A stretch of 29,460 nucleotides of DNA from an uncultured Acidimicrobiaceae bacterium (GCA_964383515.1 CAYLIR010000001.1:1-29460); one strand, 5' to 3'; positions 1 to 29,460 are shown, numbered from the stretch's first letter. Numbers and translations: made by a program. Notes: generated by a model not told the origin, from the letters alone.

Positions 1-19
1 CGCTTCGGCTTCTCGCTCC

Positions 20-739
20 ATGACGTCGCTGCGGGTTGCTCTTGGCCTTCTCACGGTCGTTCCTGGTGCGGTGACGGAGCCCACGACGACGGCTCTGCGA
101 AGATCTGTGGTGTGGTTCCCCTTGATCGGGGCCGGCGTTGGCGCATTGGCTGGCTCGATGGCGTGGCTCGCTGGAGTCTGGTACTCCCCGCTCGTTGCAG
201 GCATGGCTGGCGTCACGTCGAGTGTCCTCGCCACGGGGGCGCTCCACGAAGATGGCCTGGCGGACACCGTCGACGCTTTCGGGGGTCGTGGCAGCCCTGC
301 ACGCAGATTGGAGATCATGAAGGATCCGCGGGTCGGCGTGTTCGGCGTCATCGCGATCGTCGTATCGATCATGTTGCGGGTTGCTCTCATCGCAACGGTG
401 CCGCACGATCAGGTCGGTCAGGTGCTGATAGGGACACACGCCTTGGCACGCAGTGCGCCACTGTTCGTGCTCGTGTCCGGTGTCGAACCTGCCGGTGAGG
501 GCCTTGGTCGGGCGTTTCTCGGCCAACCGCAGAGGTCAACAGCGTTCGCTGGCATGGTGGTGGCCGTTGTGATCGGCACGGCGGCTATCGGTGTGCGGTG
601 CCCGATCCTGCTGGCTGCGATTGGAACAGCGTCTGTGGTGATAGCGCATGGTTCGCGCAAGCTGGTTGGGGGTGTGACCGGTGACGTGATGGGCGCTGCA
701 GAGCAGGTTGCGGAGGGCCTTGTACTGCTGGCATTGTGA
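20..739 (+). CDS. cobS: Adenosylcobinamide-GDP ribazoletransferase (cobalamin synthase)
   Basis: Multi-TM protein with TGALHEDGLADTVDAFGG, RRLEIMKDPRVGVFG and C-terminal GGVTGDVMGA motifs typical of CobS. Confidence 0.93.
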   Translation: MTSLRVALGLLTVVPGAVTEPTTTALRRSVVWFPLIGAGVGALAGSMAWLAGVWYSPLVAGMAGVTSSVLATGALHEDGLADTVDAFGGRGSPARRLEIMKDPRVGVFGVIAIVVSIMLRVALIATVPHDQVGQVLIGTHALARSAPLFVLVSGVEPAGEGLGRAFLGQPQRSTAFAGMVVAVVIGTAAIGVRCPILLAAIGTASVVIAHGSRKLVGGVTGDVMGAAEQVAEGLVLLAL

Positions 740-760
740 CCCCGATGGCCAGCGTAGAGA

Positions 761-1495
761 TCAGTTGGCTATGAGACCGTCGAACACTCGGCCGACGAAG
801 TAGGCGAGAACGCCTCCGACAAGACCGAAGCTGAGATTCTCCAGTGCAGACAGGACGGGGCTTTTCCCAGTATGCAGTGTCTTGACCGCACCCACGGCGA
901 TGAGGCCGATCCCCGAGAAGACGCCGGCAAGCACGAGGGCGGTGTTCGTGTTGTCGATGAAGGCGAACGGGAGGACCGAAGGTAGTGAGCCGGAGAGGAA
1001 CAGCAGCCCCGAGAAGACAGCAGCCGCGAGAGGATTCCTGCGCTCGGTATCCACGATCCCGAACTCGAGCGCAGCATGCATCCCGAGCATCGCTTCGTCA
1101 TTTGCATCGATGATCTCTACCACCTGATTCAGATCGTCTCCGACAAGGCCCACTTCGGCGAGCATCTCATGGAGTTGATCCTTTTCGTGCTGGCGATGCT
1201 GGACAAGGTGGACTCGCTCAAGGGCAAGCTCCGCTTCGAAGACCTCTTCTTGCGACTTGGTAGCGATGTACTCGCCCACAGACATCGAGATCATGCCAGC
1301 GATCGCACCGGCCACTCCGGTGAGGAGCACATCCATGGACTCGAGCCCACCGCCGACGACAGCCGATACGAGCAGGAAGGTCGATACCAAGCCGTCGTTG
1401 ACGCCGAGAATGATGTCCCGCATGTATTGGCGCGTAGCACCGATATGGGGCTGATAGCCCGGAGGCGGATTCATCTCGGTTGTTGAACGTGGCAT
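761..1495 (-). CDS. VIT1/CCC1 family Fe/Mn transporter
   Basis: RDIILGVNDGLVS, AGAIAGMISMSVGEYI, Glu/His-rich cytoplasmic insert and C-terminal TM bundle. Start set at ATG 1495 (MPRST), 6 nt after TACAAT. Confidence 0.9.
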   Translation of the reverse strand: MPRSTTEMNPPPGYQPHIGATRQYMRDIILGVNDGLVSTFLLVSAVVGGGLESMDVLLTGVAGAIAGMISMSVGEYIATKSQEEVFEAELALERVHLVQHRQHEKDQLHEMLAEVGLVGDDLNQVVEIIDANDEAMLGMHAALEFGIVDTERRNPLAAAVFSGLLFLSGSLPSVLPFAFIDNTNTALVLAGVFSGIGLIAVGAVKTLHTGKSPVLSALENLSFGLVGGVLAYFVGRVFDGLIAN

Positions 1496-1603
1496 GCCGA
1501 GATTGTAGGAACCACGCTCGGGCACCGGTCATTGGAGCCATGGGAAGGGGCGACTGATCGACCGTAGTTCCCTCAGCAAGCAACGATGCTCTACCGTGGG
1601 GAC

Positions 1604-2836
1604 ATGGACGACGTTCAACGCGCGGCCGACGAGCCGCTACTCCCCGAGACACTCGACAGAGCAGATGAGTACCCACCATCATCGCCATGGTCTCCGCGTG
1701 CGAAGCTCGTGGTCATCGCCATGGCCTTCGTACTTGCTCTTGTTGGCCTCTACCTTGTGCGCAACGTGCTGGCGGTCGCCGCCCTTGCTGCCCTGATAGC
1801 GTTCCTCGTCGCTCCCCTCATCCGGCTGTCGACGAAGTATCTGAAAGTTCCTCGCGGCATAGCGTTGACCATCACCTATCTCATCGTGCTGATCGGCACG
1901 ATCGGATTTGGATATCTGCTGACACGATCGATCGTTGCCTCGATCATCGAGTTGGATCCGGTCGGCCTGATCGAGACGATGCGCGTTGCGCTGCTCGAAC
2001 ACGTCAACGAGCAGGGCCACCTGATCCTCGCCGGTGTGGCCTTGGACATGAACTCCGTCCTCGACTCTCTCCAGACATCCATCGGCTCGGGAAGCGGACC
2101 CGGTGGGATCGTCGTCGACGCTGAACGGGCCCTGGAGTATCTTGGCAGCAGCCTCAGTGGATTCCGGACCGTCCTTGGCATCGTGACAGCAGTGGTTACG
2201 TCCGCGATCGTTACCGGCCTTGTTGCGGTCTATCTCAACGCAGACAGCGAAAGGATGTACGCCGCTGTAGTCGCCAACATCCCGCCTGGCTACGAGCGGG
2301 ACGGCTTGCATCTCATGGCAGCGACCAAGCGTGTCTGGCGCGGCTATCTGTACGGGCAGCTCGTGAATTCACTGATCACCGGGGCGCTCATGTTCATCGT
2401 TCTGTGGCTGGTCGGTCTACCAGGTGCGTTCCTCATGGGTGCGATCATGGTGGTGCTCAACATGATCCCCACCTTCGGGCCGATCCTGGCGGCCATACCA
2501 GGTGTGCTCGCAGCCCTGTTGTCCGGGTCCACGCGGTGGCCGGACCTTGAGAGCTACTGGTTCGCCCTGATCGTGGTAGGCATCTACCTGGTCGTGGTGC
2601 AGCTGCAGGCGAACATCATCGCTCCGAAGGTCATGGGGCAAGCGGTGCGCCTCCGTCCGGCGATCGTGCTGTTGGGGCTCCTCGTCGGGTTTCAGGTGGG
2701 AGGCTTGCTCGGATCCCTGCTCGCCGTTCCTGTCATCGCATCGATTCGTGATGTGGCTGTGTACATATGGCGCAAGCTCATCGATGCGGATCCTTGGCGT
2801 ACGGACGATGCGGCCGAGTCTGGATCTGCGCCTTGA
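1604..2836 (+). CDS. AI-2E family (PerM-like) transporter
   Basis: IAFLVAPLI, YLYGQLVNSLI, LNMIPTFGPI, QLQANIIAPKVMG..V.L.P and GLLGSLLAVPV motifs. Start set at ATG 1604, 6 nt after TACCGT. Confidence 0.9.
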   Translation: MDDVQRAADEPLLPETLDRADEYPPSSPWSPRAKLVVIAMAFVLALVGLYLVRNVLAVAALAALIAFLVAPLIRLSTKYLKVPRGIALTITYLIVLIGTIGFGYLLTRSIVASIIELDPVGLIETMRVALLEHVNEQGHLILAGVALDMNSVLDSLQTSIGSGSGPGGIVVDAERALEYLGSSLSGFRTVLGIVTAVVTSAIVTGLVAVYLNADSERMYAAVVANIPPGYERDGLHLMAATKRVWRGYLYGQLVNSLITGALMFIVLWLVGLPGAFLMGAIMVVLNMIPTFGPILAAIPGVLAALLSGSTRWPDLESYWFALIVVGIYLVVVQLQANIIAPKVMGQAVRLRPAIVLLGLLVGFQVGGLLGSLLAVPVIASIRDVAVYIWRKLIDADPWRTDDAAESGSAP

Positions 2837-4383
2837 CGCGCACCGTTGCGACCGATGTTGCGATCGTGGGCGGTGGGCTCGGAGGGTTGTCCGCCGCGCG
2901 GCACCTCCAAGCCGAAGGCTACGAAGTCGTCGTTGTCGAGCAGCACACCAAACCGGGTGGCTATGCCCATTGCTTTCGGGCTCGTGGATATCGCTTCGAG
3001 GTGGCGCTTCATGCCCTCGATGGGTTGGGCCCCGGTGGATGGGCGAAGCCGATGTTCGCGGCCCTCGGCATCGCCGATACGGTCGCATTCAACCAGTTGA
3101 ACCCGTTCTACACCGTGGCGTTTCCTGGCCTCGAACTCGATGTTTTCACGGGTGTCAAGAGGTACGTCCACACGATGGCCAGCGTGTTTCCCCGGGAGCG
3201 GGAAGGGCTTCGCTTGCTGTTCGATGCGATCGTACGCGTCGGCCACGACGTTGCGCGCTTCACGCGTGACCGTTCCTCCGGCGCGAAGCCCAACCAGATG
3301 CAGATGCTCGAACGGTATCCAGACATGGCCATGGCATTTGCGAGCAGCTGGGCCCAGTTCATGGGTCAGTACCTGGTGTCAGACGAAGTGAAAGCTGTCG
3401 TGTCGACGCTGTGGGGGTACCTTGGCCTACCTCCATCGAAAGTGTCGGCTGGCCAGTTCGCGCTGACGCTGCTCTCCTACCTCTCTGCTGGTGCGTGGTA
3501 CCCGACGGGTGGGTCCGGAGCGATGACCTTCGCCATAGCGGATGCGATCGAACGCGACGGCGGTTCCGTCTTCTTGCGCAACATGGTGACATCGATAGTC
3601 CCTGAAGCGAACACCTCTGTGGTCGTGACGACCGACACAGGCCTTTCCATCCGTGCCAAGGCAGTGGTGTCGAACGCGAGCCCTGCCGATACCGCGGCGC
3701 TCCTTCCTGAGTCTGTTCGCAGCCAAGACTGGGTGGAGAAGGTGGGGCAAGAGGTGCCGGCGCTCTCGACGTTCACGGTGCACCTCGGCATCGACCGCGA
3801 CCTCACCGCCGAGGGATGGGATCATCATGAGTTCTTCGAGATGTGCGGTTACGACATCGAGGCTGAGTATGAAGCCATCGTCCGCGGCGACTTCGCGAAC
3901 GCAGGGATGATCATCTCGAACTACTCGGTCATCGACCCGAGTTGTGCACCGCAAGGCAAGACGGTGATCGTGCTGACGGTTCTTGCCCCCTGGGACTACC
4001 ACGGCGTGTGGGGCACCGGTGGCGACATCGAGGGCTACCAGGACGATCCGCGCTACGTGGCTGAGAAGGAGGCAGTGGCCGAGATCCTCATCGACCGAGC
4101 CACTCGGAGGATCCCCGGGCTCAGGGACGCCATCGAGGTGATGCGGATAGGGACACCCTTGACGAACGCACGCTACGTACGCCAGCCCCATGGTTCGATC
4201 TACGGACGAGAGCAAACGGTCGAGAACATGCTGCATCGTGCACGCCCATCGACCCCTGTGCCGAACCTTTTCCTGGCAGGAGCCTGGATCGGCGGGGGTG
4301 GCATGACGGCGGCAGTCGCATCGGGGAGATCGGCCGCAGGTTCCGTTGCGCGGTACCTCGCAGCCGAACACGCCAGCGCGTAG
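2833..4383 (+). CDS. FAD-dependent oxidoreductase, phytoene desaturase/CrtI-like (retinol-reductase-like) family
   Basis: DVAIVGGGLGGL dinucleotide fold, EQHTKPGGYAH..F...GYRFEV, YPTGGSGAM, TPLTNARY and NLFLAGAW motifs. TTG start overlaps the upstream stop (TTGA, 2833-2836). Confidence 0.85.
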   Translation: MTRTVATDVAIVGGGLGGLSAARHLQAEGYEVVVVEQHTKPGGYAHCFRARGYRFEVALHALDGLGPGGWAKPMFAALGIADTVAFNQLNPFYTVAFPGLELDVFTGVKRYVHTMASVFPREREGLRLLFDAIVRVGHDVARFTRDRSSGAKPNQMQMLERYPDMAMAFASSWAQFMGQYLVSDEVKAVVSTLWGYLGLPPSKVSAGQFALTLLSYLSAGAWYPTGGSGAMTFAIADAIERDGGSVFLRNMVTSIVPEANTSVVVTTDTGLSIRAKAVVSNASPADTAALLPESVRSQDWVEKVGQEVPALSTFTVHLGIDRDLTAEGWDHHEFFEMCGYDIEAEYEAIVRGDFANAGMIISNYSVIDPSCAPQGKTVIVLTVLAPWDYHGVWGTGGDIEGYQDDPRYVAEKEAVAEILIDRATRRIPGLRDAIEVMRIGTPLTNARYVRQPHGSIYGREQTVENMLHRARPSTPVPNLFLAGAWIGGGGMTAAVASGRSAAGSVARYLAAEHASA

Positions 4384-4420
4384 CGGGCACGTGTTCATGT
4401 CTGCGGCTGTGCAGGCTCTG

Positions 4421-6373
4421 TCAGTTGTCCCCTGCGGGATCGGATTGTTCGGCGATCGCCTGGACGACTTCCGCATTGGCCAGTGTGGTCACGTCACCGA
4501 GCACCCGATTGTCCGAGATGTCTCGCAACAACCTCCGCATGATCTTCCCCGACCTGGTCTTGGGAAGGTCCGGGGTGAAGATGATCGTCCGCGGCTTGGC
4601 TATCGCTCCGATCTTCTTCGCGACGTGGCCGCGCAGTTCCTCGAGGAGATCATCGGATTCGTGAGCTGTTGCGCGCAGTGTCACGAACGCAGCGATCGCT
4701 TGCCCCGTGAGGTCGTCCGTTGCACCGACGACTGCCGCCTCTGCGACAGCGGGATGTGATACGAGAGCCGACTCGACCTCCATGGTCGAGATGCGGTGGC
4801 CGGAGATGTTCATGACATCGTCGACTCTTCCCAGGATCCACAGATAGCCGTCCTCGTCGATCTTCGCGCCGTCTCCAGCGAAGTACACGCCGGGGTAGCG
4901 TTCCCAGTACGTCGATACATATCGGGCATCGTCGCCGTAGATCGATCGGAGCATCGAGGGCCACGGCTTCGTGATCGTGAGGAACCCGCCACCTCCAAGA
5001 GGAACAGGATTCCCTTCGATGTCCACGACCTCGGCGAAGATCCCGGGTATCGGCTTGGTCGCCGAACCAGGTTTCGTTGGTGTCACACCCGGGAGTGGGC
5101 TGATCATGATCGAACCGGTCTCGGTCTGCCACCACGTGTCGACGATGGGGCAGTCGTCTCCGCCGATGTGCTCGCGGTACCACATCCATGCTTCCGGGTT
5201 GATCGGTTCGCCTACGGTTCCCAGCAGGCGCAGAGACGACAGATCGTGTCGTTCGGGATACTCGGTGCCCCATTTCATGAACGCCCGGATCGCGGTGGGT
5301 GCGGTGTACAGGATCGTGACGCCGTACTCCTCGACGATCGCCCAGAGGCGATCCTTGTCCGGGTAGTCGGGCGTGCCTTCGTACATGACGCTCGTCGTGT
5401 GGTTGCTGAGCGGGCCGTACACGATGTAGGTGTGGCCGGTCACCCAGCCGATGTCGGCTGCACACCAGTACACATCGCTGTCTGGCTTGATGTCGAACAC
5501 GAGGGCGTGCGTTGTCGCCGCCCCGGTGAGATAGCCACCTGTCGTGTGCATGATGCCTTTCGGCTTGGCCGTCGTGCCGGAGGTGTAGAGGATGTAGAGC
5601 AGGTCTTCTGCGTTCATGACCTCGGGCTCGCAATCGTTCGATTGCTCCGCGACCAGGTCGTGCCACCAGATGTCTCTGCCTTCGGCCATGGAGACATCTG
5701 CGCCGGTGCGCTCGACGACGACACAGTGGTCGATGGAAGGGGTCGATGCCATGGCCTCGTCACAGTTGTCCTTGAGCGGCACGATCGATCCGCGCCGCCA
5801 CGCGCCGTCGCAGGTGATGAGAAGCTTGGCTTGCGCATCGTTGACCCGGTCGATGATCGAGTCCGCGCTGAAACCACCGAAGATGACGGAGTGCGGGGCG
5901 CCGATACGCGCACATGCCAGCATCGCAACAGGGAGTTCGGGGACCATTCCCATGTAGATCGCGACACGGTCCCCTTTCGTCACACCGAGCGAGCGGAGCC
6001 CGTTCGCGAATCGGTTCACCTCGTCAGAGAGCTCCTGGTAGGTGATGGTGCGGGTATCGCCAGGTTCACCTACCCAGTGGTAGGCGACCTTGTCTCCTCC
6101 GTTCTCGAGGTGCCGGTCCAGGCAGTTGTACGAGATGTTGAGTTCGCCGTCCGCGAACCAACGGAAGAACGGAGCATTCGAGTCGTCGAGGCCTTCCTGC
6201 GGCTCGGTGAACCAGGTGATGCGTTCCTTTGCCTGGCGTGTCCAGTAGGCGATGTAGTCGTTGGCCGCTTCCTCGTAGAGATCCGGTTTCGCTACCGCGT
6301 TGTCTGCAAAGTCCCTTGGTGGCGGAAACGTCCTGTTCTCTTCGAGTAGATTCTCGATGCCACTATCGCTCAT
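4421..6373 (-). CDS. acs: Acetyl-CoA synthetase (AMP-forming)
   Basis: LYTSGTTAKPKG, ADIGWVTGH, VGEPINPEAW, DTWWQTETG, GRVDDV and PKTRSGKIMRRLLR (acetylatable Lys). SD AAGGGAGG precedes ATG 6373. Confidence 0.97.
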   Translation of the reverse strand: MSDSGIENLLEENRTFPPPRDFADNAVAKPDLYEEAANDYIAYWTRQAKERITWFTEPQEGLDDSNAPFFRWFADGELNISYNCLDRHLENGGDKVAYHWVGEPGDTRTITYQELSDEVNRFANGLRSLGVTKGDRVAIYMGMVPELPVAMLACARIGAPHSVIFGGFSADSIIDRVNDAQAKLLITCDGAWRRGSIVPLKDNCDEAMASTPSIDHCVVVERTGADVSMAEGRDIWWHDLVAEQSNDCEPEVMNAEDLLYILYTSGTTAKPKGIMHTTGGYLTGAATTHALVFDIKPDSDVYWCAADIGWVTGHTYIVYGPLSNHTTSVMYEGTPDYPDKDRLWAIVEEYGVTILYTAPTAIRAFMKWGTEYPERHDLSSLRLLGTVGEPINPEAWMWYREHIGGDDCPIVDTWWQTETGSIMISPLPGVTPTKPGSATKPIPGIFAEVVDIEGNPVPLGGGGFLTITKPWPSMLRSIYGDDARYVSTYWERYPGVYFAGDGAKIDEDGYLWILGRVDDVMNISGHRISTMEVESALVSHPAVAEAAVVGATDDLTGQAIAAFVTLRATAHESDDLLEELRGHVAKKIGAIAKPRTIIFTPDLPKTRSGKIMRRLLRDISDNRVLGDVTTLANAEVVQAIAEQSDPAGDN

Positions 6374-6474
6374 CGCGTTCCTCCCTTGGTGGTGTGGGTG
6401 TGATTCTCGCGGACTACGCGCGCCAACGCGGCGTTGCAACGCTCCAGCATCAGCTCTCGGGTAGGAGCCGACTG

Positions 6475-7440
6475 CTAGGTGTGTTTCTTGAGCTTGTCCA
6501 ATCCCAACAGGGAGATCACGCCTTGTTCTCGGGATTCCATCTGTTTGGCGAGGGGAATCCCTGTGCCTTCGGCGATGCGGTTCATCATGGCGAAGTTTCC
6601 GAACACAGCCGCTGCGTCCACGAGAGCGTGCGGACCGAGTTCCCCGATGATCTGTTCGCGGACGTCGGTGAGGGGTATCGGGGAGGTGCCTGTCACGGCA
6701 TCGACGAAATGGAGAAGCGTGTTGCCTCCGGGCACGCCGAGAGGGACATCGGGGTTCGCAATCGCTGAGAGGTCGATGTCATAGCCATAGGCGAGTGCGC
6801 TCTCACGGAGCATCACAACATGGTGCGTTGCTCAGTAGAAGCAGTCCTGGTGGATCGACGTACGCGACGCGACCGTTTCGAGTTGCGCCCGGTCGAGGCC
6901 CGGCGTCCGCGCGAACCTGGGTGAGGCCATCTCGGCGAAGGTCATGTAGTGCGGGCCGCACGCTGTGGCGTACACTTCGTTCTCCTCGGGAAGGAGTTCG
7001 AGTGCGACCGTGATCGAGTTCCTCGGCATCGGCACGTAGGTTCTGCGCTTCTTGAGACCGGAGGCGATGTTCCCCGTCGGGTCTCCTGGCATCGGATCGG
7101 GAAGAGGCACCTGGGCTGCACCCAGGGCGAGGTGTGTGCTATCTACGGCGGCGAGCATGGAGACGATGGAAACCGTTTCGACGACGGCGGCTTCACCATG
7201 TGCGGTGACGGCTCCATCGACCATGGTTGCTGAGACCGAACCAGGGTCGTTGTACAGAGTGGTTGCGAGGCGTTCGATGGCATCGGTGGTTGGGGCGTCC
7301 TCGCGAGCGATACTGAGGATCGAGATGCGGCGCGATGCATCGAACACAGGGCCGGGACGTGCAATATGCTCCCAGATCGCTTGGTGTGCGCCACGGAGAT
7401 CGTCGCGTATGGGTACTGGCGATCCTGCATAGGTGAACAT
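6475..7440 (-). CDS. AhpD/carboxymuconolactone-decarboxylase-like protein, probable selenoprotein (in-frame TGA at 6834-6832 read as Sec; 321 aa)
   Basis: ORFs 6832-7440 and 6475-6816 are in the same frame: TGC TTC TAC TGA GCA ACG CAC CAT GTT GTG ATG CTC. This gives LETVASRTSIHQDCFY-U-ATHH, matching the AhpD E..(A)S....CxxC...H motif. Confidence 0.75.
6795..6816 (-). promoter_or_regulatory. Candidate bacterial SECIS hairpin
   Basis: mRNA GUG-A-UGCUC[CGUGA]GAGCG-CAC: 8 bp with one bulged A. The apical loop begins 24 nt after the UGA and has G at its second position followed by U. Confidence 0.55.
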
Positions 7441-7495
7441 GTGGTGAGCGTACTGCGCTGCAGGAGGTTGGGCAGCGAACCTCTCGCCTGCGTTC

Positions 7496-7642
7496 TCAGT
7501 GGACGGAGCGCACAGCGAGCACTCCCAAGGTGAGCACACTCAGTCCGACAACGAGCAAGCGCAGATCCTTGTTCCTCCTCGACGCGAGGAATGCCCCCAC
7601 CGAGAGCACAGCCCACACCATGCCCTGGACGGTTGTGCCCAT
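7496..7642 (-). CDS. Putative 48-aa membrane protein
   Basis: MGTTVQGMVWAVLSVGAFLASRRNKDLRLLVVGLSVLTLGVLAVRSVH has two hydrophobic segments and fills the gap between co-oriented genes. No clear SD. Confidence 0.35.
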   Translation of the reverse strand: MGTTVQGMVWAVLSVGAFLASRRNKDLRLLVVGLSVLTLGVLAVRSVH

Positions 7643-7668
7643 ATCTGTCTTTGGAAGGAGAAAGTCGA

Positions 7669-8178
7669 TCACACGGGGTTGCGTTCGCCTGCCCTGATCG
7701 GGACCGTGAGCCAGTTCTCCTGTGGAGGGAGCGCGCACGAGTACCGGTCGCTATATGCACAGAACGGAGCGTACGCGTAGTTGAAGTCGATGACGGCCGT
7801 GCCGTCTTCGCGGGGGGTCACATCGATGTACCGGCCAGCGCCGTACGTCTCGGATCCCGAGGTCATATCGCGGAACGGCAGAAAAAGGCTGTCGTGGCCG
7901 GTCGAATAGAGGGCAACGTCAACGTCTTCTCCCTCGACGGTGAACCGCGCTCTTGCGACTCGCTTGTAGGTGCGCTCATCGCTGGTCGTCGTGCTGATCT
8001 GGATGTCCGACGGCGCAACTGGTTCGAGGTCGACCTCGAACGCGAAGCTCTCATCCGGTTCGTAGTACGAGAGGCCGGTGAAGTCTCGCTGCTTGTCAGG
8101 TGGGAGCGGAGACTGGGGAGCGAACTTGAAGAACTGGTCCTTCTGATCGCGGAAGTCGAGTAGCTGCGATGTCTGCAC
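7669..8178 (-). CDS. DUF1684 domain protein
   Basis: LFLPFRDMTSGSETYGAGRY, IDFNYAYAPFCAYS..YSCALPP.EN.L and AGE motifs. GTG start inferred. Confidence 0.9.
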   Translation of the reverse strand: MQTSQLLDFRDQKDQFFKFAPQSPLPPDKQRDFTGLSYYEPDESFAFEVDLEPVAPSDIQISTTTSDERTYKRVARARFTVEGEDVDVALYSTGHDSLFLPFRDMTSGSETYGAGRYIDVTPREDGTAVIDFNYAYAPFCAYSDRYSCALPPQENWLTVPIRAGERNPV

Positions 8179-8291
8179 ATGTACCGGAACGCCACCACAC
8201 AGAGCTGTATTCCGCAGGGCCACACAGTAGGGCTGCTCTCGGCACCGGTTGGTATCATCTGGTCGTCCTGGGAACAAGGGAGTGGAAACTC

Positions 8292-8558
8292 GTGTGCTGT
8301 CTATTCGCGTCGATGACCCTGATCGGGCCCCGATTCGGGATATTGCTGTGGTGGCTCCTGGACCAAGACCGGTGGAGGGCAACGTTCTCGAGTTTCTGGA
8401 TAGCGGCTATCGGGTTCTTCTTCGCTCCGTGGACCACGATCTTCTACATGGTCACCTTCCCTGGTGGTATCGAAGGCTTCGATTGGATCATCCTCGGTAT
8501 CGGGGTCGTGCTCGATTTCGGTTCCTACTCAGGTGGTGTGTTCAGCCGCCGTAGGTAG
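8292..8558 (+). CDS. Small uncharacterised integral membrane protein (88 aa)
   Basis: GTG start after AAGGGAG. Sequence CCLFASMTLIGPRFGILLWWLL...FFFAPWTT...GVVLDFGSYSGG is hydrophobic and coding-like. Confidence 0.65.
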   Translation: MCCLFASMTLIGPRFGILLWWLLDQDRWRATFSSFWIAAIGFFFAPWTTIFYMVTFPGGIEGFDWIILGIGVVLDFGSYSGGVFSRRR

Positions 8559-8674
8559 CAGCAACTCCCGTTTCCATAGATGGCATACGCCAGTGCTCGG
8601 CGTGTGACATCCCGCGCAAAGGCAAAGGAATGGTTGTTTTCGGGTTAGGAGTTCCTTAGAAAGTGCGGATTCGC

Positions 8675-8704
8675 TTGACCACGGATTCATCCCTTCCGTA
8701 TGTT
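8675..8704 (+). promoter_or_regulatory. Sigma70-type promoter TTGACC-N18-TATGTT
   Basis: TTGACC at 8675-8680 and TATGTT at 8699-8704, upstream of SD-like GAGAGGA and ATG 8742. Confidence 0.55.
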
Positions 8705-8741
8705 CGAAGTGAAGGGATCTGCCCGAGAGAGGACGCTGCCC

Positions 8742-9548
8742 ATGATGGAACGACTGCGCCGAATCGCAGTGAACGTGTTGGTGCTCGCCCTGGCCGGTGC
8801 GACGGTGGTGGCTGCTGCACCTGCCACGGCGATGTCAACACCGCGAGCCGAGGCCTGTAGTGCATACTGTCTCCGGGTCTACTCGATTGCGATGTACGAC
8901 TATCTCCCGTACCGGGATGCCACGGCCATCGTCAAAGTGGTCGATGAACTTGGCAGCGGCGTGGGATCCGCTGTCATCCATGGTGTGTGGACGCTGCCAG
9001 ATGGATCGACGGTCGAGCAGTATCGGGTGACCGGTACCCGGCTTCGCGGCGATTTCTCGGTGCTCTCTCCCCAGACGGGCACGTTCACCTTCGCGGTTGT
9101 CGGTATCTCGAAGGCAGGCTATGTGTTCGATCCGCTCGGCAGCGCGATCCTCACCAACTCGATCGTCATCGGCGACGGCGGCGACGGCGGAGGCGGCGGA
9201 GGCGGCGGAGGCGGCGGAGGCGGAGGCGCGGGAGGGTGTACTGCCGACTGTCTCGAGGTTCCGTCGATCCGGATGTCCGTTCGTTCCGGTGATGTGCGAG
9301 CGAACGTCTCGGTCGTTGACGAGACGGGCTCGAGGGTACCTGCACCGGTCGTTGACGGCACGTGGACGCTCCCCGACGGTTCATCCGTGAGCCAGACGGT
9401 CACGGGGAACAACAAGGGCAAGGCGAAGTTCGCTGTTCCTGTGGTTGGCGCTGGTGTGTACACGTTCACGATCGACAACGTGAGCCACGCCGGCGGCACC
9501 TACGACCCGACCACCGGAGTCACATCCAACACGGTCACGGTCGGCTAG
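8742..9548 (+). CDS. Secreted protein with two homologous beta-rich (Ig-like) domains joined by a poly-Gly linker
   Basis: Signal peptide (RLRRIAVNVLVLALAGA...APATA). The two repeats share CxxxCL.V.SI.M...A.V.VVDE.GS.V...V..G.WTLPDGS.V.Q...TG.....F.V....G.(F/Y)TF......AG..(F/Y)DP. Confidence 0.75.
   Translation: MMERLRRIAVNVLVLALAGATVVAAAPATAMSTPRAEACSAYCLRVYSIAMYDYLPYRDATAIVKVVDELGSGVGSAVIHGVWTLPDGSTVEQYRVTGTRLRGDFSVLSPQTGTFTFAVVGISKAGYVFDPLGSAILTNSIVIGDGGDGGGGGGGGGGGGGGAGGCTADCLEVPSIRMSVRSGDVRANVSVVDETGSRVPAPVVDGTWTLPDGSSVSQTVTGNNKGKAKFAVPVVGAGVYTFTIDNVSHAGGTYDPTTGVTSNTVTVG
9171..9236 (+). repeat. In-frame GGC/GGA low-complexity tandem repeat (GGCGGCGGA-type units) encoding poly-Gly
   Basis: ggcgacggcggcgacggcggaggcggcggaggcggcggaggcggcggaggcggaggcgcgggaggg. 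Confidence 0.9.
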
Positions 9549-9816
9549 CGCGCTGCTGTCCAAAGGTGGGCGCGTCGTCGATCGAGCGTCCCAGGCATCG
9601 TGGAGAGAGCGGCTCGCACGCCGGAGATCTCTCGGGACGGCGACAGACACCGTCACGCGTGACTACGGTAGGGGAACGGCGAGCTCGGGGTTCACAGGCA
9701 CGATGGCCTGTGCACCGTCTGGGTGACGTCCCGGGGTGAACAACGAGGGGAAAGCTGGTTGCTGAGATGTGTCCGGTAAGAAGAATCCGATTGGCAGCGA
9801 CCGCCGGGAGCAAGCG

Positions 9817-10857
9817 ATGAAGGTGCTGATAACCGGTCACGACGGCTACATCGGCGCTGTGCTGGTTCCCATGTTGACGCAAGCTGGCCACGAGGTGATC
9901 GGAATGGATACGTTCCTCTACGCCGGATGCTCCTTTGGCGACGCGGTCCCGGACCCCCCTTCGATCGCCATGGATGTTCGCGACGTCACTGCCGAGCATC
10001 TCGAGGGAGTTGACGCGGTGATCCATCTCGCTGCCGTGTCGAACGATCCGCTCGGTGACCTCAACCCCGACGCCACGTTCGACATCAACCATCGTGCCAC
10101 GACGCGCCTCGCCAATGCGGCGAAAGCAGCAGGTGTCAAGCGGTTCCTCTTTTCCTCTTCGTGCAGCCTCTACGGTGCCCATGGCGATGACTATCTGGAC
10201 GAGCATGGTGTGTTCAACCCCGTGACTCCCTACGGTGAATCCAAGGTACTGAGCGAGAGGGATCTGCACGACCTCGCAGACGACGACTTCAGCCCAACCT
10301 ACCTGCGGAACGCAACCGCATACGGCGTGTCCCCCCGACTTCGGGGGGATGTGGTGGTGAACAACCTCACTGGATTCGCGTTCACAACGGGAAAGGTCTT
10401 CCTCAAGAGCGATGGTTCGTCGTGGCGCCCCCTGGTTCATGTCGAAGACATCTCGCGAGCGTTCATCGCTGTCCTAGCTGCAGATCGCGATCTGGTGCAC
10501 GACGAAGCCTTCAATGTGGGATCCACAGAGGAGAACTATCAGATCGCGGAGGTCGCGCACATCGTGCAGGATCTCGTTCCGAACAGTCGTGTAACACTGT
10601 CAGATACCGCATCGCACGATCCAAGGAACTACAGGGTGAACTGCGACAAGCTCTCGGATACGCTGCCAGGCGCACGTCCGCTGTGGACGGTGCGCAGAGG
10701 GGTCGGGGAGCTGTACAGCGCTTTCGTGAGCAGGGGAATGGAACTGGATCAACTGGAAGGGGACCGGTTCATGCGCATCCGCAGGGTGCAGGCGCTCATC
10801 GACGAGGGACGCTTGGACAGTTCCCTTCGTTGGACCAAGCGCGAGAGAGTTTCGTGA
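9817..10857 (+). CDS. NAD-dependent epimerase/dehydratase (extended SDR)
   Basis: [36 protein letters not shown] (YxxxK) and [16 protein letters not shown] precedes ATG 9817. Confidence 0.93.
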
Positions 10858-12035
10858 CGTCACCCCTTCGTCACCGGCTGTGCCCGGCGTGCGGGTCCGA
10901 CGAGCTCACGCCGTTCCACCATCAGGGCGGTGTTCCTACCAACAGCTGCCTCCTGCTGGCTACCGAGGATGAGGCAAAGCAGTTCCCGACGAGCGAGATC
11001 CGCCTTGCGTTGTGTGAGCGATGCGGTTTCATGACGAACACGAGTTTCGATCCGTCGCTTGCCGAGTACTCAGGCCGGTACGAGGAGACCCAGGCCTACT
11101 CGTCCCGTTTCGTGTCCTTTGCGAGGTCGCTGGCTGAAGGCTGGGTGCACCGGTACGACCTTGTGGACAAGACCGTCCTCGAGATCGGATGCGGCAAGGG
11201 AGAGTTCCTTGTCATGATGGCCGAGGCTGGCATCGGCCACGGTATCGGGATGGATCCCGGTGTGCACCCCGAACGGATAGAAGCGATGCAGGACCGACTC
11301 GAGTGGGTTCCTGACCTCTTCGTGGCAGGCACGAGCATTCACGGCGCTGATGCGATTGTGTGCCGCCACACGCTCGAGCACATAGGACCGGTGGGAGAGT
11401 TCCTCACGGCGGTCCGCACAGCGATCGGCCCGGCACTCGACACGGTCGTCCTCTTCGAGCTTCCCGACACGCGCCGTATCTTGAAGGAGGTCGCGTTCTG
11501 GGACATCTACTACGAGCACTGCTCGTACTTCACGGAGGGGTCGCTTGCAAGACTGTTCGAGCGTTCGGGATTCGAGGTGCTCAACCTGGCGCACGCGTTC
11601 GAGGGCCAGTATCTTCTCATCGAGGCGAAGCCTGTCACTGGAGGGAGAACACCACGGGTGTGGCCTTCTGACCCGGTCGACGATGTGAAACGCGACATCG
11701 AGCATTTCGCGGACGTCTACGGTGAGACCGTCTCTCGCTGGGTCGAGGAACTGCGCGCTCGCAACCGTGCTGGCGGAACGACGGTCGTATGGGGCGCGAG
11801 TTCCAAGGCCGTGTCGTTCCTGGCGGAGGTCGGGGACTTCGTCACGGCAGCTGTGGATGTCAACCCGAACAAGCACGGGATGTTCGTAGCGGGCACAGGG
11901 CACCGAATCGTTGCTCCGCAGGACCTCGGCGAGATCGCCCCCGACCTTGTCGTTGTGATGAACCCGATCTACAGAGAAGAGATCGCGCAGGACCTCCTTC
12001 GTCTGGGTATCGACGCGGAGCTCGTGTCCCTCTAG
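10854..12035 (+). CDS. Class I SAM-dependent methyltransferase, Zn-binding NDP-sugar C-methyltransferase type
   Basis: N-terminal CPACG...CERCG Zn ligands, [25 protein letters not shown] and C-terminal VVWGASSK...[13 protein letters not shown] overlap with upstream gene. Confidence 0.88.
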
Positions 12036-12063
12036 CGTTCCTGCCGGCCGATCATTCGGATTG

Positions 12064-12990
12064 TCACGGAGCGGTGCGGTTTCGACGAAGAGCCATGGCG
12101 AACCCGATGTACAGGTCGTTCACGAGCCTCTTCCAGTTGCCTTCCCTCACCCACGTTGCGATGACACGCAGGCAACGCGCCTTGTTGCGTGCGCCGACGG
12201 GGCTTCGTAGCGTTGCTGCCGTGAAGCTGCCGAGGCGGCGCCAGTTGGGGAACACGATGCGGCCTTGTCGTGAAGTGTCGAACCATGCCTCTCTGCCATG
12301 CCCCCAACGTTCGACCTTGCGGCGAACAGATCGTCCAGCATGGTCGCGGTTGAGGAACAGTTGCTCGGGTATCTCGTAGAACGGCCCGAGCAGAGCCAGT
12401 TCCATGAGCAGCGTCCGGTCGCTGCCCGTATAGCTTCCGTGGAGTGATGTGTCCATGAGGGCTGACCTCCGCATCAGCCCGAACACCACAGCATCAGAGG
12501 CTCCGCCGTTTCGATACGCGTGGATAGCGTGTCGGATGCGTTCAGCGACATCGGGCGAAGCGAGACCGGGACGTGGTTCCCCCGCGCCGATAGCTCTCCC
12601 TTGCCCGTCGATGAATCGGAACATCGCGTAGGCAACGACGCAGTCGGGCCGTTCATCCAGTGCCGATACGCAGCGCTCGAGATAGGTCCTCAGGATGAGA
12701 TCGTCGTGTGCCATCCACATGAAATAGGAAGCGCGGGACCGCCGGAAGACGTCGTTGTAGTTCGGAGCTGCGCCGAGGTTCTTCCGCTGGCGGTGGTAGC
12801 GGATGCGCGGGTCGTTCTCTGCATACGATCGGCAGATCTCCTCGGTACGGTCGGTGGAGGCATTGTCTGCGATGACGAGCTCGAAGTCGGTGAAGGTCTG
12901 ATCGAGGATCGCATCGATCGTTTCAGCGAGATAGTTCTCGCCGTTGTACACGGGTATTCCGATACTGACACGAGGGGCGGGATGTGTCAT
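12064..12990 (-). CDS. Glycosyltransferase family 2
   Basis: VSIGIPVYNGENYL, IADNASTDRT, NLGAAPNYN, FMWMAHDD (DxD-like) and GSDRTL. Confidence 0.92.
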   Translation of the reverse strand: MTHPAPRVSIGIPVYNGENYLAETIDAILDQTFTDFELVIADNASTDRTEEICRSYAENDPRIRYHRQRKNLGAAPNYNDVFRRSRASYFMWMAHDDLILRTYLERCVSALDERPDCVVAYAMFRFIDGQGRAIGAGEPRPGLASPDVAERIRHAIHAYRNGGASDAVVFGLMRRSALMDTSLHGSYTGSDRTLLMELALLGPFYEIPEQLFLNRDHAGRSVRRKVERWGHGREAWFDTSRQGRIVFPNWRRLGSFTAATLRSPVGARNKARCLRVIATWVREGNWKRLVNDLYIGFAMALRRNRTAP

Positions 12991-13069
12991 GGGCGATCCT
13001 GGTTGACCCTGATGTCGGCGTGCCTTGCGTTGCCCTTCACCGTTGATGTTGAGCGAGGCCGATTCGCGG

Positions 13070-13717
13070 TCACCATTGGACGACACAGCGATCGACGTGG
13101 AATGCCTCCGCGTAGCGCTCGACAGCCCGGCATTCGACGCCGCGAAGACGCAGTATGGATTGGAGTGCCTGCCGGTCGTACCACGGCTTGGTGTGCTGGC
13201 TGGAGAAGTGCGCGCCAAGGTGGTCCAGTTTCGCTTCGGCCTCGTTGGCGGAGAGCGGAACATAGATGCCAGGTCTGGCCAGGTCCGCATCGGACTTGAC
13301 GATCTCGTATTGCACCACGAGGGTGTTGCGCAGGATCTGGTGGGCCAGCTCAGCGACGAAGCGATGATCTTGGTGCCGGTCCGATAGTCCCGGGACGATG
13401 GCGATATCTGCAGAGAATCCGTCGAGGGAACCGCGAAGGAACCGTTTCACAGCAGCGGGTTCGTCGTAGGGGAGGAATCCGTCGGCGAACGCTCCGGCCT
13501 TCACTGTGACGCGATCGCCAAGGAGCGCTGTTGCGCTCGCTTGGGCTTCAGCGATGCGCGTGTCGTCACCTGTTGCGATGATGAACACGAACCGGCAGTC
13601 GGCGTTCGCTGCGGCGATCTGCACGATGGTTCCGGCGGCACCGATCTCGATGTCGTCGGCGTGGGCGCCGAGACACGCAACGAAACGTATCGGGTGTTTC
13701 GGAGCCAGCCCGATCAC
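13070..13717 (-). CDS. PIG-L/LmbE family deacetylase
   Basis: GAHADDIEIG and DRHQDH metal-binding motifs, and HFSSQ..KPWY...RLRGVEC....AEAF. GTGA overlap with rfbF stop. Confidence 0.88.
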   Translation of the reverse strand: MIGLAPKHPIRFVACLGAHADDIEIGAAGTIVQIAAANADCRFVFIIATGDDTRIAEAQASATALLGDRVTVKAGAFADGFLPYDEPAAVKRFLRGSLDGFSADIAIVPGLSDRHQDHRFVAELAHQILRNTLVVQYEIVKSDADLARPGIYVPLSANEAEAKLDHLGAHFSSQHTKPWYDRQALQSILRLRGVECRAVERYAEAFHVDRCVVQW

Positions 13718-14499
13718 AGGTTGCCGCCTCTCCCCGGCACCCACGGTGCATGGCCCGATTCATAGAGGCCGTCGAGGTACTGCTTCTCTTTGAACGTGTC
13801 CATAGGCGACCAGAATCCATCGAAGCGGTGCGCATAGAGTTGGCGTTGCGCGAGGAGGCGCTGGAACGGTTGATATACGAGATCTTCACCCGGTTCGATG
13901 TAGTCGAAGATCTCTTTTCTGAAGATGAAGTACCCGCCATTGAGCCACAGGTTCGAACGAGATATCGGTCCGATGTCTTCCACGTTGCTGTCGTCGCCGA
14001 TCGAAGCGACGTGGTACGACTGTGGGGGACGTACCGCGAGGAGGCAGGCGACCTGTTGGCGGCTGGCGAACTCGTCGATGCAGGCGTTGAGATCGAGATC
14101 CGAGAGGCCGTCGGCGTAGTTCGCGAGGAACATCGCCTCACTGTCGAGGTGCTTCCTGACACGGCGGAGTCGTTCTCCGATCTCTGTGTGGAGGCCGGTA
14201 TCGACGAACGTGATCGTCCAATCGTCGATGTCGCTGCCAAGGAGGGTGCGTTCCTTACCCCCTGCGGTGAGCACGAAGTCGTTCGAGACAGCCTCTTCGT
14301 ACTCGAGGAAGAACTGCTTGATGACGTCTGCCCTGTACCCGAGACACAGGATGAAGTCCTTGTGCCCATGGTGTGCGTAGTACTTCATGAGGTGCCAGAG
14401 GATCGGACGGTATCCGATGGGCACCATAGGTTTGGGAATGTCCTGGTAGGACCCACGCAGCCGCATTCCCTGTCCACCACAGAAGAGGACGACTTTCAT
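13714..14499 (-). CDS. rfbF: Glucose-1-phosphate cytidylyltransferase-like sugar nucleotidyltransferase
   Basis: MKVVLFCGGQGMRL, PKPMVPIGYRPILWHLMKYY, FILCLGYR, DTGLHT.IG.RL, NYADGL, NGGYF and MDTFKE. Confidence 0.88.
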   Translation of the reverse strand: MKVVLFCGGQGMRLRGSYQDIPKPMVPIGYRPILWHLMKYYAHHGHKDFILCLGYRADVIKQFFLEYEEAVSNDFVLTAGGKERTLLGSDIDDWTITFVDTGLHTEIGERLRRVRKHLDSEAMFLANYADGLSDLDLNACIDEFASRQQVACLLAVRPPQSYHVASIGDDSNVEDIGPISRSNLWLNGGYFIFRKEIFDYIEPGEDLVYQPFQRLLAQRQLYAHRFDGFWSPMDTFKEKQYLDGLYESGHAPWVPGRGGNL

Positions 14500-15749
14500 G
14501 CGGGGCCTTTCGGGTAGACGGCCAGTTCAGGGATAGGAACGATGAATCGACCTCCCCACTGGGTGATGTAGTCGAGCTGTTGCATGATCTCGGTGCGCAG
14601 GTTCCACGGCAGGATCAGCACATAGTCCGGTTCGGTTTCAGCGATGCGCTCCGGGCCATAGACAGGGATGTGGGTGCCTGGCGTGTATCTCCCATGCTTG
14701 TACGGGTTGCGGTCACAGGCATAGTCGATGGTGTCCGGACCGATTCCGCAGTAGTTGAGAAGTGTGTTGCCCTTTCCCGCAGCTCCATATATGGCGATCG
14801 TCTTCCCTGACGACTTGGCGTCGGCGAGGAACGCTACGAGGCGATGCTTCGTGGATTCCACCGTCTCTGCAAAGTCGTGGTAGGTGTCGATCGTCGTGAT
14901 CCCGAAGTCGACTTCCCTGGCAAGGAGCCGCCGTACCCGCTGATGCACGGGCTTGGCTGTGTCGTTGTCATGTCGTAGGTAGATCCGAAGCGAACCGCCG
15001 TGGGACCAGAGCTCGTCGACGTCGTACACGGTAAGGCCCGCCTGAGCGAAGACCTGTTGGGCCGTGACGAGCGAGAAGTAGGAGAAGTGCTCGTGGTAGA
15101 TCGTGTCGAATTGGTTCCCCTCGATAAGGCGCATCAGGTGTGGGAACTCGAACGTGGCGGTGCCGCCTGGTGCGAGGATCTCAGCGATGCCCGACACGAA
15201 GTCGTTCAAGTTGGGAACCTGGGCGAGGACGTTGTTGCCGATGACGAGGTCGGCGTGGTATCCGGTAGCGGTGAGTTCCATGGCAAGGGCGAGGTCGAAG
15301 AACTCGACTCTGGTCGCAACACCTCGTGCCCGAGCCGCTTGGGCAACGTTCGCAGCAGGTTCGATGCCAAGTGCCGGTATCCCCTTCTCCACGAAGTACT
15401 GGAGGAGGTAGCCGTCATTGCTTGCGATCTCAAGCACATGTGAATCCGAGTCGAGGGCGAAGCGGTCCGTTGCCATGTCGACGTACTGGCTGGCATGTTC
15501 GAGCCACGCCGTCGAGTAGGCAGAGAAGTAGGCATAGTCGTTGAAGATCGTCTCCGGGCTGACGAACTCGTCGACCTGTACGAGAAAGCACTCGTCACAC
15601 ACCCATGCATGCAGGGGGTAGTAGGGCTCGGGCTGATCGAGTTCCTCTGGCAGTAGGAACGTCTCACACAGGGGCGTCTCCCCGAGATCAGCGAAGCTCG
15701 TTTTCAGCGTTGCCCCGCAGTGCCGACAGTGGATCGCGTCGTCAGTCAT
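14496..15749 (-). CDS. NDP-hexose C3-methyltransferase-like SAM methyltransferase (Zn-binding)
   Basis: CRHCG...CDECF, VLEIASNDGYLL, NNVLAQVP, YHEHFSYFS, HGGSLR, YGAAGKGNTLLNY and GGRFIVPIP. Confidence 0.92.
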   Translation of the reverse strand: MTDDAIHCRHCGATLKTSFADLGETPLCETFLLPEELDQPEPYYPLHAWVCDECFLVQVDEFVSPETIFNDYAYFSAYSTAWLEHASQYVDMATDRFALDSDSHVLEIASNDGYLLQYFVEKGIPALGIEPAANVAQAARARGVATRVEFFDLALAMELTATGYHADLVIGNNVLAQVPNLNDFVSGIAEILAPGGTATFEFPHLMRLIEGNQFDTIYHEHFSYFSLVTAQQVFAQAGLTVYDVDELWSHGGSLRIYLRHDNDTAKPVHQRVRRLLAREVDFGITTIDTYHDFAETVESTKHRLVAFLADAKSSGKTIAIYGAAGKGNTLLNYCGIGPDTIDYACDRNPYKHGRYTPGTHIPVYGPERIAETEPDYVLILPWNLRTEIMQQLDYITQWGGRFIVPIPELAVYPKGPA

Positions 15750-16104
15750 CGTTCGTCGAAACGCTGTGCATTCGCGTCACGTGGTTCTCGTTGCGTGGAC
15801 GTGGCATCGACATGGCTATCTACTACATCCACCGGCGCGTGCGTGCCCGCCACTGTTGGATACCCCCATCAGACAACCACCCTCTTGTCTCTGAACTACC
15901 TCGACTCTAGACGCAATGTCACGTCTGTGTCGAGATTCCTTCGAGATGGCGCAGCGGAGCACCGGCACGGTCGTTCCGCCCCCGATGAGCGCGCCCGCAG
16001 GGAGGTCGTCGGGACATGGGCACCGCTCATCGATGTGTCATAGGCATGGGAATCGCACAGGTTGGTGGTAGCGTGGAGATGCCACAGAACGCATAGGGGA
16101 ATCA

Positions 16105-17037
16105 GTGGCAATGGAAGCTATCGAGATTCGAGGACTCCGGAAGGTCTACTCCGGTGTACGGGGAAAGCGAACGGTTGCAGTCGAGTCTCTCGACTTGGAT
16201 GTGCCTCGTGGCGGCGTCTTTGGGTTTCTCGGCCCGAACGGCGCAGGGAAGACGACGACCATCCGTTGCCTTCTCGGCCTGGTCAAGCCAACCGAAGGTT
16301 CTGTGCGTATCTTCGGTTCGGATGTTCCCAGAGGCCTGGCTGAGGTCATGGGCAGCATTGGGGCGCTGGTGGAATCCCCAAAGTTCTTCCCCGGGTTCTC
16401 TGGTCGGTTGAATCTCGAACTGCTCGCTGCTGCCGCGGACATCGATGAGCAAGCGATCTCGAGAAGTCTTGAAGAGGTTGGGCTGACTGAACGCGCCGAC
16501 GACAAGTTCGGCGCGTACTCACTGGGTATGAAGCAACGTCTGGCGGTGGCAGGAGCGATCCTCAAGCGTCCCGAACTACTCGTCCTCGACGAACCGGCGA
16601 ACGGTCTCGATCCGGCAGGCATCAAGGACATGCGGGAGCTGATCAGGGGCTACGGCGCCTCGGGCGCGACGGTGTTGGTGTCGAGCCATCAGCTCTCCGA
16701 GGTGCAGCTGATGTGCGATTCTGTTGCCATCATCAACAAAGGCGCACTGGTCGCTTCTGGCCGCGTATCTGACGTGATAGCGGGCCACAGGGGCCGCCTC
16801 ATCGTCACGATCGACGACACCCAGTCCGCTGTCGAGACCCTCCGCGAGGGTGGCTTCTCAGCCAGACACGGAGAAGAAGACGACACGATCGCCATCGAGG
16901 CGAGCACGGACGCCGCTGCTGAAGTGACGAGAACGCTTGCCGCAGATGGGCGATACCTCCGCGGCTTGCGTGTCGAATCGGCGAGCCTGGAGGCTGTGTT
17001 CCTCGAACTCACCGATGAAGCAGAGGATGCCTCGTGA
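16105..17037 (+). CDS. ABC transporter ATP-binding protein (BcrA/CcmA-like exporter)
   Basis: GPNGAGKTT Walker A, YSLGMKQRL signature, LLVLDEP Walker B and SSH. Start GTG 16105 or ATG 16111. Confidence 0.95.
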   Translation: MAMEAIEIRGLRKVYSGVRGKRTVAVESLDLDVPRGGVFGFLGPNGAGKTTTIRCLLGLVKPTEGSVRIFGSDVPRGLAEVMGSIGALVESPKFFPGFSGRLNLELLAAAADIDEQAISRSLEEVGLTERADDKFGAYSLGMKQRLAVAGAILKRPELLVLDEPANGLDPAGIKDMRELIRGYGASGATVLVSSHQLSEVQLMCDSVAIINKGALVASGRVSDVIAGHRGRLIVTIDDTQSAVETLREGGFSARHGEEDDTIAIEASTDAAAEVTRTLAADGRYLRGLRVESASLEAVFLELTDEAEDAS

Positions 17038-18155
17038 TCCGTCTGGTTCGCATAGAGCTGCGTCGCATGTGGAGTCGCCGTATGCCCTGGTTCCTCCTCC
17101 TCGGTGGTGCAGCGGTGATCGTTGTGATCGGCGTCGTGACCTTCTTCACCCACGATGCAGAGCCACCAAGGGAACAGGACATAGCGGCCGAAGTGCAGGC
17201 CGAGATCGCCTCGTGCAGACGGTATTCGATGGAGAGCTGGAATGCCTGGGCTCAGGGCGAGATGGAGGAAGAGGATCCCGGGTACACCGAGTACCTGTCA
17301 GGGTTCACGTCCGCCGAGGCGTTCGCAGACGAAGAATGCAGACCCGAGTACTTCAATGAGCTCTCCTTCCCGGATCCGCGGTTCTGCCTCATCTCGCTCT
17401 ACGACCCGGATGCTGCCTACCGCTCAGGGTGCCCCGACTATGAACACGCCGACGTGTACCTAAGCGAAACCAAGAGCATCACCATCAACGGCAAGCACTA
17501 TCGATCAGTGCGACAAACCGTCAACGGGCTGGTTCCATGGATGAGCACTGCTGGCATCGCGCTCGCGGCCATCCTGGGCGCGTCGTTCATCGGAGCTGAG
17601 TACAAGTTCGGCACGATCGAGACCACGGTGCTGTGGGAACCGAGAAGGATCCGGGTCCTCGGCTCGAAGCTTGTCGCTGCTGCGTTGTCAGCGTTCGTCA
17701 TCCACGTTGTGCTCCTGTCGCTCCTCGTGGCCGTGATGATGCCTGCAGCCCTGTGGCGTGGAAGCGTTGCCGGTGCTGACGCTGATTTCTGGAGCGGCCT
17801 CGTCGGTGTGGTCGCACGTGGTGGTGTCACGGCCGCAGCCATCGCCGCTATCGCGTTGTCTGTCTCGGTCCTGACCCGCAACACGGTCGGTGGTGTTGCG
17901 GCGTTGCTCGGCTACACCGCTATCAGCCCCGCGCTCAGCTTCACGCTGTTGCCGAGCTTCCGTCCTTTCGATCTGACAGAGAACACGGTCGTCTTCGCCA
18001 ACGGCGGGGAGGTGGGACGGTTCGTCCGCGGCGAGTCTGGTCTCTTCGCGGTGTATTCGCATGGTGTCGCGGGCGCTGCACTCCGTATCGCCGTCTATGT
18101 GTCCGTCTTCGTCGTGGTGGCCCTCGTGGTCTTTCATCGGCGAGACATCGACTGA
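17034..18155 (+). CDS. ABC-2 type transporter permease with large extracytoplasmic loop
   Basis: IRIELRR start, TM1, about 130-aa loop, GAEYKFGTI....WEPRR..V..SK EAA-like motif and C-terminal RRDI. GTGA coupling to the ATPase. Confidence 0.9.
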   Translation: MIRLVRIELRRMWSRRMPWFLLLGGAAVIVVIGVVTFFTHDAEPPREQDIAAEVQAEIASCRRYSMESWNAWAQGEMEEEDPGYTEYLSGFTSAEAFADEECRPEYFNELSFPDPRFCLISLYDPDAAYRSGCPDYEHADVYLSETKSITINGKHYRSVRQTVNGLVPWMSTAGIALAAILGASFIGAEYKFGTIETTVLWEPRRIRVLGSKLVAAALSAFVIHVVLLSLLVAVMMPAALWRGSVAGADADFWSGLVGVVARGGVTAAAIAAIALSVSVLTRNTVGGVAALLGYTAISPALSFTLLPSFRPFDLTENTVVFANGGEVGRFVRGESGLFAVYSHGVAGAALRIAVYVSVFVVVALVVFHRRDID

Positions 18156-18316
18156 CGAGACCAGATCGCAGGCTGGCAAGCCATCGTGCGGAGCGAAGGT
18201 GCAGGGCCCGGTGTTCCAGGATGGCATGGAGGGGTTTCGGCCCTCCCACTGGCCTGGGCCCAGAGGGCGGCTCGTGATGGGGCCCACACGGAGCAGGGCA
18301 GGCAGGTAAGGTACGG

Positions 18317-19120
18317 ATGGAGGTGCTGTCCGTGTGCGTCGGTGTCAGCTCGCGAGGGGGCGAATCCAGGCGGAAGGCCACGAGGTCGCTTCTCATCGTT
18401 CTCCTCGTCGTTGGTTTCACCCTGGGTGGCGCCGCGTGTAGCACATCCTCTCCCACACCAGGAGGAACGCTGCCATCGAGTGTGTCTACGGTTGCAGGAA
18501 CGAGCTCGACCCTGGCTCCGCCAGATACGACGGAGCCAGTTGCCGAACCTTCAACGACAGGCCCTTCGACAAGCACGCTGGACGCCGCGGAAACATCGGC
18601 GGTCGGCTGTGCTGGCGCTGACTATCCCGATTGGGAAACGTCGGCATATGTCTTGCCCTTCCCCGTGGGCAAGACCTACCCCGTTGACCTGAGCAACTGT
18701 TCCAGCTCCTACCATTCAACGGGATCCCCGGATCAGTTCGCCGTCGATTTTGCAATGGATGAAGGCACACTCATCACCGCTGCTCGGGATGGTGTTGTTG
18801 TGTTCGTAGAAGAGCGTGGCAAAGGGGGCGAGATCAACAACCTGGTTGTCGTTTCCCACGGAGACGGCACCTACGCGGAGTACATGCATCTTGTCCTAGG
18901 TGGTGCCCTCGTGAGCGCCGGTGACAAGGTCGAGCAGGGGGACGAGATCGGGTTGAGTGGTGCCACCGGGTTGGCTGGCTATCCGCATCTGCATTTCGTC
19001 GTTGCGAAGGATTCGTGGCAATGGCCCTACGAAGGGGTCCCGGTCACGTTCAGCAACACGGCGCCCAACCCCCACGGCCTTGCCTCCTATACCGAGTACA
19101 CGGCACTTGACTACCCGTAG
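18317..19120 (+). CDS. M23 family metallopeptidase, probable lipoprotein
   Basis: Lipobox-like GAAC, Ser/Thr/Pro linker, AVDF, AARDGVV, YMHL, IGLSGATG and PHLHF (HxH). Start codon uncertain. Confidence 0.85.
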   Translation: MEVLSVCVGVSSRGGESRRKATRSLLIVLLVVGFTLGGAACSTSSPTPGGTLPSSVSTVAGTSSTLAPPDTTEPVAEPSTTGPSTSTLDAAETSAVGCAGADYPDWETSAYVLPFPVGKTYPVDLSNCSSSYHSTGSPDQFAVDFAMDEGTLITAARDGVVVFVEERGKGGEINNLVVVSHGDGTYAEYMHLVLGGALVSAGDKVEQGDEIGLSGATGLAGYPHLHFVVAKDSWQWPYEGVPVTFSNTAPNPHGLASYTEYTALDYP

Positions 19121-19206
19121 AGCTACACCCTGTAGATGGGTGCCGCGAACGAACAAGGCCGCATACGAGGATTCCAAGGCCGTGGCTCTGGCTGCGAAAT
19201 GAGCAC

Positions 19207-19229
19207 AGCCCCTTGCGTTGCAAGGGGCT
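19207..19229. terminator. Perfect 10-bp hairpin between convergent M23 gene and tRNA-Ile
   Basis: AGCCCCTTGC-GTT-GCAAGGGGCT, starting 5 nt past the tRNA CCA end. The U-tract is weak. Confidence 0.7.
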
Positions 19230-19233
19230 TCGG

Positions 19234-19311
19234 TGGTGGGCCTACCTGGATTTGAACCAGGGACCTCATCCTTATCAGGGATGCGCTCTAACCAGGCTGA
19301 GCTACAGGCCC
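19234..19311 (-). tRNA. tRNA-Ile(GAU)
   Basis: GGGCCTGTAGCTCAGCCTGGTTAGAGCG CATCC-CT-GAT-AA-GGATG AGGTCCCTGGTTCAAATCCAGGTAGGCCCACCA: full cloverleaf with encoded CCA. Confidence 0.97.
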
Positions 19312-19343
19312 ATGCGGAATGCGCAGGTTACCAACGTGGGCTG

Positions 19344-20690
19344 TCAATCGGCAGGGGCATCGGCGCTCTGATCGATGCGGTCCCGGTACCAGTATCCGGA
19401 GTCCTTGATCGTCCTTGCTTGTGTGGAGTGGTCGACGTGCACGAGCCCGAATCGTTGGGCGAAGCCGCTCACCCACTCGAGGTTGTCGAGGAAGCTCCAT
19501 ACGAAGTAGCCGTCTACGGGGATCCCTTCCTGTCGGAGAGACTCGACTTGTGCGATGTGGCTGTCGAGATAGTCGATGCGTCGCGTGTCGTGAACACGGC
19601 CGTCGGGCGATGGCCCATCGGAGAACGATGCCCCGTTCTCGGTGACAACGATCGACGGCGGCTTCCATTCGGTATGGACCCTGCGAAGGAACGCGCCAAG
19701 CGCGTCGGGGTCGATCCTCCAACCCATCTCGGTGTAACCGGGCACAGCAGGAGCACCGACAGGCCCCTCGGTGGCCTCGCGTTCCGCGACGGTCGAATCG
19801 ATCAGGAGCGACGTGTAGTAGTTGATGCCACAGAAGTCGACGGGCGCAGCGATCATGTCGGTGTCTCCTGGGAGTATCAATCCTTCTGGCATCGTGCCCG
19901 ACTCGGTATAGGCGGCAACCATGTCTTGTGGATACCCCTTGCCGAAGACGGGGTCGAAGAACCAGCGGTTGCGGAAGCCGTCGAAGTGCCTCGTTGCCGC
20001 GATGTCGGCTGCGCTGTCACTCGCTGGCAGCGCAGGACGGCAGTCCAAGGCGATACCGATCTGTGCGTTCGGGACAGCGTCGCGCAGGATGCGCGTCGCC
20101 GCTCCATGGGCAAGGAGTTGGTGGTGCGCTGCCCTGAGTGCTGTAGCGAAGTCCTGTTCGCCAGGAGCGAAGATGCCGTCGCGGTATCCCAGGAACGAAG
20201 CGACCCAGGGTTCGTTGATGGTGATCCAGTTGTTGACCCGGTCGCCAAAGCGATCGGCCATGAGTTCCGTGTACTCGGCGAACCAGTGCACGGACTCTCT
20301 GACAGGCCATCCACCTGATTCGTGGAGTATCTGGGGCAGGTCCCAGTGGTACAGGGTCAGCCACGGTGTGATGCCTCGTGCGAGGAGACCGTCGACCAGC
20401 CTGTCGTAGAAGGCGAGTCCTGCTGGGTTCGGCTTGCCGATGCCTTCGGGAAGGACGCGGGCCCAAGCTGTAGAGAAACGGTACGCGTCGACGCCGAGGT
20501 CCGCCAGGAGGTCGAGGTCGGTGTCGAGACGGTGGTAGTGGTCACAGGCGACATCGCCGTTGGGCGTCGTTTGACGCTCATGGAAGAACCTGTCCCAGAT
20601 CGACTCGCCTTTGCCTTCGCTACACCATGCACCCTCGATCTGATACGCCGATGTGCCTACGCCCCAGGTGAATCGCTCAACGTGTCCCAT
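19344..20690 (-). CDS. Beta-glucosidase, glycoside hydrolase family 1
   Basis: FTWGVGTSAYQIEG, ACDHYHR, YRFSTAW, TLYHWDLP, TINEP (acid/base), TENG (nucleophile) and WSFLDNLEW. Confidence 0.96.
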   Translation of the reverse strand: MGHVERFTWGVGTSAYQIEGAWCSEGKGESIWDRFFHERQTTPNGDVACDHYHRLDTDLDLLADLGVDAYRFSTAWARVLPEGIGKPNPAGLAFYDRLVDGLLARGITPWLTLYHWDLPQILHESGGWPVRESVHWFAEYTELMADRFGDRVNNWITINEPWVASFLGYRDGIFAPGEQDFATALRAAHHQLLAHGAATRILRDAVPNAQIGIALDCRPALPASDSAADIAATRHFDGFRNRWFFDPVFGKGYPQDMVAAYTESGTMPEGLILPGDTDMIAAPVDFCGINYYTSLLIDSTVAEREATEGPVGAPAVPGYTEMGWRIDPDALGAFLRRVHTEWKPPSIVVTENGASFSDGPSPDGRVHDTRRIDYLDSHIAQVESLRQEGIPVDGYFVWSFLDNLEWVSGFAQRFGLVHVDHSTQARTIKDSGYWYRDRIDQSADAPAD

Positions 20691-20793
20691 GGTGGGGAGA
20701 GTACCGGTGTCCTTCGCCGGTCTTTGGACGAGACCACGATTGGCCGTTCTGGTAGTGTGCCTGAGAACCGAGGTATCGCCGCATGGTTGGAAC

Positions 20794-21966
20794 GTGAACG
20801 TGTCAGATGCGAGCGTTGTTCAACGCGCAGGCACGGTTCATCCACCCGATGCCCTGACCGACTCCCTCGAACGGTCGATGCGCAGCCTCGTCATGATCAT
20901 GCGAGGCCTCGGGTGGTTCTGGATGCTCCTTCTCGTGGTCGCCACCTTGATGACAGACAGTGGTGCTCATCGGGGTATCACCATCGGAGCTATGGCTCTG
21001 GCGACCGTCTGGACCGCTGTCACCTGGTGGGCCTACCAGGAGCGGTCGCGGCTCGGCTCGGTTTGGTTCATGGTGGCAGACGGGGTCGTATGCCTTCTCG
21101 TTGCTGGAGCGTCGTACGCAGCGAACGCAGGAGACCTGTTCCATGGCGGCTATCCGATCTCGTGGATAGCGGTGCTCGCCTATGGGGGCGGGTTGCGGTG
21201 GGCGCTTGCTGGCTCGCTGTTGCTCGCTGGCCAGCAGGCTGCGCTGCTGCTCGATAGTGGCCGTAGCATGGTATCTGCCATTGGCAGCATCGTGTTCCTG
21301 ATCTACGCGCTCATCCTTGGCTGGCTGTTCACCGTCATCCGCACCTCTGACAGGGATCGTAGACAGACCGTTGCCCAGTTGATGGTGGAACGGGAGGAGA
21401 ACGCACGGCGGCTCGAGCGGCTCGAACTGGCGAACAGGCTCCACGATTCTGCCCTCCAGACGCTCCAAGTCATAGATACCGACGCCGACGACCCAGACAG
21501 AGTGCGATCCCTCGCGCGACGCCAGGCCAGAGATCTGCGCAACCTCGTCGAGCGGTACGCAGACGACCAGTGTGCTTCGTTCAACGAGTGCCTCAGCAAC
21601 GCGATCGGCATGGTCGAAGAGCTCTTCACGGTGAAGATCAGTGCTGTTGTGAGAATCGACAGCCCGATGACTGCGGCGCTCCATGCGCTCGTTGCATCTG
21701 CTCGGGAAGCGATGACGAACGCAGCCAAGTATGCCGGAACAGAGCAGATCGACGTGTACGCCGCCGTTGAGGAAGGGAGCGCAACGGTGTACGTTCGCGA
21801 CGATGGCGACGGGTTCGCTATCGATGATGCAATACTCGGCCATGGAATCGAGCGGTCGATCCGATCGAGGATCGCTGCTGTGGGAGGCACCGCAGAGATC
21901 CTCTCTGCTCCTGGCAGCGGCACAGAGGTCATCTTGAAGATCGCCGTCGAGGAGCGTTCCCCATGA
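20794..21966 (+). CDS. Membrane sensor histidine kinase (HisKA_3/NarX-type H-box)
   Basis: About 5-6 TM segments, H-box LHDSALQTL, EAMTNAAKYAG, VRDDGDGF and SAPGSGT. Start uncertain (GTG 20794 or 20800). Confidence 0.9.
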   Translation: MNVSDASVVQRAGTVHPPDALTDSLERSMRSLVMIMRGLGWFWMLLLVVATLMTDSGAHRGITIGAMALATVWTAVTWWAYQERSRLGSVWFMVADGVVCLLVAGASYAANAGDLFHGGYPISWIAVLAYGGGLRWALAGSLLLAGQQAALLLDSGRSMVSAIGSIVFLIYALILGWLFTVIRTSDRDRRQTVAQLMVEREENARRLERLELANRLHDSALQTLQVIDTDADDPDRVRSLARRQARDLRNLVERYADDQCASFNECLSNAIGMVEELFTVKISAVVRIDSPMTAALHALVASAREAMTNAAKYAGTEQIDVYAAVEEGSATVYVRDDGDGFAIDDAILGHGIERSIRSRIAAVGGTAEILSAPGSGTEVILKIAVEERSP

Positions 21967-22607
21967 CAACATCGCCACGGCTCGTACTCGTCGATGACCA
22001 CGACATCCTTCGTGCAGGCGCAGCGAAGTTCCTTGGTGACTGTTTCAGCATCGTCGGTGAGGCCAGCGACATCGCTGAAGCGATCGAGGTCATCACGTCG
22101 GTCGAGCCAGACGGCGTGCTCCTGGACGTACGGTTGCCGTCGGGCACCGGCGATGCAGTCGTGACCGCTGTCAAGGAGGCAGGTTCGAAAGCCCGATTCC
22201 TCGTGCTCTCCGTCTCTGCGAAGCGGGCTGATGTTGTGAGGATGCTGCACGCCGGTGTCGACGGATATCTGCTCAAGAGCACGCTCGGCGACCAACTTTG
22301 CGGCCTTGTCACCGAGATGCTCGAGGGTGGACGTCCCATCTCACCCCAGATCGCCGGCTTCATGCTTGATATCGATGAGGCGGCAGAGACCGCTCCCGGC
22401 ATCGAGAACCTCACACCTCGAGAGCGCGAGGTTGTTCAGTACATTGCGCGGGGCTTCTCGTACAAGAGGGCAGCGGAGGCACTGTTCGTATCGGTCAAGA
22501 CGGTGGAGACCCACATGGGCCACATCTTCCACAAGCTCGGAGTTGCGAGTCGGTACGAGCTCGCCATGCGCGCGTTCGAGTCGGGGTTCCTCACCGAAGA
22601 GACATGA
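21963..22607 (+). CDS. NarL/LuxR family response regulator
   Basis: LVDDH, LLDVRLP (phospho-Asp), GYLLK and LTPREREV...VSVKTVETH HTH. ATGA overlap with the kinase. Confidence 0.95.
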   Translation: MTTSPRLVLVDDHDILRAGAAKFLGDCFSIVGEASDIAEAIEVITSVEPDGVLLDVRLPSGTGDAVVTAVKEAGSKARFLVLSVSAKRADVVRMLHAGVDGYLLKSTLGDQLCGLVTEMLEGGRPISPQIAGFMLDIDEAAETAPGIENLTPREREVVQYIARGFSYKRAAEALFVSVKTVETHMGHIFHKLGVASRYELAMRAFESGFLTEET

Positions 22608-22704
22608 GGCACGGCGACGGCAGCTTGGACAGGGGCGGCGCCGCAGTGTGATTTCAGGGATATCCCCTATGGCGCCGTCGCCTCAGATGGTCCACAATCA
22701 CGTT

Positions 22705-22836
22705 GGAGCTTGACGGGTCCGGCCTGTGACCGAACTTTCAGCCGACAGCTTGGAGCAAGGGAGGATCCTAGCTGGCTCGGTAGGGCGGGCGGCATCAGTA
22801 TTGGTTACAGGCCATCAGGGGGACCCGGCAAGCTCC
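22705..22836 (+). ncRNA. Candidate rod-shaped ncRNA (6S-like architecture)
   Basis: GGAGCTTG-A-CGGGTCC pairs GGACCCG-G-CAAGCTCC. GGCCTGTGACC pairs GGTTACAGGCC. An asymmetric central bubble is followed by apical GCCGA-CAGCT-T-GGA / TCC-T-AGCTG-GC-TCGGT. CACAAT lies 6 nt upstream and TCTTCTT downstream. Confidence 0.5.
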
Positions 22837-23168
22837 TCTTCTTGTGTTCGAGATCGGTACGTGGGGCAGGGCACACCATGGCAAGGATCCCGGGCAGCGT
22901 CCGCTACGACGGTGAGCCCCCATTCGGATACAAGCCGCGGCCTCAGGCGATGCTGAGAACCACAGGGTCAGTGCGGGCTGTTGGCGCACAGCTGCCAAGA
23001 CCAACACCTTGGTTGTGCTGTTGTCGCGATGGCGCCTGATCCCTCCGTGTGCCCCGCTTGGGCACTGCGACGCGTGAACGCCGGCGTGTGGTCTCGCAAG
23101 AAAGTGGGCCGTGTGCGGTCGACGGCTGGCTACTCTGCCATACACACCCACAGTTGAGAGGCTCGTCA

Positions 23169-23630
23169 ATGACCCAATGGATCGTCGTATTACATGTGAT
23201 GGCTGGCGCCGCCTGGTTCGGAGGCCAGGTATATGTGGAGGGCCTGATGGCCTCAGCTGCACGCACGGAGGACGCAGGAGCGACGTTCGCTATCGCGCGG
23301 GCTGTGGGAAAGACCAGTGTCAGGGTGTTCTCCGTCTCTGGGCTCGTGCTCCTCATCTCCGGTGTGTTGATCGTTCTCGATTCGTCGACGCAGTACCGCT
23401 TCGAGGACCTGTTCGTCTCTATCGGGTTCCTGGTTGTGCTCATCGGCCTCGGTGTCGCCCTGTTCTACTTCAAGCCAAAGGGTGGTGAACTCAGGGCCGT
23501 GGTCCACGAGCAGGGCCCGGCAAGCTCGGATGCTGCTGCGTTGTTGAAGCAGGTCTCGATGGTGAGCCATATCATGACGCTTCTCGTGGCCATCGCTCTC
23601 GTGGTCATGGTCCTCAAGACAGTCGTCTAG
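23169..23630 (+). CDS. DUF2269/CopD-like four-TM membrane protein
   Basis: LHVMAGAAWFGG, four hydrophobic helices and C-terminal LVVMVLK. SD GAGAGG precedes ATG 23169. Confidence 0.7.
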   Translation: MTQWIVVLHVMAGAAWFGGQVYVEGLMASAARTEDAGATFAIARAVGKTSVRVFSVSGLVLLISGVLIVLDSSTQYRFEDLFVSIGFLVVLIGLGVALFYFKPKGGELRAVVHEQGPASSDAAALLKQVSMVSHIMTLLVAIALVVMVLKTVV

Positions 23631-23722
23631 CCGGGCAACGTGCTAGTGGCCGGGAGCACACGGCGGCAGCCGATCGGTCGCTGTGAGCTGTCGGCGCCAT
23701 CGCGATACACTCCCCCACCTAT

Positions 23723-23795
23723 GGGGACGTAGCTCAGTTGGGAGAGCACCTGGTTTGCAACCAGGGGGTCGTCGGTTCGAGTCCGATCGTCTCCA
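23723..23795 (+). tRNA. tRNA-Ala(UGC)
   Basis: GGGGACGTAGCTCAGTTGGGAGAGCA CCTGG-TT-TGC-AA-CCAGG GGGTCGTCGGTTCGAGTCCGATCGTCTCCA. CCA not encoded; TACACT -10 box at 23706-23711. Confidence 0.97.
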
Positions 23796-23816
23796 CTACC
23801 GACAAAGGAAGCCATC

Positions 23817-24974
23817 GTGCCTGAGGCCGTCATCGTCGACGCTGTTCGAACACCTCTCGGAAAGCGCAACGGTGCCTTGTCTGACTGGCATCCAGCCGAC
23901 CTCGCTGCTGAGACGCTCAGAGCCCTTGCTGAACGGAACAGTCTCGACCCGGCGCTCGTAGACGACGTCATCATGGGGTGCGTCTCCCAGGTCGGAGACC
24001 AGACATGGAACATCGGGCGCAATGCCGTTCTGGGTGCCGGATGGCCCGAATCTGTTCCCGGCGTGACGATAGACAGGCAGTGCGGCTCGTCCCAGCAGAG
24101 CGTCCACTTCGCTGCCCAAGGTGTCATCGCTGGTGCCTATGACATCGCCGTGGCGGCAGGTGTGGAGTCGATGACACGGGTTCCGATGGGGTCTTCTGCA
24201 CATGGAGGCAAACCCTTCGGAGAACGCATGCGATCCCGATACCACCACCAGCTCATCCCACAGGGGTTGTCTGCCGAGATGATCGCTGAGCGGTGGCAGA
24301 TCAGCAGAGAAGAACTGGACGGGTATGCGTTCGACTCCCAGGCTCGAGCGCTCGCTGCCTCCGAGGAGGGGCGCTTCGACAACGAGATCATTCCCATCGA
24401 GATCAAGCACGAAGGCATCGCCACGACGCTGACACGCGACGAGGGAATCCGGCCTTCGACAACCAGGGAAGGGCTCGCGTCGCTCAAGCCGGCATTCAAG
24501 GACGATGGCGTTGTCACCGCAGGCAACTCTTCCCAGATCACTGACGGTGCCACAGCGATGCTCATCATGTCAAAGCGCAAGGCCGACGAACTCGGCCTGA
24601 GAGCAAGGGCGAAGTTCCGGTCGTTCGCTGTTGTCGGTACCGATCCGATCTCGATGCTGACCGGTCCGATACCCGCCACAGCCAAGGCGCTGGACAAGGC
24701 CGGTATGACGATCGACGACATCGACCTTTTCGAGGTGAACGAAGCGTTCGCGTCTGTCGTTGGGGCATGGCTGCGCGAGACGGGTGCTGACTGGAGCAAG
24801 GTCAATGTCAACGGCGGTGCGATCGCTCTTGGCCATCCGCTTGGTGCCTCCGGAGCACGCCTCATGACGACGCTGCTCAACGAACTCGAGCGATCCGGTG
24901 GACGCTACGGGCTCCAGACGATGTGTGAAGGTGGGGGATTGGCCAACGGGACGATCATCGAGATCCTTCGGTGA
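23817..24974 (+). CDS. Acetyl-CoA C-acyltransferase (thiolase)
   Basis: DAVRTP.GK, DRQCGSS (catalytic Cys), GNSSQITDGA, NEAFA, GHPLGASG and MCEGGG. SD AAAGGAAG precedes GTG. Confidence 0.96.
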   Translation: MPEAVIVDAVRTPLGKRNGALSDWHPADLAAETLRALAERNSLDPALVDDVIMGCVSQVGDQTWNIGRNAVLGAGWPESVPGVTIDRQCGSSQQSVHFAAQGVIAGAYDIAVAAGVESMTRVPMGSSAHGGKPFGERMRSRYHHQLIPQGLSAEMIAERWQISREELDGYAFDSQARALAASEEGRFDNEIIPIEIKHEGIATTLTRDEGIRPSTTREGLASLKPAFKDDGVVTAGNSSQITDGATAMLIMSKRKADELGLRARAKFRSFAVVGTDPISMLTGPIPATAKALDKAGMTIDDIDLFEVNEAFASVVGAWLRETGADWSKVNVNGGAIALGHPLGASGARLMTTLLNELERSGGRYGLQTMCEGGGLANGTIIEILR

Positions 24975-25201
24975 CGATCTTCCTCGCAGCGGTTGTCGGA
25001 ATCACAATCGTCGCGCTGACGCTGTGGAGCATCCGCTTCATAGCGTCAGGCCCACCACCCGAGCCAGACACGTCGGGTGTTCATGAGGTAGACATTCCGT
25101 ACCTGTGCACGGTATGCGGGCTGAGCCTGACGATCACGCAAGCTCACAGCGGTGAGATGGCTGCCCCACGGCATTGCCGCGAGGACATGATCGAGGCGTG
25201 A
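24971..25201 (+). CDS. Small membrane-anchored protein with CxxC...HC metal-binding motif
   Basis: N-terminal TM helix, then YLCTVCG...PRHCREDM. GTGA coupling to thiolase. Confidence 0.7.
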   Translation: MTIFLAAVVGITIVALTLWSIRFIASGPPPEPDTSGVHEVDIPYLCTVCGLSLTITQAHSGEMAAPRHCREDMIEA

Positions 25202-25217
25202 ACGGACGCTTGCCGGT

Positions 25218-25472
25218 CTATCGGTAGTTCATCGTCATCGCGAAACCTGCGCCGATTGCGGCAAGGCCGACGATCAGGTACTTGTTCGTCGTTCCCCCAG
25301 GAAGGATCCCGGTGTAGTTCAACAGGATGATGATGATCCCGAGCACCATGAGACCGAACATGATGGCGACGTACCAGGTCGGTGAAGGGCCTTTCTCGTC
25401 GAGCGCAGTTGGTTTGTGCGATGGTGGGGTCGGGCGCTTGTTGGCCTTCTTGCGACCCTTTGAAACTGGCAT
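25218..25472 (-). CDS. crgA: Cell division protein CrgA
   Basis: MPVSKGRKK basic N-terminus, PSPTWY..IMFGLM..G, two TMs, N..L.VG and AMTMNYR. Located divergently from the sortase. Confidence 0.9.
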   Translation of the reverse strand: MPVSKGRKKANKRPTPPSHKPTALDEKGPSPTWYVAIMFGLMVLGIIIILLNYTGILPGGTTNKYLIVGLAAIGAGFAMTMNYR

Positions 25473-25623
25473 GCCGACAGGGTAGCGCGCGGCACCAACT
25501 TCATCCTCTATTAGCGTTTCTGGTGATCGCTGCATCCCAGTCGCATCCCATGTGGTGGGGACTTCCCGCTGGCAACAGTGTTTTCCACACCGGCACGAGC
25601 CCGTTGTGGGTAACCTCACAGCG

Positions 25624-26436
25624 ATGAGTGACACAGTCCGGCACGAGGTACCTGCAACACGTGTGCCTGCTCAACGGCGCTCGGTGTTCGCGAGGATCGT
25701 ACGCGCCGTTGGCTGGGCGAGCATCAGTGTCGGCTTGTTCCTGCTGGGGTTCGTCTTCCACCAGCTGTTCATCACGACGTACTTCGCGCAGCGCGCGAAC
25801 ATAGAACTCGAAGCTGAAGCGGTCGAGCACTTCAATGACGTCGAGATCACTCAAGTTCCATATACACCTCCCAGCAACACGCCTCCCGGCGATGAGACGG
25901 CGCCTGAGCCGCAGGAACCACGCGACGTCAGGGACCCAGGGGACATCAGCGTTCCCGAAGCGGATGAGCCAGAGCCAGGTTTCATCTTCGTCGAGGGTCA
26001 ACCGAGTCGGGGCCAGGCATTCGCCATCATCAGAATCCCGAAGATAGCGAAGCTGTCTGAAGGGTGGACCGTCGTCGAGGGTGTGGCGAGGAGCCAACTC
26101 AAGACCGGTGCTGGCCACTATCCGGCGACTCCGCTCCCCGGACAACCAGGCAACGCTTCGATCGCCGGCCACAGGACGACCTATGGTGCTCCGTTCTATG
26201 ACATCGACGTGCTCGTCCCAGGCGATATCATCGAGGTGGAAACCGCTGTTGGTGTGAGCGTCTACGAGGTACGTGAGAAGGCTATCGTGAGACCGACGGA
26301 GATCTGGGTGACACAGAATCGGTTGGGGGCATGGTTGACATTGACGACGTGCAACCCCCGGTTCTCGTCGACCGAGCGCCTTGTCGTCTTCGCAGAGATG
26401 GTGTCAGGCCCGAACTACGAAACGATCTACGGCTGA
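25624..26436 (+). CDS. Sortase (class E-like)
   Basis: N-terminal TM anchor, GAGHYP.TPLPG..GN..IAGHRTTYGAPF, LTLTTCNP and R..V catalytic His/Cys/Arg. Confidence 0.93.
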   Translation: MSDTVRHEVPATRVPAQRRSVFARIVRAVGWASISVGLFLLGFVFHQLFITTYFAQRANIELEAEAVEHFNDVEITQVPYTPPSNTPPGDETAPEPQEPRDVRDPGDISVPEADEPEPGFIFVEGQPSRGQAFAIIRIPKIAKLSEGWTVVEGVARSQLKTGAGHYPATPLPGQPGNASIAGHRTTYGAPFYDIDVLVPGDIIEVETAVGVSVYEVREKAIVRPTEIWVTQNRLGAWLTLTTCNPRFSSTERLVVFAEMVSGPNYETIYG

Positions 26437-26582
26437 TGAAGCGTGCATTCCTTTCGTTGCCCGGGCCGATGGCAGTGAAGGTCGTCCTTGCGATCATCAT
26501 CGTGGTCATCGCTCTCATCGCACTCAATTCCATCTACGAGTGGATGGGGAACTATCTCGATTCGGGTGGGAACATCGGGTGA
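26436..26582 (+). CDS. 48-aa single-TM protein
   Basis: MKRAFLSLPGPMAVKVVLAIIIVVIALIALNSIYEWMGNYLDSGGNIG. The start overlaps the sortase stop (TGATG) and the stop overlaps the next GTG (GTGA). Confidence 0.7.
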   Translation: MKRAFLSLPGPMAVKVVLAIIIVVIALIALNSIYEWMGNYLDSGGNIG

Positions 26583-27142
26583 GAGTTCTCGTCATCGACA
26601 ACTACGACTCGTTCACCTACAATCTCGTCCAGTACGTTGGGGAGTTGGGGGCCGAGCCGATCGTGTACCGCAACGATGCGCTCTCTCCGCGAGATGCTTC
26701 CGCTGTGAAGGCAACGCACCTTCTGATATCTCCAGGTCCAGGCAGGCCAGAGGACGCGGGGTATTCCATGGCGTATCTCACAACGCTCGCCACGGAGATC
26801 CCGACGCTCGGCGTGTGCCTTGGGCTCCAAGCAGCGGTGGTTGCTTTCGGTGGAAGTGTCGGCCATGCACCCGAACCGCGCCACGGCAAGACATCCCCCA
26901 TCAGCCATGACGGACGCGGTGTGTTCGCCGGGCTCGAGAACCCCTTCACCGCAACACGATATCACTCGCTTGCCGCGATCGACGTCCCCGAGGTGCTGGT
27001 GCAGACAGCGTTCTCCGACGATGGTGTGCTCCAGGGTGTCCGGCACACGGAGTTCCCGATCGAGGCCGTGCAGTTCCATCCAGAGAGCATCATGACAGCC
27101 CAAGGCAAGGGTCTCCTCGCCAACTTCCTCCGAATGCGTTGA
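26579..27142 (+). CDS. trpG: Aminodeoxychorismate/anthranilate synthase component II (glutamine amidotransferase, TrpG/PabA)
   Basis: VLVIDNYDSFTYNL, ISPGPGRP, LGVCLG, HGKTS, TRYHSL and QFHPES. Confidence 0.95.
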   Translation: MRVLVIDNYDSFTYNLVQYVGELGAEPIVYRNDALSPRDASAVKATHLLISPGPGRPEDAGYSMAYLTTLATEIPTLGVCLGLQAAVVAFGGSVGHAPEPRHGKTSPISHDGRGVFAGLENPFTATRYHSLAAIDVPEVLVQTAFSDDGVLQGVRHTEFPIEAVQFHPESIMTAQGKGLLANFLRMR

Positions 27143-27143
27143 G

Positions 27144-27977
27144 CTATTGCGTCGTAGCGCGGTGGTCGCTGTGGTGTGACTGCTCGATGAGGCCCTCAGC
27201 GCAGAGGTCTTCGATGGCTGCAGCGATTTCCTCCTCTGACCTGTTGAGGGATCGACCCGCCGCATAGAGATCGTTGTCGCCTATGGCGGCACGTACGAGA
27301 GCTCCTCGGAGCTCTCTGCGAGAGCCCTTGAAGGCACGCTGTCTGGGTGGCGGCACGTAGACGGTCGGGTCCATGCACCATCGTGCGACGGGACACTCGC
27401 TGCACAGCGGATTCATCGGTCGGCAGCAGGCAGCACCGAGATCCATCACAGCCTGGTTCCATGTTCCTGCGGGCGATGCGAGGACTGCTTTGGCATACGC
27501 GTCGAGGGGCTGGCCAGACAGCGGTGCGCCCCGCCAACGGCTGAGGACACGCTTGAGGTTCGTGTCGATCGCAGGCACGTCGACCCCGAAGGCGATGGAT
27601 GCGATCGCCGCGGCTGTATACGGGCCAACTCCAGGGAGTTGCTCAAGGCCAGAGACCGATGATGGCCAACCTGTGTCACGCACGATCATGGCCGCTTGTC
27701 GCAATCGCAGGGCCCGCGCGTTGTATCCGAGTCCTGACCACATAGCGAGCAGTTCCCTCGTCTCTGCCTCGGCCAGGTTCTCGATCGAGGGCCACCTCTC
27801 GATGAATGCCTCGAACGCGGGCGCTACCCGATCGGCTTGGGTCTGCTGGAGCATCGCCTCCGACACGAGTGTCAGATACGGATTCCCGATGACCCGCCAC
27901 GGCAGGTCCCTCCCCGCCGTTTCATACCAGTCGATGAGTGCGGCGTTCCTGTCGGCAACGTCGACGGCGTCGATCAC
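27144..27977 (-). CDS. mutY: A/G-specific adenine glycosylase (short actinobacterial-type MutY)
   Basis: RDLPWR, VSEAMLQQTQ, W.GLGY..RA.RL, HhH LPGVGPYTA, IDTNLKRV and [4Fe-4S] C-X6-C-X2-C-X5-C. Confidence 0.92.
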   Translation of the reverse strand: MIDAVDVADRNAALIDWYETAGRDLPWRVIGNPYLTLVSEAMLQQTQADRVAPAFEAFIERWPSIENLAEAETRELLAMWSGLGYNARALRLRQAAMIVRDTGWPSSVSGLEQLPGVGPYTAAAIASIAFGVDVPAIDTNLKRVLSRWRGAPLSGQPLDAYAKAVLASPAGTWNQAVMDLGAACCRPMNPLCSECPVARWCMDPTVYVPPPRQRAFKGSRRELRGALVRAAIGDNDLYAAGRSLNRSEEEIAAAIEDLCAEGLIEQSHHSDHRATTQ

Positions 27978-29460
27978 GGGGATGGCGCTGCTACGAAGAC
28001 CACGACTCCCACGTTGGTTCCTGTCGGCACCGATGTTCCTGGCGCGGGATCCTGGTTGTCGATGGTACCGACGAGCGTGGCATCCTCGGTTTCGATCGTT
28101 CCGACCTGGTCGACGGACCCCAAGCCGATCGAAGTCGCCAGATCTTGAGCCTGTGCAACGGTCATGCCCTTGAAATCAGGTACATCAGGTGCATACACGT
28201 ACACATTGAGTTGGACGATGGTTCCTTCGTCGACTTCGGAACCGCTAGCAGGATCCTGTGACGCAACGACATCTGCGAGCGTCTGGTCGTTCGTGATAGT
28301 CGAACCCGTGATCTCAGAGAGCAGACCGGCGGCTTCTACGGCCGCAGTCGCTTCGGCGGATGTCACATTGGTCACGTCCGGGACGGTCACCTTGCGGATG
28401 GCACCGAGGCGCACGACCACATCCTCCCCGGATTCGACGGTTGTGCCAGGGCTCGGATCTTGGTCAGCGACGAGGCCAACCAAGCCAGAGTCCACAGATA
28501 CCTCAACCGTGTCAGAATCCACCACGAGGTTGAGTCCATGGTCTTGGAGGGTGGCCCGTGCTTGATCGACCGAGTCGCCTTTGAGGTCCGGAACCGTAAC
28601 CGGTTCAGGGCCTTTGCTGACGATCACGATCACGGTTGCGTTACGTGGGATGGATTGTCCTCCGGCGGGATTCGTCGCGATGACGGTGCCGGCGGGCACA
28701 TCGGGGGAGAATTCCTCCTGGACATCGACGTTCTCGAAGCCTGCCCGTGTCAGCTCGAGGATCGCGTCGTCCTTCGGCTTGTTCGCCACGCCAGGCACGT
28801 CGATCGAGAACGGGCCCCGTGACACGAGGAGGTCGACGTCCGTATCCGGTGGCGCTGTCGTGCCTGCAGCGGGCGCCTGACGGATCACGATGCCTTCCTC
28901 GACGTCTTCGGTGAGCGAGTACTCGACGGTTCCGACCGCGAAACCCTGGTCTGCGATACGTTTCCGTGCGACCTCGACGTTCTCGCCGATCAGGTTGGGC
29001 ACTCCGAACTGTTCAGGACCGAGGGACACGATGACGGTGACGAAGGTGCCGGCATCGACTTCGGATCCTGCCGGTGGCTCGGTGCGGATCACGAACCCTG
29101 CCTCGACCTCGTCGCTGGTTTCCTCCTTCTGTATCACCTTGAGGTTCAGTTCTTGCTGCAGGGTGAGGAAGGCACTTTGAGCTTCTGTCCCTTCGAGTTG
29201 AGGGATCTGGACGAGCCCTCCGCCACCACCCCCAGACAGCAGCCGCAGTATCAACCACAGTCCGAGCCCGAGAGCCACGAGGAGCGCACCGACGAACACC
29301 CAGTACGCGGTCTGGGAATGCTCTTCGGGTTGGGTATCGAACGGTGTGCCGGGCAGTGTGCTGGGAAGGGGCGCCGCAACGGGTGCGGGCGGAGGGATCA
29401 TCGCTGTCGGCGCGCCTGCCATGATCGCTGCTGCAGCCACGGGTTCTGCCCCCCCGAGGT
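27974..29460 (-). CDS. pknB: PASTA-repeat membrane protein, C-terminal part of probable PknB-type Ser/Thr kinase (5'-truncated by window edge)
   Basis: Pro/Ala linker, one TM helix and six PASTA repeats. The frame is open to the window end. The kinase domain is not visible; it is inferred from crgA-sortase-trpG synteny. Confidence 0.8.
   Translation of the reverse strand, partial: LGGAEPVAAAAIMAGAPTAMIPPPAPVAAPLPSTLPGTPFDTQPEEHSQTAYWVFVGALLVALGLGLWLILRLLSGGGGGGLVQIPQLEGTEAQSAFLTLQQELNLKVIQKEETSDEVEAGFVIRTEPPAGSEVDAGTFVTVIVSLGPEQFGVPNLIGENVEVARKRIADQGFAVGTVEYSLTEDVEEGIVIRQAPAAGTTAPPDTDVDLLVSRGPFSIDVPGVANKPKDDAILELTRAGFENVDVQEEFSPDVPAGTVIATNPAGGQSIPRNATVIVIVSKGPEPVTVPDLKGDSVDQARATLQDHGLNLVVDSDTVEVSVDSGLVGLVADQDPSPGTTVESGEDVVVRLGAIRKVTVPDVTNVTSAEATAAVEAAGLLSEITGSTITNDQTLADVVASQDPASGSEVDEGTIVQLNVYVYAPDVPDFKGMTVAQAQDLATSIGLGSVDQVGTIETEDATLVGTIDNQDPAPGTSVPTGTNVGVVVFVAAPSP

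What the first reader, a model, noticed from the sequence alone, without database searches (positions are those of the whole stretch)
6475..7440. Hidden selenoprotein: AhpD-like CxxU enzyme split by ORF callers into two genes
Seen: the 5' ORF ends exactly at CFY-TGA. The frame stays open through ATHHVV into the next ORF, which has no clear SD of its own. The TGA sits at the second Cys position of the AhpD motif (E..AS.....CxxC...H), with the motif His still following it. Established: UGA can encode Sec and Sec commonly replaces redox Cys. Inference: one 321-aa protein with Cys200-x-x-Sec203, implying selA/selB/selC/selD elsewhere in this actinobacterial genome. CFYU-type AhpD-related selenoproteins have been noted in family databases, so the family may not be new, but its function is unknown.
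Basis: partly seen in the sequence, partly recalled or inferred. Interest (0 to 1): 0.85.

Follow-up and report, generated by a model that had tools for sequence, protein, structure and literature searches.

The report
Known AhpD-related selenoprotein, split by gene callers
The two adjacent reading frames are one 321-residue redox protein that carries selenocysteine at an in-frame TGA; the reading is correct, but the family has been known since 2005, so this is an ordinary, usually mis-annotated member.

Summary
The observation and the interpretation both hold. The gene lies on the minus strand, from ATG 7440 to TAG 6475. It encodes 321 aa with one in-frame TGA at 6832-6834, in the motif C200-F-Y-U203.

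The fused protein scores 224 bits against NCBIfam NF041238 [quoted passage not shown] (cut-off 175). In 22 of 23 family members from related genomes a TGA sits in the same alignment column. The 23rd has Cys there.

The AhpD proton-relay residues E188, C200, Y202, U203 and H207 have the canonical spacing. E188, C200, U203 and H207 are invariant; Y202 is F or W in three homologs.

A 5-bp hairpin with a 5-nt loop lies 20 nt after the UGA and is conserved. It is held in place by fixed synonymous codons (Leu CTC 22/22, Ser AGY 22/22) and is lost in the Cys form.

The genome encodes selA, selB, selD and tRNA-Sec, and TGA is its commonest ordinary stop codon.

AlphaFold (pLDDT 96.6) shows two AhpD/CMD-like lobes. 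The catalytic site is in the C-terminal lobe. The best whole-length structural match is human Sestrin2.

The family is "hypothetical protein 1" of the 2005 Sargasso Sea selenoproteome, so it is already known. Its substrate is still unknown, and no gene neighbour is conserved across the family.

The scan also noted the hairpin earlier on this same window.

The parts
6475..7440 (-). Complete selenoprotein gene: 321 codons plus the TAG stop
   Evidence: Translation with TGA=U. NF041238 scores 224 bits against a cut-off of 175. Homolog alignments start at the Met at 7438-7440.
7438..7440 (-). ATG start codon (MFTYAG...)
   Evidence: Most homologs begin M/V-F-x-F at this column. The upstream GTG at 7539 adds 33 residues that no homolog shares.
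6832..6834 (-). In-frame TGA, read as selenocysteine 203 (C-F-Y-U)
   Evidence: The same column holds TGA in 22 of 23 relatives and TGC (Cys) in one.
6820..6879 (-). Active-site helix-turn-helix: E188 ... C200-F-Y202-U203 ... H207
   Evidence: E188, C200, U203 and H207 are invariant in alignment A2. The spacing equals the AhpD proton relay: E118/C130/H132/C133/H137 in M. tuberculosis AhpD and E36/C48/Y50/C51/H55 in PA0269 (PMC3141380).
6795..6816 (-). SECIS-like hairpin: GUG, bulged A, UGCUC, loop CGUGA, GAGCG, CAC. It starts 15 nt after the UGA, and the loop lies 25-29 nt after it.
   Evidence: RNAalifold picks this 5-bp hairpin in 22 Sec forms. 83.5% of cells are paired, against 27-64% when the partners are slid. 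Leu is CTC in 22/22 and Ser is AGY in 22/22, against 51% and 24% elsewhere in the same genes, and both are lost in the Cys form.
7111..7440 (-). N-terminal lobe (residues 1-110): five helices, a degenerate AhpD/CMD-like fold without Cys
   Evidence: AF2 model of the lobe alone has pLDDT 95.4. The seven best of 48,161 PDB chains are all AhpD/CMD-superfamily members, Z 5.5-8.6, and cover residues 1-110.
6991..7110 (-). Extended, non-helical Pro/Gly-rich linker (residues 111-150) with invariant L113, P114 and G119
   Evidence: Secondary structure of the model. Invariant columns.
6478..6990 (-). C-terminal catalytic AhpD-like lobe (residues 151-321)
   Evidence: Profile search of PDB sequences: 2pfx 1e-12 and 6k40 3e-12 over profile positions about 156-302. 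Structural matches with Z 10-11 over model residues 131-307.
6475..6477 (-). TAG, the true stop codon

Best explanation
Window 6475-7440 (minus strand) is one gene for a 321-aa selenoprotein of the NCBIfam family NF041238 (AhpD-related, CFYU motif).

Shown or strongly supported: the UGA at 6832-6834 is recoded to selenocysteine. A small hairpin sits 15-37 nt downstream (5-bp upper stem, 5-nt loop containing G, bulged A). I infer that it recruits SelB carrying Sec-tRNA(Sec). The genome encodes all four parts of the machinery: selA, selB, selD and tRNA-Sec.

The protein has two AhpD/CMD-like helical lobes joined by a Pro-rich linker. The N-terminal lobe has lost the redox motif. The C-terminal lobe carries the full AhpD proton relay (E188, C200, Y202, U203, H207).

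Inferred mechanism: it works as a thiol/selenol oxidoreductase of the AhpD type. The selenolate of U203 stands at the position of the attacking Cys133 of M. tuberculosis AhpD and is activated through H207, a water molecule and E188. It attacks an oxidised substrate, such as a hydroperoxide or the sulfenate/disulfide of a partner protein like a peroxiredoxin. C200 then resolves the intermediate into an intramolecular selenenylsulfide, and a cellular thiol reductant recycles the enzyme. The physiological substrate is not known.
For: The gene is a single unit. The HMM match of 224 bits (cut-off 175) spans the TGA. The two halves are always adjacent and separated by exactly one codon in 14 further loci. 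The AF2 model has pLDDT 96.6, and the helix that carries C-F-Y-U runs straight through the TGA position.

The TGA means Sec. TGA is in the same column in 22 of 23 homologs that share only 25-73% identity, and Cys is there in the 23rd. Of the 23 homologous genes, 12 end at an ordinary TGA about 120 codons further on, 11 of them Sec forms. TGA is the commonest stop of long ORFs in this genome, 510 of 775. The recoding is therefore site-specific.

Sec machinery is present. selA is split over two contig ends, 199 + 112 bits. selB scores 315 bits. selD scores 370 bits and itself has Sec in G-A-G-U-A-C-K. tRNA-Sec scores 62.9 bits and has anticodon TCA. selB was found in 35 of 41 relatives, and the four gene carriers without it are only 63-79% complete.

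SECIS hairpin: and the entry under parts.

Redox chemistry. The relay residues are conserved with exact AhpD spacing (PMC3141380). The fold matches AhpD-like structures.

Literature. The family is listed as a CxxU selenoprotein (PMC13188914; PMC1088965).
Against: There is no experimental evidence here for selenium incorporation or for any enzyme activity. The upper stem of the hairpin is invariant, so it shows no two-sided covariation; only the lower pair 23-42 does, with 6 sequences. The support therefore comes mainly from synonymous-codon fixation, and the sequences are related. The 71-nt region does not fold better than shuffled sequence (z -0.36). An alternative hairpin that includes the UGA itself is the minimum-free-energy fold in this one sequence, but it is not conserved. 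No Rfam family matches. No ahpC/peroxiredoxin or reductase gene is adjacent; the peroxiredoxin genes lie on other contigs. No neighbour is conserved across the family, so the substrate and the partner are guesses.
Confidence: 0.9

Rival explanations
1. These are two separate genes. Translation ends at the TGA, giving a 202-aa protein, and a 113-aa protein is made independently from the GTG at 6816. This is how public annotations present the locus.
For: Gene callers produce exactly these products. All 59 database homologs are N-terminal fragments, and AlphaFold DB holds C-terminal fragments of 105-118 aa as separate entries. Sec insertion is never fully efficient, so some 202-aa truncated product is probably made as a by-product.
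Against: The break falls inside the catalytic C-x-x-C/U motif and inside a predicted helix. One curated HMM spans both parts. The two parts are in the same frame and exactly one codon apart in every genome examined. The codon at the break is always TGA, never TAA or TAG, and one homolog has Cys there and is uninterrupted. The GTG has no ribosome-binding site and lies inside the conserved hairpin.
Confidence: 0.03
2. It is a pseudogene or a sequencing error: a nonsense mutation that inactivated a Cys-containing AhpD-like gene.
For: The genome is a fragmented metagenome-type assembly of 381 contigs. A TGC-to-TGA change needs only a single substitution.
Against: The same TGA occurs in 22 independent genomes from more than 15 genera. 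The residues downstream of it are as conserved as those upstream, including the invariant H207, L211, G269, N287 and R288. Synonymous codons are fixed to keep the hairpin.
Confidence: 0.01
3. The UGA is read through, but not as selenocysteine. Possibilities are near-cognate Trp or Cys insertion, or Cys delivered by the Sec machinery when selenium is scarce.
For: This cannot be told apart from Sec by sequence alone. Cys insertion at Sec codons through the same machinery is known in other systems (my own knowledge).
Against: A complete Sec machinery and a conserved SECIS-type hairpin at the right distance are present. The position is a redox Cys position where Sec/Cys pairs are typical, and the family is catalogued as a selenoprotein.
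Confidence: 0.04
4. The protein is a selenoprotein, but the chemistry is not AhpD-like peroxide or disulfide reduction. It could be a reductive dehalogenase like the CMD-family debrominase Bmp8, or a Sestrin-like sensor or regulator that merely reuses the fold.
For: Bmp8 is among the best structural matches (Z 11.4-11.6, model residues 70-313). Human Sestrin2 is the best whole-length match (Z 15.3-15.7). No peroxiredoxin partner gene is nearby.
Against: The complete AhpD relay (E, C, Y, U, H with exact spacing) is conserved. The sequence-profile matches are to peroxidase-related AhpD proteins, 2pfx and 6k40 at 1e-12, while Bmp8 scores only 0.76. A shared fold by itself shows no function.
Confidence: 0.15

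Closest known systems
NCBIfam NF041238 AhpD_rel_CFYUT, alkylhydroperoxidase-related (seleno)protein. This is 'hypothetical protein 1' of the Sargasso Sea selenoproteome (Zhang, Fomenko and Gladyshev 2005, PMC1088965) and is listed in the 2026 review PMC13188914.
   Same: The score exceeds the curated equivalog cut-off (224 against 175 bits). It has the same C-F-Y-U motif, a similar length and a SECIS-type hairpin after the UGA.
   Different: The residue after Sec is Ala here (CFYUA), whereas the family name has Thr (CFYUT). Relatives have T, V or L there. The match to the first 70 profile positions is weak. Nothing else differs.
AhpD-like selenoproteins of the TIGR01926 / COG2128 type ('AhpD-like 1' of marine metagenomes, about 190 aa, CxxU)
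   Same: It has the same CxxU redox motif on the same helix hairpin. Sec is at the second Cys position, and the fold matches that of the C-terminal lobe.
   Different: Those proteins have a single lobe and oligomerise. This protein has an extra N-terminal degenerate lobe and a linker in the same chain, and it scores only 21 bits against TIGR01926 (cut-off 81.8). The same genome carries a separate CHYU protein of that kind on contig C58.
Mycobacterium tuberculosis AhpD (1KNC/1GU9) and Pseudomonas aeruginosa PA0269 (2O4D)
   Same: The proton relay matches. E188/C200/Y202/U203/H207 correspond to E118/C130/H132/C133/H137 and to E36/C48/Y50/C51/H55 with identical spacing. The fold is all-helical AhpD (Z 7.9-8.0).
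   Different: Sec replaces the second Cys. The architecture has two lobes. No ahpC gene is adjacent. Sequence similarity is limited to the roughly 30-residue active-site hairpin (E 0.0013).
Human Sestrin2 (5DJ4/5CUF)
   Same: It is the best whole-length structural match in an exhaustive PDB comparison: Z 15.3-15.7, with 230 residues aligned over model residues 1-296. Both proteins are single chains built from two AhpD/CMD-like lobes.
   Different: There is no detectable sequence similarity (8-9% identity). The redox motif is in the C-terminal lobe here, whereas to my knowledge Sestrin2's AhpD-like Cys is in its N-terminal domain. The bacterial protein is shorter and lacks the Sestrin linker domain. 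Common descent at the level of the two-lobe architecture is not shown.

Membership tests
NCBIfam NF041238 (AhpD_rel_CFYUT) | Whole-protein HMM score above the curated equivalog cut-off of 175 bits | tested here: met
   224.3 bits, E 2.6e-66, with U read as C. On the DNA the score is 189 bits, or 216 bits with the N-terminal piece added.
NCBIfam NF041238 (AhpD_rel_CFYUT) | C-F-Y-U(-T) motif with Sec or Cys at the fourth position | tested here: met
   The motif C200-F-Y-U203-A is present. The +1 residue is A here and T, V or L in relatives.
Bacterial selenoprotein | An in-frame UGA aligned with UGA or Cys in homologs, with conservation on both sides | tested here: met
   22 homologs have TGA and 1 has Cys in the same column. 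Invariant residues lie on both sides.
Bacterial selenoprotein | A SECIS stem-loop shortly downstream of the UGA, with a small apical loop containing G | tested here: met
   A conserved 5-bp stem with a 5-nt loop (CGUGA, CGGGC, AGUUC and similar) has its loop 25-29 nt after the UGA. Synonymous codons are fixed, and the hairpin is absent from the Cys form. SelB binding was not tested.
Bacterial selenoprotein | selA, selB, selC (tRNA-Sec) and selD in the same genome | tested here: met
   selA is split by contig ends next to selB.
Bacterial selenoprotein | Selenium physically present in the protein | not testable with these tools
   This needs 75Se labelling or mass spectrometry.
AhpD / alkylhydroperoxidase D (functional sense) | Proton-relay residues Glu, Cys-x-x-Cys and His on a two-helix hairpin | tested here: met
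   E188, C200, U203 and H207 are invariant and have the canonical spacing.
AhpD / alkylhydroperoxidase D (functional sense) | Pfam CMD (PF02627) or TIGR00778 AhpD core domain above its threshold | tested here: not met
   PF02627 scores 17.6 bits against a cut-off of 23, and TIGR00778 scores 11.2 against 27.8. A profile of the family does reach AhpD-like PDB sequences at 1e-12.
AhpD / alkylhydroperoxidase D (functional sense) | Genetic linkage to ahpC, or demonstrated reduction of AhpC | tested here: not met
   There is no peroxiredoxin gene on the window's contig. Nine AhpC-TSA matches lie on other contigs. No neighbour is conserved across the family. Activity cannot be tested here.
Sestrin | Sequence membership (Sestrin/PA26 family) and a two-lobe AhpD-like architecture | tested here: inconclusive
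   The architecture resembles Sestrin2 (Z 15.3-15.7), and the N-terminal lobe on its own is AhpD/CMD-like. No Sestrin family appears in the Pfam scan, and identity is 8-9%. It works like a tandem AhpD fold but is not filed as a Sestrin.

The most novel reading that the evidence does not exclude
The NF041238 family may be a prokaryotic counterpart of the Sestrin architecture. It is a single chain with two AhpD/CMD lobes, one degenerate and one catalytic, here driven by selenium. Its two-lobe arrangement could reflect either common descent with Sestrins or convergent evolution. Its physiological role could then be something other than peroxiredoxin recycling, for example a stand-alone seleno-peroxidase or a redox sensor. 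I did not find the two-lobe fold or the Sestrin2 resemblance mentioned for this family in the passages of the papers I read.
Probability: 0.25. Interest if true: 0.45.

Novelty: already known. Interest (0 to 1): 0.2.

Why it matters
There are three practical points.

1. It is a clean worked example of a selenoprotein gene that standard gene callers cut in two. Every public homolog retrieved is a fragment labelled 'hypothetical protein'. MAG annotation in this Acidimicrobiia-like order therefore under-reports its selenoproteome.

2. The organism appears to invest heavily in selenium. It has SelD-Sec, two AhpD-type selenoproteins, and several peroxiredoxin-family genes with an in-frame TGA.

3. 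The family still has no known substrate 20 years after its discovery. The confident two-lobe model, with its Sestrin2-like arrangement, gives a concrete starting point for biochemistry.

None of this changes what is known in kind.

Tried and rejected
- Rfam scan of 6400-7600 at E up to 10 found no match. Bacterial SECIS elements of this kind are not matched by any Rfam model.
- Folding 71 nt after the Tyr codon alone gave z -0.36, which is not informative. Its minimum-free-energy fold is a different hairpin that includes the UGA. I rejected that hairpin because it is not conserved in homologs.
- I looked for internal sequence similarity between the two lobes by BLASTP and found none. The relationship shows only at the fold level.
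- I looked for a conserved gene neighbour, first with 1.5-kb flanks in 23 loci and then with 7-kb flanks in 15 loci. Only the nearest clade shares DUF1684 upstream and acetyl-CoA synthetase downstream, so there is no family-wide partner.
- Genome-wide TGA reassignment is rejected, because TGA is the commonest stop.
- A phylum-wide survey of 301 genomes found the family only in the window's own order, in 4 genomes. It is not a general actinobacterial trait.
- I did not build a covariance model of the hairpin. The upper stem is invariant, so a model would add little.

Full report
**Observation.** The feature lies on the minus strand. The ORF 6832..7539 ends with Q-D-C-F-Y followed by TGA, which is the complement of window 6832-6834. 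The same frame continues A-T-H-H-V-V-M-L-R-E-S into the ORF 6475..6816 and stops at TAG 6475-6477. Homologs align only from the Met at 7438-7440 (M-F-x-F...). The GTG at 6816 that a gene caller would use for the second ORF has no purine-rich ribosome-binding site.

**Family.** With the TGA read as a residue, the protein scores 224.3 bits (E 2.6e-66) against NCBIfam NF041238, 'AhpD_rel_CFYUT, alkylhydroperoxidase-related (seleno)protein'. This is an equivalog model with a cut-off of 175 bits. Pfam CMD and the TIGR AhpD models are hit only below threshold. [quoted passage not shown] The 2005 paper it cites described that family as four sequences with a conserved CXXU motif, no functional evidence and a predicted SECIS element (PMC1088965). 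The kind is therefore already known.

**Is the TGA really Sec?**
- *Comparative evidence.* Among 41 related genomes, 23 have a match above the family cut-off. Of those, 22 carry exactly one in-frame TGA and one (G026) has none. After extraction and alignment, the TGA is in the same column in all 22 (N-E-C-F-Y-U-[TVLA]-x-x-H-x-x-M-L-R-x-S), and G026 has Cys there. Identity to the window protein ranges from 73% down to 25%, so this is not recent shared ancestry of a lesion.
- *TGA still works as a stop.* Of the 23 homologous genes, 12 terminate at an ordinary TGA about 120 codons after the Sec/Cys column, 11 of them Sec forms. In this genome TGA ends 510 of 775 long ORFs, and it ends six of nine genes checked in the window. 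The code is not reassigned, and the recoding is local.
- *Machinery.* selA is present in two pieces at contig ends, one of them directly beside selB. selB scores 315 bits. selD scores 370 bits and is itself a selenoprotein with G-A-G-U-A-C-K. tRNA-Sec scores 62.9 bits against a gathering score of 47, and ARAGORN gives anticodon TCA. selB was found in 35 of 41 relatives. The four genomes that carry the TGA form but show no selB are only 63-79% complete.
- *Unpublished genome.* The 41-genome tallies include one unpublished genome (G038).

**SECIS.** Downstream of the UGA all 22 Sec forms share A-U-G-C-U-C-N5-G-A-G-C.
- In the window the element is GUG, bulged A, UGCUC, loop CGUGA, GAGCG, CAC, at 6816-6795.
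- The stem starts 15 nt after the UGA, and the apical loop lies 25-29 nt after it.
- RNAalifold on the 22 sequences returns exactly the 5-bp upper stem.
- For the 8-pair structure, 83.5% of cells are paired, against 27-64% when the 3' partners are slid. The covariation score is reached by 2 of 500 shuffles.
- Three upper pairs never vary, and two vary on one side only (G-C to G-U, U-G to U-A or C-G). The lower pair 23-42 shows six two-sided changes.

Because the stem overlaps the conserved M-L-R-x-S codons, I tested synonymous usage. The Leu codon is CTC in 22/22, whereas CTC makes up 51% of the other Leu codons in the same genes. The Ser codon is AGC or AGT in 22/22, against 24% elsewhere. 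The Cys-containing homolog has CTG and an Ala codon there and cannot form the hairpin. The naive probabilities, about 1e-7 and 1e-16, overstate the case because the sequences are related, but the direction is clear.

The single-sequence fold is unremarkable (z -0.36), and its minimum-free-energy structure is a non-conserved alternative that includes the UGA. Rfam has no matching family. I reached it independently from the homolog comparison, and the comparison supports that hairpin over the alternative.

**Protein anatomy.**
- *Active site.* Alignment A2 (23 sequences) has 16 invariant columns, including E188, S195, C200, U203 and H207. The spacing E-(12)-C-x-Y-U-(4)-H is that of the AhpD proton relay: E118/C130/H132/C133/H137 in M. 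tuberculosis AhpD and E36/C48/Y50/C51/H55 in PA0269 (PMC3141380).
- *Sequence relatives with structures.* A profile of the family finds peroxidase-related AhpD-like PDB sequences (2pfx 1e-12, 6k40 3e-12) over profile positions about 156-302, and MtAhpD over the active-site hairpin only.
- *Model.* AlphaFold2 with this alignment gives pLDDT 96.6 and pTM 0.94. It shows five helices (residues 13-106), a non-helical Pro/Gly-rich stretch (about 107-150) and a second helical lobe (151-317).
- *Single-lobe matches.* AhpD-like structures align to model residues 131-307 with Z 10-11.
- *Whole-length match.* The best match, both among Foldseek's candidates and in an exhaustive comparison with 48,161 chains, is human Sestrin2: Z 15.7 and 15.3, with 230 residues over model residues 1-296. 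Every hit with Z above 5 belongs to the AhpD/CMD superfamily.
- *N-terminal lobe alone.* It folds with pLDDT 95.4. Its seven best PDB matches (Z 5.5-8.6, covering residues 1-110) are again all AhpD/CMD-superfamily proteins, after which Z drops to 4.6 or lower for unrelated helical proteins.
- *Conclusion.* The protein is a tandem of a degenerate and a catalytic AhpD-like lobe. BLASTP sees no similarity between the lobes.

**Mechanism.** Shown by computation: one gene, site-specific UGA recoding signals, a complete Sec machinery, an AhpD-type active-site constellation and an AhpD fold. Inferred: U203 is the attacking selenolate at the position of AhpD Cys133, which from my own knowledge of the M. 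tuberculosis AhpD literature is the nucleophile. C200 would resolve the intermediate to a selenenylsulfide, H207 and E188 would relay the proton, and a cellular thiol system would re-reduce the enzyme. The oxidant (a peroxide or an oxidised peroxiredoxin) is not identified.

**Genomic context.** Context gives no help on function. The window has DUF1684 upstream (7669-8382) and acetyl-CoA synthetase downstream (4421-6439) on the same strand. That order is shared only by the closest clade. Peroxiredoxin-family genes lie on other contigs.

**Annotation and distribution.**
- All 59 homologs returned from the 5.8-billion-protein collection are 191-247 aa long and cover 57-64% of the query, which is the part before the TGA. 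Where named, they are 'hypothetical protein' from Actinomycetota or Acidimicrobiia MAGs.
- AlphaFold DB clusters hold N-terminal fragments (for example 210 aa aligned to residues 1-200) and separate C-terminal fragments (105-118 aa aligned to about 210-321).
- In an even sample of 301 genomes of the phylum, the family was found only in four genomes, all in the window's own order. Within that order it is common, in 23 of the 41 genomes searched.

**Verdict.** Novelty is 'already known'. The small additions here are the comparative proof of the SECIS hairpin through codon fixation and the two-lobe, Sestrin2-like model. Interest is low, at 0.2.

Noticed in passing
Own genome, contig C58:8735-9100 (minus strand); not in the window: A second AhpD-type selenoprotein gene of the single-lobe TIGR01926-like kind, with motif C-H-Y-U-R-T-H-H. 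It is cut off by the contig end. A peroxiredoxin-family gene lies about 3 kb away on the same contig (C58:5176-5517). Most relatives carry a similar gene of about 200 aa with one TGA.
   Followed up: partly
Own genome, contig C90:6224-7015 (locus L014): Selenophosphate synthetase SelD is itself a selenoprotein here (G-A-G-U-A-C-K). A 6-bp hairpin starts 10 nt after its UGA.
   Followed up: partly
Own genome, contigs C320, C177, C274 and C93: Four of the nine AhpC-TSA (peroxiredoxin-family) matches contain one in-frame TGA. They may be further Prx-type selenoproteins, which would point to a sizeable selenoproteome in a 2-Mb genome.
   Followed up: no
Own genome, contigs C30:20-607 and C100:6242-6718: selA is split across two contig ends. 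The C-terminal piece lies directly upstream of selB (C100:4477-6219), so selA-selB is probably one operon broken by the assembly.
   Followed up: no
Loci L035, L037, L032, L031, L027, L024, L029, L028, L025, L023, L042: In 11 of the 22 Sec-form homologs the same mRNA uses TGA twice: once as Sec, and about 120 codons later as the real stop. This shows how local the recoding signal is.
   Followed up: yes
Window 7669-8382 (-) and 4421-6439 (-): The gene order DUF1684, then the selenoprotein, then acetyl-CoA synthetase is conserved in the nearest clade only. VIT1 (761-1525), an AI-2E-family transporter (1586-2836) and a flavin amine oxidase (2767-4383) are shared there too.
   Followed up: partly
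AlphaFold DB cluster hit A0A2V9VWE1: A 571-aa protein annotated as 'RNA polymerase sigma factor' aligns structurally with residues 14-295 of the model. A two-lobe CMD-like module therefore seems to occur fused to a sigma factor in another organism.
   Followed up: no
Window 9817-15749 and 22705-22836: Earlier notes of the scan on this window describe a branched-sugar gene cassette and a 132-nt structured intergenic RNA. I saw only that 9769-10857 (+) is an NAD-dependent epimerase/dehydratase and did not examine them further.
   Followed up: no

Follow-up and report, generated by a model that had tools for sequence, protein, structure and literature searches.

The intergenic element at 22705-22836 of the window, by which we mean the whole 29,460-nt stretch of DNA analysed here from an uncultured Acidimicrobiaceae bacterium, is very probably a genuine small-RNA gene and, judged by comparison with its relatives, represents a well-supported and previously undescribed RNA family of uncultured marine Acidimicrobiia. 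Since the RNA always lies just after a kinase/regulator gene pair and its promoter looks built for that regulator, it is probably the output of this two-component system. The account we lean towards, with moderate confidence, is that of an independently transcribed sRNA that would be activated by the response regulator and would act in trans on a partner. The features of the region are the following:

20878..21966, + strand: sensor histidine kinase gene (Pfam HATPase_c; membrane-embedded N-terminal region)
21963..22607, + strand: NarL/LuxR-type response regulator gene (Pfam Response_reg and GerE (HTH)), immediately 5′ of the RNA
22485-22532: recognition-helix region of the regulator, residues ~175-190
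22653..22670, no strand: 18-bp dyad TTCAGGGATATCCCCTAT, a conserved island and putative binding site of the response regulator
22693..22698, + strand: -10-like hexamer CACAAT, with A2 and T6 in 29/29 loci
22705..22836, + strand: structured small RNA, 132 nt (fold, covariance models R1 and R2, pair counts)
22837-22850, + strand: pyrimidine-rich 3′ tail TCTTCTTGTGTTCG; most family members have a Y-rich tail after the stem
22818..23075, - strand: remnant of a degraded convergent MFS transporter gene (tblastn with the intact G008 protein)
23169..23630, + strand: DUF2269 membrane protein gene (Pfam DUF2269, E 1.5e-5, just below cut-off; syntenic)

An earlier note on this DNA had described the element as a 132-nt rod, and its fold agrees: the + strand reaches a minimum free energy of -72.8 kcal/mol against a dinucleotide-shuffle mean of -49.6 (z -6.33), with none of 200 shuffles as stable. 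The - strand is less stable at -60.3 kcal/mol, the rod being nonetheless very stable on both strands. Within the RNA we distinguish these parts:

22705-22712 with 22829-22836, + strand: helix P1 (fold)
22714-22720 with 22821-22827, + strand: helix P2 (fold)
22721-22731 with 22803-22813, + strand: helix P3 (fold)
22732-22745, + strand: 5′ junction strand, conserved YUCAG
22746-22774, + strand: hairpin P4, covarying within genus g6
22775-22790, + strand: hairpin P5
22791-22802, + strand: 3′ junction strand
22814-22820, + strand: 7-nt 3′ bulge AUCAGGG, invariant columns in the genome-derived alignment

The 26-bp interrupted closing stem that had been proposed is confirmed as the sum of P1, P2 and P3, its interruptions being one unpaired base and the 7-nt 3′ bulge; P1 and P2 are continuous in genus g6. 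Beyond P3, the window's RNA folded as a single sequence opens into a large asymmetric unpaired region closed by an apical hairpin. The asymmetric bubble and apical stem of the original description are thus fair for one sequence, but the relatives refine them to a junction that holds P4 and sometimes P5. The single strands of this junction are conserved (5′ YUCAGAC; 3′ GCGAC-RCCAGCAC, the latter less so in the window's own subgroup), and between them stands the variable, covarying hairpin P4, to which several clades add P5 as a short second hairpin. Across the family the apical stem spans 8-10 bp and the apical loops vary, while the conserved single strands measure 5-8 nt.

The sequence CAGGGGG, contained in a WUCAGGGGG stretch that spans the bulge, is invariant in 17/17 genome-derived sequences. 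The pooled 29-sequence alignment (A4) holds no variant of the motif either; its metagenome rows, however, came from a pattern search that demands the motif and so provide no independent test of invariance. The bulge AUCAGGG is the best candidate for a contact with a partner. The 26-bp rod and the tail TCTTCTTGTGTTCG together form a likely, non-canonical transcript end. The pyrimidine tract reported to follow the 3′ end is indeed there, and in g6 it is weakly U-rich. A simple terminator scan raised no flag at the 3′ end of the RNA, as expected given that a terminator of this kind would have a giant loop.

Using BLASTN, the element was found in 7 of the 9 genomes of the same genus, and these sequences served to build the covariance model R1, later followed by R2. 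Covariance model searches placed the RNA in 8/9 genomes of g1, 8/11 of g6 and 1/10 of g8, with one copy per genome, and R1 returned no RNA in the other 27 of the 30 genera of the family. The R2 search of ~130 further genomes of the order and ~150 genomes of the class gave nothing new; ~22 candidates were scored per genome, so that weak relatives in the order or class could be missed. A pattern scan yielded 14 loci from Acidimicrobiia MAGs plus 16 metagenome contigs, marine sediment included, bringing the pooled set to 29 distinct sequences. One further genome of g6 (G061, loci L028 and L071) gave a weak model hit with an E of 0.007 and has a fragment resembling the kinase N-terminus directly 5′ of DUF2269; the kinase-regulator-RNA module may be degraded or rearranged there.

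Pairing is retained throughout this set. Standard pairs make up 98.3% of cells in the 29 distinct sequences, compared with at most 52% in slid-register controls, and compensatory changes on both sides occur at 16 of the 26 pairs, a result that none of 500 shuffles equalled. G-U pairing had been said to favour the + strand, and so it does across the whole family (71 G-U/U-G cells versus 6 A-C cells); model scores point the same way, with 113-146 bits on the + strand versus ~32 on the - strand. We rejected a coding gene: members of the family (124-142 nt) differ in length by amounts indivisible by three, and whichever frame is read, many of them contain stops. Pairing, G-U excess, model scores, lengths and closed frames together identify a structured non-coding RNA on the + strand, one that combines compensatory pairs and strand-specific G-U with the lack of a conserved reading frame. 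The comparison of relatives by BLASTN and covariation, which had been suggested as a check, therefore came out in favour of the element, and the idea of a conserved non-coding RNA of a novel kind is upheld, no Rfam family matching it.

The genes upstream are the constant company of this RNA. In 17/17 genomes whose flanks were checked, kinase, regulator and RNA follow one another in this order on a single strand, and in the window the RNA starts 97 nt 3′ of the regulator stop codon. The kinase ORF is open from 20653, and its product is a distant MacS relative that falls outside the named family (NCBIfam MacS, NF047322, 101 bits against a cut-off of 300); the best NCBIfam match of the regulator is NarL, at 128 bits and below cut-off. 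Kinase orthologs of at least 53% identity adjoin the RNA, with one exception: G008 has a further copy on a contig that stops short of the RNA site. On this short contig (G008:C287, L098) there is a second kinase/regulator pair, with identities of 50% and 61%, which may come from another organism given the 7% contamination of G008. Two tRNA genes flank the region at 23723-23795 (+) and 19237-19311 (-), with 70 bits each in Rfam, and the kinase gene and a GH1 glycosidase gene at 19344-20690 (-) are divergently oriented.

Downstream, the neighbourhood is less uniform. The 560-nt gap between the regulator and DUF2269 genes (22608-23168) had been called gene-free; it has no intact gene, but it does hold the fragments of the MFS gene. 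The remnant, which belongs to the context and not to the RNA, is internally deleted and frame-shifted, matching residues ~11-65, 322-345 and 404-427 of the intact gene in several frames, and at this position eight other g1 genomes have an intact convergent MFS gene of 427 aa, followed by DUF2269. In G008 the MFS reading frame enters the 3′ arm of the RNA by ~20 nt. We considered DUF2269 as a constant partner of the RNA and rejected it, for its homologs in g13, g8 and g11 sit away from the two-component system. With synteny universal for the three other members and DUF2269 separate elsewhere, the constant unit is kinase, regulator and RNA. The spacer between the RNA 3′ end and DUF2269 has tandem repeats in some genomes: CAGATGC occurs six times in G070 (L023:908-949), and the spacers of G069, G066 and G014 (g6) have three to four copies of (T)CAGGNN, these 7-8-nt repeats varying between species. 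Some of the g6 spacer repeats look like the TCAGG found both in the dyad half-site and in the RNA bulge.

Upstream regions of the RNA are variable save for two conserved islands, the dyad and the hexamer. The -10-like CACAAT, pointed out in the earlier note as lying 6 nt upstream, stands firm: its family variants (CACAAT, GAAACT, GATAAT, GAAGAT) all conform to NANNNT, as do all 29 loci. The dyad follows one of two consensus forms: g6 and the window's subgroup have ATCAGGG-N4-CCCCGAT, G137 and the other subgroup of g1 have ATAGGGG-N4-TCCCTAT. In 29/29 distinct loci it keeps exactly 22 bp to the hexamer; the stem, by contrast, begins anywhere from 5 to 9 nt after the hexamer (6 nt in the window), which ties the dyad to the promoter and not to the RNA. 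Placed exactly 22 bp 5′ of the hexamer, with its centre ~43.5 bp before the first base of the RNA, the 18-bp dyad overlaps the -35 position, and no -35 hexamer exists upstream of the RNA. A simple sigma-70 scan accordingly found no full promoter there, as would be expected for a promoter of the activator-dependent type that lacks a -35. The putative promoter is thus the RNA's own and consists of a degenerate -10, no -35 and a dyad 22 bp upstream. The features expected of a response-regulator-activated sRNA, namely its own promoter, a palindrome over the -35 and a sigma-A-type -10, are present at the level of the sequence.

Does the dyad belong to the adjacent regulator? The recognition helix and the dyad change together: across 17 genomes, SVKTVETHM goes with the ATCAGGG dyad and, in G137 and the g1 subgroup concerned, SPKT(I/V)EAHM with its ATAGGGG counterpart; G004 is an exception, in which an SVKTVETHM helix is found with an ATAGGGG left half-site. 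This pattern, which rests on a single evolutionary split, is consistent with a link between regulator and dyad. Since the helix and dyad types group G137 with a g1 subgroup, the phylogeny of the module departs from genus labels. A genome-wide search of the window's own genome (G000) for further dyads returned chance-level near matches only. As RNA, the dyad could also form a 7-bp hairpin at the end of the regulator mRNA; the fixed hexamer spacing and a conserved A/C mismatch disfavour such a reading.

Related loci in two other genera widen the picture. Second-tier kinase/regulator pairs occur in other genera, with 41-47% identity for the kinase and 52-56% for the regulator. Behind the g11 regulator gene come a near-perfect ATCGGGG-N4-CCCCGAT dyad and, exactly 22 bp away, a NANNNT hexamer; these precede another conserved RNA, distinct from that of the window, which is ~150 nt long and closes with a strong terminator hairpin that covaries. 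By BLASTN this RNA occurs in 17/21 genomes, and 16/16 loci examined show both the dyad and the core motif (L099:1500-1714 in G121, L112 in G019, L107 in G112 and 13 more). It has a GAGAG/CUCUC closing helix and an invariant core, GCCGCACGGACCCGG ... CCGGGACGGGGGGAGCGGA. No Rfam family matches it, and R2 does not recognise it even with filters off; what it has in common with the RNA family of the window are short G-rich motifs only, ACGGGGGGA versus UCAGGGGGA. In the g23 genome G031, a similar dyad, GTCGGGAACATCCCCTAT, follows a related regulator gene at L093:2216-2233 with a poorer hexamer, ~75 nt before a gene for a 496-aa MFS transporter (L093:2309-3796, one genome), so that here a protein gene seems to be under the direct control of this promoter type. 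The g11 and g23 loci support the dyad as the probable operator of this regulator family, and they also support the view that small RNAs may be recurrent products of its promoters.

Put together, the favoured account would run as follows. The dyad would serve as operator for the NarL-type response regulator whose gene lies just upstream; upon signals from the membrane-embedded kinase, the regulator would activate the promoter in a class II activator manner. The closed rod may shield both ends of the RNA from exonucleases and, with the pyrimidine tail, may end the transcript, while the bulge and the junction strands would engage a partner in trans, be it an mRNA or a protein. The invariant residues reside in the bulge and the junction, outside the exposed hairpin loops, an arrangement less typical of base-pairing sRNAs.

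The same promoter could instead work in cis, driving DUF2269 with the rod as a structured 5′ leader or conditional terminator. We find this unlikely, although the gene order of some genomes invites it: g6 and G137 have no MFS gene, and DUF2269 lies directly downstream of the RNA there, co-directional and 65-127 nt away, with a g6 tail that has no clear U-tract. Since that tail is weakly U-rich and the next gene runs in the same direction, read-through is possible in g6. The g11 RNA, too, ends in its terminator before a co-directional small gene. However, the small gene of g11 has conserved promoter-like elements of its own (-35 TTCCAC, -10 TACCGT), and the spacer between RNA and DUF2269, itself not conserved, contains separate -10-like and SD elements. 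In g1 the convergent MFS gene (degraded in G000) stands between RNA and DUF2269 and yet the structure is still kept by compensatory changes, and DUF2269 homologs exist in other genera without either the RNA or the two-component system.

We judge it equally improbable that the rod just forms the 3′ part of the kinase-regulator operon, as a long terminator, insulator or mRNA-stabilising hairpin with no separate function as RNA. Its position soon after the regulator stop, the stability of the rod on both strands, the convergent genes of g1 and the overlap of an MFS frame with the 3′ arm would all suit such an element. But a bulge of 7 nt, junction strands and a size of 130 nt are not things that terminators keep from genus to genus, selection on one strand only is evident from the G-U bias, and g6 has no convergent gene. 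Also at odds with it are the conserved dyad and -10 hexamer, which stand a fixed distance apart in the stretch from regulator gene to rod.

A more specific possibility, and one to which we give little credence, is that the RNA binds a protein of the signalling module, either as a decoy that gives feedback on the response regulator or by sequestering some other RNA-binding protein. A closed rod whose internal bulge does not vary is typical for an RNP RNA, and here the rod is closed, its internal bulge invariant and its apical loops variable. Moreover, the UCAGGG of the bulge repeats the operator half-site TCAGGG (22654-22659), and the g11 RNA carries the invariant ACGGGGGGA (motif CGGGGGG) alongside a TCGGGG half-site. 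It is this coincidence of letters that prompts the decoy hypothesis, and it may be due to chance: the matches are of 5-6 nt and were noticed post hoc, with ~0.04-0.4 chance matches expected in an RNA rich in G+C. The g1b half-site is TAGGGG while the bulge is still UCAGGG, and HTH domains that bind structured RNA would be unusual. We regard as a long shot the broader proposal that the RNA is no ordinary base-pairing sRNA but an RNP partner of the system, whether as an operator mimic that titrates the regulator or as a miniature polymerase-binding RNA switched by the system.

The polymerase brings us to the 6S-like, RNAP-binding character that had first been ascribed to the element. The Rfam check recommended at that time (6S, SRP) was run and produced no family match: at gathering score Rfam 15 recognises only two tRNAs in the window and nothing at the RNA, and at E<=10 (sequences of 701 nt and 151 nt) only chance low-score matches such as NRF2_IRES and snoRNAs appear. 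The remark that the element is neither SRP RNA nor tRNA holds, the SRP RNA of the genome (RF00169, 62.7 bits) being on contig C165 and none in the window. A Y RNA or YrlA was likewise considered and set aside, G000 having no TROVE domain (Ro) and Rfam no match.

We consider it very unlikely that the element is a miniature RNA of the 6S/Ms1 type, one that would mimic an open promoter and thereby bind RNA polymerase. The outline of the RNA does recall 6S, with its 26-bp closing stem, a bubble or large unpaired centre and an apical stem, and the role is formally vacant, no canonical 6S being detectable in G000 or 60 relatives of the order. This last silence carries little weight, because the RF00013 model applied to these 61 genomes also missed the Corynebacterium control. 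RF00013 has no match to the RNA at gathering score or at E<=10. The shortest known 6S is ~160 nt (range ~160-200 nt) and Ms1 is ~300 nt, and specialists have excluded RNAs <150 nt as 6S/Ms1 candidates (PMC9130861), whereas members of the present family stay within 124-142 nt. Their apical stem, at 8-10 bp, falls short of the length needed to imitate upstream promoter DNA, and the junction often has a second hairpin. Nor is the distribution of the broad housekeeping type known for 6S/Ms1, which spans a phylum or order, with 3/30 genera of the family and 0/~280 other genomes sampled in the order and class. Confined to three genera, with an activator-type promoter and always tied to one two-component system, the RNA is the opposite of a housekeeping regulator of RNAP, and the 6S-like label should be dropped.

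A MITE or another dispersed palindromic repeat, which the long terminal inverted arms might suggest and which the earlier note named as an alternative, is excluded by copy number: the element is single-copy in the G000 assembly (2.08 Mb, 94.8% complete), each relative has one syntenic copy, target-site duplications are lacking, as was noted from the start, and compensatory changes and G-U bias indicate selection at the RNA level.

These results would amount to a new structured RNA family, one that Rfam 15 lacks, with strong covariation support, and the literature searched contained no regulatory RNA described for the uncultured, mostly marine-sediment Acidimicrobiia. Comparison alone defines a compact module of three parts, sensor kinase, NarL-type regulator and small RNA, together with the probable operator of the regulator and the geometry of its promoter, and in so doing makes an orphan two-component system directly testable. 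The g11 RNA suggests that RNA outputs recur in this kinase/regulator family. Should the function prove to be protein binding rather than base pairing, the finding would be considerably more unusual, and if the RNA were an RNP partner of its system, the g11 RNA would point to a wider class of kinase-regulator-RNA signalling modules.

Among known systems, 6S/Ms1 resembles the present RNA in having paired ends, a large unpaired centre and an apical helix. The RNA described here is shorter, with an apical helix of 8-10 bp and often a second hairpin, lacks a model match, is narrowly distributed and has a promoter that appears to be of the activator-dependent type.

An analogy in regulatory logic is offered by the GacA-dependent RsmY/RsmZ, where a NarL/FixJ-family regulator, a palindromic upstream box and a dedicated small RNA constitute the output of the system. 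Rsm RNAs sequester CsrA/RsmA through repeated GGA loops, and their genes are not adjacent to gacA; CsrA is generally lacking in Actinomycetota. Both cases would have the palindromic box of a NarL-type regulator before a dedicated small RNA, but the RNA described here is without a repeated loop motif and its gene adjoins that of the regulator.

For the kinase, the nearest named family is MacRS of Streptomyces (NF047322), a NarL-type system, and the alignment covers almost the full length. The kinase differs in scoring well under the family cut-off. The known direct targets of MacRS are membrane proteins and lipoproteins, and the review of that system gives no sRNA target of MacR (PMC9739842).

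A precedent for the predicted promoter is that of DrrS (MTS1338) from M. tuberculosis, which is activated by DosR, a NarL-family regulator whose promoter-proximal site overlaps the -35; DrrS has a single DosR site in this position, in a class II-like arrangement, and a degenerate -10 (PMC5360333). The two RNAs differ in that they have no sequence or model similarity (no Rfam match), that the RNA here is a closed rod with both ends paired and that its gene is fused to the two-component operon in every genome, its regulation being predicted. They are alike as actinobacterial sRNAs of ~100-130 nt in each of which a terminal stem is thought to give stability, and they have in common a degenerate -10 and a site for a NarL-family regulator over the -35, predicted here from sequence only. 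Even the distances agree: the 3′ edge of the dyad is ~35 bp before the start, compared with a DrrS site 34 bp upstream (PMC5360333).
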